Shown: piece by piece, positions 1-64,000 of the stretch
How positions within the stretch are numbered: position 1 is the first letter of the stretch
How the letters are laid out: every line of letters begins with the position of its first letter
Assembly (NCBI GenBank): GCA_963823555.1
Contig: CAWGMA010000004.1
Coordinates: forward strand, 512,001-576,000
DNA: 64,000 nt
From: Candidatus Eiseniibacteriota bacterium
GTDB taxonomy: Bacteria > Eisenbacteria > RBG-16-71-46 > CAVPCR01
Reading direction: 5' to 3'
The notes under the pieces: model-generated
What the model saw: only the letters and a program-made list of their open reading frames with translations
What the model was told of the DNA's origin: nothing
Database searches by the model: none
Made by a program: the position numbers and the translations under genes

Positions 1-598
1 CCGTGGCGCCGCCGAAACTGCCCGAGTGAGCGAGCACGTTATCGAGGAAGACCTCCCAGGTGTCGCCGGGCAGGTCGATCAGCACCCGGAGGTCGACGAC
101 CCGGCCCAGGGTGTAACCGCCGATGACGACCGTGCCGCCCGTGGGAACGAAGACCGAGACCGTTCCGTTGGCCAGGAAGCGGATGGTGCGTACGCCAGGT
201 GTGTCGAAGAGAATGCCGAGATCGGCCGTGGCCTGGGCGTTGGAGACCAGCACCTGGCTCGAGAAGCAGTAACGGTCGGCCGGCGGCAGACCATTGAGGG
301 AGAGCGTGATCTGATCGCCCTGGCCGTCGGTGGAGCTCAGCTGGAGCGGCTGGTCGTTGAGGGCGCCGAGGGCGGTCACGACGGTCGGCGTCCCGAACGG
401 AATGCTCGACACCGTGGCGCGCGGAATCGGGCCGCCCCCGGTGACGGGCGGGAGCCCCACTGTGTGCGGTGGCGTCCCGAAGTCGACATCGTAGTAGACG
501 ATCGCCTGCGCGTTGGCAGCCGAGAACAGCACGAGAAGGAACAGCGCGAGGGAAGAGATGAAACGCTGATGCATCGTAGCCATCCTGGGGACGAGCAT
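1..598 (-). CDS. Secreted beta-rich hypothetical protein (partial, runs off window start)
   Basis: Read manually because it is absent from the ORF track (no stop in window). AAAGGAG RBS, then ATG at 598: MLVPRMATMHQRFISSLALFLLVLFSAANAQA|IVYYDVDFGTPPH..., a Sec signal peptide with an AQA cleavage site. Frame is open to position 1. Confidence 0.75.
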   Translation of the reverse strand, partial: MLVPRMATMHQRFISSLALFLLVLFSAANAQAIVYYDVDFGTPPHTVGLPPVTGGGPIPRATVSSIPFGTPTVVTALGALNDQPLQLSSTDGQGDQITLSLNGLPPADRYCFSSQVLVSNAQATADLGILFDTPGVRTIRFLANGTVSVFVPTGGTVVIGGYTLGRVVDLRVLIDLPGDTWEVFLDNVLAHSGSFGGAT

Positions 599-756
599 GG
601 CATCTCCTTTGCGTTGCGGGGTCCAGTTGTGTTGATCGGAACTGCCGGGACGGAGTCCCTGCCAACACTCACCAGCATAGCACCGGGGCCGACAGGACGA
701 AATGCGTTCACGCAATGTTCACATTGCAATGATGATTGTAGATTCCTGGGCTCCGC

Positions 757-1635
757 CTAATCCGCTTGGGTCGGCGTCGCTTGTGAACGCGCAAGCAGAG
801 CCGTGGCCGCGATGATGAGGGTCCCGCCCCCGAAGGCGAGCGCATCGGGGCGCTCGTGGAACCAGATCCAGCCGAAGACGGCCCCGAAGAGAATTCCCCA
901 GTAGGAGACGCCGGTCGCCCGCGCCGCCGGCTCGAGCTTGAGGCTCCAGGTCAGGAACACCTGGGCGATCGTGGTCGTCACCGCCACTCCCGCGAGAGCG
1001 AGCCACTCCCACCCTCGCGGCGCGACGAAATCGGTGAGCACGAAGGGCAGGGAGACCAGCGCCGAGATGAAGGGAAAGTAGAGGACAATGGTGAGCGGAT
1101 GCTCTGTTCTCGACAGCACGCGCACCAGCGCATAGGCCGCGGCCGCACCGATGGCGCTGCCCAGCGCGGCTGCGCCCGGCCACAGACTGAGTCCGCCCTC
1201 CGGCTTGACGATGAGGAGCGCCCCGGCAAAGGCGATGACGACCGCCGTCCACACCCTTCCCCCGGTGGATTCCCTGAGTACGAGCGGGGCGAAGAGCGCA
1301 AGCCAGATCGGATTGGTGTATTGCACGGTGACCGCACCGGCCAGCGGCAGGTGGGCGATCGCGTAGAAGTAGAGGGCGAGCGCGGTCGAGCCGACCACGC
1401 CGCGGGCGATGAGAAGCGCGCGTTTCTGTCCAAGGAGGGGGGCCCCGGCGCGCAGGGCGAGACCGAGAGATAAGAGCGCGGAGAGAACGCTCCGCGCGAA
1501 CACGACCTCCATCGGCGGCAGCCGCCGGCAGGCGAGCTTGACGAGCGCCGCCATGAGCGCGAAGAAGAACGCGGCCAGGATCATGTAGGTTAGACCGCGG
1601 CGCAGGAGCGGCGGAGCGTTCGCGCTTCGGCTCAC
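757..1635 (-). CDS. DMT/EamA family transporter
   Basis: About 10 hydrophobic helices in two EamA-like repeats. GTG start overlaps the upstream stop (GTGA at 1632-1635). Confidence 0.9.
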   Translation of the reverse strand: MSRSANAPPLLRRGLTYMILAAFFFALMAALVKLACRRLPPMEVVFARSVLSALLSLGLALRAGAPLLGQKRALLIARGVVGSTALALYFYAIAHLPLAGAVTVQYTNPIWLALFAPLVLRESTGGRVWTAVVIAFAGALLIVKPEGGLSLWPGAAALGSAIGAAAAYALVRVLSRTEHPLTIVLYFPFISALVSLPFVLTDFVAPRGWEWLALAGVAVTTTIAQVFLTWSLKLEPAARATGVSYWGILFGAVFGWIWFHERPDALAFGGGTLIIAATALLARSQATPTQAD

Positions 1636-2354
1636 GCTGTATCCGGCCCGCTGGTGTCCGCCGCCGGCTCCGGGTTCCACACCGCGACGTCGCCCAGCGG
1701 CTTTCGTCGCAGGTCGGGCACTCGCGCCGCCGGTGCCGCGTAGCCGATGGGGAAGAGAATGTAAGGGCGCTCGTTCTCCGGGCGACCCAGGATCCTGGCG
1801 AGGAAGCCCATCGGGCTCGGCGTGTGAGTGAGCGTGGCCAGTCCCATGTGATGGAGCGCGGCGATGAACAGGCCGCAAGCGATGCCGACGCTCTCCTTGA
1901 CGTAGTAGTTGCGGACCGTGCGCCCGTCAGGCGCCACCCCGTGGACCTCCTCGAACACGACGACGAGCCACGGTGCGATCTCGAGGTACGGCTTTTCCCA
2001 GGTGGTGCCGAGCGGAGCCAGGGCCTCCCGCCATTCGTCCGTCATGCGCTCCTCGTAGGAGCGTCTCTCCTCGGCCTCGGCGGCCTGGCGGATCCGGCGC
2101 TTGAGAGCAGGGTCGTCCACGGCGACGAAACGCCAGGGCTGGCGGTGAGCGCCGGAGGGTGCGGTCGCCGCCGTCTGGATCGCGAGCTCGATGAGTCGAC
2201 GCGGCACCGGATCGGGTGCGAAGTGACGGACGCTCCGCCGGCTGTTCATCTCGGTATGGAAAGTTACGGCTCGGCGCAGCATATCGTCTGGTGCGAGGCG
2301 GGGCATCCGGTAAGGGATGAAGGAGTGATCGCGAGGTGAGTGCGGCTGGCTCAT
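1632..2354 (-). CDS. Nitroreductase superfamily, iodotyrosine deiodinase (IYD)-like
   Basis: RRSVRHF, APSGAHRQPW, AAEAEERRSY, LAPLGTTWEKPYL, YYVKESVGIA and LTHTPSPM motifs, typical of the IYD subgroup. Confidence 0.85.
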   Translation of the reverse strand: MSQPHSPRDHSFIPYRMPRLAPDDMLRRAVTFHTEMNSRRSVRHFAPDPVPRRLIELAIQTAATAPSGAHRQPWRFVAVDDPALKRRIRQAAEAEERRSYEERMTDEWREALAPLGTTWEKPYLEIAPWLVVVFEEVHGVAPDGRTVRNYYVKESVGIACGLFIAALHHMGLATLTHTPSPMGFLARILGRPENERPYILFPIGYAAPAARVPDLRRKPLGDVAVWNPEPAADTSGPDTA

Positions 2355-2364
2355 GGGGCGGTCC

Positions 2365-3048
2365 TCATCGGGCGATGTCGCCGAACGTGGCTTGCCATGC
2401 CGGATGCTCGCCGGCAAGCGTGAGCGCTGCTTCGAGCCGCGCGCGGCTTCCCGGGCGGTGGATCCAGGTGGAGCGGCCGGACGGGTGGGGGAGCGGAATC
2501 ACCGTGACCGGATGCGCACCGATCCGGCCGTCGAAGCGGCGTCCGATCACCTCGTCGAGCGTGGCGCATTCGAGAAAGCGATCGATGGCGAGCCGCCCCA
2601 CGGCGAGGATCAGGCCCGGCTCGAGGAGCGAAACCTCGCGCTCGACGAACGGGAAGCAGTTCCGGATCTCCGCCCCGTCGGGCACGCGGTCGCCGCCGGC
2701 CGGTGTGCGGCCGGGGAAGCAGCGGGCGACCGCAGCCATGTGCACGCGCGAGCGGAAGGTGGCCTCATCGACGCCGAGCCGCGCGAACCAGCCGAACATG
2801 ACCTTGCCCGCGGTCCAGGCGAAGGGGTATCCGGCGTAGCGCTCACGCGGTCCCGGCGCCTGGCCGATGAGCATGATCCTGGCACCGGGGGCGGGCCCCA
2901 CGACCGGCGGGCCGATGACGCTCGGACACTTCCGGCAGGAGCGAAGCTCGGCAATGTGGCGCGCGTAGGGGCCCGCGCCGCGGGGATCGGTGGCGCGGAG
3001 GCCATAGGGGGGTTCTGGTATCGGCTTGGGTTCGTGCTTCGGTTTCAT
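2365..3048 (-). CDS. Uracil-DNA glycosylase family protein (family 4/5-like)
   Basis: CxxC, IGQAPG, RCFPG and LPHPSG motifs. ATG overlaps the upstream stop (ATGA). Confidence 0.85.
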   Translation of the reverse strand: MKPKHEPKPIPEPPYGLRATDPRGAGPYARHIAELRSCRKCPSVIGPPVVGPAPGARIMLIGQAPGPRERYAGYPFAWTAGKVMFGWFARLGVDEATFRSRVHMAAVARCFPGRTPAGGDRVPDGAEIRNCFPFVEREVSLLEPGLILAVGRLAIDRFLECATLDEVIGRRFDGRIGAHPVTVIPLPHPSGRSTWIHRPGSRARLEAALTLAGEHPAWQATFGDIAR

Positions 3049-3929
3049 GTGCGTAGCAGGATGAGGAGGACAGGCAGGATCCCGATCGCCGCCAGCGACG
3101 TCAGGAACACGACCGAGGCCACGAGATCGGAGTCGGCCCGGTACTGGCGGGCGAGGACCACGTTGACGACCGCCGAGGGCATGGTCGAGACGAGGATGAC
3201 GACATCGCGGGCGATGCCGGTGATGCCGAGGAGGCGGACGACCGCGAGCCCGAGCGCGAAGCCGACTCCGAGCCGCATCACGGCGCCGAGAACGGCGAGC
3301 CGCACGTCGCGGAGGCGCATCTCGCCCAGGCTGTAGCCGTAGATGAAGAGGATGACCGGGATGGCGGCCTGCCCCAGCATGTCGGTGGCCTCGAGGATGA
3401 AGCCGGGGACCGGGACCCGCGTCGCCTTGAGGAGGATCGCCGCGAAGGTGGCGATGGTGACGGGGGTGGTCAGGAGCCGGCGCGGGTCGGGGGAGCGCGA
3501 GACGATGGCGATCCCGACCGTGTAGAGCAGGGTCACCGTCGCCAGGTAGTAGAGGACTCCGTAGCCGAGACCGACGCGTCCGTAGTTGGCTTCGAGGATG
3601 GGAAAGGGGAGATTCGCCGAGTTCATGAACACGATCGGCAGGTACAGCCCGCGGCGGTCCACCTTGAGAAGCCGGAAGACGAGGAAGGCGAGGGCGAGGG
3701 TCGCCAGCATGACCAGCGCGCCGCCACCGGCCACCGTGACCATGTCGTGGGCGTTCGTCTCCATGCCGGTGATCGCCGAGAAGGCGAGGCAGGGGACGAA
3801 CAGCTTCATCGAGAGATCGGTCATGGTCTCGATATCGCGCCGCCACAGGCGCTGGAACACGAGCCCGAGCGCCATCACGGCGAACGTCGTTCCCACCGAG
3901 ACCAGGACTTCGGCCACCACCGGGTTCAT
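3045..3929 (-). CDS. AEC (auxin efflux carrier) family transporter
   Basis: 10-TM protein with FVPCL, N(S)ANLPFP and MPSAV motifs. Confidence 0.88.
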   Translation of the reverse strand: MNPVVAEVLVSVGTTFAVMALGLVFQRLWRRDIETMTDLSMKLFVPCLAFSAITGMETNAHDMVTVAGGGALVMLATLALAFLVFRLLKVDRRGLYLPIVFMNSANLPFPILEANYGRVGLGYGVLYYLATVTLLYTVGIAIVSRSPDPRRLLTTPVTIATFAAILLKATRVPVPGFILEATDMLGQAAIPVILFIYGYSLGEMRLRDVRLAVLGAVMRLGVGFALGLAVVRLLGITGIARDVVILVSTMPSAVVNVVLARQYRADSDLVASVVFLTSLAAIGILPVLLILLRT

Positions 3930-4206
3930 GGCGGGCGAAGGTAGCAGATCGGTGCCGGGTTGGGTTCGCCGGGCGGCGCTGCCCGGCCGCAAGCCGCCAC
4001 TCCGGCCCCAACCTCTCAACCATGCTCGCAGCTCTGCACGCTCGGTGTATGATGAATCCGCTCATGGGCGTCCCGGGGGCCAGTCCCCAGGGGGAGATGC
4101 TCACCCAGCTACCCAAGGCTCGACGCTCCACTCAACCCGGCGCCGCGGTGTGGCCCGCGTCGGTCGAGTCGCGCCGCGTCGCCACTCGCAAGTCAAGGAG
4201 TCGGCG

Positions 4207-5058
4207 ATGAACTCGCATTGCTCGGCGATGGCTGGGACGGTCGGCTTGGCGGCCGGCCTTCTACTCATTCTCGCCTGCGGCGGCGGCGACGATGGTGACG
4301 ACATCACTGGGCCGGACGGTGATGTCGATGTCATGTCCCAGCTAGGTCCTGCCCTCGTCACTGAACTCGGCAATCTCAGCACCATTCTCCGGCTTCCCAG
4401 CGGCCCGCCGGGGTGCCTGACGGTGACTCCCCTGCCATTCCCGGACTCGGACGGCGATGGAGTTCCTGACTCGGCGCACTTTGCCTTCGACGAAACCGGA
4501 TGCACCTTCGTGTTCACCGGGGGATCGGGAACGAGCTGGGGCACGATCGATGTCACGGATCCCGGGGCCTCCTTCGGGTTCAGTACGCTCCATGCCGTGT
4601 CGCACGCGATCAGTACCGTTGATCCTCCCTCGACTCGGACCCTCACGATCAACGGGACGCGGACGGTCGGCGGCACGCCGACGCGCCTTACACTGAGCGA
4701 GGACATCCAGCTCGCGTTCAGCATGACCGGCAAGCCAGCCAGCGCGGCGACCGAGCGCTGGACCGCCGTTTTCACGCCTGAAGATGGCTCGAGCGTGGTC
4801 TTCGGCCTCGGCGTTCCACTGCCCTCGGGTCAGATCGATCTCGCCGGCACCCTGATCTGGATGCAGGAGGGCATCACCGTCACGCTGGCCGTCTCGACGG
4901 CGGTGCCGATCGCGATCGACACGGCGTGCGAGTCGCCGTTCCCGGTGGCCGGCGAGGTCCGCTTCCAGGTCACGAGCGGAGCGGCCCCCGGCTACGTGAG
5001 CGTGCGATTCACCGGCTGCGGCGGGGAGATGGAGGTGGACTGGGTGCCGGCGGGGTGA
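4207..5058 (+). CDS. Hypothetical lipoprotein
   Basis: AAGGAG RBS, lipobox LILA|C, a DSDGDGVPD Ca-binding-like motif and a beta-rich Thr/Gly body. Confidence 0.75.
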   Translation: MNSHCSAMAGTVGLAAGLLLILACGGGDDGDDITGPDGDVDVMSQLGPALVTELGNLSTILRLPSGPPGCLTVTPLPFPDSDGDGVPDSAHFAFDETGCTFVFTGGSGTSWGTIDVTDPGASFGFSTLHAVSHAISTVDPPSTRTLTINGTRTVGGTPTRLTLSEDIQLAFSMTGKPASAATERWTAVFTPEDGSSVVFGLGVPLPSGQIDLAGTLIWMQEGITVTLAVSTAVPIAIDTACESPFPVAGEVRFQVTSGAAPGYVSVRFTGCGGEMEVDWVPAG

Positions 5059-5659
5059 TGCCGATCAGCCGTCGATCTCCACGCCTGGATAGCGAGCCTT
5101 GCTCCATGACCGCGATCTCGGTGCCGGGAGTCATGTAGACACTGTCCACCGGGCGGGTTCCGACTCTGGCTGCTACCCGCCGAGTACGGCAACCAGTGCT
5201 GGGTGTTTCGCCAGGTCAAGCCGTTCGCCAGGGTCCGCCCAGGAGCACCAGCAGGATGGGCATCGAATAGTAGTAGAGGCAGCTGAGCAGGCGCGGATCG
5301 CCGTTCATCTCTTTCGCCTGCTTGGATCTAATATCCATATTGCAGATTGGTGGTTGTTGGATCCCGGCGATGGTGTTCACCCTTTTGCGGAGGCGCGAAA
5401 TTTCCGCGAATTTCTTCTAAGTTGCCGAGTGGCAAGCGAGTCCACTGCTCGGGCCGATGGGTCTTTGAGACTTCTGTGAGGGTTGATCGGCTAGCCTTCT
5501 CGTGTGCGCCGAGGAGCACCCCGGCCGTGGGCCGTCGGAACGGCGCCGAAGCGGCGGAAAGCCGCCCCACACATCTCATCCGTGTCGCGATTCACGGGCG
5601 CGATGGGCAGCATGCCAAGAGGGTCCGCGCCGCCGCCTACTGAAGAGGAGGATAAGGCC

Positions 5660-6679
5660 ATGGATGGACATGGACCTGTCCAGCAGGTGGCATGGGCAGG
5701 GCTCGTCGCAATTGCCAGCACCTTGCTTGTCGCAAATTGTCTACAGGACCCGGGGGCCGACGCCGTGTTCGGCCCCGGGCTCGGAGCGTTCGAGGACGGA
5801 ACCCAGTCGCGGACGATCGATGCACCCGATCCGGCCATCGCCTTCGTCACCTATGAGGGGCGGCACGTCAGCTCTCTCAAGGTCATGGATGCGGACGGTT
5901 CCAACCGGGCCACGGTCTTCTCCGCGCCCGATGATATCCAGATGCTCCCATCCTGGTCGCCCGATGGGAGAAGCATCGCGTTTCACCACGATGGCACCCC
6001 CGCTTCGTGCGGGTGGAATCTCGCGCGCATCGACGTCGAGGTCGTGGACGGCGTGCCGACGGGCGCCAACTTCGAGATCCTGCTGGAGCGGAACAACTCG
6101 ATCACCGAGGTCGCGTGGTCGCCGCTTGGAACCGAGATCGCCTTCGTCGATCTCGAGTCGAGGGCTCTCGAGGTGGTGCCAGCTTCCGGCGGAGACGCGG
6201 TCGTCGTGTATGTGTCGCCGCCAGGTCTCCTGCCTCACTATCCGGCGTGGAGCCGTGACGGGACTCTGATCGCGTTCGTGGAGTGGGAGCCCGCCGCAGC
6301 TGCCTACGCCATCCGCGCCGTCAACACGACGACGGGGCGTCTCAGCACCTTGCTCGGCGCCGCTTTCTCGCGGCAGATGCAACAGCCAGGCTATTCGGGG
6401 CTCATTCGCTTCCTCGACTGGGGCCACACCTGGGATTGCCTGACCTTCGATGTGATCGGCCGCGGCGAAATCTACGTGCTGGAAGTTCCAGGAGGGACGC
6501 CAAGGCTCGTTGCCAGGGGCAACTTCCCCACGTGGTCCCCGGACGACTCGGAGATCCTCTTCTCCGGTGGCCACGGGCGGCTCAGCAAGGTGGATCCGAA
6601 GACCGGAGCCGTCACAGAGGTGGGCGGTGACGGCAACTGGCCGGACTGGCGCGCGCACCGGATGGCGCCGTCGAGTTGA
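5660..6679 (+). CDS. TolB-like beta-propeller (PD40 repeat) protein, probable lipoprotein
   Basis: GAGGAG RBS, hydrophobic N-terminus ending LVANC, and repeated PSWSPDG / AWSPLG / PAWSRDG / PTWSPDD motifs. Confidence 0.82.
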   Translation: MDGHGPVQQVAWAGLVAIASTLLVANCLQDPGADAVFGPGLGAFEDGTQSRTIDAPDPAIAFVTYEGRHVSSLKVMDADGSNRATVFSAPDDIQMLPSWSPDGRSIAFHHDGTPASCGWNLARIDVEVVDGVPTGANFEILLERNNSITEVAWSPLGTEIAFVDLESRALEVVPASGGDAVVVYVSPPGLLPHYPAWSRDGTLIAFVEWEPAAAAYAIRAVNTTTGRLSTLLGAAFSRQMQQPGYSGLIRFLDWGHTWDCLTFDVIGRGEIYVLEVPGGTPRLVARGNFPTWSPDDSEILFSGGHGRLSKVDPKTGAVTEVGGDGNWPDWRAHRMAPSS

Positions 6680-6749
6680 GGGCTCGGGTGCCGAATCGCG
6701 GCCAGGCAGTGACGGGGGCCGGCTACCGTGGGCGGTCGATGCTGGCCGA

Positions 6750-6779
6750 TTGAAGGCCGGCCCCGACCGCTGCTAGGAT
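6750..6779 (+). promoter_or_regulatory. Putative sigma70 promoter for the TPR gene
   Basis: TTGAAG-N18-TAGGAT with a TGn extension, about 40 nt upstream of the start. Confidence 0.4.
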
Positions 6780-6817
6780 CCACCGGTCGAGAACGACCCG
6801 AGGAGGAGCGCACCCCC

Positions 6818-7144
6818 TTGAACAGCCCGCCCGATCGACTTGCCGGCATGCTCGCCTATGTCGAGGCTCATCCCGACGAGCCGTTTCCCCGCTATGGACT
6901 CGCGATGGAGCTTGCCAAGCGCGAGCAGCTCGCCGAGGCGGATACGCAGTTCGCCGAGCTTCGCCGCCGCCATCCCGATTACCTGCCCGCCTACTATCAC
7001 CATGGGATGCTCCTCGTCCGCCTCGACCGAGAGGCCGACGCGCGCGCGACCTGGGAGGAGGGCATCCGGCTTGCCGGGGCCAAGGGGGATCTGCACACGA
7101 AGAGCGAGCTCGAGACCGTGCTCACGGATCTCGGTCCGGCCTGA
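6818..7144 (+). CDS. Small tetratricopeptide repeat protein
   Basis: GAGGAG RBS and TTG start; PFPRYGLAME...PDYLPAYYHHG...A...WEEGI TPR pattern. Confidence 0.8.
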   Translation: MNSPPDRLAGMLAYVEAHPDEPFPRYGLAMELAKREQLAEADTQFAELRRRHPDYLPAYYHHGMLLVRLDREADARATWEEGIRLAGAKGDLHTKSELETVLTDLGPA

Positions 7145-7159
7145 CGCGGTCCGACGGAG

Positions 7160-7612
7160 CTATTGGCCGATATCCTCCTGCCACAGCTCCGGGTGATCGC
7201 GCATGAAGACATCCATCAATGCCTTGCAGGCCGGATCGTCGAGGTCGATCACCTCGACGCCGTGGCTCTCCATGAACGAGCGGGCACCGGGGAAGCTCTT
7301 GGCCTCACCGGCGATCACCTTCGGGATGCCGAACTGGACGACGGCACCCGCGCACAGATAGCAGGGCATGAGGGTCGAGACCAGGATCGTGTCGCGATAG
7401 GTCTTCTGGCGGCCGGCATTGCGCAGGCAATCGATCTCGGCGTGGGCCATCGGATCGTGCGCCTGCACGCGCCGGTTGTGTCCGCGCCCGATGATCTCGC
7501 CACCGCGATAGAGCACGGAGCCGATCGGGATGCCGCCTTCATCGAGACCGCGGCGGGCTTCGCTGATGGCCCCGGCGAGGAGGATGCTCCACTCGTGCAT
7601 CGGCTCGCCCAC
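7160..7612 (-). CDS. Cytosine/nucleoside deaminase (zinc-dependent)
   Basis: HAE and PCYLC zinc motifs, plus PIGSVL and GRGHN. Confidence 0.9.
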   Translation of the reverse strand: MGEPMHEWSILLAGAISEARRGLDEGGIPIGSVLYRGGEIIGRGHNRRVQAHDPMAHAEIDCLRNAGRQKTYRDTILVSTLMPCYLCAGAVVQFGIPKVIAGEAKSFPGARSFMESHGVEVIDLDDPACKALMDVFMRDHPELWQEDIGQ

Positions 7613-7633
7613 TCTTCCTGTTACGCGCCTGAT

Positions 7634-9754
7634 CTAGTACTCCGCGATGTCGCGAATCGCCGCCAGGACGTCCTCGGTCTGCGGCAGGATCTCGTCCTCG
7701 ATGTTGGGGGCGTAGGCGACGGGCGTGTCGAGGCTGGCCACGCGCCGCACCGGCGCGTCCAGCCACTCGAACGCCTGATCGGCGATCCATGCCGCCACCT
7801 CGGCCCCATAGCCGAATGAGATGTTGTCCTCGTAGACGACGAGGGCCTTGCCGGTCTTCTTGACCGACTCCCCGACCGCTTCCTGGTCCCAGGGGGCGAG
7901 GGAACGCAGATCGAGGATCTCGGTCTCGATGCCCTGCTCGCTCGCCGCCCGTTCGGCGGCGATCATCGAACGCCTGACCAGCGCGCCGTAGGTGATGAGG
8001 GTGAGATCGCGCCCTTCACGGGCCTTGCGGGCCTTGCCGAAAGGCACCATGTAGTCGGGGCCGGGATAGGGGCCCTTGGCATAGGGCTGGCGATAGAGAT
8101 GCTTGTGCTCGAGGAAGAGCACCGGATCGTCGCAGCGGATCGCCGTGCGCAAGAGTCCGTTGGCATCGAGCGCGTTCGATGGCATGACCACCCGCAAGCC
8201 GGGGGAGTGGGTGAAGAGCACCTCCCCCGACTGGCTGTGATAGACGGCGCCGCCGCCCAGATAGCCTCCGATCGGCACCCGGATCACGAGCGGGCACTTG
8301 AAGGCGTTGTTCGAGCGCCACCGCATCATCGCCAGCTCATTCCGGATCTGCATCATGGCCGGCCAGATGTAGTCGAAGAACTGGATCTCGGGCACCGGCT
8401 TGAGCCCCCGCGTTGCCATGCCGATGGCGCGCCCGACGATGTTGGCCTCGGCGAGCGGGGTGTTGAACACCCGCTCGCTGCCGAACTGACGCTGGAGCTT
8501 GTGCGTCACCTTGAATACGCCGCCCTTGCCGGGAGCCGATTCCAGGATCTCGTCACGAGTGGCATCGGCGCAGTCCTCGCCGAAGACCAGGATGCGCGGG
8601 TCGCGCGCCATCTCGTCGCGGAGACAGCGGTTCACCGCCTCGACGACCGAGATCATCTCGGTCGAGGGCTCGGGTTCGGTGGCGAACTCATCCGAGGTCG
8701 GATCGACGTCCGGCGAGTAGACGTAGAGCGTGGACGAGCCGGCGGGCGGACGCGGCGCCTTGATGGCGGCGTCGGCGGCGGCCCTCACTTCGGCCTGGAC
8801 CTCCTGCCGGACGCGCTCGACATCGTTGGGGGTGATGATCTCCCGCTCGAGGAGGTGGCGTTCGAGGATGCGGATGCAGTCCTGCTCCGCCTCGATCTTG
8901 AGCTCATCCTGCGACCGGTAGAACGAGTGATCATCCGACATGGAGTGCGAGTACGGGCGCGTGACCCGGGCATGGACGAGCGCCGGGCCGCGCCGGGCGC
9001 GGCAATGCTCGACGGCCTTCCGGCAGGCATCAAGCGAGGCGTGGATGTCGTTGCCATCCACCTCGAGATGGAAGAGGCCGGGATAATGGCGGACGATGGC
9101 CGAGATCGAGCCGCCGGGGGTCTGCACCTCGACCGGTACCGAGATGGCATAGCCGTTGTCCTCGACCAGGAAGAAGACGGGAAGGCGCTCGACGCTCGCG
9201 GTCGAGAGGGCCTCCCAGAATTCCCCCTCCGACGTGGCCCCATCGCCGATCGAGACGTAGGCGACCTCATCTTCCCGGTAGAGCTCCTCGCGGCCGGCGA
9301 TGTCCTGGATCACGCTCATGTAGCGGGCGGCCTCGGCGCAGCCGACGGCCTGGAGGCACTGGCTGCCGGTGGGGCTCGACTGCGACACCACGTTGAGGCG
9401 CTGGTGTCCCCAGTGGCTCGGCATCTGCCGGGCGCCCGAGTTCGGGTCCTCGATCGAACCGACGCCGCAGAGGAACATCTCCGTCGGTGTCATGCCCAGC
9501 TCGAGCATCAGGGCGCGGTCCCGGTAGTACGGGTAGAACCAGTCATGGCTGGGACGCAGCGCCTTGCCCGCCGCGATCAGGACGGCCTCGTGGCCGGCCC
9601 CCGAGATCTGGAAGAAGATCTGGTTCTTGCGCTTGAGCCGGATCTCCTCGTCGTCGATGGTCCGCGAGACCAGCATCGTGCGATAGATGCCGAGAAGCTC
9701 CTCGTGCTCGGGGGCGTGGGATGCTGTGTTGATCCGGTGGTTCGTGTCCGTCAC
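7634..9754 (-). CDS. 2-oxoacid dehydrogenase E1, fused alpha/beta subunits (branched-chain type)
   Basis: GDGATSEG...DN TPP motif and HSMSDD; the beta half has FNTPLAE, EIQFFDY, HSQS and FLEHK. Confidence 0.93.
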
Positions 9755-9808
9755 CGTCCGTCCTGCTAAATCATTGAAAGGTAATTAAATCGAGCGGGGG
9801 AGTGGGCG

Positions 9809-9817
9809 AGTATAACA
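9809..9817 (-). promoter_or_regulatory. Extended -10 element for the E1 operon
   Basis: TGTTATACT on the minus strand in an AT-rich patch about 55 nt upstream of the E1 start. Confidence 0.5.
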
Positions 9818-10025
9818 CGGTCCAGGAAGGCCGGGAAACACGGGCTCGGCTGGCCTGCCGCCTGGCGGGGCCTGAAACCCTCACCGGGAAGGTGTCATCC
9901 CAATGAGCGTGGGCGGGGGGCTCGAGAGCCAGGCGGCTCTGGCTTCCTGGCGGGGGGTGATATGGGCTTTCCTGCCATCATCCGTAGGTTGCCCGCTTCT
10001 GAAACCAATTTCCAGGGAGGTGGCG

Positions 10026-10307
10026 ATGAACAGCGACCAGGACCGGCCCCCGGTCTATGCCGAGCACGCAGCGCGGCTCGAAGAGCTCGGACTCATGCTC
10101 GGCCCGGACCGCGGACGGCTGGCGCTCGGGCTCGACCTCCTCACCGAGGCCTTGATCGCCGCCGGCGCGCACGCGGTCTACTGCCGGCAGGCTTCGGATG
10201 CCGATCGTCCCAGCCCCGACATGCGACAGATCACCGGACGCATCGAGCAGGCCAAGCACCTCATCCAGGATGTCATGGGTTCCCTGGCCGGACAGCGGAC
10301 GCCCTGA
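10026..10307 (+). CDS. Small helical hypothetical protein
   Basis: GGAGG RBS, GC3-rich codons, 93 aa. Confidence 0.65.
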   Translation: MNSDQDRPPVYAEHAARLEELGLMLGPDRGRLALGLDLLTEALIAAGAHAVYCRQASDADRPSPDMRQITGRIEQAKHLIQDVMGSLAGQRTP

Positions 10308-10339
10308 CCGCGCCTGGTCCTCTCAGCCTTCAGCCTGAC

Positions 10340-11041
10340 CTAGCCGTTTCGTTCGCGGTGGATGTGATCGGCGGCGATCCCGCGCCCGATGAGCCCCGCC
10401 ATCACCGCCTCGATCATCTCCCGGCGACCGCAAACATACACATCGAGGTCTCGACGCATGCCGAGCACGGAACCGAGGTGCGTCTGGACGTATCCGGTTC
10501 GTCCCGACCACTCGGCTCGCGGCCTGCTGAGGGTGGGCTCGTAGGCGAATCGCGACTCCCTCGCCGCCAAGGCCGAGAACTCCTCCCCGAACAGTAGATC
10601 CTCCTCCGTGCGGGCGCCGAAGAGGAGCGTGACGTGTCTCTCTCCGCTGGCGAGTGCGCGGTGGATCATGGGCCGGAGCGGGCTCACCCCGCTCCCGGTG
10701 GCGACGAAGAGGCAGTCCCGATCCACCGGTTCGCGGAGGCGGAAGGAGCCGTGGGGGCCGGAGAACTCCACGCGGTCCCCAGGCTGGAAAGGCGGCCGAG
10801 CCGGCGCCGAACTGGTTCCCGTGCCGGCGATGCAAAGCTCGAAGCAACCGTCCGGTCGTGGTGGTGACGCGATCGAGTAGTGGTGCACGCGGGACTCCCC
10901 GCCATCGCTCGTGTGCAGAGAAACATACTGGCCCGGTGCGAAGCGGAAGGGTGTCTCACCCCCCACGCAGAGCACCACCCGATGGGCCCAATCGCCAAGG
11001 CGCTCCACGTCTTCGATTCTGGCTCGATGAAGTGCTGTCAC
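10340..11041 (-). CDS. Ferredoxin-NAD(P) reductase family FAD-binding oxidoreductase
   Basis: FAPGQY, YSIAS, GPHGSF, ATGSGVSP, FGAR and YVCG motifs. Start placed at GTG 11041, 7 nt after TATCTT. Confidence 0.88.
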   Translation of the reverse strand: MTALHRARIEDVERLGDWAHRVVLCVGGETPFRFAPGQYVSLHTSDGGESRVHHYSIASPPRPDGCFELCIAGTGTSSAPARPPFQPGDRVEFSGPHGSFRLREPVDRDCLFVATGSGVSPLRPMIHRALASGERHVTLLFGARTEEDLLFGEEFSALAARESRFAYEPTLSRPRAEWSGRTGYVQTHLGSVLGMRRDLDVYVCGRREMIEAVMAGLIGRGIAADHIHRERNG

Positions 11042-11134
11042 GCACGAGAAGATAGCCGAGCACCCTCCCCGGGGGCCAGCACGGCCTGGGATCGGCGCCT
11101 TCGGCCCGTTCTCGATCTTCTCTCGCACGTGACA

Positions 11135-11163
11135 TTGACCCCAGTATTTCCAGCCCCTATCCT
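11135..11163 (+). promoter_or_regulatory. Sigma70 promoter, probably leaderless transcript
   Basis: TTGACC-N17-TATCCT, with the ATG 8 nt downstream and no SD sequence. Confidence 0.6.
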
Positions 11164-11171
11164 CTTGCCCG

Positions 11172-11960
11172 ATGAGCCTCTCACCATCGTCCTCATCCAG
11201 CGCTCCTCACCCGCTCATCACCGTCTCCGGCTTGGCGTCGGGGGTGGGGAAGACGACCCTGGCCGAATGGCTCATCCGCCGCCTGGCTCCGATGGCCGCC
11301 CTCAAGGTGACCGTGGTCGACTCCGGGATCCACGGCTGTCCCATCCAGCGTTCCTGTGGGGTTTGCTCCTCCCTCCGCATGCCCTATCGCATCCTGGTCG
11401 AGCATCCATGCTCGGGCGGCGATCGAGTGGAGCCCCATGTTCCCCGGAAGGACACCACACGCCTGGCACGAGCCGGTGCGGATCCCGTGATCTGGGTGCA
11501 GACTCGGTGGGAGTTCCTCGATGCGGCTCTGCGGGCGGGCCTGGCCCGGGTAGGGAGAAGGGGTGTCGTGATCGAGGGCAACACGGCGGTGTCGCGGCTC
11601 CGGCCGGATCTGGCCCTGATGGTCGACCGCCCGGGGCGCGCTGAAGCCAAGCCCTCCGCGCGGGCGATCCTCGATCGCATGCACGCGGTCCTCCTCAATC
11701 TCCCGCGGATGGTGCACGGTACCGAGGTTGTCGGATGGGGTGGGGGCATCGATGATGCCTCGAACGCAGCACGGCGAGCGCGGGGTGCGGCCCGGCTCGG
11801 GAGCGAGAGGCCGGGCCTGCCCGTTCATCGGCTCGACCTGCAATCACCGGGATGGCGCGGGGAGCAGATCCTCGATCGGCTGGTGGCCCACGCGGTCGGT
11901 TCGGGTGAAGGGGGGAGGGAGAGCCGGGGAGGCCAAATCGGATCGGGGATGCTAAAGTAG
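11172..11960 (+). CDS. MobB-like P-loop NTPase with a Cys cluster
   Basis: SGLASGVGKTT Walker A, GCPIQRSCGVC, KDTTRLARAGA and VIEGN. Confidence 0.7.
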   Translation: MSLSPSSSSSAPHPLITVSGLASGVGKTTLAEWLIRRLAPMAALKVTVVDSGIHGCPIQRSCGVCSSLRMPYRILVEHPCSGGDRVEPHVPRKDTTRLARAGADPVIWVQTRWEFLDAALRAGLARVGRRGVVIEGNTAVSRLRPDLALMVDRPGRAEAKPSARAILDRMHAVLLNLPRMVHGTEVVGWGGGIDDASNAARRARGAARLGSERPGLPVHRLDLQSPGWRGEQILDRLVAHAVGSGEGGRESRGGQIGSGMLK

Positions 11961-12554
11961 ATGGCGATGCTAGACGAACGTGCTCTGGTCCTGAACCGTC
12001 ACTGGCTTGCGATCGATACGGTGAGCGTGCGCCGTGCCTTGTGCATGCTCTACCTGGGGGTCGCGCGCGCCGTGGCGCCGGACACGTTCGAGCTCCATGA
12101 CTGGGGGAGTTGGGCCTCCCTCAAGGTGGAAGCAGGGCAGCCGGCCATCCGTGCCGTGCGTTTCCAGATGCGGATGCCCGAGATCGTCTTGCTCCTGGTC
12201 TACGATCGGGTCCCGCGCCAGCGCGTCATCTTCTCCCGGCGCAATCTCTTCCGCCGTGATCAGTTCATGTGCCAGTACTGCGGCCACCAGCCCGGACGCG
12301 ACGAGCTATCGATCGACCACATCGTGCCGCGGTCGCGCGGCGGGCGCAGCACCTGGGCCAATTGCGTCGTGGCCTGCCTCAAGTGCAACAAGCGCAAGGC
12401 GGATCGCACGCTCCCGGAGTCAGGGCTCAGCCTGGTCCGGGCGCCCCAGGAGCCGACGTGGAGCCCATACCTCAGCCTCAACCTGGGCCGGCGTCGCGTG
12501 AGCTGGGAACGGTTTATCTCCGAGAAGTACTGGAACGTCGAGCTTGAAGAGTAG
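11961..12554 (+). CDS. HNH endonuclease (McrA/HNH_5 type)
   Basis: LVLN, SRRNLFRRDQFMCQYCG and SIDHIVPRSRGG..W.N...AC..CN..K. Confidence 0.92.
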   Translation: MAMLDERALVLNRHWLAIDTVSVRRALCMLYLGVARAVAPDTFELHDWGSWASLKVEAGQPAIRAVRFQMRMPEIVLLLVYDRVPRQRVIFSRRNLFRRDQFMCQYCGHQPGRDELSIDHIVPRSRGGRSTWANCVVACLKCNKRKADRTLPESGLSLVRAPQEPTWSPYLSLNLGRRRVSWERFISEKYWNVELEE

Positions 12555-12752
12555 TGCTCTCCTCCGGCTGGACTCCTGATCCTGTTCGGGTCCGGGTTGT
12601 CGATTTGATCAGGTCGGAATCGGCTCGAGTTCTCGCGTGGCGGGTGCGAGCAGGACGTTCGCTGATCGCCGACTAGGGGAAGAGGACTGGGCGTGCCTTC
12701 CCGGCCGCGGCGCCGGGCAAGCAGATGATGCCGGCGTCATTGGTCCCGGCCG

Positions 12753-13016
12753 CTAGAAGACTTCTTCCTCGTCCTCGTCTTCATAGTCGTCGTAGTCATC
12801 CTCGAAGTCCTCGTCATCGTCGTCGAAGTCGTCGTCGTCCTCATCGCCGTCTTCATCCTCATCCTCGAACTCGTCGTCATCCTCCATCTCGTCGTCCTCT
12901 TCTTCTTCCTCGTAGGACGCGTAGGCTTCAACGCACTCCGGGCTGCAGAACTTCTGACCGCCGCGGACGATTGGCTTGCCGACGATCGTCTCTTCGCAGA
13001 AAGCGCAGACTGCCAT
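12753..13016 (-). CDS. 87-aa protein: TRASH/MYM-like zinc finger plus Asp/Glu-rich tail
   Basis: GGAGG RBS; MAVCAFCEETIVGKPIVRGGQKFCSPECV followed by about 50 mostly D/E residues. Confidence 0.8.
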   Translation of the reverse strand: MAVCAFCEETIVGKPIVRGGQKFCSPECVEAYASYEEEEEDDEMEDDDEFEDEDEDGDEDDDDFDDDDEDFEDDYDDYEDEDEEEVF

Positions 13017-13264
13017 GGTTCCATTACCTCCGCTCTCGCGGTCCTCCGGGGCCGCGGTGGGCGCGTAAGCTACCCCCGGGGGCCGGGTGGTGCAAGCCCC
13101 CAAAGTATGCCCGGTGCCGCCCTCCCCGGCCCCCCGGGATTTTCTCGGCGGGGCGCCGGCCGGCCATCTGATGGCAGCACAAGCCGGCTCCCCCGGCAAG
13201 CGCAATGGACTTCCTTTGCCCCGCCGGTGGCACCGGCCCTTGGGGAGCGGGGCGCGGATCCGCC

Positions 13265-14395
13265 TCAGGCCGTGGCCGGTCCGCCTGCCGGCTCCGCGGG
13301 CGGGTGAACGGGCCCGGTACCTCCCCTGAAGCGCAGCGCGAACACCTCGAGCTCCCCATGCTCGACCTCGAGCGCGAGCTCCAGGGTGCCGTGGCCGGGG
13401 TCGCGAACCAGGCGATAGAGTCGGGGGGCACTGGCGCGGACCAGGCTCGCCGGGCGGCCTGAGCCATCTGCGGGTTCGAGGTCGCGCCCGGAGCGCTCCG
13501 CGGGTACCGGTCGGCCGTCGACCACAACCCTGACCGCGGTCCCGGCCGCGGGACCGCGGAGCACCGCGCTCACCTCGGCCGCCGTGGCTCGCACCTGGAG
13601 GGCGGCCGGCCGTTCCGGCTGCGGCATCGCGATCAGGCTCTCGCCGGTGGCCCGCCATGGGCCGCTCAGGTACAGGCGGTCGGCGATGCGAAGCTTCGCT
13701 TCCGCGTAGTCGACGGTAGCGCCACTCCGCTCGAGCCCCTCACGGTTTCCAACGCTGCTGCGCAGAAATCCGCCATGGAGATCAGGAGTCGATGGCAGGG
13801 TCGTCGGTTTCGCTGCGGGCGGGGATGGAGCCGGCAGGCGGATCCAGGGACCGATATCAGCGCGGCCCTTGGCCAGAGTGGTGACGAGATGGGTGGCGAT
13901 CTGCGCATACCCGACCGGCCCGGGATGGTCGAGAACGACCTGACCTTCGCGGTCGAGGAGGATCGAGCGTGGCCAGAACCGGTTGTCGAGCGCTTTCCAG
14001 ATCGCGAGGTCGTTGTCGAGAACGACGGGATAGCGGATTCCGAACTCGGCGACGGCAGCAGCGACGTGGGCGCGCTCCGCACCGAAGCTGAACTCGGGTG
14101 TGTGGACCCCGATGATGGTGAGCCCGAAGCGCGTGTACCGCCGGTGCCAGGTCGAGAGAAAGGGTATCGTCCGCAAGGATAGCGGGCAGGTGTAGTCCCA
14201 GAAGACGAGAAGAATCGCACGGTCGGCCAGAGCCGGTTCGATGAAGCAGAGCTCGGGGGGCCCGCCCTCCGGCGACTCGGCCATGAGCAAGGGAGGGGCG
14301 TTGAGCCAGCGCGGCGCGAGCCGGCTCCGAATCTGAGCCAGCGCGCGTCGAGGAGCGCCTGGATCCGGTGTATGGTGCGGAGTCGAGGTGGACAT
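13265..14395 (-). CDS. Redoxin (DipZ C-terminal-like thioredoxin-fold protein)
   Basis: FWDYTCPLS, IIGVHTPEF, YPVVLDND..IW...N.FWP, then a DipZ-like beta domain (PRLYRLV). Confidence 0.8.
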   Translation of the reverse strand: MSTSTPHHTPDPGAPRRALAQIRSRLAPRWLNAPPLLMAESPEGGPPELCFIEPALADRAILLVFWDYTCPLSLRTIPFLSTWHRRYTRFGLTIIGVHTPEFSFGAERAHVAAAVAEFGIRYPVVLDNDLAIWKALDNRFWPRSILLDREGQVVLDHPGPVGYAQIATHLVTTLAKGRADIGPWIRLPAPSPPAAKPTTLPSTPDLHGGFLRSSVGNREGLERSGATVDYAEAKLRIADRLYLSGPWRATGESLIAMPQPERPAALQVRATAAEVSAVLRGPAAGTAVRVVVDGRPVPAERSGRDLEPADGSGRPASLVRASAPRLYRLVRDPGHGTLELALEVEHGELEVFALRFRGGTGPVHPPAEPAGGPATA

Positions 14396-14628
14396 GGCGG
14401 CGAGGGTTGGGAGAACCGTATCGTCTGGGATATCGGCTCGCGGTCGCGCGATGTCAAGCCCGGGGCTCGTCCCGCCTCCCCCGGGTAGCGCCGGCCCGGT
14501 CGCGCCGCTTCGGGCCGGCTCCTGGGGCATCTAGCCCGATCCCGGCGCCCCCGGGTTTGCGCCCCGCGCTATCATCTGCGGCTTTGCCCCCACCAAGGCA
14601 GGACGCCTGGATTCGAGGAGGACCTTCC

Positions 14629-14967
14629 GTGGCGCGATTCGAACGTCATGTCTTCATCTGCACCAATGAACGCCCCGCCGGTCATGCCCGCGGATCGTGC
14701 GCGGCCCGCGGCGCCGTTCCCATTCGCGAGCATTTCAAGGCCGAAGTGCGCCGGCGCGGCCTCAAGGCGCGAGTGCGGGCGAACCAGTGTGGCTGTCTCG
14801 ATGCCTGCGAGCTGGGGCCGACGATCGTCGTCTATCCAGACCAGGTCTGGTACGGCGGAGTCACGCTCGAGGACGTCGACGAGATCATCGAGCGACACCT
14901 CGTGAGTGGGGAGCCCGTCGAGCGCCTTCGCATCCCCGACGGCGGGTTCCCGGAGAGCGAGGGCTGA
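14629..14967 (+). CDS. Thioredoxin-like [2Fe-2S] ferredoxin
   Basis: GAGGAG RBS and GTG start; HVFICTN...SC...GCLDACELGP...YPDQVWY. Confidence 0.9.
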   Translation: MARFERHVFICTNERPAGHARGSCAARGAVPIREHFKAEVRRRGLKARVRANQCGCLDACELGPTIVVYPDQVWYGGVTLEDVDEIIERHLVSGEPVERLRIPDGGFPESEG

Positions 14968-15000
14968 CCGCCGCCGGGTCGCGTCGGGTCGGGCCGGCCG

Positions 15001-16206
15001 CTAGGCTGCGGGTTCGGGCTCCGGGAATCGGCGCACGATCTGATAACGGCTGTCCCGCTGCGCGGGCTCGTATCCCTGCGCCCGGATCAAGCGACGGATC
15101 TCCGCGGCGTCCATCCGCGTGCGGATGGTGCCGGCCGCGGACACCACGTTTTCCTCGAGCATCGTCGATCCGAAGTCGTCGGCGCCGTGATGGAGGGCCT
15201 GGGCCGCAACCTCGGGTCCCATGGTCGGCCACGAGGCCTGGATGTGATCGAAGTTGTCGAGATAGAGCCGGGCCAGCGCCACCTGGCGCAGGTATTCCTC
15301 ACGCCCGGCTCCCAAGGTGGAGCGCAGGCGTGACGCTCCGAGGCTCGTGTTCTCGAACTGCGCCGTCCAGACGATGAAGGCGGTGAAGCCGTTGCCATGA
15401 TCCGCCAGGGATTCATCCTGCAGGGACCGCAGGCGCTCGAGGTGATTCATGCGGTGGTTCACGGTCTCGCCCAGGCCGATGACCATCGATGCCGTCGTGG
15501 TGAGTCCCAGACGCTGGGCGCACCGCATCACGGCCAGCCACTCCGCTGTCTTCTGCTTCTTCGGGCTCACTCGGGAGCGGACCTCGTCATCGAGGATCTC
15601 GGCCCCCCCGCCCGGGAGGCCGGCGAGCCCGGCGGCCATGAGGCGCTCGAGCGTGGTCTCGATGCTCAGGCCCTCGATGGTGGCGAAGTGCTCGATCTCT
15701 GACGGCGAGAAGGCGTTGATCTCGATGGTCGGGAAGGTGGCGCGAATCCACCGCAGCAGATCTTCGTACCAGGTGAGGCGGAGATCCGGGTGGTGCCCCC
15801 CCTGCATGAGGATGCGAGTGCCCCCGGCCGCCACCAGTTCCTGGATCTTCTCCTCCAGTATCTGGTGCGAGTTGACGTAGGCCTCGGGATGCCCGGGGGG
15901 CCGGTAGAAGGCACAGAACTGGCAGTCCGTGATGCAGATGTTCGAGTAGTTGATGTTGCGATCGACGAGGTAGGTGACGCGCCGGGCGGGCGCGCGTGCG
16001 GCGCGCCGGGCCGCGGCGTGGTGGCGAAGATCGCCGATCGGCGCTCGGGTGAAGAGGATCTCGCCATCGCGTGGCGTGAGACGGGCGCCGGCCGCGGCGC
16101 GGCCGAGGGCGGCCGCCAGCTCGGGATCGCCGCTCGCTTTCGGCACCGCGGCGGCCCCGGTGGAGCTCGGCTGAACGCTGGGGCGGAGGCGGGAATCCTG
16201 GGTCAC
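15001..16206 (-). CDS. mqnC: Cyclic dehypoxanthinyl futalosine synthase (radical SAM, CofH/MqnC family)
   Basis: DRNINYSNICITDCQFC, LMQGGHHP, PGGGAEIL, HIQASW and GADDFGSTMLEENVV. Confidence 0.88.
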   Translation of the reverse strand: MTQDSRLRPSVQPSSTGAAAVPKASGDPELAAALGRAAAGARLTPRDGEILFTRAPIGDLRHHAAARRAARAPARRVTYLVDRNINYSNICITDCQFCAFYRPPGHPEAYVNSHQILEEKIQELVAAGGTRILMQGGHHPDLRLTWYEDLLRWIRATFPTIEINAFSPSEIEHFATIEGLSIETTLERLMAAGLAGLPGGGAEILDDEVRSRVSPKKQKTAEWLAVMRCAQRLGLTTTASMVIGLGETVNHRMNHLERLRSLQDESLADHGNGFTAFIVWTAQFENTSLGASRLRSTLGAGREEYLRQVALARLYLDNFDHIQASWPTMGPEVAAQALHHGADDFGSTMLEENVVSAAGTIRTRMDAAEIRRLIRAQGYEPAQRDSRYQIVRRFPEPEPAA

Positions 16207-16386
16207 GGGAGCTTCCTCGTCCTGTGTGCTCGGGCCCCGGCCGGGGGGTAGGGGGGGACATCCGTCTCGGGAGTCGCGGCGGCTGCCGGGAAACACACCG
16301 AGCGCTGCATGGTACGTTAGGCTTGAGAACACGGTCAAGCCGACCGCCGGATGAGTCACTGGCCGGGGAATCAAGGAGGCCCGATC

Positions 16387-16695
16387 ATGATCATGCTCGA
16401 GTTCAGCCTGAGTCCGCTCGACAAGGGGCCGAGCATTGGCGCAGAGGTGGCGCGCTGCCTCGACATCATCGACTCGAGCGGTGTCGACTACCGGTTCGGT
16501 CCGATGGGCACGGTGCTCGAGGGCACCTGGGACGAGGTCTTTCAGGTGGTCCGGCGATGCTTCGAGCGCGCCAGCGAGGACTGTGAGCGGATCTCGCTCG
16601 CCATCCGCGTCGACCACCGGAAGGGGGCCGGCCCACGCCTGCCGGACCGGATCGAGCGCATCGAGGAGCGCGTCGGTCGGAAGCTCCGCACCTGA
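16387..16695 (+). CDS. MTH1187/YkoF thiamine-binding protein family
   Basis: AAGGAGG RBS; EFSLSP...IIDSSG..Y..GPMGTVLEG.WDEV. Confidence 0.88.
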   Translation: MIMLEFSLSPLDKGPSIGAEVARCLDIIDSSGVDYRFGPMGTVLEGTWDEVFQVVRRCFERASEDCERISLAIRVDHRKGAGPRLPDRIERIEERVGRKLRT

Positions 16696-16723
16696 GTTTT
16701 CGCCAGGGCGCCGCCGCTTGTTC

Positions 16724-16751
16724 TTGACCCGGCGTCCTGGATCGGCACAAT
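16724..16751 (+). promoter_or_regulatory. Putative sigma70 promoter of the PLP/DUF1611 operon
   Basis: TTGACC-N16-CACAAT, about 110 nt upstream of the GTG at 16861. Confidence 0.4.
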
Positions 16752-16860
16752 GGATAACCCCGCCGCCCGGCGGCGCGGCCCGCCCGGGCCGGCCCGGCGG
16801 CGGCAGACGCGATAGGCCCGGCTCCGCCCCGGCTTGACGCCGGCGCCGAGCGGAGGACGA

Positions 16861-17886
16861 GTGACGACACCCGAACAGCTGAGCCCACTCGCTCCGCGTC
16901 CCGATCAGGCCGCCCTGGCCCGTGCACTCGAGGCCTTCGACGATTTCGTCGATGCCGAGGTCGGCGACACGACGCTGCAGCGTGCCCGCAATCTGGAACG
17001 CGAGACCGGCCTCCGGCAGATCTATCTCAAGTTCGAGGGCGGCAATCCGACCGGCACGCAGAAGGACCGTGTCGCCTTCACGATGGTGCGCGACGCGCTG
17101 CGACGCGGCTACGAAGTGATCACCGTCGCTACCTGCGGCAACTTCGGTGCCGCCATCGGTTACGCGGCGCGCACCGCGAAGATGCGCTCGATCGCCTTCG
17201 TTCCGGAGAGCTTCTCGACGCGCCGAGCCACCGAGATGGAGGCGACGGGCACGCATGTCATTCGCGTCCCCGGCACCTACGAGGATGCCGTGATGATGAG
17301 CCGGGAGCGGGCGGCGCTCCACGAATGGTATGACGCCAATCCAGGCTCGGAGAACGGCGACCTGCAGCTCGAGGCCTATGCCGGCATTGCCTACGAGATC
17401 TTCGATGAGCTGCGCGACGCCCCGGCCGCCGTGGCCGTGCCGGTCTCGAATGGGACCACGCTCGCCGGCATTCATCATGGTTTCGTGCGCCTGGAGAGGC
17501 GCGGGAAGATCTCGCGCGTGCCGCGCATGATCGGGGCGTCCACCTATCGCAAGAACCCCATCGTGCGCTCGTTCGTCAACAACTTGCCGCAATGCGTCGA
17601 TCTCGATCCGGCCGATGCCAAGGAGACCGGCATCAACGAGCCGCTGGTCAACTGGCATGCCTTCGACGGTCAGCTTGCCCTTGATGCCATTCGCGTCTCG
17701 AGTGGCTGGGCCGGCGACGCTTCGGACAAGGCCATGCTCGCCCACGCCCGGCTCTTGCGTGAGCGCGAGGGGCTCGACGTGCTGCCGGCCTCGACCTCGG
17801 CCCTCGCCGTCCTGCTCAAGGGGCACGCCCAGAGCCCGCTACCCCCGGATCGTTACGTGGTGGTCTTGACCGGTCGCCGGGGCTAG
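16861..17886 (+). CDS. PLP-dependent fold-type II enzyme (threonine synthase-like)
   Basis: GGAGG RBS; YLKFEGGNPTGTQKDR (PLP lysine), ATCGNFG and VPVSNGTT. Confidence 0.88.
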   Translation: MTTPEQLSPLAPRPDQAALARALEAFDDFVDAEVGDTTLQRARNLERETGLRQIYLKFEGGNPTGTQKDRVAFTMVRDALRRGYEVITVATCGNFGAAIGYAARTAKMRSIAFVPESFSTRRATEMEATGTHVIRVPGTYEDAVMMSRERAALHEWYDANPGSENGDLQLEAYAGIAYEIFDELRDAPAAVAVPVSNGTTLAGIHHGFVRLERRGKISRVPRMIGASTYRKNPIVRSFVNNLPQCVDLDPADAKETGINEPLVNWHAFDGQLALDAIRVSSGWAGDASDKAMLAHARLLREREGLDVLPASTSALAVLLKGHAQSPLPPDRYVVVLTGRRG

Positions 17887-17888
17887 CC

Positions 17889-19058
17889 ATGGACGAATCC
17901 GAGCGCGACAGCGCGGAAGCGAGCAGGCAGGCTCCCCTCGACGGCACCGCGGTCGTCTACTGCGAAGGTGCCTTCGGGTCGCCCAACGGCAAGACGGCGC
18001 ACGGTCTCGTGCGTCATACGCGCCGCTACGAGGTCGCCGCGGTCATCGACTCGCGTCTTGCCGGACGCGATGCCGGCGACGTGCTCGATGGAACCCCGGC
18101 CGGTATCCCGATCGTGGCCACCATCGAGGACGCCGAGCAGGCGGCACGGGCGCGGGGCGCTGCCCTCACCCACTTCGTGATCGGGCTGGCGCCGGATGGC
18201 GGGCGGCTCCCGCGAGAGGCGCGCGAGATCGTCCTCGCCGCCATCCGCCGCGATCTCAGCGTCGACTCGGGGCTCCACGATTATCTGACGGAGGACCCCG
18301 AGATCGCCGACCTCGCTGCTCGTCGCGGGGTCCATCTGCGGGATATCCGCAAGCCGAAGACGACGCGCGATCTTCACTTCTTCACGGGTCGGATCGCCGA
18401 GGTCCAAGCGGTCGTCCTCGCCATGCTCGGGACCGACTCGGCCGTCGGCAAGCGCACGACCGCGATGCTCCTCGAGCGTGGGCTCAGGGCGCGCGGGCTC
18501 AACGCGGTCATGATCGGGACCGGGCAGACGGCCTGGCTCCAGGGCGTCCGTTACGGCCTGATCCTCGACTCCACGGTCAATGATTTCGTGGCCGGCGAGA
18601 TCGAGCATGCCATCCTCGCCGCCTGGGAGGCGGAGCGTCCCGATGTCATCCTCCTCGAGGGGCAGGGGAGCCTGCTGAACCCGGCTTACCCTGGGGGTTT
18701 CGAATTGCTGGCCGCCGGTCGCCCGCAGGGGATCGTGCTGCAGCACGCGCCCGCCCGCGTCGACCACGATGGATTTCCGGGATTCCCGATCGGGCCGATC
18801 GAGCGCCACATCCGGCTCCTCGAAGAGATCTCCGGCCGCCCGGTGCTCGCGGTCACCCTGAACCACGAGGGATTGACTCCCGAGGCCGTGACCGAGACCG
18901 CGGATCGACTCGAGCGAGAGCTCGGACGTCCGGTCGTCGATGTCCTCCGCGATGGACCGGGGCGCCTGGTCGAGGAGATCCTCGGACGCTTCCCACAACT
19001 CGCCGCCGTGGCTCGCGAAACGCCGGCGGGTGTCGTCAACGGGGGTAAGGATGGCTGA
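17889..19058 (+). CDS. DUF1611 family protein (DgcN-like)
   Basis: GKTAHGL, SGLHD, GTDSAVGKRTT, TGQT and EGQGSL motifs. Confidence 0.88.
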   Translation: MDESERDSAEASRQAPLDGTAVVYCEGAFGSPNGKTAHGLVRHTRRYEVAAVIDSRLAGRDAGDVLDGTPAGIPIVATIEDAEQAARARGAALTHFVIGLAPDGGRLPREAREIVLAAIRRDLSVDSGLHDYLTEDPEIADLAARRGVHLRDIRKPKTTRDLHFFTGRIAEVQAVVLAMLGTDSAVGKRTTAMLLERGLRARGLNAVMIGTGQTAWLQGVRYGLILDSTVNDFVAGEIEHAILAAWEAERPDVILLEGQGSLLNPAYPGGFELLAAGRPQGIVLQHAPARVDHDGFPGFPIGPIERHIRLLEEISGRPVLAVTLNHEGLTPEAVTETADRLERELGRPVVDVLRDGPGRLVEEILGRFPQLAAVARETPAGVVNGGKDG

Positions 19059-21667
19059 GGCGAAACGCGCGACCAGGGCGGCGGCACGGAACAAGGCGAG
19101 ACGCACCGCCAAGGCGGCGCGCTCGACGGAGACAGGAGCCACGGCCAAGAAGGCGCGCTCGAAGAAGACGGCGAAGAAGGCGGCGACGAAGACGGGAGAG
19201 ACGGCGAGCGAGGGAGACGGCGAAGAGGACGGCCGCCGGAGAGAGCTTCTTCGACCGGCTGGTGGTTCTCGACCGTCTCGTCGTCACCCGCCCTCGTGTG
19301 GAGCGGCGGCGTGCCACCGCCCAGCTCATTGCGATCGGGAAGGACGGGCATGATGGCCGCGGCGAGATGGGGTTTGCCTACGAGGAGGACGTGTTCCAGC
19401 CCGGGGACCCGGCTTCGGAGAACCTCGCCGCTCTGGCCTGCGCCCAGGTCGCGCTCAATTACGGGCTCTTCGCCCGCGAGATCGTCTTCGAGGGCCTGCT
19501 CGATGCCACCGACATCGAGTTCCTGACCGCCGCCGCGCGCAACACGGCGGGCGAGATCTACGTGCACAAGATCGCGGCCGAGAATCCCTTTCTCGATCCG
19601 GGTGTCGCGGCAGAGCCCTTCATCCCCCGGCGGGACTACCTCCAGGCGCGGATCGTCGCCGATATGGCGCGTCCGGTGGCGCAGCCCGCTGGAGAGGCGA
19701 GGCGGCATGCCGTGCTCTCCTCGGGAGGCAAGGAGAGCCTTCTCAGCTACGGCCTCCTGCGTGAGCTGGGCGTGGAGGCCCATCCCATCTTCATCAATGA
19801 ATCGGGGCGGCATTGGTTCACGGCGCTCAATGCCTATCGCTGGTTCCAGGCGCGCGTGCCGGAGACGGCGCGAGTCTGGACCAGTGCCGATCGCATGTTC
19901 AACTTCATGCTGCGTCAGCTCCCGTTCGTGCGTCCCGATTTCGCCCGCATTCGCTCCGACCAGTACCCGATCAGGCTGTGGACGGTCGCGGTCTTCGTGT
20001 TCGCCGCGCTCCCGGTGCTCTTGGCCCGGCGCATCGGCCGCCTGATCATCGGTGACGAGTTCGACACGACTCAGTTCTCGCGCCGGCAGGGTGTGCCGCA
20101 CTATCACGGCCTCTTCGATCAGAGCGTCTTCTTCGATCAGATGCTCAGCCGTTTCTACCGCGACAAGGGACTGGCCATCGAGCAGACCTCGGTGCTTCGC
20201 AACTGCTCCGAGCTGCTCGTCGAGAAGGTGCTTGCCGAACGCTACCCCGAGCTCCTGGCGCTCCAGGTCTCCTGTCATGCCACGCATGTCGAGGGGGATC
20301 GCGTGCTGCCCTGCGGGATCTGCGAGAAGTGCCGGCGCATCGTTGCCATGACCAGAGCGCTCGGCATCAATCCACGCGTCCTCGGCTATGACGACCAGGC
20401 CGTGGCGCGCATTCTCGAGGTGCTGGGGAGCCGCGGACTGAGCCAGGAGGCGCCGGTCATGGAGCACGTGGCCTGGCTCCTGAAGAAGCGGGGCGATCTC
20501 CCCGGATCGATGATCGGGCGCTCGCGTGCCAGGGCGCACCCCGAGGTGCTCAAGCTGCGCGTCGACTCGACGCGCTCGCCGGTCACGGCGATACCCGGGG
20601 ACCTCCGTCACCCCCTGGTGTCGCTCCTGGCTCCGCACGCCGAGGGTGTCGTCCAGCGAGTGGGAAGGAAGTGGCAGGCCGTGTCTCGCGTCGCCGATCT
20701 CGGGCCGGAGGCGAGCGGCGGAGCGCCGGCCCGGCCCGGGACGCGCCAGATCACGCGCGGCAAGTCCCCGGGGGTGCGTGCTCCCGCGCGCCATGCCGGG
20801 CGCGCCGCCCCGGCGGGCAGGATGGCCGCCGCCGGCAAGGTCGTGGGGCGCCAACGCGGTGGGACACCAGAGGTCGATTCCCTGGCCGACATCCTGGTGG
20901 CTCACATGACCTGGGAGGAGGCGCGCGACCGCTTCCGGGCGGCCGAGATCGCTCTCTTGCCCGTCGGATCCACCGAGCAGCACGGGCCCCATCTCAGTCT
21001 GGACATCGACACTTACGACGCCGAGTACCTGTCGATCGCGGCGGCGCGGCGCGTGAGCGCGCCTCGGCCGCTGGTCCTGCCCACGATCGCCTACGGCGTG
21101 GCCTATCACCACATGGATTTCCCGGGCACGCTGGCCATCAGTCCCGATGTCCTGTCCCGGCTCGTGGTCGAGGTCGGAATGTCGGCGGCGCGGCATGGCA
21201 TCTCGAAGCTGGTCATCGTCAATGGTCATGGCGGCAACGTACCGGCCCTGCGCTACGCCGCGCAGATCATCAATCGCGATGCGCGCATCTTCACCTGCGT
21301 CGATTCCGGAGAGACCTCTGATGCCGAAGTCGCCGCACTCATCGAGACGCCGAACGACGTGCACGCCGGGGAGTACGAGACCTCGACCTCGATGGCGACT
21401 CGTCCCCATCTCGTGCGCACCGACCGCATGCGGCGATCGGTGCCCCGCCTCTCGTCCAAGTACCTGGATTTCACCGAGCGCAACTCGGTCGAATGGTACG
21501 CGCGCACGGCGCGCTTCTCGGACTCGGGTGTGCTGGGAGATCCCACCCGGGCCACCCGTGACAAGGGGGAGAAGCTGTGGGCGATCATGATCGATCACCT
21601 GGTGGCGTTCCTCGAGGACCTGAAGGTCCTCCGGCTCGGTGAGCTGAGGAGCCGCCGCAATGAGTGA
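19051..21667 (+). CDS. PP-loop (MurL/QueC-like) domain fused to a creatininase-family amidohydrolase; Lys/Ala-rich N-terminus joined across an apparent frameshift near 19215
   Basis: Main frame (GTG 19262 to 21667) has SSGGKES, SCH and PCGICEKC, then PVGSTEQHGPHL...D, VNGHGGN and HAGEYETS. The ATG at 19051 overlaps the DUF1611 stop but is in another frame. Confidence 0.8.
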
Positions 21668-21690
21668 ACCCCGGAGCTCGTGAGGAGCCG

Positions 21691-22812
21691 ATGCCGATCC
21701 GTCGCCTCGATGTGGCCCGCCTGCGCATGCCGCTCATCCAGCCGTACACGATCGCCTATGAGACGGTGTTCGCGGCCGAGAACATCCTGGTGCGGCTGCA
21801 AGATGAACGCGGGCGTTCGGGGTGGGGTATCGCGGCCCCCGATGAGGCCGTGACCGGCGAATCCCTCGAGACCGCCGCCGAGGCCATCGAGCGGATCATC
21901 CATCCCCATGTGATCGGGGCCGATCCGACGCGGGTCGCCCGCTCCGCCGTCCGCCTCGAGCGCCTGGCTCCGGCCGCGCCGGGGGCGCGGGCCGCGATCG
22001 AGATGGCGATGTGGGATCTGCTGGGCAAGCGGGCCGGGCTCCCCGTGTATCAGCTCCTGGGCGGTTACCGGAGCAGCATCCTGACCTCGATCACGATCGG
22101 CATCTCGGATCTGAAGGACACCGTGAGCGAGTCGCGCGAGCGCGTGAAACAGGGGTTCCGCGCGCTCAAGATCAAGGGCGGGCGCGATCTCGACGAGGAT
22201 GTGGAGCGTCTCATGCGCACCCGCGAGGCCGTGGGCCCCCGGATCCGCCTCCGCTTCGATGCCAACCAGGCCTATGATGCCGATCAGACCCTCGTTCTCA
22301 TCGAGCACACCAAGGCGGCCAACCTGGAGATGATCGAACAGCCGACGCCGCGCGACGCCTTGCGCGAGCTGCGCCGGGTGCAACGCAAGAGCCCGGTCCC
22401 GGTGATGGCTGATGAGTCGTCCCTCAACCTCTTTGACGCTTTCAAGGTGGCGCGCGGTCGGCTTGCCGACCTCGTCAACGTCAAGCTCATGAAGTGCGGC
22501 GGGATCATGTCGGCGATGCAGGCGATCGCCGTCGGCTTCTCCTCGGGGACCGCGGTGATGGTGGGATGCATGGATGAATCCGAACTGGGTATCGCCGCCG
22601 GCCTCGCCGTCGCCCTGGCCCGTCCCGGCGTGACCGCTGCCGATCTCGACGGGCACATCGATCTCCAGAACGACCCCGCGGCGGGCATCCTCAAGCTGAA
22701 GGCGGGAGTGCTGCATCCCTCGCCGGCGCCGGGTCTCGGCATCACGTCGGCGATCGAGGATCGGCTCGAGGATGCCATGGGCCAGCTCCCGCTCGGACTG
22801 GCCGCCCCGTAG
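21691..22812 (+). CDS. Enolase-superfamily dipeptide epimerase (L-Ala-D/L-Glu epimerase / DgcA-like)
   Basis: GAGGAG RBS; KIK, DAN, EQP, DES, KLMKCGG, GCM and DLDG motifs. Confidence 0.9.
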   Translation: MPIRRLDVARLRMPLIQPYTIAYETVFAAENILVRLQDERGRSGWGIAAPDEAVTGESLETAAEAIERIIHPHVIGADPTRVARSAVRLERLAPAAPGARAAIEMAMWDLLGKRAGLPVYQLLGGYRSSILTSITIGISDLKDTVSESRERVKQGFRALKIKGGRDLDEDVERLMRTREAVGPRIRLRFDANQAYDADQTLVLIEHTKAANLEMIEQPTPRDALRELRRVQRKSPVPVMADESSLNLFDAFKVARGRLADLVNVKLMKCGGIMSAMQAIAVGFSSGTAVMVGCMDESELGIAAGLAVALARPGVTAADLDGHIDLQNDPAAGILKLKAGVLHPSPAPGLGITSAIEDRLEDAMGQLPLGLAAP

Positions 22813-22851
22813 TCGCCACCGCCCGGATGCGCGGGCGCGCTATCCCGGACC

Positions 22852-24117
22852 TCAGTCCCGGGTCTCGGCGAGGACCTCGTTGTAGACGGCCTCGATGCGT
22901 TCGACCCTGGCATCCCAGCCGAACGCCCGCGCGGCCGCGGCGAGCGCGGCTCGATCCCAGGTGCGCCCCAGCGCGATCCTGAGTCCCTGGGCGAGCTCCG
23001 CGTCCCCCTGGGGCGGGACCAGGATCCCGGTCACTCCATCCACCACGCACTCGGGGACCCCACCCACTCGGCTGGCCACGACGGGTGTGCCGGCTGCCAT
23101 GGCCTCGGGAATCACGAGCGGCAACCCCTCGCTCGAACTCGGCAGAACAAGGAGATCGGCGGCGGCGAGCCAGAGGGGCATCTCAGCATGCGGGCGTTGC
23201 CCGGCGAAGAGGACCCGAGGGATGAGGCCGAGGTCGCGAACCAGCGCGCGGAGCCGCTCCTCTTCCGGACCGGCCCCGGCAAGGACCAGCGTCACGACGG
23301 GCATCGCGGGTTCCGCAGAAAGCTGCGCCAGGGCGCGAATGAGGCGATCGACCTGCTTCACCGGCAGGAAGTCGCCGGCGAACACGACGAGCGGGGTCGG
23401 TTCGGCGACGACCGGCTTCCCGAGGAGGCTCGCGCTCTCGGCTCGGCACGCGGCCCGATCGCGCGGGGTGAAGCGTGCGGTATCGACGCCGTTGGCGATC
23501 ACCTCGAGCCGCTGTGGCGGCGCCCCGGCGGCCATGAGTCGGTCTCGAATGTCACGGCTCACACAGAGCACGCGGGCGGCGGAGCGGACGGCAGCCAGCG
23601 TCTGGGCGCGGTAGCGGATGCCGTCGGGCCGGTCGAGGCGGGCAACGTCGCTGCCGTGGGCGGTGATGATCGCCGGGCGGCGCAGCGCACGCGCCGCCGC
23701 CACCGTTGCCCCGCCGTGCGGGTAGAGCCAATGACCGTGCAGGAGGTCGGGCCGGCCGCTCCGGTGGGCGGTGGCCAGGATGGCTCGTACCATGAGGAGC
23801 GGGTCCAGCAGCGGCCACAGTCCAGGGAGGTGGAGTTGCCGGGGGCGAAAGATGCGGAGTTCGTGCTCGCCGATCCGCTCGTGTTCCTCGGCCGGGGCTC
23901 TGGGCACCTCGGCGCGCTTCTCCGCATAGTGCTGGAGCGGCGGGTACAGACGATAGGGAGCGACCACCGAAACCTGGTGATGTGCGGCCAGGCGCTCGAC
24001 CTGCGCCCGCACCGCCACCTGCATGCCGCCCCGGGTGAGCGCCGGAGCGGAGAACGTGGGCGTGCAGACGAGGAGGCGAAGCGAATCAGGCTGACCGGAA
24101 TCGCGATCTCGGACCAG
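22852..24117 (-). CDS. Glycosyltransferase family 4
   Basis: HGHW, TAHGSD, NGVD, K, and EGLPLVIPEAMAAG (EX7E). The frame extends upstream of ATG 24024 to a CTG at 24117 that follows GGAGG. Confidence 0.88.
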   Translation of the reverse strand: MVRDRDSGQPDSLRLLVCTPTFSAPALTRGGMQVAVRAQVERLAAHHQVSVVAPYRLYPPLQHYAEKRAEVPRAPAEEHERIGEHELRIFRPRQLHLPGLWPLLDPLLMVRAILATAHRSGRPDLLHGHWLYPHGGATVAAARALRRPAIITAHGSDVARLDRPDGIRYRAQTLAAVRSAARVLCVSRDIRDRLMAAGAPPQRLEVIANGVDTARFTPRDRAACRAESASLLGKPVVAEPTPLVVFAGDFLPVKQVDRLIRALAQLSAEPAMPVVTLVLAGAGPEEERLRALVRDLGLIPRVLFAGQRPHAEMPLWLAAADLLVLPSSSEGLPLVIPEAMAAGTPVVASRVGGVPECVVDGVTGILVPPQGDAELAQGLRIALGRTWDRAALAAAARAFGWDARVERIEAVYNEVLAETRD

Positions 24118-24285
24118 GGCTCATCCTCCGGACGATCATCGTCCGCTCACGGATCGGGCCCGCGTGCTGCGGGGCCGCCACAGAAAACACAGCAAGCCGG
24201 GGCATGGTAGCAGAAGCAGAGCGGGCGGCGCGTGATAGGATGGGCGGGCGCCGCCTCGAGGCGCGAGGGACAAGAGAACGGAGCG

Positions 24286-25290
24286 ATGGCAACGATCCTG
24301 ATCACCGGAGCAAGCGGATTCGCCGGCGGACATCTGGCCTCGGCCCTTGCCGCCATGGAGGGCCCGGGGGGGCGTCCGGTGCTCGTCGGCCTGGGCCAGG
24401 GTCCGCTCGATCCGGCGCTCGAACCGCTCTTCGCTGCCTACCACGACGGGGATGTGACCGATTTCGATTTCTTGCGCCGCGTCATCGGCTCGGCGCGCCC
24501 GGACCGCGTCTATCATCTCGCCGCGATCACGTTTGGTCGCCCCGCCGGCCCCACCGACCAGCGCTTTCTCGATGTCAACGTCCAGGGGACCCGTCTTCTC
24601 TTCGAGGCGCTGCTGGCGGCCGAGATCACGCCCCGGGTTCATATCGCTGGTTCGAGCGCGGTGTATGGCGCGGCAGTGGCGGACCCGATCACCGAGGACA
24701 CCCCGCTCAAACCGCAAACGCCCTACGCGGCGAGCAAGGCGGCGCAGGAGATGATCGCGCTGGCCTATGGCAGGGGAGAGGGGTTTCCGGTCATCGTGAC
24801 CCGTGCCTTCAACCACACCGGTCCCGGCGAGCACCCGCACTTCGCCGCTTCCACCTTTGCGCGCCAGATCGCCGCGGCGGAGGCCGGAACCGGGGATCCT
24901 TGCATCCGTGTCGGCAATCTGGCGGCCTATCGCGACTTCACCGACGTTCGCGATATCGTCCGCGGCTATGTCACGGCGCTCGAGCACGGGGCGGCAGGAG
25001 AGTGCTACAACGTCTGCTCCGGAACGGCGACGCGAATCGAGGATGTTCTCGACATGCTGCGCCGCAAGGCTCGCGTCCCGGTCGAGGTGGCTGTCGACCC
25101 GGATCGCCTCGCGCCGGCCGACGTTCCCTTCCAGCGGGGAAGCCACGCGAAGCTCGCCGATGCGACGGGCTGGCGGCCCACAATCCCGCTCGCCACGACA
25201 CTCGCCGATCTCCTAGACTACTGGCGGCGGCGCTCGGTGGCGAGTCGGCCCGGTCCCGCCTCGCCGGTGAGCGACGCACCCAGGGGGTGA
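24286..25290 (+). CDS. Extended SDR, GDP-4-keto-6-deoxy-D-mannose reductase (Rmd)-like
   Basis: TGASGFAG, YAASK, RAFNHTGP and VGNL...RDFTDVRD. Confidence 0.8.
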   Translation: MATILITGASGFAGGHLASALAAMEGPGGRPVLVGLGQGPLDPALEPLFAAYHDGDVTDFDFLRRVIGSARPDRVYHLAAITFGRPAGPTDQRFLDVNVQGTRLLFEALLAAEITPRVHIAGSSAVYGAAVADPITEDTPLKPQTPYAASKAAQEMIALAYGRGEGFPVIVTRAFNHTGPGEHPHFAASTFARQIAAAEAGTGDPCIRVGNLAAYRDFTDVRDIVRGYVTALEHGAAGECYNVCSGTATRIEDVLDMLRRKARVPVEVAVDPDRLAPADVPFQRGSHAKLADATGWRPTIPLATTLADLLDYWRRRSVASRPGPASPVSDAPRG

Positions 25291-25292
25291 GC

Positions 25293-26285
25293 ATGATGGA
25301 ATGGACAGATCGTCCGGTCTTGGTAACCGGCGCCGGTGGTTTCATCGGCAGCCATCTGGTCGAGGAACTGGTCCGCGCCAAGGCGCGGGTTCGTGCCTTC
25401 GTGCGCTACAACTCGCGCGGCTCGCGCGGGTTCCTCGATGATTTCGCGCCCCAGGTGCTGGAGCGGATCGAGGTCGTGTCCGGCGATCTGCGCGATGCCA
25501 ACGCGGTGGCCAACGCCATGCGGGAGGTGAGCACCGTCTTCCACCTCGGTGCCCTGATCGCCATTCCCTACTCGTATCGCAACCCGCGCGAGGTGGTGGA
25601 GACCAACGTCATCGGCACGCTCAATGTGCTGGCCGCCGCCCGTGATCTCGGCACGGAGCGCATCGTTCACACCTCCACCAGCGAGGTCTACGGCACGGCG
25701 CAGTACGTGCCGATCGACGAGAAGCATCCGCTGGTCGGCCAGTCGCCCTATTCCGCGTCCAAGATCGCGGCGGATCAGGTGGCGGAGAGCTTCCATCGCT
25801 CCTATGGTCTGCCGGTCGTGACCGTGCGCCCGTTCAACACCTATGGGCCGCGGCAATCGGCGCGGGCGGTGATCCCCTCGATCATGATCCAGGCCATCAC
25901 GCAGGACCGGATCTTCCTCGGGGCGACCCACCCGACCCGTGATCTGGTCTTCGTCAAGGACACGGTGCGCGGCTTCATGGCGCTGGCGGCATGTGATGCC
26001 GCCATAGGACAGGTGGTGAACCTGGGGAGCGGACGTGAAGTCTCGGTGCGCGAGCTCGCCGAGCGCATCGTGGCGCTCGTCGGCCGTCCGGTCGAACTGG
26101 TCTTCGATGCCACCCGTCTCCGCCCGGAGCGGAGCGAGGTGGACCGGCTCCTCGCCGACAACCGGCGAGCCAAGGAGCTGAGTGGGTGGGAGCCGGTGGT
26201 GAACCTGGAGGATGGGCTCCGCGCCACCATGGACTGGATCGGCGAGCACGCCGCGCTCTATCGCCCGAGCGAGTACGCTGTCTAG
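25293..26285 (+). CDS. NAD-dependent sugar-nucleotide 4,6-dehydratase, LegB-like
   Basis: TGAGGFIG, HLGALIAIPYSY, TSTSEVYG, YSASK and RPFNTYGPRQSARAVIP. Confidence 0.85.
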   Translation: MMEWTDRPVLVTGAGGFIGSHLVEELVRAKARVRAFVRYNSRGSRGFLDDFAPQVLERIEVVSGDLRDANAVANAMREVSTVFHLGALIAIPYSYRNPREVVETNVIGTLNVLAAARDLGTERIVHTSTSEVYGTAQYVPIDEKHPLVGQSPYSASKIAADQVAESFHRSYGLPVVTVRPFNTYGPRQSARAVIPSIMIQAITQDRIFLGATHPTRDLVFVKDTVRGFMALAACDAAIGQVVNLGSGREVSVRELAERIVALVGRPVELVFDATRLRPERSEVDRLLADNRRAKELSGWEPVVNLEDGLRATMDWIGEHAALYRPSEYAV

Positions 26286-26374
26286 CGCGGCGGCGAAGAC
26301 CCGTGGCCGAGGAAGGAACGAAGGCGAGGCTCGCCGAGGGACAGATCGGCGGCCGGCATGCCGATAGGGTGACC

Positions 26375-27073
26375 ATGCACGCGGTGATCATGGCCGGCGG
26401 GCTGGGGACGCGACTCCGCCCGCTGACCTACGCCATCCCCAAGCCCCTGCTCCCGATCGGCGATCGGCCGATTCTCGAGATCCTGCTCACCCAGCTGGCC
26501 CGCGGGGGGTTCCGCCAGGTCTTCATCTCCACGGGATACAAGGGGGATCTCATCAAATCCTACTTCGGGGATGGACATCGCTTCGGTCTGGTCCTGCGCT
26601 ATGTGGAGGAAAAGGAGCCGCTGGGCACCGCCGGAGCGCTTGGCCTCGTCCGTGACGAGCTCACGCAACCGTTCCTCATGGTGAACGGTGACATCCTCAC
26701 GCGGTTCGACTTCGGCGCCTTCATCGCCCGCCATGCTGAGAGCGGTGCCGAGCTCACGGCGGCTGCGGTGCGTCACGAGATCACGATCCCCTATGGAGTG
26801 ATCAGGAGCAACGGCGAGACCATCGCCGAGGTGGTCGAGAAGCCGACCGAGACCCGGCTCGTGCTGGGCGGCATCTACGCCATGTCCCCGCCGGCCCTCC
26901 GCCACCTGCCGCCGGCTGGTGAGAGAGTGGACGTCCCCGAGCTCATCGGGCGCGCCATCCGGGGTGGTGGGAAGGTCCTCTACCAACCGATCGATGCCTT
27001 CTGGATGGATGTCGCCAAGATGGACGACTTCGAGCGGGCGCGGCAGGAGCTGGCCACCTGGGATGACGTGTAG
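26375..27073 (+). CDS. Sugar-phosphate nucleotidyltransferase
   Basis: AGGLGTRLRPLT..PKPLLP, EPLGTAG, NGD and EKP. Confidence 0.9.
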   Translation: MHAVIMAGGLGTRLRPLTYAIPKPLLPIGDRPILEILLTQLARGGFRQVFISTGYKGDLIKSYFGDGHRFGLVLRYVEEKEPLGTAGALGLVRDELTQPFLMVNGDILTRFDFGAFIARHAESGAELTAAAVRHEITIPYGVIRSNGETIAEVVEKPTETRLVLGGIYAMSPPALRHLPPAGERVDVPELIGRAIRGGGKVLYQPIDAFWMDVAKMDDFERARQELATWDDV

Positions 27074-27107
27074 CCGCCGCTAGCTCGGGCGCCGGCCGGG
27101 GAATTCC

Positions 27108-28304
27108 ATGCACGTCCTGTTTCTCGCCGAGGACTACACACCGCTTGCGAGTGCGCAGGGTGGTGTGCGCGTGAGCCTGGCTCAGCAGGCAGAGGGACTC
27201 GCGCGTGAGATCGAGGTGACGGTGCTCTCACCGCGGCGCCTCTTTCCCCCGCTCGGTCGCTACCGCGCCACGGGCGTGCCGCAGAAGCCACCGTCCGGCG
27301 AGGCTGCAGAGGATCTGGCGGCAAGTCGCGTGCGCATCCTGCGCCCCCGCATCCTCCATGTGCCGATCCTGTGGCCGATCACCGAGCCCTTGCAGCTCCT
27401 CGCTGCCGGCGCCCAGGCGCTCCGCGGCCCGGCGCGCGGGGCCCACATCGTGCACGGTCATCGCGCTTTTCCCATGGGTCTCGTCGCCGTTCTCCTCGGA
27501 CGTCTGTTTCAGCGGCCGAGCGTGGTCACGGTCTACGGCACCGAGGTCAACGTCGAGGCGGACTCCTCGCATCGGGTTCTGCGCCGCTTCGTGCGCGCCG
27601 GCCTCAGGGCCGACCGCTTGATCGCCGTGAGCCGATCCCTCGCCGAGCGCGCGCCGGCCATCGGCGTCCCTGGGTCCCGCATCCGTACGGTGCCGAGCGG
27701 AGTCGATCTCGTGCGGTTCGCTCCGGGAGATCGCGCTCGCGCCCGCCGGGAGCTCGGGCTCCCCGCCGATCGCTTCATCTTTCTCTCGATGAACCTGTTC
27801 GATCCCGTGAAGGGGCACGCGATCCTCATCGCGGCCATGAGCGAGCTCGCTCGGCGCCACCCGGGGCGGGCCTTCCTCGCCATGACCGGGGATGGTCCCG
27901 AGCGACCGCGGATTGCGGCCGAGGCGCGCGCGCTCGGGATCGAGAGCGATGTCCGTTTCGCCGGTCTCCGTCCCTATGGCGAGCTTCCGCTCTGGGTGAG
28001 CGCGGCCGATGCGCTCGTCCTCCCCAGCCTCAATGAGGGCATGCCGCTCACCGTGCTCGAGGGCTTTGCCGCCGGGAAGCCGGTCGTCGGCTCGTCGATC
28101 GGTGGCATTCCCGAGGTGGCGCCCGACGAGCGCTACGGGATCCTCGTGCCCCCAGGCGATCCTCGAGCCCTCGCGGCGGCCCTGGGCGCGGCCATCGACC
28201 GGCCCTGGGATTCGGGCGTCATCCGCGCCCGGGCCCAGTCCTTCGCGTGGCCGGCCGTCATCGAGCGGATCCGCGAGGTCTACTCCGAGCTCCTGCCGGG
28301 CTGA
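27108..28304 (+). CDS. Glycosyltransferase family 4
   Basis: HGH, SGVD, KGH and EGMPLTVLE (EX7E); similar in layout to 22852..24117. Confidence 0.9.
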   Translation: MHVLFLAEDYTPLASAQGGVRVSLAQQAEGLAREIEVTVLSPRRLFPPLGRYRATGVPQKPPSGEAAEDLAASRVRILRPRILHVPILWPITEPLQLLAAGAQALRGPARGAHIVHGHRAFPMGLVAVLLGRLFQRPSVVTVYGTEVNVEADSSHRVLRRFVRAGLRADRLIAVSRSLAERAPAIGVPGSRIRTVPSGVDLVRFAPGDRARARRELGLPADRFIFLSMNLFDPVKGHAILIAAMSELARRHPGRAFLAMTGDGPERPRIAAEARALGIESDVRFAGLRPYGELPLWVSAADALVLPSLNEGMPLTVLEGFAAGKPVVGSSIGGIPEVAPDERYGILVPPGDPRALAAALGAAIDRPWDSGVIRARAQSFAWPAVIERIREVYSELLPG

Positions 28305-28531
28305 GGCCGGATCCGGCCGAGCTGCCGCCCCTGTCCCGGGGTGAGACATTCGTCCGTTCCTTGCCAACTTCATCCAGCGGCCCTGATCCACCATCCTTCG
28401 GGCCGCGCAACTTCCCGCCTCGTCCTGCCGATTGATTCCCTAGTGCGTTTGTGGGCGGCATGGCCGGCGTCCCAGGCATCGGCCCTGTCCCCGCGGGTTC
28501 ATTCCAGTCCATCGAATGAGGTAGAGAGACC

Positions 28532-29044
28532 ATGCGGAAGTTCGTTCCCGTTCTGCTCGCGCTCGCCGTCATGGCTTGGGCGCCATCCGCCCTGGCCCAG
28601 AGCACCGCGAGCGCCGACATCACGGCGCGGGCCACCGTCCTCGGCCCGATCACCGTCACCAATCAGGCGGACCTCGAATTCGGCAACGTGATTCCCGGCG
28701 TCGCGAAGTCCGTTGCGATCAGCGGCACCACGTCCGGCCGCTGGCTCGTCGCGGGCAACGCCGGCGCCGAGGTGAATCTCGACTTCACGGCGCTGCCGAA
28801 CAACCTGACCGGTCCGGCCACGATGTCGATCACGTACGCCGCCAACGATGCCGGCCACAACGTGACCAACAACGCCGCCGGGGCCGTGCCCTTCGATCCG
28901 GCCGGGACCGCGCTGGCGAACATCGGAAATGCTCCGGCGGAGCTCTACGTCTGGATCGGCGGCACGGTGAACCCGGTCGCGGGACAGGCGGCGGGTCTCT
29001 ACACCGGGACCATCACCCTGCAGGCGGCCTACACCGGCAACTAG
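28532..29044 (+). CDS. DUF4402-type secreted pilin-like protein 1 (candidate major subunit)
   Basis: Signal peptide ...PSALA|Q, then ADITARATVL, DLEFGNV, FDP, VWIGGTV and AGLYTGTITL..AYTGN. Confidence 0.8.
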   Translation: MRKFVPVLLALAVMAWAPSALAQSTASADITARATVLGPITVTNQADLEFGNVIPGVAKSVAISGTTSGRWLVAGNAGAEVNLDFTALPNNLTGPATMSITYAANDAGHNVTNNAAGAVPFDPAGTALANIGNAPAELYVWIGGTVNPVAGQAAGLYTGTITLQAAYTGN

Positions 29045-29078
29045 CTCGACTGCGGACCCCTGTTGCCACGGAGGGACG

Positions 29079-29594
29079 GTGAGGAAGGGGAGCGGATCAT
29101 GGTCGCCGGCGATCCTCGTGATCGTCTCGGCGCTCGTGCTGCCAGCGATGGTCGGACGCGCGGAGCCGGAGGCGGATGCACCCGGCTCCGCCGCGCCGCC
29201 GCCGCAGGGTCGCCAGCCCCTTGACTTCGGAGACGTGGTGGCGGGGATCGAGCTGAGCGTGAGCCGGCTCGATGGGCGCCGCGCCGGATCGTGGAAGCTC
29301 TTCGGTCGAGAGGATCAGGAGGTGCTCCTGACCTTCAACCTGCCGGCGGCACTCGCCGGTCCGCGCGGGGCGGCGTTGCCGATCCGGTTCGGCCGGGAGG
29401 ACGGCGGGTTCACGACCGAGCACCGGCCCGACCAGGCGCGGGGCTTCGATCCGCAGGTGCCGTATCTCGGCCGGCTGGGTCGCGGTGGTCATGCCTACGT
29501 GTTCCTGGGCGGCACCGTGAGTCCGCCGCTCGGGCAGCGTGCCGGAGCATATCAAGGCACGGTGACGCTCACCGTCGCCTTCACGGCGAATTGA
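29079..29594 (+). CDS. DUF4402-type pilin-like protein 2
   Basis: Signal peptide; LDFGDV, FDP, VFLGGTV and AGAYQGTVTLTVAFTAN; clear paralog of protein 1. Confidence 0.78.
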   Translation: MRKGSGSWSPAILVIVSALVLPAMVGRAEPEADAPGSAAPPPQGRQPLDFGDVVAGIELSVSRLDGRRAGSWKLFGREDQEVLLTFNLPAALAGPRGAALPIRFGREDGGFTTEHRPDQARGFDPQVPYLGRLGRGGHAYVFLGGTVSPPLGQRAGAYQGTVTLTVAFTAN

Positions 29595-29695
29595 CAGTTC
29601 TGTGATCGCGGTCCACCGGACCGGCGATGCGGAAGGGCCGGATGGGAATCGGAAGGAAGGATAGACGGATGGATCCGAGGAATGAAACGAAGGGA

Positions 29696-30526
29696 ATGCC
29701 CACCAAGCGGCTCGCATCCCTGCTTCTGGCGGTCCTGGCCCTCTGGGCCGGCACGGCGGGAGCGGTCGTCGTCGCGCCGCATGCCCTCTTCATCGATCAC
29801 CGCACGCGCTCCGGCGTGCTCTACGTGCACAACCCGGGTGATGTGCCGGAGGAGGTCACCGTCGATCTCGAGTACGGCTACCCGGTGTCGGATGGCGAGG
29901 GCGGGGTGAAGATCGAACTCATCCCCGACCCGCCGGCTGATGCTCCATCGGCCGCCGGCTGGGTCCGCGCCCTCCCGGCGCGCACGGTCGTGGCTCCCGG
30001 GGCCAGGCAGGCGATCCGTTTCCTCGCCCAGCCCCCGGCCGGGCTCGCCGACGGCGAGTACTGGAGCCGCGTCATCGTCACCGCGCGCGGGGGGCAGCCG
30101 CCCGTCGCGGCGGCCGGCAACGAGGCGGTGCAGGTCGGCCTCACCCTCGAGATGCGCACCATCACCTCGCTGACGTATCGCAAGGGCAAGGTGACTACCG
30201 GCGTCCAGCTCGACGGCTTCACCGCACAGCTGGGTGGTGACACCTTGACGACCGACACCCGCCTCTCGCGCGCGGGAGAGGGCGCCTTCCTCGGCACGCT
30301 GGAGTTCACGCTGACGGATCCGGCCGGCGCCATCGTCGGCAAGTGGAAGAACGCCGTCGCCGTCTACGAGGATCTCTACCGCCGCCTCGAGTTTCCGGTG
30401 GGGGCGCTGGCGCCCGGCCGCTATGTCGTCGGGCTCCGGGTGTCCACGGCGCGCGACGACATTCCCGAAGCCCATGTCCTGCCGGCGCCGCCGGTCGAGA
30501 CCACCGTGGCCGTGGACGTGCCCTGA
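29696..30526 (+). CDS. PapD-like periplasmic pilus chaperone
   Basis: Signal peptide AGA|VVVAP; LYVHNPG and W...P....APGARQAIRF....P.GL.DGEYWSR, followed by a second Ig-like domain. Confidence 0.75.
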   Translation: MPTKRLASLLLAVLALWAGTAGAVVVAPHALFIDHRTRSGVLYVHNPGDVPEEVTVDLEYGYPVSDGEGGVKIELIPDPPADAPSAAGWVRALPARTVVAPGARQAIRFLAQPPAGLADGEYWSRVIVTARGGQPPVAAAGNEAVQVGLTLEMRTITSLTYRKGKVTTGVQLDGFTAQLGGDTLTTDTRLSRAGEGAFLGTLEFTLTDPAGAIVGKWKNAVAVYEDLYRRLEFPVGALAPGRYVVGLRVSTARDDIPEAHVLPAPPVETTVAVDVP

Positions 30527-30563
30527 TTCCCAGCGCAGAGGGCGCTCGAGGAACGCTTGAACG

Positions 30564-31118
30564 ATGAAGAGCATGGCGACAGAAGCGCAGTGGAGAGGAC
30601 GGGCCGCCCGGGGCGTCATGCTGCTCGCCGGGCTCGCTCTCTTCCAGGCCTTGCTCCCGACTTCAGCTCTCGCGCAGTCATCGATCACCGCGAGCGCCGT
30701 CGTCGTCGGGGGCAATCTCGACATCGCCCGCGAGCGGGATCTCGATTTCGGCGATGTGATCCGCGGGGTGCCGGTGACGATCGCCATCCGTGACAACAAC
30801 GCCGGGCGCTTCCGCATCACCGGCAGCCCGGGCGCCGATGTCTCGCTCAACTTCCTCCTGCCCACGCTCCTCGCCTCCGGTCCCAACACCATGCCCATCA
30901 GCTTCGGGCCGAGCTCGGCAGGTCACTACCCGTTCAACGTGCCCCGCTTCGCGACCCTCTTCGATCCGCGGGTCCCGGCGGCGGCCCAGCTGCGCAACCA
31001 GGGTCCCACCGGGTACCTGTTCGTCTGGCTGGGGGGCACGGTGTCGCCGTCGGCCTTGCAGGCGCCGGGCATCTACACCGGGAACATCACCCTGGTCACC
31101 TCCTACACCGGAAGCTAG
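30564..31118 (+). CDS. DUF4402-type pilin-like protein 3
   Basis: Signal peptide ...TSALA|Q; SSITASAVV, DLDFGDV, FDP, VWLGGTV and PGIYTGNITLVTSYTGS. Confidence 0.78.
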   Translation: MKSMATEAQWRGRAARGVMLLAGLALFQALLPTSALAQSSITASAVVVGGNLDIARERDLDFGDVIRGVPVTIAIRDNNAGRFRITGSPGADVSLNFLLPTLLASGPNTMPISFGPSSAGHYPFNVPRFATLFDPRVPAAAQLRNQGPTGYLFVWLGGTVSPSALQAPGIYTGNITLVTSYTGS

Positions 31119-31151
31119 AGAGGGCCGTCCTCGTTGCGAGGAGGCATCGGG

Positions 31152-33779
31152 ATGGCAGGGAACGCTCGTAGCACGACGGCGCCGGCGGCCCGCATCGAGG
31201 CTGCCGTTCGCGCTGCCGGTCTCGCGGCTCTCGTGCTCGTGCTCCTCGTCCCATGCCCGACGCGCGCCGGCGATGACGACATCGTCATCGAGCTCCATGC
31301 CGGGCGGCTCGCCCGGCAGACCCTGCTCGCGCGCACCGCAGGCGGCATGGTGCTCGTCCCGGCCCGGCCGCTCTTCGAGATGATCGAGGTGCGCGCCAGC
31401 GTCGACTCGACCGGCCATCTCACGGCGGTCCGGGAGCCGAAGGGCATCCCCATCGAGGTCGACTTCACCCGGCAGTCGGCCCGTTCAGGAAATGACGTCT
31501 TCACGCAAGGATCGGCTCCGATGGCCTGGGCCGGAGGAGAGCTCTACCTGGGAACGCCCCTCATCGAGCACCTGCTCGATCTGAAGGTGGTCGTGGACTG
31601 GGCGGAGCTGGCCGTCATTCTGGATCCGGTCGATGATCTACCCCTGGGCCGTCGCCTCGCTCGCGAGCGGGCCCGCGCCGCGCGCCGGGGCGGGAGCGAC
31701 GATCCTCAGCCGGACCGCCTGCTCGGACCGGGCCCGGAGGCCGTTTCCGGCGCCGCCCTCGACTGGGGTCTCTTCATTCCCGACTTCGCCCTGCCCCAGG
31801 CCTCGAGCTACGAGCTTCGCTTCGGCACCGGTCTCGCCGGCGGCGCCTTCGATCTTCGCCACCGGGGCACCGCCGGCGGGAGAGCCGAGCACCCGATTGC
31901 CGCCTCCTGGGTTCGCGCCTGGCCGGAGGGATGGATCCCCCGCCAGCTCCGCCTCGGCTGGGTGGCCTCGACCGGGCCGCACGCCCGGCTCTTCCGCGGC
32001 ATCGCGGCTTCGACTGCGCCCTACTCGCGGCCTGCGACCTTCGGCGAGGCCGTCGTGCGCGGCTACCTCGGTCCAGGCTGGGAGATCGAGCTCCATCGCA
32101 ACGGGGAACTCGTTGATTTCACCCTCACCGATGTCGCCGGCTACTACGAGATCACGGCCCCCGTTGACTACGGAACGAACCCGGTGGACATCCGCGCCTA
32201 TGGGCCCAACGGGGAGGTGCGCGAGCTCACGCGCGCGATTCCGATCGCCGCCGAGCGCCTCCCGGCCGGGGCGATCGAGGCCGAGGCGAGTCTGGGCGCC
32301 TGCGACGGTCCTGAATGCCGTGGTCTCGCCAACGTCGACGCCCGGATCGGCGTCCATGAAGACTGGACCCTGAGGGGGGGGACCGATCTCTACCTGCGCG
32401 ACACGGGTGGCACACCGCTCGTCCATCCCTACCTGACGGCGAGCGGCGTCATCCAGGATGCCTGGCTCCTCCATGCCGATGCCGTGGGCGGCGCCTATGG
32501 CGCGGTCGGCGTCGGCTACGAGCCCACGCCCGATCTCCGGGCTTCCGGACGGCATGAAGTGTTCGCCACGCGGGTCGCGGATCCCATTCTGACCACGACC
32601 GGACAGCGCGCGCGCACGCTCGTCACGGCCTTCTACCGTCCGGATCCGCGTCGGCGTTCGCTCTACTTGACGCTCGGCGCGCAGCGTGATCGCCTCGCCG
32701 TTGACGTGCAGGATCGTCTTGCGCTCGGTCTCTCCGGGCAGGTCGAGAACGTGCGCCTGAATCTCGAGGGACGGGAAGAGAGACTCCGTGCCGGAAGCGC
32801 AGTGGCCAGCGCCCACCTGATCGGGGTGACGGCCTCGACCGCGCTCCGCTGGCGCCGGCTGCCGATCGCGCGCGGGCTCTATGTGCGCGGGCAGCTCGAG
32901 TGGGAGCTGGGCCGAGGTGCGCTCGAGCGAGCCGGGCTCGTGCTCGGGAAGAACGTGACCCCGTTCTCCCGTGTGGAGCTCGTCGCCGGCTGGTCCCATT
33001 TCGCCGGCACGCAGGTGAGCTGCACCATCTCCGCGCTCCGGCCGGGCCTCCATACCAGCGCCCAGGTGACCCGGGGCTTGAGCGGTGCCGTGACCACCGG
33101 GGCGTTCGCCGAAGGCGCCCTCCTCTGGAACGAAGCGGCGGAGCGCGTCGAGGTCTCCAGCTATCGCACGATCGGTCGCGGCGGCGTGAGCGGACTCGTC
33201 TTCCTCGACGAGAACGCCAGCGGCGGGATGGACCTCGGGGAGGAACCCCTGCCCGGAGTCCGCGTCACGGTGGGTTCTCATGCCGCGACCACCGATGAGG
33301 CCGGCCGCTACACGGTGTGGGATCTCGGACCCTTCGAGGACGCCGAGGTCACGATCGATCCCGAGTCGTTGCCGAGTCCATTCCTGGTGCCGACCGTGGC
33401 TTTCGCGCAGGTGGCGATCGAGCCCAACGGCTTCCGCGAGGTGAATCTCCCGGTGGTCATGGGCGCCGAGGCGTCGGGCCGCGTCAGCCGCGAGGGATCG
33501 GCCGGGGTGGCCGGCGTCGGCGGCGTGCGGGTCATCCTCACGCACCTCGGGACCGGCCGCCGCCATGAGGCGGTGACGTTCCACGATGGCGAGTTCTACG
33601 CGCTCGGTCTGCTTCCCGGCGACTACACCCTCGGCCTGGCTCCCGACACGCTCGAGCTCCTCGGGCTGCGCATCGATGGACCGGCCATCCGCTTCAACGT
33701 ACCGGCCGATCCCGATGCCCGCGCTCCCGCGGTGGACGTCCTCCTGGTCCCGGTGTCGGCGCCCCCCCGGGGCCGCTAG
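31152..33779 (+). CDS. Usher-like outer-membrane protein with C-terminal carboxypeptidase-regulatory/SdrD-B-like domains
   Basis: Signal peptide; plug-like IELHRNGEL...GYY...YGTN...AYGPNGE; many amphipathic beta strands; VSGLVFLDEN..G..D.GE.PLPGV and DGEFY..GL.PGDY. About 875 aa. Confidence 0.72.
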   Translation: MAGNARSTTAPAARIEAAVRAAGLAALVLVLLVPCPTRAGDDDIVIELHAGRLARQTLLARTAGGMVLVPARPLFEMIEVRASVDSTGHLTAVREPKGIPIEVDFTRQSARSGNDVFTQGSAPMAWAGGELYLGTPLIEHLLDLKVVVDWAELAVILDPVDDLPLGRRLARERARAARRGGSDDPQPDRLLGPGPEAVSGAALDWGLFIPDFALPQASSYELRFGTGLAGGAFDLRHRGTAGGRAEHPIAASWVRAWPEGWIPRQLRLGWVASTGPHARLFRGIAASTAPYSRPATFGEAVVRGYLGPGWEIELHRNGELVDFTLTDVAGYYEITAPVDYGTNPVDIRAYGPNGEVRELTRAIPIAAERLPAGAIEAEASLGACDGPECRGLANVDARIGVHEDWTLRGGTDLYLRDTGGTPLVHPYLTASGVIQDAWLLHADAVGGAYGAVGVGYEPTPDLRASGRHEVFATRVADPILTTTGQRARTLVTAFYRPDPRRRSLYLTLGAQRDRLAVDVQDRLALGLSGQVENVRLNLEGREERLRAGSAVASAHLIGVTASTALRWRRLPIARGLYVRGQLEWELGRGALERAGLVLGKNVTPFSRVELVAGWSHFAGTQVSCTISALRPGLHTSAQVTRGLSGAVTTGAFAEGALLWNEAAERVEVSSYRTIGRGGVSGLVFLDENASGGMDLGEEPLPGVRVTVGSHAATTDEAGRYTVWDLGPFEDAEVTIDPESLPSPFLVPTVAFAQVAIEPNGFREVNLPVVMGAEASGRVSREGSAGVAGVGGVRVILTHLGTGRRHEAVTFHDGEFYALGLLPGDYTLGLAPDTLELLGLRIDGPAIRFNVPADPDARAPAVDVLLVPVSAPPRGR

Positions 33780-34081
33780 TTCGCGACGAATTCCACGAGC
33801 ATCACGGCATCGGGCGCCCGGGGATCGTCGGGGATCCCGGGGTCGAGCCGCGTGACCCGGGCCAGTCCCTCTCGCGTCCAGTCCGGCGCGAAATTCCCGC
33901 TCTGGGCGAGGAGGGACGACATGACGTCGAGCGCGGCGGCGCTCGGTCCGGCATCGAGGACGGTGGCCGACACGGTGATCGAGGCGGCGGCGGATCCTGC
34001 GCTTGGTTCGGGGATCGCGGCCGCGACCACGCCCGCGGTGAAGACGGCGGCCGCGATGAGCAGGGGGACGATGCGGAGCAT
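33776..34081 (-). CDS. 101-aa secreted protein with pilin-like N- and C-terminal motifs
   Basis: Signal peptide, ASITVSATVL and C-terminal VEFVAN. Its stop overlaps the usher stop (CTAG). Confidence 0.68.
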   Translation of the reverse strand: MLRIVPLLIAAAVFTAGVVAAAIPEPSAGSAAASITVSATVLDAGPSAAALDVMSSLLAQSGNFAPDWTREGLARVTRLDPGIPDDPRAPDAVMLVEFVAN

Positions 34082-34115
34082 GGGGTTGATCTCGGAGCGG
34101 GATCGCGGCGCCGTG

Positions 34116-34149
34116 GGGACTTTCCCCCGGCGGCCGGGCGAAAGTTCCC
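34116..34149. other. GC-rich inverted repeat / hairpin
   Basis: GGGACTTTCCCCCGG-CGG-CCGGGCGAAAGTTCCC between the S9 peptidase stop and the mini-pilin start; no U-tract. Confidence 0.45.
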
Positions 34150-34277
34150 GGCGCGACCGGCTAACTTGTGGCCCGGCAATCAGGTGGAGCGATCATTCCG
34201 AGGCATTGCAAGTCGCGGGCCGTGCCGGCGCGTCCCCTTGCATCCTGCAGCGGTGCTGCGACTCCCCCGATGGCGGC

Positions 34278-36191
34278 CTACGGCTTCAGGTGGTGGGCGA
34301 AGAACTCGGTGATCTTCGTGTAGCAGGTCACCTTGTTCTTGTACTTGAGGACATCGTGACCCTCATCCTCGAAGACGAGATAGTCGACCGTCTTCCCCAG
34401 CGCGCGTAGCCGTTCCACCACATCTCGCGACTCGCGCTCCACGACTCGCGGGTCGTTCTGGCCCTGGATGACGAGGAGCGGACAGGTGATCCGCTCGATG
34501 TAGGTCGCCGGAGAGCGCTCGACGAGAAAATCCCTGTCCACGGCGGGATCGCCGACCGCGATGGCGAAGTAGGGCTTCCAGGTCTCGGGTATGCGGCTCA
34601 TGAAGGTCAACAGATCGTACGGACCGAACATATCGACCGCGGCGGCCCACAGCTCCGGGTGGCGGGCGGCCAGGGTCAAGGTCATGTAGCCGCCGTACGA
34701 GCGTCCGATCACCGCGGCGCGCTTCACATCGAGGCGCGGATCGCGGGGCAGGACCTCGGTCATGGCATGCACGTGATCGAGGCGGTCCTGGCCCCCCCAG
34801 TCGTGATCGACCTCTTTCATGTACGAAAGCCCGTAACCGGTCGAGCCGCGGGCGTTGGGAACGAAGACCGCGAATCCGTGCAGGGAGAGGAACTGGATGA
34901 GCGGCATCGAGAACCAGGCGAAGTCAGGTCGCTCCTGCCCCTGCGGGCCGCCGTGGACGTAGTAGACGACAGGTCGAGATCCCTTGTAGCCGAGGTCGGG
35001 CGCGGGCAGGTAGAGACGGGCCGAGATGCGAAGTCCATCGAACGAGCGGTAGGAGGCGTCCTCGCCGCGCGCCAGCCAGGCGGCAGGGATCCCGAGCACG
35101 CGCTCGCGCGTGTGCTGCACGTGGACATGCGACTCCCGCCTCTCGAGCGTGTGGATCTGGGTCGGGGTCGTGGCCGTCGAGAAGGACAGGGTGTGCGTGT
35201 CGGTGTCCGCGTCGTAGCTGGCCGACTCGATCACGCCATGGGTCAGGGGGGCCATCCCGCAGATCACGCGGTCGAGCGTCATGCTGCGATCGGCCACGTC
35301 GAACCGACCCTCGTACATCCAGGAGCAGCCGTCGATGTTGTAGGTGACGGCGAAGCGATCGGCGTCGAGATGTTCGATTCCCGTCAGCTCGCCCTCCCCG
35401 GTATGCACGATGCCGGACACCGAGACCGGTTGCACGACTTCCGGATCGGCAAGATCCAGGTAATCGATGCCGTAGCGGTCGGAGTGGATGGCGGAAGCCA
35501 GGAGCAGTCCGCGGTCGCCGATGTACTCCGCCGCGGCAATCCCGGAGAGCGGGTAGTCGTGCCCCGGCTTGCGCTTCTCGAGTGGAGTGCCGTACAGGAG
35601 ATCGCGCCTGCCCTCGCCGAGCTCCGCTCGCCACTCGTAGAGCGTGACGTCCCCGGCGGTGTAGCCATCGCCGAGGAGGACGCGCGTATGATCGGCGTTG
35701 TGCGCGATCGGTACCGAACCCCAGCGACTCTCGCCGAGGCGATCCAGCTTTCCGGTCGGCAGATGGCCGCGGAAGGCGCGGTTCACCGCCTCGCGGCGCG
35801 ATTCCGCCGACAGATAGAGGATGCCACGCCTCGGATCCACGCGCGTCATGCTGACGCGGTCGTTGGCCAGCTGAGCGCCGAAGGCCGGCTCCGGGAAGCC
35901 CCCGCCGATCGGGATCACCATCGGCTGATAGTTCTCATCCCCGTCCCGATCGATCATGACGATGATCTTCTCGAGCCGGGGGAAAACGTGGAAGGGGTGG
36001 CCTGTCATCAGGTGCGGGTTCTGGAGTGCGATCGATGGCGGTAGGAGCGGCTCCGGGAAGCTGCCCCCGGAACGGGCATCCATCACGTAGAGGCTCAGCC
36101 GGCCGCTGAGATCGCTCAGGAAGTAGATGCGGCCCCCGGCGATTCGCGGGGCGAGGACCAGACGCGCGGAGAGCAAGGATTCGATGCGCAT
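34278..36191 (-). CDS. S9 family peptidase (prolyl oligopeptidase / acylaminoacyl peptidase)
   Basis: VHGGP, NARGSTGYG, GRSYGG nucleophile, G.NDPRV and DEGH. Confidence 0.93.
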   Translation of the reverse strand: MRIESLLSARLVLAPRIAGGRIYFLSDLSGRLSLYVMDARSGGSFPEPLLPPSIALQNPHLMTGHPFHVFPRLEKIIVMIDRDGDENYQPMVIPIGGGFPEPAFGAQLANDRVSMTRVDPRRGILYLSAESRREAVNRAFRGHLPTGKLDRLGESRWGSVPIAHNADHTRVLLGDGYTAGDVTLYEWRAELGEGRRDLLYGTPLEKRKPGHDYPLSGIAAAEYIGDRGLLLASAIHSDRYGIDYLDLADPEVVQPVSVSGIVHTGEGELTGIEHLDADRFAVTYNIDGCSWMYEGRFDVADRSMTLDRVICGMAPLTHGVIESASYDADTDTHTLSFSTATTPTQIHTLERRESHVHVQHTRERVLGIPAAWLARGEDASYRSFDGLRISARLYLPAPDLGYKGSRPVVYYVHGGPQGQERPDFAWFSMPLIQFLSLHGFAVFVPNARGSTGYGLSYMKEVDHDWGGQDRLDHVHAMTEVLPRDPRLDVKRAAVIGRSYGGYMTLTLAARHPELWAAAVDMFGPYDLLTFMSRIPETWKPYFAIAVGDPAVDRDFLVERSPATYIERITCPLLVIQGQNDPRVVERESRDVVERLRALGKTVDYLVFEDEGHDVLKYKNKVTCYTKITEFFAHHLKP

Positions 36192-36242
36192 GAACGTTGT
36201 CCCTTGGTCGGTGCTTGGTCTGCGGCCGGGTTCACATCGACG

Positions 36243-37178
36243 TTACACCACGTCGGATGGGAGACTGATCGCGGCAGGGCGCATCACCGGAGTGTAGGCG
36301 CCCCGCACCATGTAGAGCGAGAGATTCGTGGCCCGGAAACCCATGGCCATGGCCTGCGCCACGACATCGGCCTGGGATGCCAGCAAGTGGACGAGGAAGA
36401 TGTTGGCCTCCTGTCCCAGGCGCTCGCCAAGCCGGGCGAGCAGCTTGCCGAGCAGATCGGCCGACTCGGCGCCGCCGGGGCCGATCATCGCCAGCTGGCC
36501 CTCGATGCGGCCGAAGAGGTACCCGCGCACGGTGTCGCCGTCGAGGGCTGCGAGGCCGATGCCGCCGCCGGCGACCAGGGAGCGAAAGTCGCGCTCGCGC
36601 GACCCACCGAAGTATGCGGCATCGAAGCGAGCCACGCTTGTCACGTCCGCCGGCCCGATCTCGCGCACCGGCGCCGGGGCGATCGCCTCGAGCATCCCAG
36701 GGCCTTTGAGTGCGCCGAGGGCGACGAGGCGCAGTCCGTAGTCGCGCGGGACGTAGCCTCGCTTGAGGGGAATGGTGAAGGCTCGCATGTTGAAGGCATC
36801 GACGAAGAGGCGGGTGGATGAGCAGCGTGCGGCGCGGTCGCTGAGGGCCTCGAAGAGGCGAGTGCCAATTCCCGCCGCCTGGTCGGGAGGATCGACGACG
36901 ACCGGGCCGAGCGATGCCACCTCGTCGCGCAGGTGGAGGAAGCCCGCGCCCACGATCTTGTCGCCGCGCCGGGCCACGGCGGCCTCGCCGCGATCGAGCT
37001 CGAGATAGAGGCGAGCCAGTCGCTCGCCCTCCTTCTCGTCGGTGATCGGTTCCGGTAGTCCATGCATGCGGAAAGCGTTGCCGATGGCGCGGTAGATGAT
37101 GGCGCCGACCGGGGCCGTATCGGCAGCGGTCATCGGAGCCAGCTCGGGCCTATCGGCGGGCAAGACGTCGAAGTTCAT
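36243..37178 (-). CDS. GNAT family N-acetyltransferase (tandem GNAT)
   Basis: LGPVVVDPPDQAAGIGTRL acetyl-CoA motif, followed by a second degenerate GNAT domain. Confidence 0.82.
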   Translation of the reverse strand: MNFDVLPADRPELAPMTAADTAPVGAIIYRAIGNAFRMHGLPEPITDEKEGERLARLYLELDRGEAAVARRGDKIVGAGFLHLRDEVASLGPVVVDPPDQAAGIGTRLFEALSDRAARCSSTRLFVDAFNMRAFTIPLKRGYVPRDYGLRLVALGALKGPGMLEAIAPAPVREIGPADVTSVARFDAAYFGGSRERDFRSLVAGGGIGLAALDGDTVRGYLFGRIEGQLAMIGPGGAESADLLGKLLARLGERLGQEANIFLVHLLASQADVVAQAMAMGFRATNLSLYMVRGAYTPVMRPAAISLPSDVV

Positions 37179-37399
37179 CGTCCTTTCCTGTGACTTGATG
37201 ACTGCTGCGGCGACGAGGTCACCCCACCACCCCTTCGACGAGCGCGGCGAAGAACCGGGCCAGGTCATGGGAATAGGGCATCGGCATCGCGGAGCAGGTG
37301 CCGTAGCCCATCGACGTGCTGGTGGCGAGCCCTAACCACAGATCGTACTCGAGCCCGTGGAAGCGCCAGCGGGGGAGGAGGGAGTCTACTCCAGCGCGG

Positions 37400-37572
37400 T
37401 CATGCTGCCCAGGGGGCGGGCTTGCCGGGGCGGGTGCTGCCGAGGCGCTGCCAGACCGCGGCGAGCGCGGGAAGGTAGCGCACGAGCACCCGAAGGCCAG
37501 TTCGTTCACGCGACGGACGGTCTCGCGGTCTGCCTGCTCCTCGGGCCGGATGGTTGCCGGTGCTTCAGCCAT
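37400..37572 (-). pseudogene. Internally deleted YhbS-like GNAT acetyltransferase remnant
   Basis: The N-terminus IRPEEQADRETVRRVNELAFG is followed directly, in another frame, by the C-terminus-like VLVRYLPALAAV...stop. Confidence 0.55.
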
Positions 37573-37972
37573 GTTGGGTCCGGCTCCCGGTCGGCGGCCC
37601 GGCGCCGGCCCTGGTCCGGGGCTGCCACCTGAAGGCCTCGAGCGAGACCCGGCCGTTCGCGTCGAACACCACCCCTTCGCGTTCGAGCAGAAATCGCTGC
37701 GCGAGCCCTCCGCCCGGTTCCTGACGGCCGAGGCTGATCGTGCCGCGCGCGTTCAGGACCCGATGCCACGGCACGGAGGAATGCGCGGGCAAGGCATGGA
37801 GCGCGTAGCCGACGAGACGCGCCTGGCCGGGGAGACCGGCCACCCGCGCGATGTCGCCGTAGGTCGCGACCCGGCCGCGAGGGATGCGGCGCACCGCGGC
37901 GTAGATCCTCCGGTAGCGCTCGGAGCTGGGATCCGGGGCGGTGTTCACGCCCCGGGCCCGTCTGGATCGCAT
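37565..37972 (-). CDS. Alkyltransferase-like protein (Atl/YbaZ, MGMT family)
   Basis: IPRGRVATYGDIA, ARLVG and PWHRV (Trp replaces the active Cys). Confidence 0.9.
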   Translation of the reverse strand: MRSRRARGVNTAPDPSSERYRRIYAAVRRIPRGRVATYGDIARVAGLPGQARLVGYALHALPAHSSVPWHRVLNARGTISLGRQEPGGGLAQRFLLEREGVVFDANGRVSLEAFRWQPRTRAGAGPPTGSRTQHG

Positions 37973-37981
37973 GGCGTGGGC

Positions 37982-38557
37982 CTAGGGTCGCGTCCGCGCG
38001 TGCTTCATGAGCTCCCCAGCTCCGAGGCCCCAGTTCGCGATGCAGCGCGCGATGCGCATGGGGGCCACGTCGAGAAGCTGCACACTCTCGCGCTCGACGA
38101 TCATGAGCGGGCCGGCGGTCGGGTTCGGAGGCTCGGGCATGAAGACCGAGCAGAGCCCTCCGCTGATCTCCTCGACCAGGAAGCCGAGGAAGTACCCGTC
38201 GCCCGTCCTGATCATCGCCGGTTTGACCTGACTCTCCCCCTCGCGCGTGAGCACGTTCCCGATCCCGCGGATCACCCCCCAGATGGGAAGGATACTGGCG
38301 ATCTTGCGATCGGCGCCGCGAGTGATCCGCTTTCCTGGCCCGGTGCGGACGATGAGTCCGGCGAGGAGGCAGGCCAGGGCGACGAGAATGAGCGCCCAGA
38401 GGCCGGGCAACGCCGCCTCGAAGGGCAAGTGCTGAGCGATGGGGGCCAGGGCGCTCCTGAAAGCCCCCAGCACCTTCTTCAGCTGAAGCAGGATGAAGCT
38501 CACTGGCACCACCACGAAGATTCCACCGATCAGAGTGTCCCAGAGGAATTTCCGCAT
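37982..38557 (-). CDS. DUF502 family membrane protein
   Basis: Two N-terminal TM helices, then IP-like/GF and VFMPEPPNPTAG motifs. Confidence 0.78.
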   Translation of the reverse strand: MRKFLWDTLIGGIFVVVPVSFILLQLKKVLGAFRSALAPIAQHLPFEAALPGLWALILVALACLLAGLIVRTGPGKRITRGADRKIASILPIWGVIRGIGNVLTREGESQVKPAMIRTGDGYFLGFLVEEISGGLCSVFMPEPPNPTAGPLMIVERESVQLLDVAPMRIARCIANWGLGAGELMKHARTRP

Positions 38558-38635
38558 CGCGTTCGGCTGGGAGCCGTCCTCCTTCCTGGGTCGCCGCCTT
38601 GTTCGCCGGCCGATCGTCCGCCGCGGGCGACAGGG

Positions 38636-39028
38636 CTAGCGACCGCCGGCTCGAGCCTTGATCTCGAGCGCGCGTCCGAGCGAGCGCTCGGCTTCATCGT
38701 CGCGGCCGAGACCCGCGAGCAGGAGTCCATGATTGTAGTGCACGCGGGCATTCCCCGTCATGCCGCTCGCCGCGGCGGCGAGGAAGCGTTCCGCCTCCTC
38801 GGACCGGCCCATCTCGGCGAGCAGGAGTCCGAGCGAGTAGGATGCTTCGCTCTGCTCGGGATAGGCCGTGACCACCTCGCGCAGGAGATCCCCGACCAGT
38901 GGAATGTAGGTGGCCATGCCGATCACGATCAGGGTGTTGGCGCTCCAGTAGTGCATCGCTCGCACCATGGCGCCAAAGCGCACTTGGTCCTCGAGGTGTT
39001 TCACCGACTCGCAGGCGTCGCCGGGCAC
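38636..39028 (-). pseudogene. Mosaic remnant: cytochrome b N-terminal fragments fused to a TPR fragment
   Basis: ESVKHLEDQVRFGAMVRAMHYWSAN (cyt b heme-His helix), then YIPLVGDLL, then two TPR repeats (YSLGLLLAEMGR, YNHGLLLAGLGR). Confidence 0.6.
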
Positions 39029-39160
39029 GACAGGTCTCGAAGACGGTCTTGGCGCATTCCTGATCGGTGCGCGGGGGGAGCGGCCCGCGCACGATCGAGC
39101 GCCAGGTCCGGCGCCCGAGGGACCCGGCCCTCGCTGGTGGCCCGTCGCGGCGCACGGATC

Positions 39161-39700
39161 TCATCTCGACGCCCCGGCCACATGGTCGGCGCCGGCCGAG
39201 GCGGCGAGGATCTCGCCGAAGTAGAAGCGGTGATAATCCCGGGCGGGATAGTGCTCTTCGATCGCCGGGTCGAGAAAGTGCCCCGGATCCAGATCTCCCC
39301 AGTAGATCTTGCGGCACTCGACGACGAGATCGGCTTCGGCGAAGCAGGGGGCGGCCACCTGGAGCGACGCGGTCGGCGTCAGTCCGGATTCGGCGATCTT
39401 GTCGCCATCGCGGCCCGACTTGGTGCCGAGAAGGCGTACGGCCTCGCGGTACCGCTCGGGAAAGGAGCTCAAGGTGAAGGAGTCAAACCGCTCCATGAAG
39501 CCGTGCGTGTAGCGAGTGGGACGGACGACGACCTGGGCGAAGGGTAGATTCCAGATGGTGCCGAAGCTGCCCCAGGACACCGTCATGGTGTTGAAGTCGC
39601 CGCGGGAGAAATCCCCGGCGGTGAGCAGGAACCAGCGCTGGTCCCAGATCTCGAGCGAGCGCAGGAGCAGGCGGGAGAGAGCGACGTGGGATCGGGTCAT
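39161..39700 (-). CDS. Flavin reductase-like FMN-binding protein
   Basis: FNTMTVSWG, VRPTRYT, GTKSGRDGDK and YH..Y.GEI. Confidence 0.88.
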   Translation of the reverse strand: MTRSHVALSRLLLRSLEIWDQRWFLLTAGDFSRGDFNTMTVSWGSFGTIWNLPFAQVVVRPTRYTHGFMERFDSFTLSSFPERYREAVRLLGTKSGRDGDKIAESGLTPTASLQVAAPCFAEADLVVECRKIYWGDLDPGHFLDPAIEEHYPARDYHRFYFGEILAASAGADHVAGASR

Positions 39701-39903
39701 AGGGCCATCCTTGGCTGTCCGGCCGGTGCCAACCGCCCGGAATATACCATCTCCGATGCGGTGTCACGGATGGCTCGATCCGGCCGGGAAATGCCTGCGG
39801 CGGATCACCCGAGGGCGATCCGCCGCTGCTGATGGCCTTGAGGACGATCCCTTGATCGACTCGGGGATCGCGTTGGCGATTGGGGTTATCCGGGAGCCGA
39901 GCG

Positions 39904-40854
39904 CTATCCGATCGAGATCCGGCTCTTGTTCTGAGCCAGCCACTGCTCGAACGTCTTGAGGCTCGGGTTCAGCTTGCGCGTGAGGCTCAGGTCGCGCGCG
40001 CCGACGAACTGCTCCTGGAAGTCGCGCTTGAACTGGAACATGTTGCCCAGGTCATCGGCTCCCGGGAAGCCGAAACCGCGGTAGGTGTCCGGAGAAACGG
40101 CGTTGTAGCGCACTTCCTGACCCAGCGCCTTGCTCAGTGCCGTGGCCATCTGGCTCCCGGTCAGGTGCTCGCCGGCGATTCCCACCGTCTTGCCGACATA
40201 CTCGAGGCCAGCCTTGAAGATGCCATAGGCGGCGGCGCCGATGTCCTCGGTGGCGATGCCGGGCAGCTTCTTGTCATCCATGGGGAACGTGATGGCCAGG
40301 TTGCCGTCGGGACCCTTCTTGGGACCCATGCCGAAGTGGATCAGGTTGTCCCAGTAGAAGGAAGTCAGGAGAAAGGTGGTCGGCAGGCCGACTTGGGTGA
40401 AGACTCGATTCGCCTCCGCCTTGGCTTCGAAATGCGGCACCTTGTATTTCCCCATGAGCGTGGGCATGCGCGTGTCGGTGAGCGGTACCCACTGGCGGGG
40501 ATCCTCGAAGGTGGACCAGACCGCGTGCTTGACGCCGGACTTCCTGGCGGCGCGGGCCATGTTCGCGGCCTGGGCGAACTCCCTCTCGGGCGAGAAGTGC
40601 TCCCAGAAGTTGGTGACGCAGAAGGCACCGTGGGCGCCCTTGAACGCGCGCTCCAGGCTGGCCTCGTCGTCGAGGTCGGCGGTCACCACCTCGGCGCCCA
40701 TCTGGGCCAGGGCCTTGGCCTTGTCGGACTGGGCGTTCCGCGTGATGGCGCGCACCGCGAAGCCGCCGTTGGGATCGTTGAGGATGGCGCGGGCCAGGCC
40801 GCCGCCCTGGGCGCCGGTGGCGCCGACCACGGCAATGATCTTCTTCTCAGCCAT
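39904..40854 (-). CDS. NmrA/HSCARG family NAD(P)-binding protein
   Basis: VVGATGAQGG, TNFWE and VPHFEAK; AGGAG RBS. Confidence 0.9.
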   Translation of the reverse strand: MAEKKIIAVVGATGAQGGGLARAILNDPNGGFAVRAITRNAQSDKAKALAQMGAEVVTADLDDEASLERAFKGAHGAFCVTNFWEHFSPEREFAQAANMARAARKSGVKHAVWSTFEDPRQWVPLTDTRMPTLMGKYKVPHFEAKAEANRVFTQVGLPTTFLLTSFYWDNLIHFGMGPKKGPDGNLAITFPMDDKKLPGIATEDIGAAAYGIFKAGLEYVGKTVGIAGEHLTGSQMATALSKALGQEVRYNAVSPDTYRGFGFPGADDLGNMFQFKRDFQEQFVGARDLSLTRKLNPSLKTFEQWLAQNKSRISIG

Positions 40855-41131
40855 ACTCGATCAACTCCTCTGGAAAAGGCGATATGCGTGTCACAGGGGG
40901 GCTGGAGCTGGGGTCTCGAATTCCACTGCTCTTGGGATGCGGCGAGTCGCCCTGCTGATGCAGACTTTCTATCGTGTCGTGCCGGTTCTTTGCCTTCCGA
41001 CTTGCAGGTGATGATTCGGGCGGCTAACCTGGCGTCCCTGTGTGACCAGCCGACCAGCTTTACGTGCCCATCCCGGGCGTGCCGGTCATCTCAGTCCCTG
41101 GGTGCGGAAGACAAGGAACCGGAAGGAAGCG

Positions 41132-41386
41132 ATGCAAAAGGTCGTTCTCGGCTTGCTCCTCGCTCTGATCGGCAGCATGGCGCTCTCGGTGGCGGCGGGG
41201 AAGTGGTTCTTCACCCTCTATCAGGGTTCGATTCCCGATGCGCTGCGGGCGCAGACGATCACGAGCGGAACGCAGCTCATGTTCATCTCGCGCGGCATGA
41301 TCCTCGGGGTCGCGGTCTTCGTCTGGACCATGATTGCCGTCCTCATGGCCCCGCTCTTCAAGTCGCGCTCGGTTCCCCGGGCCTGA
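41132..41386 (+). CDS. Small two-TM membrane protein
   Basis: AAGGAAG RBS, 84 aa with two hydrophobic helices. Confidence 0.65.
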   Translation: MQKVVLGLLLALIGSMALSVAAGKWFFTLYQGSIPDALRAQTITSGTQLMFISRGMILGVAVFVWTMIAVLMAPLFKSRSVPRA

Positions 41387-41397
41387 TCTGCGCGTGA

Positions 41398-42111
41398 TCA
41401 GGCCAGGTTCTCGGCGGCGAAGTCCCAGTTGAGGAGCTTCTCGATCACGGCGTTGACATATTCCCCGCGCCGGTTCTGGTAGTCGAGATAGTAGGCGTGC
41501 TCCCAGACGTCGATCGTCAAGAGCGGCTTGAGACCCTGGGTCACCGGGGTGTCGGCGTTCCCTGTCTTCACCACCTTGATCTCGTCGCCGGCGGCGACGA
41601 GCCAGGCCCATCCGCTGCCGAACTGCCCGGTGGCCGCACCGGCCAGCGCCTTCTTGCATGCCGCCATGTCGCCGAAGGATGCCTCGATCTTCTGCTTGAG
41701 CGCAGCGGGCGGATCGCCGCCGCCATTCGGCTTCAAGCTTCGCCAGTAGAAGGCATGGTTCCAGGCCTGAGCGGCGTTATTGAAGATCGCCACCTGCTCG
41801 GCCTTGCCGGTCGTCGCCTTCACGATCCCAGCGAGTGACATCTCCTCGAACTCGGTGCCGGCGGTCAACTTGTTCAGGTTGTCGACGTAGGCCTTGTGGT
41901 GCTTGCCATAGTGAAAGCTCATGGTGTGGGCCGAGATCACCGGCTCGAGCCCGTTCTCGGCGTAGGGCAGCTTGGGTAACTCCTGCGGGGGCGCGGCTGC
42001 GGCGATGTGGGGAAAGCCGGCCAGAGCGGCCAGGGTGACCCCGCCGGCTGCAATCAGGAACTCACGGCGACCGGGGTCCTTGGTTTCGGGATCGGGATTC
42101 ATCTCGTTCAC
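41398..42111 (-). CDS. sodB: Iron superoxide dismutase with a Tat signal peptide
   Basis: GRREFL twin-arginine leader; [29 protein letters not shown] and DVWEHAYY. Confidence 0.9.
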
Positions 42112-42122
42112 GACATCCTCCT

Positions 42123-43025
42123 TCATTCAGACTCCAACTGCTGCCGCGCCATATCGAGCGCGCGCATTCCTTCGGCGCTGACCTCCGGATACCGGAGGTC
42201 GAGTCCCTCGATCGTCCTCGCCAGGATGTCAGCCACCACGGCGCGGGTGACCCACTTGTGATCGGCGGGGACAATGTACCAGGGGGCCCACTCGGTGCTC
42301 GTCGCGGTCAAGGCCTCTTCATAGGCCTCCACGTACTCATCCCAGTGAGCTCGTTCGGCGATATCCGCCGGCGAGAACTTCCAGTGCTTCTTGGGATTGT
42401 CGAGGCGCTTGAGAAAGCGCTGCTTCTGTTCCTCCTTGGAGACATGGAGGAAGAACTTGAGGATCACGGTGCCGTTCCGGGTGAGATGGCGCTCGAAGCC
42501 GTTGATGTCTTCGTAGCGCGCTTGCCAGAAAGCCTGGCTTGGCTCCGCGTGCGGCAGCTTCTGCCGGAGCAGCAGCTCGGGGTGCACGCGGACCACCAGA
42601 ACCTCCTCGTAGTGGGAGCGATTGAAGATCCCGATACGGCCGCGTTCCGGGAGGGCCTTCATACAGCGCCAGAGGAAGTTATGGTCCAGTTCCTCGGGTG
42701 ACGGCTGCTTGAAGCTGTAGACCTGGCATCCCTGCGGGTTCACCCCCGACATCACGTGCTTGATCGTGCTGTCCTTGCCGGCGGCATCCATGGCCTGGAA
42801 GATCAAGAGCAGGGAGTAGGTGTCGCTCGCCCACAGCTTCTCCTGGGCGGATTCGAGGGAGGCGAGGCTCTCCTTGAGGATCTCCTCCGCACGCGCCTTC
42901 ACCTCGTCCTTGCCCAGCTCCTCGAGCTCCTTGGTCTGGGCCCAGCCCGGATCGTAGTCGGAGAGCCTGACGCGTCGATCCGGAGGGACGCGGAACCATC
43001 GCTCGATGACGTCCGGTGTGAGCAA
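42123..43025 (-). CDS. ppk2: Polyphosphate kinase 2 family protein (class III-like)
   Basis: [29 protein letters not shown]-like and [11 protein letters not shown]. Confidence 0.92.
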
Positions 43026-43043
43026 GAGCTGCCTCCTGGCGTT

Positions 43044-44663
43044 CTAAGACGGGAGAGTGACGGTGAAGCTGGCGCCACCGCCCGGTGTGTCGGCCAGACG
43101 CACATCGCCCCCGTGCGCGCGCGCCAGGCTCGCGACCAGAGCCAGGCCGAGTCCGAGACCCGCGGGCGCATTGGGGTCGATCTCGCCGCGAAACGGCTGG
43201 AAGAGATGACGTCGTGTCGCCGGCGGGACTCCGGGCCCGTGGTCGGCCACGGTGAGAGCAACCGCACGCGACCCCGCGGGCCCCACTTCGACGTGGATTC
43301 TGCGATCGCCGCTGTCCCTTGAGTACTTTTCTGCGTTATCCAGTAGATTCTGGAGAATGTGGAACAACGCATCACGGTCGAAGGCCACGGGGGGTAGATC
43401 CTTGTTCGCCCTCAGCTCCACTCGGGCTCCCGCCTCCTCCAGGGTGGGGGAGAGCCGCGCCAGGCACTCCTCCACCGCGGCGGTCAGGTCACCCGGCTTC
43501 GGGTGCACGGTGAGGGCGCTCCGCTCCAGGCGGGCATAGTCCAGCACGTTGCCGACGACGCGGCCGAGGCGCTCCGCTTCCGCGGCAAGGCTGCGGGCAT
43601 AGGAGCGCGCCTGCCCGGGATCACCCAGGCCCTCGGCCAGCATCTCGGCCTGCAGTCGGAGTCCCGAGAGCGGAGTACGCAGCTCATGGGCCGCCGCCGC
43701 AGCGAAACGCGAGCGCTGGCGGGCGAGCCGTTCGGTTTGCCAGACGAGCCCGATCACACAGAGGCCGGCGACCACGGCGGTGCCGGTGCCGAAGAGGAAG
43801 CTCTTGCGGAAGGCGGCCATCGCCGCCTGTCCGCGGTTGCGGGCGGCGGCGATCTCCTCCTCGGCGTCGACCGTAACGCGCCACGTCACACACTCGATCG
43901 GCACGACCGCGGAGCGTTCGGACTCCGCAGAGGGGAGATCCTCCGCGGTGATGTGGGCGGGATATCTCGACCCGCGGACGAGATCGCGGAGGGCCGTCGG
44001 CTCGATCAAGATGCCCTGGATGAGATCACCGCGCGCCGCGGGGACCCGGCGCATCGCCACGAGTTCGAGCTCGCCGCCGAGCCCGACGGTTCGCCACTCC
44101 ATCTCGCTGGGGTCGGGCGGCGCACTCTCTCCATCCACCGGGGCGTCGAGGGCTGCCGTGAGCCGCATCGTCTCGCCGGAGAGTTGGTTGGCGATCGCGA
44201 TCTGTTCCGCTTCCCAGCGGCGGTCGGTTCCCGGGGGCAGCAGGACGCCGCCGCCGGGGCCATGCACGGTCGGCATCGTGAGGCGGGTCCCCGCCTCGTT
44301 CCTCTCGATCTGGAAGTGAGCCAGGATGAGCGGATCGTGAGGACCGTGGGCCAGCGGCGAGGGCGTGACCGAGGCGCAGGCGCAGGAGCTCGTCGGATCG
44401 TGGTAGACATGTTCGTACTGATACGCCGGGCGTCTCGACTCGGCGTAACGGATGGCTTCGAGCCGGCCGGCAAGGCGCTCGGCGAGGCGCAGCGCCTCGT
44501 AGCGTGCGCTCTCTCTGGCCGCTCTCTCCAGCTCGGATGCCTCGCGCCCGGCCGCGCGTGACCCTGCGACATACCAGATGGCGGACGGCACGGCTACGGC
44601 GAGCGCGGTCAGGATGGCGGCGAGGAGCGTCCGGCTCAGGTGGCGGTGGCTGCCCCCGGTCAT
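43044..44663 (-). CDS. Membrane sensor histidine kinase
   Basis: Two TM helices, AHELRTPL H-box, NLLDNAEKY, DHGPG and GLGLGL. Confidence 0.92.
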   Translation of the reverse strand: MTGGSHRHLSRTLLAAILTALAVAVPSAIWYVAGSRAAGREASELERAARESARYEALRLAERLAGRLEAIRYAESRRPAYQYEHVYHDPTSSCACASVTPSPLAHGPHDPLILAHFQIERNEAGTRLTMPTVHGPGGGVLLPPGTDRRWEAEQIAIANQLSGETMRLTAALDAPVDGESAPPDPSEMEWRTVGLGGELELVAMRRVPAARGDLIQGILIEPTALRDLVRGSRYPAHITAEDLPSAESERSAVVPIECVTWRVTVDAEEEIAAARNRGQAAMAAFRKSFLFGTGTAVVAGLCVIGLVWQTERLARQRSRFAAAAAHELRTPLSGLRLQAEMLAEGLGDPGQARSYARSLAAEAERLGRVVGNVLDYARLERSALTVHPKPGDLTAAVEECLARLSPTLEEAGARVELRANKDLPPVAFDRDALFHILQNLLDNAEKYSRDSGDRRIHVEVGPAGSRAVALTVADHGPGVPPATRRHLFQPFRGEIDPNAPAGLGLGLALVASLARAHGGDVRLADTPGGGASFTVTLPS

Positions 44664-45346
44664 GGCTTGCCCCAGGCGTACCCCACGCCCTTCACGGTGA
44701 GGATGATCCGCGGCTCGGCCGGATTGCGTTCGATCTTCTGCCGCAGGTTGGCGATCGTCATGTCCACGGTCCGCGTGTTGAGGTCCCCGGGTACGTCCCA
44801 GATCTTCTCGAGCATCTCGGCCCTGGTCACGGCACGCGTGCGCTGGGAGTAGAGCAGACGCAGGATCCGCACTTCCTTGTCGGTCAAGGCCATGAGCATG
44901 CCGGCGCGCTGGGCTTCGTGGCGCCCGAGGTCGAGCTCGCAATCATCGACCAGAAGGCGGTCGACCACGGGCCGGGTGGCGCCGATCCGCCGCTCGGCCG
45001 CTTCGATGCGAGCCATCAGCTCGCGGGCACCGAAGGGCTTGGTCACATAGTCATCGGCGCCGCTCCCCAGGCCTTCGACCTTGTCGTCCTCGGAGCCGCG
45101 CGCGGTGAGCATGATCACGGTGAGCTGCGGGCGGCGCCCCTTGAGCCGGCGGCACACCTCGTCACCGTCGAGTCGGGGCAGCATGCGATCGAGGAGCACG
45201 AGGTCGAACGCCCCGGCAAGTCCGCGGGTCACCGCCGTCTCCCCGTCACCGACGGCCTCCACCGTGTGACCGGCACCCGACAGGAGATCGGAGAGCGCCC
45301 GCCTGAGCCCGGGCTCGTCTTCGACGACGAGGACTTTGATGGCCAT
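44660..45346 (-). CDS. OmpR/PhoB family response regulator
   Basis: VEDE, LLDRMLP, LTA, GADDYVTKPF and RTVD..I..LR.K winged helix. Confidence 0.93.
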   Translation of the reverse strand: MAIKVLVVEDEPGLRRALSDLLSGAGHTVEAVGDGETAVTRGLAGAFDLVLLDRMLPRLDGDEVCRRLKGRRPQLTVIMLTARGSEDDKVEGLGSGADDYVTKPFGARELMARIEAAERRIGATRPVVDRLLVDDCELDLGRHEAQRAGMLMALTDKEVRILRLLYSQRTRAVTRAEMLEKIWDVPGDLNTRTVDMTIANLRQKIERNPAEPRIILTVKGVGYAWGKP

Positions 45347-45575
45347 CCGCGATTCACCCTGAGTATCCGGCTTGCCGGCCCGCTGGGATCGTTGCCGCCG
45401 ACCGACTGCCTGTGGAGCGCGCCGCCCGGCGGAAAGCGCGAACCCGCCCGCCGCGAAGCCTAGCACACCCCTCGTGTCATCGAGCGCGATGCTGGGGGGC
45501 GATCGTCCCTGGAGATGGCCACTTGCCGGAGGTGCGTAGGCGGTTCACCATGATGGGTGTTCCGAGGAGGGACCC

Positions 45576-46352
45576 TTGCTCGAATCCCGTGACGACCATC
45601 TGCAAGACCCGGCCCGTGCCTGGTCCGGTTACTTCACCGGAGCGGCTCTCGACTCCTGGCGCGCCGCCAACCCGCCGGCCACGAGTCGCGCCGAGGCCGA
45701 TTTCATCCGCCGTGTGCTCGAGCCGAGGCCCGGCGCCAGGATCCTGGATGTCCCTTGCGGAGACGGCCGATTGCTGCTCGAGCTCGCTCGTGACGGTCTG
45801 GGCGGAGTCGGCGTCGACCTGGGGGCGGAACAGATCGCCGCGGCTCGGCGGGCGGCGGCGGAGCAGGCGCTCACGACGGTCGATTTCGAGATGCGCGACA
45901 TGCGCGACTTGCCGTGGGAACGGGCATTCGACGGTGTGATCTGCTTCGGCAACAGCTTCGGTTACCTCACCGATGACGACAACTTCGCGTTCCTCTGCGC
46001 TGTCGAGCGAGTGCTCGTGCCGGGGGGGCGCTTCGTCCTCGACACCCGGCATGTGGTCGAGGCCTTCCCGCCGCCCTTCGAACCCCGCACCACATACCGG
46101 ACCGGGAGTGTGCTCGTCATGCTCGAGCACACCTTCGATGCAAGGACCTGCCGCGTGGAAGCGACCTCCACCTTCGTCCAGGGTGGGCGCATCGAGCGGC
46201 GATACTGCTCGTATCGCGTTTACGAGTACGCGGAGCTGAGCGCACTCCTCACCGGCGCCGGGTTCAGCGCGCTGCGCGGGTTCGGCGATCTTTCGGCTCA
46301 GCCGTACGCGCCTGAGGATGACCGGCTATTGTTGCTCGCGACGAGGGCTTAG
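45576..46352 (+). CDS. Class I SAM-dependent methyltransferase
   Basis: ILDVPCGDGR, DMRDL, FDGV and L.PGGRFVL. Confidence 0.9.
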   Translation: MLESRDDHLQDPARAWSGYFTGAALDSWRAANPPATSRAEADFIRRVLEPRPGARILDVPCGDGRLLLELARDGLGGVGVDLGAEQIAAARRAAAEQALTTVDFEMRDMRDLPWERAFDGVICFGNSFGYLTDDDNFAFLCAVERVLVPGGRFVLDTRHVVEAFPPPFEPRTTYRTGSVLVMLEHTFDARTCRVEATSTFVQGGRIERRYCSYRVYEYAELSALLTGAGFSALRGFGDLSAQPYAPEDDRLLLLATRA

Positions 46353-47400
46353 CCTGGATCGTCCGTTGCTCGAGGTCCAGGAGCCGCCTCTTGCGCCACA
46401 CGCCACCGCCGTAGCCGCCCAGCTCGCCGTTCTTGTTCACGACGCGATGGCAGGGAATCAGGATGGCGAGACGGTTCTGGCCGTTGGCCCGCCCGACCGC
46501 TCGCGCCGCGCCGGGTTGTCCCAGATCTCGCGCCAGCTCGACGTAGGAGCGGACCTCCCCATAGGGGATCGCGCGCAACCGGCTCCAGACCCGCTGCTGA
46601 AAGTCCGTTCCCGGGCTCTCGGTCGGCACCGTGAAAGTGGTCCGCCTGCCGGCGAAGTAATCGCCCAGCTCCTCGCGCAGCAACTCGAGATGCGGGTTCG
46701 TGCCGGGGACGATCGCGCAGCGGAAGACCTGCTTGAGCGCGGCGAGCTGGGTCTCGAGCCGGCGCGGCTCGCTGAACTCGAGGAGGCAGATCCCGCGCGG
46801 CGTGGCGCCCGCGATCAGGGGACCGAGCGGACTCTCGATCGTCGCCGTCCAGATGCAGCTCGCATCGCGGCTCGCTCCGGGCGGCCGGCCGTGGACCTTC
46901 TTGTAGGCGTCCCGGAAGCCGCTATGGGATTCGAAACCGCTTCCGAGCGCGACTTCGTCCAGCGCGACCCCGGCGCGTAGCTCCGCCAGCGCCGCTCCGA
47001 TCCGGCGTCTCCGGCAGTAGGCCTGGAAGGTGAGGCCGAAGTGCCGCTGGAAGTAGCGGCGGGCACGGGCGGGATCGATCCCGCGGCGCTTCATGTCGGC
47101 GTCCCGGAGCCTGGTCTCGGGCGACCCGGTGACGAGTTCGAGCAGCTCATCGACCCAGTCGGGCGGCTCCCCATCGGTATCCAGCGGGCGGCAGCGCAGG
47201 CACGGTCGGAAGCCTGCCCCCAGGGCCTCCCGTGCGGTGATGAAGAAGGCCATGTTCTCCGCTCGCGGCTTCCGCGCCGGGCAGGATGGGCGGCAGAAGA
47301 TGCCGGTCGTCCGGACGGCGAGGAAGAACGTGCCGTCGTAGGCGGCGTCGCGAGCGACGACGGCTCGCTCCATCTCAGAACGCGGGGGTAGTGGACTCAT
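46264..47400 (-). CDS. ada: Bifunctional Ada transcriptional activator / O6-methylguanine-DNA methyltransferase
   Basis: TTGIFCRPSC...RPCLRC Zn domain, AraC-like HTH, GTDFQ..VW and IPCHRV. Confidence 0.92.
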   Translation of the reverse strand: MSPLPPRSEMERAVVARDAAYDGTFFLAVRTTGIFCRPSCPARKPRAENMAFFITAREALGAGFRPCLRCRPLDTDGEPPDWVDELLELVTGSPETRLRDADMKRRGIDPARARRYFQRHFGLTFQAYCRRRRIGAALAELRAGVALDEVALGSGFESHSGFRDAYKKVHGRPPGASRDASCIWTATIESPLGPLIAGATPRGICLLEFSEPRRLETQLAALKQVFRCAIVPGTNPHLELLREELGDYFAGRRTTFTVPTESPGTDFQQRVWSRLRAIPYGEVRSYVELARDLGQPGAARAVGRANGQNRLAILIPCHRVVNKNGELGGYGGGVWRKRRLLDLEQRTIQAKPSSRATIAGHPQARTAEPKDRRTRAAR

Positions 47401-47593
47401 GACGTCATCGTAGCGGGGTCGCGCACCGGAGCTCCACCGAGATCTGGACATCGAATTCGCCTCTGCCGGGGGTGCCCGGAACCCCTCGGGGGCGCCTCGC
47501 GAGGCCCCCCCCGATTGCAGCGGGTGAGCGGGGAGAGTAAGCTTCCCGCCCATCTTGTGCTGTCCCCGCTGATTTCCCAGAAGGATCCACCGC

Positions 47594-50500
47594 ATGCGAC
47601 TCTTCGCATCCTCCGCCGTGCTCGCCTTTGCTCTCGCGCTGGCCCATCCGGCGGCAGCCGCCCCCGGTTACCTGCGCTACCCCGACATCCTGGGCAACAT
47701 GATCGTGTTCGTCGCCGAGTCCGATCTCTGGTTGACGTCCGATCGGGGCGGTGCCAGCCGCCGCTTGACCACCTACGAGGGCAGTGAGTACTTCCCCCGC
47801 TTCTCGCCGGACGGCCTCGAGATCGCGTTCACCGGCGAGTACGACGGCAACCGTGATGTCTACTTGGTCGCCATCGGCGGTGGCGAGCCGCGTCGCCTCA
47901 CCTGGCATCCGGGATCCGACGATGTCGTGGGCTGGACCCCCGATGGGGCGCATGTGCTCTTCCGTTCCAGTCGGGACCATCCGCAGGGAAGCACCGAGCT
48001 CTTCTCGGTGCCGCGCGCCGGAGGCGACCCGGAGAAGATGCCGCTCGGCTACGCGGGGCTCATCGACATCGACCGCTCGAGCGGCATGTGGGCCTTCACC
48101 CGCAGCACCTATTCCGAGGCGGCCTCATGGAAGCGCTACCGCGGCGGTTCAGCCACCGACATCTGGGTGGGCCATCCGGAACGGGACGACTTCAAGAAGG
48201 TGACGACCTTTCCCGGGCCCGACGGCTTTCCGATGTGGCATGCGGGGCGCATCTACTTCCTCACCGACCAGGGAGGCACGGCCAACATCTGGTCGATGCG
48301 TCCCGACGGCTCCGACCGCCGGCAGCACACCGATCTCGGGCCGTGGGACGCTCGCTACCCGGCCATGGGGCCGGATGGTCGCATCGTCTTCATGCTCGGC
48401 GGCGATATCCATCTCTTCGATCCGGCGACCAATGAGGAGCGCAAGCTGGAGATCGATGTGCCCAGCGAACGCACCTTGACGCGCGTCCGCTATCCCGGTG
48501 CCGAGCGCTATGTCGAGTGGTTCGATCTGGCTCCCGATGGTGATCGTGTCGCCCTGGTCGCCCGTGGCGAGCTGTTCGTGATCCCGGTCAAGAAGGATGG
48601 AGTGGGAGGTGTGACGCTGGGGATTTCCCGCGGCAGCGGCGCCCGGGAGAAAGTCGCTCGCTTCGATGCCACGGGTGAGCATCTGCTCTACGTGAGCGAC
48701 ACGACCCGCGAGGAGCGGATCTACTCCATCGATGCCTGGGGGCGGGGGGAGGCCCGTGGCGTCACGCCCGACCGCGAGGACACGGGCTGGCACTACGCGC
48801 CGCTCTTTTCTCCAGACGGCAAGTGGATTGCCTACAGCGACAACACGCAGACGCTGTGGATTGTCCCCGCCGCCGGCGGCGAGCCCAGACGCGTGGACCA
48901 GAGCGAGCAGATGGAGATCCTCCAGTACGCCTGGAGCCCCGATGGCCGCTGGCTGGCCTACGCCAAGGCCGGGCGCACCGAGTTCTCCTCGATCTACATC
49001 CATGACGTGCGTCGGACCGAGACCCATGCCGTCACCGGACCCTCGACCAGCGACTGGTGGCCGACCTGGGATCCCGAGGGCCGCTATCTCTACTTCCTCT
49101 CGGAGCGCATCGTGGATCCGGTCCTGGGCCTCGGATCCCGCGACTTCTCCAACGTCGAGCTCGGCACCATGAAGCCCTATCTCCTTCTCCTCCGCAAGGA
49201 CGCCAAGGACCCATTCGCGCCCCTGGCCGGCCTCCCGGAGAGCGAGTCCGAGAAGAAGGAGCGCAAGGAAGAGGAGAAGAAGAAGCACGAACGAGAGGAG
49301 GAGGGGGCCGAGCGCGAGGTCGAAGCGGTCGAGATCGACTTCGATGGACTTGCCGGGCGCACGGTCGAGATCCCGATCGATGCCGGCCAGTATGCCGGAC
49401 TTGCGGCCACGGCCGACAAGATCTTCTACCTCTCGGTCCCGGTCGAAGGCATGAGCGAGCAATCCGACGAGGAAAAGCCCAACAAGGATCTCTTCTTCTA
49501 CGATCTCAAGGCCAAGGAGGAGATTGCCTTCATGGAGGGGGTGATGAGCTACACCCTGGCCGCCCGCGCCAACAAGCTCGCGGTGATGAAGAAGAAGGGC
49601 GAGATCTATGTCGTCGATGCCGAGGTGACACCGGAGGTCGAGGATCTCGAGCAGGGGAAGCTCGACCTCGGGAATGTGGTGATCGAGCTCGATCCGCGCG
49701 AGGAATGGGCGCAGATCTTCTACGAGTCGTGGCGTCTCGAGCGTGATTTCTACTGGGACCAGAGCATGGGTGGGGTCGACTGGCGCGCGATGCGCGATCA
49801 ATACGCCACGCTCCTGCCCCGCCTCGGCAGTCGGAGCGATCTGCGCGACCTCATGGCCGAGATGATCGGCGAGCTCTCGACGTCGCACACCTACGTCTGG
49901 GGTGGGGACAGCGGGGTCCAGGTGCCGGCGGTGGCCACCGGACTCCTCGGCGCCGACGTCGCCCGCGAGGGGGAGTTCTTCAAGGTCGCGCGCATCTACC
50001 ACGGTGATCCCGCCGACCAGGTGCGCTCACCGCTCCTCGAGCCGGGAGTGGAGGTGAAGGAAGGCGATTACGTCCTCGCCGTGAATCGCCGGCCGTTCAC
50101 TCCCGGCGAGCCGTTCCTGGCGAGCCTCGCCGGTTTCGATGAGAAGCCGGTGATCCTCACCGTCAACTCGCGCCCGAGCCGTGATGGGGCGCGCGATGTC
50201 GTCGTCACGCCGCTCAAGAACGAACGCGACCTGCGCTATGCGGACTGGGTACGGCGGAATCGCGAGTACGTCGCGGAGAAGACCGGCGGCAAGATCGGCT
50301 ACATCCACCTGCCCGACATGGACACGGCCGGCCTCACGCAGTTCGACACCTGGTTCTATCCGCAGCTCGACAAGGAGGGCATGATCGTCGATGCGCGCTG
50401 GAACGGCGGCGGCTTCGTCTCACAGCTCATTCTCGAGCGGCTCAGGCGGAAGATCGTGAGCTTCGACCGCTCGCGGGCTGGCGGGGTCTACTCCTATCCC

Positions 50501-50920
50501 TACCGCACGCTCAACGGGCCGTTCGTCGTCCTCACCAACGAGTTCGCCGGTTCGGACGGCGACATCTTCCCGATGGCGGTGCAGCTCGAGAAGCTGGCGC
50601 CCGTGATCGGCACCCGCTCCTGGGGTGGGGTCGTGGGCATCCGGGGCGACAAGCCGCTCGTCGACGGCGGGATGCTCACCCAGCCCGAATACGCGTGGTG
50701 GGATCCGCACCTGGGCTGGGGTCTCGAGAACCGCGGCGTCGTGCCGGACATCGAGATCGACAACCTGCCGCAGGAAGTAGCACGCGGGATCGACAGCCAG
50801 CTCGATCGCGGCATCCAGGAGGTGCTGCGATTGCACGAGGTCTCGCCGCCGGTGAAGCCGGAGTTCGGTCCCGTGAGGCCGCGTTCGCGCGATGCCTACA
50901 GGCCCGAGCTGGGATCGTGA
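47594..50920 (+). CDS. Tricorn protease homolog (S41 family, beta-propellers plus PDZ)
   Basis: Signal peptide; GYLRYPD, WSPDG repeats, TSHTY, GYIHLPDM, DARWNGGG, GSDGD and TRSWGG. Confidence 0.94.
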   Translation: MRLFASSAVLAFALALAHPAAAAPGYLRYPDILGNMIVFVAESDLWLTSDRGGASRRLTTYEGSEYFPRFSPDGLEIAFTGEYDGNRDVYLVAIGGGEPRRLTWHPGSDDVVGWTPDGAHVLFRSSRDHPQGSTELFSVPRAGGDPEKMPLGYAGLIDIDRSSGMWAFTRSTYSEAASWKRYRGGSATDIWVGHPERDDFKKVTTFPGPDGFPMWHAGRIYFLTDQGGTANIWSMRPDGSDRRQHTDLGPWDARYPAMGPDGRIVFMLGGDIHLFDPATNEERKLEIDVPSERTLTRVRYPGAERYVEWFDLAPDGDRVALVARGELFVIPVKKDGVGGVTLGISRGSGAREKVARFDATGEHLLYVSDTTREERIYSIDAWGRGEARGVTPDREDTGWHYAPLFSPDGKWIAYSDNTQTLWIVPAAGGEPRRVDQSEQMEILQYAWSPDGRWLAYAKAGRTEFSSIYIHDVRRTETHAVTGPSTSDWWPTWDPEGRYLYFLSERIVDPVLGLGSRDFSNVELGTMKPYLLLLRKDAKDPFAPLAGLPESESEKKERKEEEKKKHEREEEGAEREVEAVEIDFDGLAGRTVEIPIDAGQYAGLAATADKIFYLSVPVEGMSEQSDEEKPNKDLFFYDLKAKEEIAFMEGVMSYTLAARANKLAVMKKKGEIYVVDAEVTPEVEDLEQGKLDLGNVVIELDPREEWAQIFYESWRLERDFYWDQSMGGVDWRAMRDQYATLLPRLGSRSDLRDLMAEMIGELSTSHTYVWGGDSGVQVPAVATGLLGADVAREGEFFKVARIYHGDPADQVRSPLLEPGVEVKEGDYVLAVNRRPFTPGEPFLASLAGFDEKPVILTVNSRPSRDGARDVVVTPLKNERDLRYADWVRRNREYVAEKTGGKIGYIHLPDMDTAGLTQFDTWFYPQLDKEGMIVDARWNGGGFVSQLILERLRRKIVSFDRSRAGGVYSYPYRTLNGPFVVLTNEFAGSDGDIFPMAVQLEKLAPVIGTRSWGGVVGIRGDKPLVDGGMLTQPEYAWWDPHLGWGLENRGVVPDIEIDNLPQEVARGIDSQLDRGIQEVLRLHEVSPPVKPEFGPVRPRSRDAYRPELGS

Positions 50921-51018
50921 GGAGCGAGATGAAGGGTTGCCGCCGGCGTTTCATCTGGCCCGCCCCGGTGGAATGAGGTCCGGACGCTCGCCCGTCCGCT
51001 CGCGAAGTCCGGCCCCCT

Positions 51019-51942
51019 TCACTCCCCGCGGCGCCAGCGCTGGAAGGAGCCGCCCAGGGCGCCGATCGTGCGCGCGGTGCTCACCGCCGCGAGCATGGCG
51101 TCTGGCCTCCGGGTCGCCGTCTTCCCCAGCGTCGAAGCAACTTCCAGCGCTGCTTGCTTGACCAGGAACAGCGGCACTCCGAACAGGGCCCGATCGAACT
51201 TCTCCTGCTCGAAGCGCCCGAACTTGATCCCCGCCAGCAGATTCAGGTGCAGGAAATACCGGCGGTTCATCTTCTCGCAACCAACCCAGTGCTCGATCAC
51301 CATGTCGGGCCGGTACCGCATGCGGGCCCGCTGATCGACGAGGAGGCGGAACATGACGGCATCCGACCCACCTCCCACACCTCTTCCCGCCCGGTTGTAC
51401 CGCGGGTCGAAGCGGAGGCCGGAGCGGAATAGCGATAGCCGGTACGCGATGTTGCCGCTCCATACCGGGGTTCGGTAGTCGCGGATCCAGAAGGGCTCAC
51501 CACCATGATCGACGGACCCGAGGTACTTGAGGAGCTCGTCCCGGAGCCAGGCCGGCCGCGGACCGGGAAAGCGAACGCGAATGGGGCCGCCCGCACACTC
51601 GGCGCCCTCGCGATCGAGGGCGTCGACAGCGGCTTCCAGCCATCCCGGGAGAGGCGCTTCATCGGTGTCGATGAACGCGAGATATGCACTATCCGCGGCC
51701 TCGTCGATGGCGCGATTGCGCGCGTAGGGAATGCCCTGTGCTGTCTCCCGCACGACCTTGATCGGGACGGGACCGTTCCGGCTCATTTCGCGGATGAGCT
51801 CGTCGGTTCCATCCGTCGAGTTGTTGTCGACTACGAGGATCTCCCAGGGGCCATCGAGTGTCTGCGCGGCGAGAACCGGCACAAGCTCGGCAAGCCGGTC
51901 CCGGGCGTTGTATGCGCATATGGCCACGGTGATCCGCTTCAT
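51019..51942 (-). CDS. Glycosyltransferase family 2
   Basis: VAICAYN, VVDNNSTDGT, ARN and FIDTD. Confidence 0.92.
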   Translation of the reverse strand: MKRITVAICAYNARDRLAELVPVLAAQTLDGPWEILVVDNNSTDGTDELIREMSRNGPVPIKVVRETAQGIPYARNRAIDEAADSAYLAFIDTDEAPLPGWLEAAVDALDREGAECAGGPIRVRFPGPRPAWLRDELLKYLGSVDHGGEPFWIRDYRTPVWSGNIAYRLSLFRSGLRFDPRYNRAGRGVGGGSDAVMFRLLVDQRARMRYRPDMVIEHWVGCEKMNRRYFLHLNLLAGIKFGRFEQEKFDRALFGVPLFLVKQAALEVASTLGKTATRRPDAMLAAVSTARTIGALGGSFQRWRRGE

Positions 51943-52835
51943 GGTTGCCTGGCGCCCAGTCGCGACTTGAGGTGGCGGATGCCATATCTGGCGACATGCC
52001 GCCAGCCCACGGCGTTCTCGGCAAGCGCCAGCTTGCGGGCGAAGGTCGACAGCGAGTCGTCCCAGGTAACCGCGACCCGACGGATCGTGTAACGGTCGTC
52101 ACCGGCCTCGACGAACCCGGCGCGGGTGGCGCAGGCGCCTTCATAACCCGCCGCGATCACCTGGTGGCGAGCGGGCGCGTTCCATCGTCCGTAGGGGTAG
52201 GCGAAAGTGCGGATCGCCGTCGCCAGGCGATCTTCGAGCTCCCTCTTCGAGCCGGCGATCTCATCGTGTAGATCGTCGCCCACAATCTGCGTGAGATCTC
52301 GATGGCGGCGCCCGTGGGAGCCGATCTCGAAGCCGGCCTGGATCATCTCGGCGAGTTCGTCCCGGGTCAGCAGTTCGCGCTCTCTCCGGCCACCGTTGAC
52401 CCATGGGGCAAGCTGGCCGATGAAGTCCGCCACCACGTACCACGTTCCGGTCATGCGGCGATCGAGGAGCGGACGCACCGCACCCTCGTAATTGTTCCGG
52501 TATCCATCATCGAACGTGATGATCACGCGCTTGGTCCCCCGGGCCTGGCCCGGGATCCAATCGGCGATGCGCGTCGTCTTCCAGCCGGTAGCGATGAGGA
52601 GGTCGAGCTGGTGCGCGAAGGCCCGCGCGCGCACGTCGTAGCGCGTGTTGGGTTGCCCGTCGTGGGCCACCACTCCGTGATACATGAGGGCCACGGTCTT
52701 CCGTCCCTCTCCAGGGCCACCGTCTCGCTCTGATGATGCCTTGAGGAGGAGTTGGGAGACCGGATCGATCATGGTGGAGTTGCTGGAAAGCGGTAACGCC
52801 CTCGGTTCGTCATGATCGGCCGGAGGAAGCGCCAT
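51939..52835 (-). CDS. Polysaccharide deacetylase (NodB/CE4)
   Basis: LMYH, ITFDDGY, GSHG..H and FAYPYG. The true start may be downstream (e.g. 52772). Confidence 0.88.
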   Translation of the reverse strand: MALPPADHDEPRALPLSSNSTMIDPVSQLLLKASSERDGGPGEGRKTVALMYHGVVAHDGQPNTRYDVRARAFAHQLDLLIATGWKTTRIADWIPGQARGTKRVIITFDDGYRNNYEGAVRPLLDRRMTGTWYVVADFIGQLAPWVNGGRRERELLTRDELAEMIQAGFEIGSHGRRHRDLTQIVGDDLHDEIAGSKRELEDRLATAIRTFAYPYGRWNAPARHQVIAAGYEGACATRAGFVEAGDDRYTIRRVAVTWDDSLSTFARKLALAENAVGWRHVARYGIRHLKSRLGARQP

Positions 52836-52918
52836 CTTGAGGCGGAAGAACCGGGCGGCGCGTCCAGCCCGGCCGGAGGGGCTGTCATTCCGCGGCCGGC
52901 CAACAGGTTACCACACGT

Positions 52919-54553
52919 CTAGGGCCCGTGGCTCTGTGCTCCCCGCGCTCGGATCCGCCACAGGTCGCCGTAGACTCGAGTCTCCATCGGCTGAACATCG
53001 TATCTCGTCGTCAGTTCCTCAAGCCACTCCTCGCGACTGCGTCCCGAGATGGCTGCGATCTCTTCCCATCCGCTGGTCGCCGCGGCATCGGCCGCCGTGA
53101 AGACGTTGAGCGCGAAGACGCGCCCCCCGGTCTCGAGCGTCCGGTCGATGGTGTCGAGGAGCGCCTCGTGATAGGCCTCCTTCCCCAGCGGCAAGCCATA
53201 GATCAGGCTCACCGCGCGCGCCTCCCCGAGCGCCTGGAGGTACGGTCCCCAGCCGCCCACGTTGAGTAGCACGTCGGCGGGGTCCACTCGTTCCGCGAAC
53301 AGACGCGCGCGTTGCCAGGACTGGCTGCCGTTCCGATCGAGAAGCGTCGGCACCGGGGTCGGAGCATTGGCGATCGCAAGCGCCAGGGCGGCCGCGACCA
53401 CCGCCAGCGCGGTTCCCGGTGCCGCCGGATGGCCTGAACGCCAACCCCGGGTGCTGCGCACGGCATGAACAGCGCTCCACGTGCCGAGGAAGGGCAAGAG
53501 TGGCAGCCAGAACTGGGGATCACTACCCAGCCACAGGAAGTTGAACAAGGCAACGGGGACGAGCGCCACCCAGGCGGCGAGCCACACCAGGCGCTCCTTC
53601 TCGCCTGGCGGCCGGGCGAGGAGGGGGAGCGTGACGACGAGAGCCAGGAGCGCGCCCAGCGCGAAACGCATCCAATCGAGATCGGGCACCGGCACGGGTG
53701 CCTCCCCAGACAACCTGGCTTTCAGCGCGGTCGTGACCGCCGTGTCCCCGGTGAAGGCGTTGATGAGTCCAGACCCCGCGCGGAGCACGTTGGCGAAGGT
53801 GAGCTCCCCCTGTTCGGGAAGCCGATCGGTGGAGGCGTGGGTCGTCAATTTCTCGATCACGGCCTGGGGGCTCGATCCCACGGCGATCCACGGCACGAGG
53901 ACGAGAGCGACCATGGTCACGAGCGCGCTGGCAACCAGAAAGCCGAGGATGGTCCGGCCACGGGCTCGGGATTCCGTTCCCAGCGTGTTGAAGAGAGCGA
54001 GCGCCGGCATCAGCGCGGCGCAGTTGAGCGCGCACAGGATCGAGAGGGCGGCCGGGATTGCGGGGAGGACGATCCGCCGGCGGGAGCGCGAACGCGCGGC
54101 CAGATTCAGGGTCAGGAGCAGGAAGAAGTTGGCGAGGATGCCGGTCTCGGCCTCGCGGCTGTGGAGCCAGTGCGCAAACGTGGCGGCGAGCGCCAGCGCG
54201 TAGGCGAAGGCGACGGGGAGCGGGACGCCGAGCCGGACGAGCCAGAGCAGGAAGAGTCCGCATGCCGCGGCACCCAGGAGCGAGTTCAACGCCTGGATGG
54301 GAATGAAGGCGGGCCCCCGATAGCCCACGCGGGCGGAGATCGCGAGCGCCAGCCGATCGGCTGGTGTGACGAGGAGGTGATGCGGGTTCAGCTCGAGTGG
54401 CTGAGTGAGCGTGGCCGCAATCTGCGCCATGGCGTCGCCGCTCGCCGGGAGCACGATGGGCATCGTGAGCGCATACAGGGCGAGGACGAGCCCCGAGGCA
54501 ACGAGCGCAAGGGCCACGCTGGCGGCCGTGGCTGGCAGGGGCCACCGGTTCAT
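52919..54553 (-). CDS. Multi-pass membrane protein, GT-C/ArnT-like glycosyltransferase candidate
   Basis: About 11 TM helices, an SGD in the first loop, PHH and HSREAE; lies beside the GT2 and deacetylase genes. Confidence 0.65.
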   Translation of the reverse strand: MNRWPLPATAASVALALVASGLVLALYALTMPIVLPASGDAMAQIAATLTQPLELNPHHLLVTPADRLALAISARVGYRGPAFIPIQALNSLLGAAACGLFLLWLVRLGVPLPVAFAYALALAATFAHWLHSREAETGILANFFLLLTLNLAARSRSRRRIVLPAIPAALSILCALNCAALMPALALFNTLGTESRARGRTILGFLVASALVTMVALVLVPWIAVGSSPQAVIEKLTTHASTDRLPEQGELTFANVLRAGSGLINAFTGDTAVTTALKARLSGEAPVPVPDLDWMRFALGALLALVVTLPLLARPPGEKERLVWLAAWVALVPVALFNFLWLGSDPQFWLPLLPFLGTWSAVHAVRSTRGWRSGHPAAPGTALAVVAAALALAIANAPTPVPTLLDRNGSQSWQRARLFAERVDPADVLLNVGGWGPYLQALGEARAVSLIYGLPLGKEAYHEALLDTIDRTLETGGRVFALNVFTAADAAATSGWEEIAAISGRSREEWLEELTTRYDVQPMETRVYGDLWRIRARGAQSHGP

Positions 54554-54998
54554 CGCGCCGCAGTCTACCAGCTGGCAACAGGTTGGGCCATCGGCCGGGG
54601 AGCCGGGAGTGGATTCGGGTCGCCCTCTTGACGTCCGGGGCCGGGTTCGGTATACCCGGCCACCGCCAGGACATTGGAGTCCAAGAACCGGCAGACACCT
54701 CGCTTCAGCCATCATCCTTTCCGGGGAAGTCACTCCTGGCGCGGAATGTGCGACTCCGAGTGGAAGGACCTGGATCGAGCGGCCAATGGAGCAGGTGGTG
54801 CAGTGCCCCCACCAACCCGCTACCAAGGGGGATGTGGAGGGAGAGCGACCTTGAGATGTCGCTTCCTGTTCCGATTGTGATCGGCTCGCGGCCCCAGAGC
54901 CGCAAACGTGAACCCCTCCGGAGGTCGACCCTCCTCGTTCCGCCCTATCGCTGTTGCCATTCCCAGGCCTGGTCGTTCGGACTCGAGGCTGAGGGCCC

Positions 54999-55850
54999 AT
55001 GGCGATCAAACGATTCCTGATTCAGAGCGTCTCCGAGGCCGCCCGCGCCAACGCCACCGGGCAGGATGTGAGCGTTTGGGATGAGTGGTGGCAGCGCCAG
55101 TACGCGGGGCTGCCCCTCCGCGAGCGCATCGAGCGCGGCGTGGCCTCGGTCGAGCACGATCCGATCCTCCCTTATATTCTCGAGAACCTCTCCCTCGGGG
55201 ATCGAGTGCTGGAGGCCGGCTGCGGTCTCGCCCGGTTCGTGATCTACCTGCATCGCCAGGGCCATGACGTCACCGGTGTCGATTTCTCGCAGGCGACGGT
55301 GCGCACACTCCTCGGCTTCGACCCCTCGCTCGCGGTCGAAGTGGCCGATGTCAAGAAGCTGCCCTATGCCGACGGCACCTTCGATATCTACCTCTCGATC
55401 GGCGTCGTCGAGCACTTCGAGGAGGGACCCGCCGCCGCCCTGGCCGAGGCCTACCGCGTGCTGCGGCCAGGCGGTCGGCTCATCCTCCAGGTGCCGTGCG
55501 GGAATCTGCTCGCCCGCTTCCTGCAACGACCCTGGGATTCCGCCTGGCGGCGGGTGATGCGGACCCCGCTCGTTCGCCGCATGGCCCACCGTTCGCCACG
55601 GGCGGCGGAGCGATTCTTCCAGTACGAGTACTCACCGCGGGAGATGGCGCGCTTCGTTCGCGCCGCCGGGTTCAGACAGGAGAGGCTCGTCCCCTACTTC
55701 CACGAGGCCGGGCTGGTGGCAGCGCTCGGTCTCCGTGCGGTGCTGGGCACGCACTACCGGTTGTTGCCCGTCGTCATCGCCGCGCGCGGCATGCGCTGCC
55801 TGTCGCCGTGGCTGACGCCGGCGCATCTGCTTGTCCTGGCCCGCCGTTGA
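54999..55850 (+). CDS. Class I SAM-dependent methyltransferase
   Basis: VLEAGCGLA, GVDFS, LPY.DGTFD, VVEH and RVLRPGG. Confidence 0.9.
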   Translation: MAIKRFLIQSVSEAARANATGQDVSVWDEWWQRQYAGLPLRERIERGVASVEHDPILPYILENLSLGDRVLEAGCGLARFVIYLHRQGHDVTGVDFSQATVRTLLGFDPSLAVEVADVKKLPYADGTFDIYLSIGVVEHFEEGPAAALAEAYRVLRPGGRLILQVPCGNLLARFLQRPWDSAWRRVMRTPLVRRMAHRSPRAAERFFQYEYSPREMARFVRAAGFRQERLVPYFHEAGLVAALGLRAVLGTHYRLLPVVIAARGMRCLSPWLTPAHLLVLARR

Positions 55851-55889
55851 CCGCGCCCCCGCGCGGTCGGCGATGTTGCGGCGGCAGCG

Positions 55890-57496
55890 CTAGCGGCTGA
55901 TCACGACCTTCCGGGTCGCGGCGGTCCTCTGGCCTTCGGCGCGAAGCAGGTAGATCCCGCTGGGGAGGTCGGCAAAGCCGAGCCGGACCCCCATCGAGCC
56001 TGTCGCATCGACCATGATCTCTCTCCGGCTCACCGCGCGGCCCGAGACGTCGAACAAGGTCAGGCGGACCGGCGCTTCCTCGAGAGCCTCCAGCGTGACG
56101 CGCGCATGATCCCGAGCTGGATTGGGGCTGATGTTCGTGATGGTCAGCGCCTCGAGGGCGGGTGCGTCGGCCGCCTCGAGGAGATCCGCCGTCGGCAACG
56201 GATCGGCGAGACTCGCCAGGGTCGCGATGCCGGCGCGGGCGCAGTTCGTGCCGAAGGGGAAGTAAGACTGGTAGTTGATCAGGAGATCGCTCGTCCGGTG
56301 GTAATGGGGATTGCCGGACAGATAGATCTCGATGCCCTCGATGGCGCGATAGCCCACCTGCCAGAAGGAGTAGTGGTCGCTCCCCGACGAGCTCGGGGAA
56401 TAGACGAGGCTCACGTTCAGGTCGGGTACGTAGCTTGCCGCCGCCGTGCCGAAGGCCTGGGCGATGGGAAATGAGTTGCTGTTGTAGACGATCTTGATCG
56501 AGTCATGGCCGATGGGGCCGAACAGCAACATGTCCAGATTGACCACGCCGCGAATGAGATCCCCGTTGGCGGCCGCGGCGGCCGCGTAGACCCGGCTACC
56601 GCACAGGCCCTGTTCTTCGGCGCCGAAGCAGATGAAGCGCACCGTGTACTTGAAATCGTAGGCCGCCATCACCCGCGCCGCCTCGAGCACGGTGGCCGAG
56701 CCGCTGGCGTTGTCGTCGGCTCCCGGCGCGACCGCCTCGGGGGTCGAGGGGCTGCCGGCCGTCGAGTCGAGATGGCCGCAGATGATGAAGACGGAATCCG
56801 GATAGACGGCTCCCGGCTTCTCTGCAACCACGTTCCAGCAAGTGAAGTCCGCTCCCGACCACGGGTCGGCGACATATTCCTCGATCTCGGCCGGAATGCC
56901 GTAGGACTCGAAGACATCGTGAGCGTAGAGGCAGGCATTCATGAAGTTCGTGTGACGGGCATTGCGCGTGGTGAAGTCCTCCAGGTCCTGGATGACTCCC
57001 TGATAGCTGGCATCGCTGACCGCCGCGACGATATCGGCGACCAGATCGGGGTGGGCCGGGCTCGGGAGGGGCGACACGGCCTCCAGGGCGGCTCCCAGCT
57101 GCATCGTACGCAGCTCGACCACTCCCCGGATGCCATCGAGCCGGAAGTCTGGAGCGATGTCGCCTTCCTGCCTGACGATGAGCGCGAGATCCCGCGCGAA
57201 GAGGATGCGGCCGAGACGTTCCGCCGTGGACCGGCCTGCAGGGGAAACGAGCTCGACCTTGAGGTAGCGGGCGGCGCCGATCTCGCCGCGATCGAGGATG
57301 GTGTGGGGGGGAGGATGTCGAGGCGGTCCCCGGCGACCTTGGCGATCAGGTAGTCGGTCCCCACATCGAGGACTTCCACTTCGTCGAGCCAGGCTTCACC
57401 CTGGGTCTCGCGGATATCGGTGTCGATCGCCACCAGGCAGTCCGGCGGCTGGATCGCGGTCACGAGGAGAGGAAGAGCCAGAAGCAAACCGAGCAT
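55890..57496 (-). CDS. Secreted M28 family metallopeptidase with a C-terminal secretion-sorting domain; frameshifted at a C7 run (57305-57311)
   Basis: GGAGG RBS, ATG 57496 and a signal peptide. Catalytic frame has GHLDS, GADDNASG, EEQGL, LDM, SDH and YH; C-terminus SPNP...FDVSGR...LPSGIY...TRKVV. Confidence 0.82.
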
Positions 57497-57544
57497 CACG
57501 ACCTCCGTGGCGTTGAGGTCCTTGAAGGCGCGGCCTGTCCCATC

Positions 57545-57550
57545 ATTATA
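57545..57550 (-). promoter_or_regulatory. -10 element for the M28 peptidase
   Basis: Perfect TATAAT in GC-rich DNA about 50 nt upstream of the start. Confidence 0.5.
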
Positions 57551-57943
57551 GAACAAACCGGCGGCGCCGGGCCGGACGCCTTGGCCCTGCGGTTCTCCTG
57601 GGCTTTGCTTTCGCCTGGTCCCGGTGCTAGTCTACCGTCCGGCGGTTTTTTCTATCCCCAGGCAATTGCATTTGTCCGAAAGCGGCTCGATATCCCAGTC
57701 GCGGCCAGGAACGGCCGCCGCGGGTTTCCCGGGTAGGACACCCGCACACCCGAAGTCCCGGAGCTTTCCCATTCGTCTTCGCGGATTACCCGACTGGGGA
57801 TCGCTTCTTGCTCGCTCGGCCTGGGGCCATGCCCAATCCGGCTGCCCGACCGCCTGCCGCCCGAGCAGCGTCTGTTTAAGGAGCATCTTGCCATGAGCGG
57901 CGCTACCACCTTGGCCGGTCCTTCCGATGTGAGGAAAGACTCC

Positions 57944-60900
57944 ATGATCACATTGGCGAAGCGTTCGATGGTCACCGTCGATGGGAACGAGGCCGTGGCC
58001 TCGGTGGCCCATCGGCTGAGCGAGACCATCGCCATCTATCCCATCACTCCATCCTCGCCCATGGGCGAGCTGTCGGATGAATGGTCGGTGCAGGGCAAGA
58101 CCAACATCTGGGGAGTGGTGCCAGAAGTCATCGAGATGCAGTCGGAAGGAGGCGCTGCGGGCGCCGTCCACGGAGCGCTGCAGGCCGGCGCTCTGTCGAC
58201 GACCTTCACCTCGTCTCAGGGGCTGCTGCTCATGATCCCCAACATGTACAAGATCGCCGGGGAGCTCACCGCGTTCTGCATGCATGTCGCCGCCCGCACC
58301 GTGGCCACGCACGCGCTCTCCATCTTCGGCGACCACTCCGATGTCATGGCCTGCCGGCAGATCGGCTTCGCCATGCTCGCCGGCGGCTCGGTGCAGGAGG
58401 CTCATGACATGGCGGCGATCGGTCATGCCGCCACCCTCCGCGCACGGGTGCCGTTCCTCAACTTCTTCGATGGCTTCCGCACCTCCCATGAGGTCTCGAA
58501 GATCGAGGAGCTGAGCGATGACGACCTGCGGGCCTTGATCGACGAGGAGCTCGTCAAGGCGCACCGCATGCGCGCGCTCACGCCGGACCGTCCAGTGCTC
58601 CGGGGCACGGCGCAGAACCCGGATGCCTTCTTTCAGGCCCGGGAAGCGGGGAACGGTTACTACGATGCTTGCCCCCTCGTGGTCAAGGAGGCGATGGAGC
58701 GGTTCGCGGATCGGACCGGGCGCCGTTACCGGCTCTTCGACTACGTGGGACATCCCGAGGCCGAGCGCATCGTGGTGCTCATGGGATCGGGCGCCGAGAC
58801 CGCCCACGAGACGGTCGAGGCGATGGCGTCGCGGGGCGAGAAGGTCGGCGCGATCAAGGTCCGGCTCTATCGCCCGTTCTCGGTCCCGGACTTCATGGCC
58901 GTGATCCCGCCCACGGTCCAGTCGATCGCCGTTCTCGACCGCACCAAGGAGCCGGGCGCCATCGGGGAGCCGCTCTATCTCGATGTCATCGCCGCCCTCC
59001 GCGAGGCCCGGACCGCCGGGATCTCGCCGCTGGCCTCCGACCCGGTGATCGTGGGGGGACGCTACGGACTCTCCTCCAAGGAGTTCAACCCGGCGATGGT
59101 CAAGGCGGTCCTCGACCACCTGAAGGCGGAGAAGCCGAAGAACCACTTCACGATCGGCATCGTCGACGACGTCACGCACACCTCGCTCGACTGGGACCGC
59201 GATTTCGAGCTCACCTTCGAGGGGCGCGTGCAGGCGGTGTTCTTCGGTCTCGGCGCCGACGGCACGGTCGGGGCCAACAAGAACTCGATCAAGATCATCG
59301 GCGAGGAGACGCGGAACTACGCACAGGGCTACTTCGTCTACGATTCGAAGAAGTCCGGAGCCATCACCATTTCCCATCTCCGCTTCGGTCCGGAACCGAT
59401 CCACTCCACCTATCTCGTCAAGAGCGCGGGCTTCGTTGCCTGCCACCAGTGGGTGTTCCTCGAGACGTTCGCCATGCTCGAGTACGCGAAGCCCGGTGCG
59501 GTGTTCCTGCTCAATTCCCCCTTCCCGCCGGAGAAAGTGTGGGATGAGCTGCCGCGGGAGGTGCAGGAGGAGATGATCGAGAAGAAGATCAAGCTCTACG
59601 TGATCGATGCCTACGAGGTGGCGAAGGACACCGGCATGGGCGGCCGCATCAACTCGATCATGCAGACCTGCTTCTTCGCCATCTCGGGCGTGCTCCCGCG
59701 CGAGGAGGCCATCGCCAAGATCAAGGAGGCGATCGAGAAGACCTACGGCAAGAAGGGGGCGGAGATCGTCCGGCGGAACTTCGCCGCCGTCGACGAGACG
59801 CTCGCGCATCTCCATGAGGTCGAGGTGCCGGAGCGCGTGACGGCGACCCGGATGCGGCCGCCGGTGGTGGCCGACGAGGCCCCCGATTTCGTGAAGCGCG
59901 TGACGGCGGTCATGGTGGCCAACCACGGCGACCTGCTGCCGGTGAGCGCGTTCCCCATCGACGGCACCTGGCCCACCGGCACCGCCAGGTGGGAGAAGCG
60001 CAACATCGCTCTCGAGATCCCGGTATGGGATCCGGCGATCTGCATCCAGTGCAACAAGTGCGCGCTGGTCTGCCCGCATGCGGCGATCCGGGCCAAGATC
60101 TACGAGCCGGCGGTGCTGGGCGGGGCGCCCGCCACCTTCAAATCGATCGATTTCAAGTCTCCCGAGATCAAGGGGCATCGTTACACCATCCAGGTGGCGC
60201 CCGAGGACTGCACGGGCTGCACCTTGTGCGTGATGATCTGCCCGGCCAAGGACAAGTCGAATCCGAAGCACAAGGCGATCGACATGCACCCGCAGCCGCC
60301 GCTGCGCGAGAAGGAGCGCGCGAACTACGCCTACTTCCTCGATATCCCGGAGTTCGACCGCACTGCGCTCAAGCTCGATCTCAAGGGCTCGCAGTTCCTC
60401 GAGCCGCTCTTCGAGTACTCGGGAGCCTGCTCCGGCTGCGGCGAGACCCCGTATGTCAAGCTCCTGACCCAGCTGTTCGGCGACCGCGCTCTCATCGGCA
60501 ACGCCACCGGATGTTCATCGATCTACGGCGGCAACTTGCCGACGACTCCTTACACGACCAATCGCGAGGGCAGGGGCCCGGCGTGGTCGAACTCGCTGTT
60601 CGAGGACAACGCCGAGTTCGGTCTCGGCTTGCGGCTTGGCGTCGACCATCATGCCGAGCACGCGCGGCACCTGCTCGTGAACCTGGCCTCCGAGCTGGGT
60701 GCCGAGCTCGTCCGCGGGCTCCTCGAGGCCGACCAGTCGAGCGAGAAGGGGCTCAAGGAGCAGCGTGAGCGGGTGGCGCTCCTCAAGGAGCGCCTGAAGG
60801 GCCTGCGCTCTGCCGAGGCGCGGCGACTCGAGGAGCTGGCCGACTACCTGGTCAAGAAGAGCGTGTGGATCATGGGCGGTGACGGCTGGGCCTATGACAT

Positions 60901-61555
60901 CGGTTTCGGCGGTCTGGATCACGTGCTCTCGATGCATCACGACATCAATGTGCTCGTCCTCGACACCGAGGTCTACTCGAACACCGGCGGCCAGCAGTCG
61001 AAGGCCACGCCGCTCGGCGCCGCCGCCAAGTTCGCCATGGCCGGCAAGCAGATCCCGAAGAAGGATCTCGGCATGATGGCGATGGGATACGGCCACGTCT
61101 ATGTGGCCCGGGTCGCCTTCGGCGCCAAGGACGTGCAGACCGTACGCGCTTTCCAGGAGGCCGAGTCCTATCCGGGACCTTCGCTCATCATCGCCTACTC
61201 GCACTGCATTGCACACGGCTACGACATGGCCTACGGGTGCCAGCAGCAGGGGCTCGCCGTGGATGCCGGCGTGTGGCCGCTCTATCGCTTCGATCCGCGG
61301 CGGGTCAAGGCCGGCGAGCCGCCGCTCAAGCTCGACTCGGGAGCGCCCAAGATCCCGGTCAAGCAGTACATGCAGAACGAGACCCGCTTCCGGATGACCG
61401 AGAAGCTGGATCCGGAGCGCTACAAGCTGCTGCTCAGGTGGGCCCAGAAGGCGACCGAGCAGCGATTCGCCGTCTACGAGCAGCTGGCCAAGGTGATCGT
61501 GCCCCAGACCGGCGCCATCCCGGAGGGCGAACCTCCGGCCGACGCGGAGAGCTAG
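57944..61555 (+). CDS. nifJ: Pyruvate:ferredoxin (flavodoxin) oxidoreductase
   Basis: YPITPS, MQSEGGA, two CxxCxxCxxxCP motifs, GACSGCGE, GGDGWAYDIG and YSNTGGQ. Confidence 0.96.
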   Translation: MITLAKRSMVTVDGNEAVASVAHRLSETIAIYPITPSSPMGELSDEWSVQGKTNIWGVVPEVIEMQSEGGAAGAVHGALQAGALSTTFTSSQGLLLMIPNMYKIAGELTAFCMHVAARTVATHALSIFGDHSDVMACRQIGFAMLAGGSVQEAHDMAAIGHAATLRARVPFLNFFDGFRTSHEVSKIEELSDDDLRALIDEELVKAHRMRALTPDRPVLRGTAQNPDAFFQAREAGNGYYDACPLVVKEAMERFADRTGRRYRLFDYVGHPEAERIVVLMGSGAETAHETVEAMASRGEKVGAIKVRLYRPFSVPDFMAVIPPTVQSIAVLDRTKEPGAIGEPLYLDVIAALREARTAGISPLASDPVIVGGRYGLSSKEFNPAMVKAVLDHLKAEKPKNHFTIGIVDDVTHTSLDWDRDFELTFEGRVQAVFFGLGADGTVGANKNSIKIIGEETRNYAQGYFVYDSKKSGAITISHLRFGPEPIHSTYLVKSAGFVACHQWVFLETFAMLEYAKPGAVFLLNSPFPPEKVWDELPREVQEEMIEKKIKLYVIDAYEVAKDTGMGGRINSIMQTCFFAISGVLPREEAIAKIKEAIEKTYGKKGAEIVRRNFAAVDETLAHLHEVEVPERVTATRMRPPVVADEAPDFVKRVTAVMVANHGDLLPVSAFPIDGTWPTGTARWEKRNIALEIPVWDPAICIQCNKCALVCPHAAIRAKIYEPAVLGGAPATFKSIDFKSPEIKGHRYTIQVAPEDCTGCTLCVMICPAKDKSNPKHKAIDMHPQPPLREKERANYAYFLDIPEFDRTALKLDLKGSQFLEPLFEYSGACSGCGETPYVKLLTQLFGDRALIGNATGCSSIYGGNLPTTPYTTNREGRGPAWSNSLFEDNAEFGLGLRLGVDHHAEHARHLLVNLASELGAELVRGLLEADQSSEKGLKEQRERVALLKERLKGLRSAEARRLEELADYLVKKSVWIMGGDGWAYDIGFGGLDHVLSMHHDINVLVLDTEVYSNTGGQQSKATPLGAAAKFAMAGKQIPKKDLGMMAMGYGHVYVARVAFGAKDVQTVRAFQEAESYPGPSLIIAYSHCIAHGYDMAYGCQQQGLAVDAGVWPLYRFDPRRVKAGEPPLKLDSGAPKIPVKQYMQNETRFRMTEKLDPERYKLLLRWAQKATEQRFAVYEQLAKVIVPQTGAIPEGEPPADAES

Positions 61556-61563
61556 GAGCAAGT

Positions 61564-62559
61564 ATGGACCTCTCGACCCATTACCTCGGCTTCGCGCTCG
61601 CGAATCCGTTCATGCCGGGAGCCTCGCCTCTCGTTGACGACCTCGACACCGTGAAGCGTCTCGAGGACGCTGGCGCCGCCGCCATCGTCATGCACTCGCT
61701 CTTCGAGGAGCAGATCGTGCTCGAGCAGGTGTCCACGTTCAAGAGCACCGAAGGTCACAGCGGCACCTTTGCCGAGGCGCAATCCTTTCTCCCGGATCCG
61801 GACTGGTTCCAACTGGGCCCGGAGGAGTACCTGGATCATCTCCGGCGAGTGAAGGCGGCGGTCTCGGTGCCGGTGATCGCTTCCCTCAATGGCAACACGC
61901 TCGGGGGCTGGCTCGATCACGCTCGCCTGATGGCGGAGGCGGGAGCGGACGCCATCGAGCTCAACCTCTACTCGCTCGCCGCCGACCCCAAGCAGTCGGG
62001 CCAGATGATCGAGGATCGCGCCGTGGAGGTGGTGCGTGCGGTGAAGGGGGCGGTGGCGGTGCCGGTGGCGCTGAAGCTGTCGCCCTTCTACACGTCGCTC
62101 TCGCACACGGCGCGGCGCCTCATCGACGCCGGCGCCGACGGACTCGTGCTCTTCAACCGCTTCTACCAGCCGGACATCGACGTGGACCAGCTCGAGGTGC
62201 TGCGCTCGCTCCATCTCTCGAACTCGAGCGAGCTGCCGCTGCGCTTGAACTGGCTCGCCATCCTCTCGAGTCAGGTCGATACCTCCTATGCCGTGACCGG
62301 GGGGGTGCACACAGCGATCGATGCGGTGAAGTCGGTGATGGCGGGAGCCGATGCGGTGCAGATGGTCTCGGCCCTCCTGCAGCGCGGCCCAGGCTACCTG
62401 GCGACGATCCAGAAGGAGATGGTTACCTGGATGGAGGAGCACGAGTACCACTCCCTCAAGCAGATGCGGCGGAGCATGAACCTGGCGAGCGTGCCCGATC
62501 CGTCGGCCTTCGAGCGCGCCAACTACATGAAGATCCTCCAGTCCTGGCGGGACATGTAG
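61564..62559 (+). CDS. Dihydroorotate dehydrogenase-like flavoprotein (PFOR-associated)
   Basis: AGGAG RBS; SLFEEQI, IASLNG, ELN, KLSP, FNRFYQPDID and TGGVH. Confidence 0.9.
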   Translation: MDLSTHYLGFALANPFMPGASPLVDDLDTVKRLEDAGAAAIVMHSLFEEQIVLEQVSTFKSTEGHSGTFAEAQSFLPDPDWFQLGPEEYLDHLRRVKAAVSVPVIASLNGNTLGGWLDHARLMAEAGADAIELNLYSLAADPKQSGQMIEDRAVEVVRAVKGAVAVPVALKLSPFYTSLSHTARRLIDAGADGLVLFNRFYQPDIDVDQLEVLRSLHLSNSSELPLRLNWLAILSSQVDTSYAVTGGVHTAIDAVKSVMAGADAVQMVSALLQRGPGYLATIQKEMVTWMEEHEYHSLKQMRRSMNLASVPDPSAFERANYMKILQSWRDM

Positions 62560-62561
62560 GG

Positions 62562-64000
62562 ATGCACTCGGTCCGGCATCTCCCCGGCGAGCTGGCCCCG
62601 CAGGTGGCGGCGGCGCTCGACGCCGGGGAGGTGAACGACATCGGGCGCCGGGTCTGGGCGCGCGATGCCGCCCTGTGGACGGGACGCGACGAGGGCCGCT
62701 GGCTCGGCTGGCTCGACATCGTCGATCACGAGCTGGCGGCGGTCGGCCGGCTCGCCGAGCTCGGCGCCGAGGTCCGGCGGGAAGGATTCCAGGACGCGCT
62801 CCTTCTCGGCATGGGGGGCTCGAGCCTGGGGCCCGATGTGCTGGCCGAGACTCTCGGCGGGGAAGCGGATCATCCTCGCCTCCATGTCCTCGACTCGACC
62901 GATCCCGCTCAGGTGCGCGCCTTCGAGTCGCGCGCCGACCCCGAGCACGCGCTCTACATCGTCGCCAGCAAGTCGGGGACGACGCTCGAGCCCACCCTGT
63001 TTCTCGAGTACTTCCATGCGCGCGCCGTGGAGCAGCTGGGTGAGGACGAGGCCGGGCGGCATTTCATCGCCATCACCGATCCCGGATCCAAGCTCGAGGC
63101 CGAGGCGCGCGCGCTCGACTTCCGCCACGTGCTCCACGGCGTGCCCTCGATCGGGGGGCGTTACTCGGTGCTCTCCCCGTTCGGGATGGTGCCCGCGGCG
63201 ATCATGGGTATCGACCTCCAGCGCTTCCTCGAGCGGACGCAGACCATGGTCCTCGAGTGTGGACCCCAGGTGCCGGTGGAACGGAATCCCGGCGTGGCCC
63301 TCGGCATCACGCTCGGCGTGCTCGCAGCGAACGGGCGCGACAAGGTCACCTTCATCGCTTCGCCCGGCATTCTGAGCCTCGGCGCCTGGCTCGAGCAGCT
63401 TCTCGCCGAGTCCACGGGCAAGGAAGGGAAGGGGCTGATTCCCGTGGATCGCGAGCCTCTGGCCGCGCCCCCGGCTTACGGCGAGGATCGGGTGTTCGTG
63501 TATCTCCGGCATGCGTCGACCGCCGATCGGGCCACCGACGCCGCCGTTCAGGCCCTGGCCGCCGCCGGTCAGGCCGTGATCGAGATCACGATCGAGAACA
63601 ACCTCGACATCGGCCGCGAGTTCTTCCGCTGGGAGATGGCGACAGCGGCCGCGGGCGCGGTGCTCCGGATCAATCCCTTCGACCAGCCCGATGTCGAGGC
63701 GAGCAAGGTCGCCACGCGTGCTCTCACCGCGGAGGCGGAGCAGACGGGATCGCTTCCCGCCGAGGAACCGTTCCTGGTCGAGGGTGGGATCGCGCTCTTT
63801 GCCGATCCACGGAACGCCGGGGAGATCGAGCGCGTCGCCCCCGACCGTTCCCTCGCCGGGTTCCTGCGTGCCCACTTCGATCGACTCGGAGCCGGGGACT
63901 ACGCCGCGTTCCTCGCCTATCTCGAGATGAGCGTGGCGCATGAGACGGAGCTCACCGCGATGCGCACGCTGGTGCGCGATGCGAAGCGCGTGGCCACCTG
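62562..64000 (+). CDS. pgi: Glucose-6-phosphate isomerase (Tal-Pgi-type PGI domain), partial
   Basis: Read manually because it runs off the window: WLGWL, GMGGSSLG, SKSGTTLE, GGRYSVLS, EQLLAESTGKEGKG and NPFDQPDVEASK. Confidence 0.88.
   Translation, partial: MHSVRHLPGELAPQVAAALDAGEVNDIGRRVWARDAALWTGRDEGRWLGWLDIVDHELAAVGRLAELGAEVRREGFQDALLLGMGGSSLGPDVLAETLGGEADHPRLHVLDSTDPAQVRAFESRADPEHALYIVASKSGTTLEPTLFLEYFHARAVEQLGEDEAGRHFIAITDPGSKLEAEARALDFRHVLHGVPSIGGRYSVLSPFGMVPAAIMGIDLQRFLERTQTMVLECGPQVPVERNPGVALGITLGVLAANGRDKVTFIASPGILSLGAWLEQLLAESTGKEGKGLIPVDREPLAAPPAYGEDRVFVYLRHASTADRATDAAVQALAAAGQAVIEITIENNLDIGREFFRWEMATAAAGAVLRINPFDQPDVEASKVATRALTAEAEQTGSLPAEEPFLVEGGIALFADPRNAGEIERVAPDRSLAGFLRAHFDRLGAGDYAAFLAYLEMSVAHETELTAMRTLVRDAKRVAT

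Follow-up and report, generated by a model that had tools for sequence, protein, structure and literature searches.

The DNA analysed here (a stretch of 64,000 nucleotides, referred to as the window) carries a locus which, as judged from sequences and structural models, is likely to encode a chaperone-usher pilus made from DUF4402 pilins. On balance we favour a fibre with a single armless pilin, that is, one lacking an N-terminal donor strand, at its tip and a miniature subunit that likely caps its base, the whole account being a prediction. A preliminary description of the locus had listed five co-oriented genes, and all of these are present on the + strand in the order given there, pilin 1, pilin 2, chaperone, pilin 3 and usher (Table 1), their signal peptides having been assigned by eye. 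The span proposed at that time, 28532 to 34081, is correct for the five genes as far as 33779, where the last of them stops, but position 34081 is the start codon of an undescribed sixth gene on the minus strand, the stop codon of which overlaps that of the usher gene by 4 nt (CTAG). This opposite-strand gene, encoding a mini-subunit, and the armless nature of pilin 2 are newly recognised at the locus.

Table 1. Predicted features of the pilus locus, with positions in the window.
Feature	Position	Strand	Basis
Pilin 1, DUF4402, 170 aa	28532-29044	+	Pfam E 1.7e-9; AF2 pLDDT 97
Pilin 1 N-terminal donor strand, Q23-L37, alternating I30, A32, A34, V36	28598-28642	+	Motif in orthologues
Pilin 2, armless DUF4402 pilin, 171 aa	29079-29594	+	Pfam E 0.005, under the cut-off
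Periplasmic chaperone, PapD-like, non-classical type, 285 aa	29669-30526 (database start; alternative 29696)	+	Sequence bridging
Pilin 3, DUF4402 with donor strand, 184 aa	30564-31118	+	Pfam E 2.5e-5
Outer-membrane usher, 875 aa	31152-33779	+	AF2 pLDDT 84; Foldseek
Usher barrel of 6 + 18 strands with the plug between them, residues 198-660	31743-33131	+	Model strand list
Putative plug domain, inserted between strands 6 and 7 of the barrel, residues 299-364	32046-32243	+	Six short strands after the sixth long strand
Two C-terminal Ig-like domains (SdrD_B / CarboxypepD_reg), equivalents of usher CTD1 and CTD2	33180-33752	+	Pfam; FimD alignment
Mini-subunit, 101 aa (~79 mature)	33776-34081	-	Conserved family; signal peptide followed by a donor strand, an amphipathic helix, a further strand and a pilin-like C-terminal strand with Asn as last residue
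Mini-subunit donor strand, A28-A44; I35, V37, A39, V41	33950-34000	-	Complex model with pilin 1

Pilin 1 is likely to be the major shaft subunit, as it is encoded by the first gene and bears a donor strand, the motif of which is present in 75 of 77 orthologues with A34 and V36 conserved to at least 90%. In its AF2 model the residues ahead of the first strand stay unpaired and the domain is not a complete, self-contained Ig fold, as anticipated in the preliminary description; this unpaired N-terminus, the pilin fold matches and the predicted occupancy of the groove by a partner strand (see below) correspond to the incomplete Ig pilin with N-terminal donor strand of chaperone-usher systems. Foldseek comparison of the model, suggested earlier as a check, led to chaperone-usher pilin chains in all but five of the 42 matches listed, the top ones included. 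The best VIA matches were CfaE (Z 7.9), CsuA/B (7.3, with the lowest rmsd among the top matches, 2.9 Å over 111 residues), PapG (7.2) and FimG (7.0), although the fold matches overall are modest, as none had E <= 0.001 and archaeal cannulae also reach Z 7.4. Every motif previously quoted as common to the pilins does occur in all three, none of which contains a cysteine, and cysteine of any kind was found in just 4 of 77 pilin-1 bodies.

The large protein encoded by the last of the five genes is related to ushers by its predicted structure. Foldseek matched its model to FimD (E 5.7e-25) and PapC (E 6.6e-21), and in VIA residues 192-865 aligned with FimD 132-833 at Z 18.9 over 540 residues, a span which takes in barrel, plug and the two C-terminal domains; the pore of PapC (146-636) aligned with residues 201-660 at Z 18.8 and rmsd 4.9. 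The model contains the 24-strand barrel expected in the preliminary description, as 6 and 18 strands separated by an inserted domain, together with two C-terminal domains; by analogy with the architecture of FimD and PapC the six-strand insert would represent the plug. The sole Pfam matches are to CarboxypepD_reg and SdrD_B (residues 688-833), and these domains, regarded earlier as unusual for an usher, align with the ordinary C-terminal domains of FimD (to residue 833). Residues 42-182, outside the VIA-aligned range, also fold confidently, and the N-terminal Pfam matches among 36 ushers include Cu_amine_oxidN1 in 6 and PapC_N in none.

The chaperone is, on the evidence of its sequence, PapD-like, with the invariant proline (P103, aligned to EcpB Pro60) and an alternating G1 donor strand, V156/L158/L160/M162, which lines up with the EcpB G1 donor residues P3-P0. 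Two non-classical features, a P0-shifted register and a C1-D1 hairpin, are apparent from an alignment at 19% identity to EcpB, in which the site of EcpB Ile117 (P0) is occupied by L, M, T or V in these chaperones and an insertion is located at residues 70-80, where the hairpin lies. The site aligned to the non-classical Arg89 anchor of strand F1 is Trp in 117/117 chaperones, which have an invariant Arg two residues further, while Arg is found at the anchor site itself in EcpB and in 9/9 distant DUF4402 chaperones. The window chaperone has no cysteine. PapD_N was matched weakly by 24 of the 117 homologues, and the chaperone profile finds the chaperones of Polaromonas (E 1e-23) and Novosphingobium (E 1e-17), both of which exceed the PapD_N cut-off. 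The Polaromonas neighbour already bears the NCBI label 'fimbria/pilus periplasmic chaperone'.

It is very improbable that the locus instead encodes a secretion pore accompanied by unrelated secreted Ig-like proteins. Such a reading would suit the outcome of PDB searches, where the pilin, chaperone and usher profiles found no sequence-level match to any pilus protein, and the lack of a match to the Usher and PapD_N Pfam models anywhere in the genome; against it stand the barrel, plug and C-terminal domain architecture, for which FimD and PapC outscore other barrels (Z 18.9 versus 14.0), the PapD_N matches among chaperone homologues and the predicted donor-strand geometry. The proposal that a donor-strand chaperone-usher pilus would give DUF4402 a function is supported by the models of pilin, usher and the pilin 1/mini-subunit complex. 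In a gene-neighbourhood survey the order pilin 1, pilin 2, chaperone, (pilin 3), usher was kept in 72 of 83 loci. The system had been noted as lying in a probable non-proteobacterial lineage, and the same-genus relative of this genome is Ca. Eisenbacteria, but the system is not peculiar to such lineages, as homologous operons are found on plasmids of Polaromonas and Novosphingobium; the usher profile also matched ushers of DUF4402 operons, which occur in Proteobacteria and Deferribacterota, at E 7e-98 and 3e-85. The pilin profile is matched by 5,142 clusters (50% identity), and a literature search for DUF4402 or PF14352 found no paper naming either.

The alternating N-terminal strand previously ascribed to all three pilins is present in pilins 1 and 3 but is replaced in pilin 2 by a Pro/Ala-rich stretch, and the donor-strand motif occurs in only 1 of 79 pilin-2 orthologues. 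Pilin 2 and the likely shaft pilin are close paralogues (33-35% identity), and in a tree built from pilin bodies the pilin-2 sequences largely group by themselves. A subunit that accepts a strand without donating one would be first in the fibre and thus form its tip, and we consider pilin 2 very probably to be a single-domain tip subunit of this kind. Five natural fusions in relatives, in which an armless domain is followed by an internal donor-like strand (with the strict donor motif in 3/5) and a second pilin domain, agree with such a role. According to PMC4169507, armless minor subunits of AAF fimbriae are located at the tip. As the preliminary description had it, no two-domain adhesin was found in the operon, nor in the window, and 22 long co-oriented ORFs 3' of the usher, from 61 loci and with inspected N-termini, revealed no recurrent adhesin. 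In 39 of 83 loci the chaperone gene is followed by a pilin gene, with the donor motif in 26 (strict) or 31 (loose) of 37 pilin-3 sequences, and there is a good chance that pilin 1 forms the shaft and pilin 3 is an optional adaptor or minor subunit.

The sixth gene belongs to a family found in 39 of 67 loci, a count which takes in the seed loci, one doubtful match (L038) and two that are incomplete (L027, L039); a whole-genome search also located it next to the operon in a genome outside the search model (G117). It was undetected in 28 of the 67 loci and in seven more distant operons, five of which showed pilin, chaperone and usher only, and it is therefore not essential everywhere. Pfam has no family for the protein, yet pN was below pS in 53/53 pairs, indicating purifying selection. 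As far as sequence and models indicate, the mini-subunit keeps just both ends of a pilin, without the pilin body: the donor motif is found in 33 of 34 family members, and the C-terminal strand, with alternating hydrophobics, an aromatic residue at -4 and a terminal Asn (33/34), is conserved as strongly as the arm. The complex of pilin 1 deprived of its own arm with the mini-subunit scored 0.93 as compared to 0.01 for the best of 3 controls, in a test which covers the mini-subunit arm only and could be passed through likeness to solved donor-strand complexes, its pass mark being reached by 116/157 solved and 2/215 mismatched pairs. Runs agreed in at least 89% of contacts, with a partner pLDDT of at least 59. 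The whole confident interface consists of mini-subunit I35, V37, A39 and V41, antiparallel to the last strand of pilin 1, in a predicted canonical geometry that places invariant A39 against invariant Y157 of pilin 1.

These observations give a terminator or anchor of the pilus a slight edge as the role of the mini-subunit. As an unlikely alternative, it would act in the periplasm as a cap for quality control or as a regulator, plugging the grooves of free or stalled pilins or titrating the chaperone, and would never enter the fibre. Transcription from the opposite strand in 40/40 loci where the gene was found would suit such independent control, as would the many operons without it and the confinement of confident modelling to the arm (pLDDT ~60 elsewhere); a simple cap would however not need a C-terminal strand conserved like the arm and mimicking the pilin end gripped by chaperones. 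Less probable still, it would be an adaptor or flexible linker of reduced size within the fibre, able to donate a strand and also to accept one on a helix-plus-hairpin body. The retained last and preceding strands do provide one side of an acceptor groove, and Polaromonas and Novosphingobium operons have, by eye, larger subunits with a degenerate body as their second genes, but the aligned mature part of 61-92 residues with its variable middle is too little for a two-sheet groove, and profile similarity to the pilins is confined to the arm (E 0.002 over 15 columns).

For assembly, the known pathway makes it almost certain that subunits would cross by Sec, be held by the chaperone and be joined by the usher, each N-terminal strand entering the groove of the preceding subunit. 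Pilin 2 would go first and become the tip, to be followed by pilin 1 as shaft and pilin 3 as optional adaptor or minor subunit, with the mini-subunit donating its strand to the last pilin. As the mini-subunit has no Ig sandwich, it would be unable to accept a further strand, and, were the chaperone to remain on its C-terminal strand, growth would end and the fibre would be anchored, as with PapH and FimI. By analogy, the fibre is likely to serve surface or cell-cell adhesion in biofilms. The large unannotated family DUF4402 thereby gains a testable function, and as standard usher and chaperone models miss the system entirely, counts of pili in soil and sediment phyla without cultured members are probably too low. 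Two papers describe it as an open question how the growth of non-classical pili is halted and how they are kept on the cell, and an 80-residue candidate is now directly testable; if correct, it would be the first candidate terminator of a non-classical pilus, with a structural solution unlike PapH or FimI. The armless tip and the natural fusions may also point to one route towards two-domain tip adhesins.

The preliminary description had placed the locus in the alternate (CS1/CFA-I) class, and a divergent member of that class (CS1, CFA/I, ECP) now appears distinctly improbable. Likenesses are the Cys-free pilins, high-ranking fold matches to CfaB and CfaE, the EcpB-like G1 register, a GxYxG motif ahead of the last strand that EcpA also has, and Atlas features of the usher, which are nearest to PF00577 (0.93) and TcfC (0.92) ushers. 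The fold matches are nevertheless level across classes, with CfaE, CsuA/B, PapG and FimG within 1 Z unit, and no adhesin like CfaE or EcpD is present. A TcfC domain was found in 1/36 ushers at an unconvincing E 0.13, in a class comparison made at 11-14% identity, and the usher profile gave no alignment with EcpC (E 0.3). No alternate pilin family is among the best 25 of the 42 families listed, the remainder matching at most 1 of 147 pilins, as compared to 20/147 for SCPU, a weak lean towards archaic pili.

Archaic (sigma) systems such as Csu of Acinetobacter baumannii and CupE of Pseudomonas aeruginosa share that SCPU similarity, the order of several pilins, chaperone and usher, and the chaperone C1-D1 insertion and hydrophobic P0 residue. 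They differ in the two-domain tip adhesin (CsuE, CupE6), in chaperone Arg89, which is Trp in this clade, and in the conserved pilin disulfide described in PMC4654587 and PMC10104325, which has no counterpart here. A candidate terminator is present here, whereas that of archaic pili is stated as still to be identified in PMC10104325 and bioRxiv 10.64898/2026.02.19.706768. The single-domain cap without N-terminal extension, predicted here at the tip, resembles AggB, AafB and AfaD/DraD of AAF and Afa/Dr fimbriae, where, according to PMC4169507, the cap accepts the strand of the major subunit; those systems belong to the classical FGL type and their subunits carry disulfide bonds, whereas the cap predicted here is closely paralogous to the shaft pilin and accompanied by a chaperone of non-classical appearance. 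The mini-subunit, in its predicted complementation of the major pilin, has a parallel in PapH and FimI, which PMC10673952 presents as low-copy accessories that possess a donor strand and are proposed not to accept a further one. In P and type 1 pili they are full, operon-encoded pilin domains without a P5 pocket, whereas the mini-subunit has no pilin body. Its gene lies on the opposite strand, unlike papH and fimI. Homologous pilins, chaperones and ushers are also encoded by the DUF4402 (PF14352) operons found in Proteobacteria and Deferribacterota; the chaperones of these operons keep the non-classical Arg, and the mini-subunit family was not detected in them. It is a tentative, not quite even proposition that DUF4402 systems form a separate, widespread chaperone-usher lineage, neither classical, alternate nor archaic, in which one paralogous pilin family would supply both shaft and tip and a minimal terminator, reduced to its donor strand and a handle for the chaperone, would end growth.

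The window sequence bears out the gene content of the preliminary description, namely five forward-strand genes in the order pilin 1, pilin 2, chaperone, pilin 3 and an 875-aa protein, with motifs shared among the three pilins and no cysteine in any of them (signal peptides were judged by eye). A sixth gene, encoding a 101-aa protein termed here the mini-subunit, lies inside the same interval and was missing from that description. Pfam recognises DUF4402 above its cut-off in pilins 1 and 3 and below it in pilin 2 (E 0.005). For the chaperone it gives no match, and for the 875-aa protein only CarboxypepD_reg and SdrD_B, close to the C-terminus. Nothing exceeded the NCBIfam cut-offs, and no pilus protein turned up when the PDB was searched by sequence with the pilin, chaperone and usher profiles, or with the chaperone of a homologous Polaromonas operon. 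Apart from these three, the genome (92.5% complete) has no pilins of this kind. Directly 5′ of the operon, and partly co-oriented with it, is a surface-polysaccharide cluster that includes ORFs which, by eye, resemble sugar epimerases and nucleotidyltransferases; the homologous Novosphingobium operon, too, is preceded by sugar-nucleotide genes.

Features of the pilus locus, its surroundings and related loci
Feature	Position	Strand	Remark
Surface-polysaccharide cluster	~22850-28304		
GT4 glycosyltransferases	27108-28304		Pfam; part of the cluster
Pilin 1	28532..29044	+	
Pilin 2	29079..29594	+	
Chaperone	29669..30526	+	
Pilin 3	30564..31118	+	
Usher	31152..33779	+	875 aa
Usher N-terminal domain	31275-31697	+	residues 42-182, AlphaFold2 model
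Usher barrel			six long strands, six-strand insertion (residues 299-364), eighteen long strands; AlphaFold2 model
Usher C-terminal beta domains			two, after the barrel; AlphaFold2 model
Mini-subunit gene	33776-34081	-	101 aa
GG-N10-GC box	34207-34222	-	5′ of mini-subunit gene
S9 peptidase	34278-36191	-	5′ of mini-subunit gene, co-oriented
Double GNAT acetyltransferase gene	36243-37268	-	5′ of mini-subunit gene, co-oriented
Second gene, Polaromonas	L091:7402-8022		
Second gene, Novosphingobium	L093:7502-7936		
Split chaperone gene, Deferribacter plasmid	L092:7875-10575		split by IS200/IS605 element with tnpB

The same operon is present in a genome of the same genus (G001, contig titled Ca. Eisenbacteria), and the chaperone profile matches 19 of 201 genomes of the phylum. 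As the usher alignment was too variable, the chaperone alignment was chosen to scan species-representative genomes, where 378 of 400 pattern matches were confirmed; the best 80 of these 378 loci, which were fetched and are biased to Gemmatimonadota, are mostly from that group together with Eisenbacteria and Krumholzibacteria. In the 83 loci compared (the fetched set, two further relatives and the window, minus the duplicates L001-L005, L086 and L089) the order pilin 1-pilin 2-chaperone-(pilin 3)-usher is found in 72, the other 11 being mostly truncated by contig ends. The usher occupies two ORFs in L019, L028, L056 and L066, owing to frameshifts or sequencing errors, and the mini-subunit gene looks broken in a similar way in L027 and L039. 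Plasmids of Polaromonas and Novosphingobium also carry homologous operons, so that the system extends beyond non-proteobacterial lineages; a further such operon, in Deferribacter, is broken by an insertion element that splits the chaperone gene. A tblastn search with the window chaperone gave no plasmid match.

On the strength of its AlphaFold2 model (pLDDT 84, pTM 0.66, 36 sequences) the 875-aa protein is an usher: the anticipated barrel of some 24 strands with a plug is modelled as 6 plus 18 long strands around a six-strand insertion. Foldseek ranked FimD (E 5.7e-25) and PapC (E 6.6e-21) at the top, and in the VIA structure search residues 192-865 aligned to FimD 132-833 (Z 18.9, rmsd 9.4, 540 residues) and residues 201-660 to the PapC pore (Z 18.8, rmsd 4.9), the best other barrel reaching Z 14.0; language-model features also point to an usher. 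As the alignment runs through FimD 833, the SdrD-B and carboxypeptidase-like domains, previously regarded as unusual on an usher, sit at CTD1 and CTD2 and are not extra. The N-terminal domain lies outside the FimD/PapC alignment in the VIA search and matches Cu_amine_oxidN1 in 6 of 36 homologues; it is possibly a separate domain for docking the chaperone.

PapD_N is weakly matched by 24 of 117 chaperone homologues, and the chaperone profile finds the chaperones of Polaromonas (E 1e-23) and Novosphingobium (E 1e-17), both of which pass the PapD_N cut-off. Judged against EcpB and the criteria in excerpts of PMC4654587, P103 corresponds to the invariant proline, and V156, L158, L160 and M162 to donor residues P3-P0. 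At the Arg89 site all 117 chaperones have Trp, with an invariant Arg two residues further on, whereas the more distant DUF4402 chaperones keep Arg there (9 of 9). By its residues the chaperone looks non-classical, yet it fits neither described class cleanly.

The pilin 1 model (pLDDT 97, 147 sequences) shows a beta sandwich in which the first 17 residues stay unpaired, instead of the complete self-contained Ig fold that had been named as the refuting outcome. All but five of the 42 Foldseek matches listed for pilin 1 are chaperone-usher pilin chains, none of the 42 reaching E 0.001, and the top matches of a wide VIA search (CfaE 7.9, an archaeal cannula 7.4, CsuA/B 7.3, PapG 7.2, FimG 7.0) amount to a tie below Z 8. 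The archaic-class pilin model SCPU was weakly matched by 20 of 147 pilin homologues (best E 7e-4). Profile comparisons of the operon's proteins with those of ECP were weak (EcpA E 0.003, EcpB E 0.087, EcpC E 0.3). A quick tree built on 137 columns of the pilin bodies largely separates the gene positions into groups of their own (4 label changes; shuffled mean 85), and this separation in sequence points to distinct roles for the three pilins.

A strict donor-strand motif ahead of LxFG was established for 75 of 77 pilin-1, 26 of 37 pilin-3 and just 1 of 79 pilin-2 orthologues, and a loose motif for 75, 31 and 12, respectively (five unplaceable rows and one mis-called row excluded). Most pilin-2 proteins begin their first strand straight after the signal peptide; in the window a Pro/Ala-rich stretch lies between the two. 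A subunit that takes up a strand and has none to donate must occupy the distal end, as shown for AggB and AafB in excerpts of PMC4169507, and pilin 2 is likely such a tip. Natural fusions, seen in 5 of the 150 distant relatives listed, begin with an armless domain, followed by an internal donor-like strand (carrying the strict motif in 3 of the 5) and a second pilin domain, which is the order expected if the armless domain forms the tip. These tandem DUF4402 proteins (P0199, P0204, P0209, P0237 and P0325; 303-335 aa) are possible two-domain tips. Across the 61 loci with enough flank no recurring adhesin was found 3′ of the usher, as judged from the N-termini of the long co-oriented ORFs present in 22 of them; the reported lack of a two-domain tip adhesin in the operon is upheld.

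In the mini-subunit the signal peptide is followed by a segment resembling the arm of the pilins, a helix that is likely amphipathic, and two strands, the second of which ends, like a pilin C-terminus, in an aromatic, two residues and Asn. It has no Pfam family, and its profile matches pilins in the arm only. Because a first iterative search drifted into true pilins, pilin, chaperone and usher ORFs were excluded, and the iterative profile search placed the gene in 39 of the 67 loci that have sufficient upstream DNA, a count that takes in the ten seeds as well as one doubtful hit and two partial ones. A pattern scan of 38 loci lacking a profile hit yielded one further likely member (L024) and three candidates that look spurious. 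Wherever it was seen, the gene runs on the opposite strand; in 37 loci it is upstream of pilin 1 and divergent from it, and in 3 it is downstream. In 201 whole genomes all four full-length hits adjoin the operon (G117 was absent from the search model); four partial hits with E 0.002-0.007 lie in long ORFs, in genomes that lack the chaperone, and were taken as chance. pN was below pS in all 53 pairs of at least 48% identity, an outcome favoured by the choice of similar pairs, with the window and its same-genus relative L006 at the weak end (pN 0.37 vs pS 0.48). The second gene of the Polaromonas and Novosphingobium operons encodes a protein with an arm-like N-terminus and a pilin-like C-terminus, whose body has no Pfam match; these proteins are possible larger counterparts of the mini-subunit, but give no score with its profile. 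A convergent 96-aa ORF 3′ of the Novosphingobium usher is not a mini-subunit.

Complex prediction with arm-deleted pilin 1 gave the mini-subunit a score of 0.93, as compared to 0.01 for the best of three controls; the score mark, which 116 of 157 solved pairs and 2 of 215 mismatched ones reach, is rough, as our own alignments were used. The runs share at least 89% of their contacts, with a partner pLDDT of 59 or higher, and the confident interface places A28-A44 of the mini-subunit antiparallel to the last strand of pilin 1. The prediction supports binding of the mini-subunit arm to pilin 1, and may owe its score to a resemblance to solved donor-strand complexes. Chaperone-held subunits would likely be joined at the usher as pilin 2, an optional pilin 3 and then many copies of pilin 1. 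The mini-subunit would then add its arm to the last pilin and, presenting no groove, stop growth. If the chaperone stayed on its C-terminal strand, the complex could anchor the fibre in the manner of FimI and PapH, to which excerpts of PMC10673952 ascribe this role. Counted against such a terminator are separate transcription and the gene not being found in 28 of the 67 loci by the profile search or in 7 distant operons, in five of which pilin, chaperone and usher were all that was seen; the mini-subunit is possibly a periplasmic cap instead, or an in-line adaptor. The looser GG-N10-GC box 5′ of its gene, seen also in L006, hints weakly at separate control. A sigma-54-type box (YGGYAY-N5-TTGC) lies ~100 bp 5′ of pilin 1 in 52 of 72 loci (e.g. 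L031, L059, L077; 250 bp scanned), with none on the antisense strand and a background of 58 in 4193 windows, these sites included; it is absent 5′ of pilin 1 in the window, and neither a sigma-70 promoter nor a convincing terminator was found in the region.

A literature search of titles and abstract openings returned no description of the present pilus system, and DUF4402 (PF14352) had no full-text match in a coverage that leaves out most subscription journals; NCBI and JGI labels already name some neighbours PapD-like chaperones. As far as the models reach, the system works like a chaperone-usher pilus, with the defining features of the pathway in place. Single-domain caps are already known, the literature searched yielded no terminator that lacks a pilin body, and for archaic pili no terminator is known according to excerpts of PMC10104325 and bioRxiv 10.64898/2026.02.19.706768. 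While the formal criterion of class is usher phylogeny, by its features the system is set apart from the archaic class by disulfide and adhesin, and from the alternate (CS1/CFA-I) class, to which it had been assigned at first, by adhesin and pilin family.
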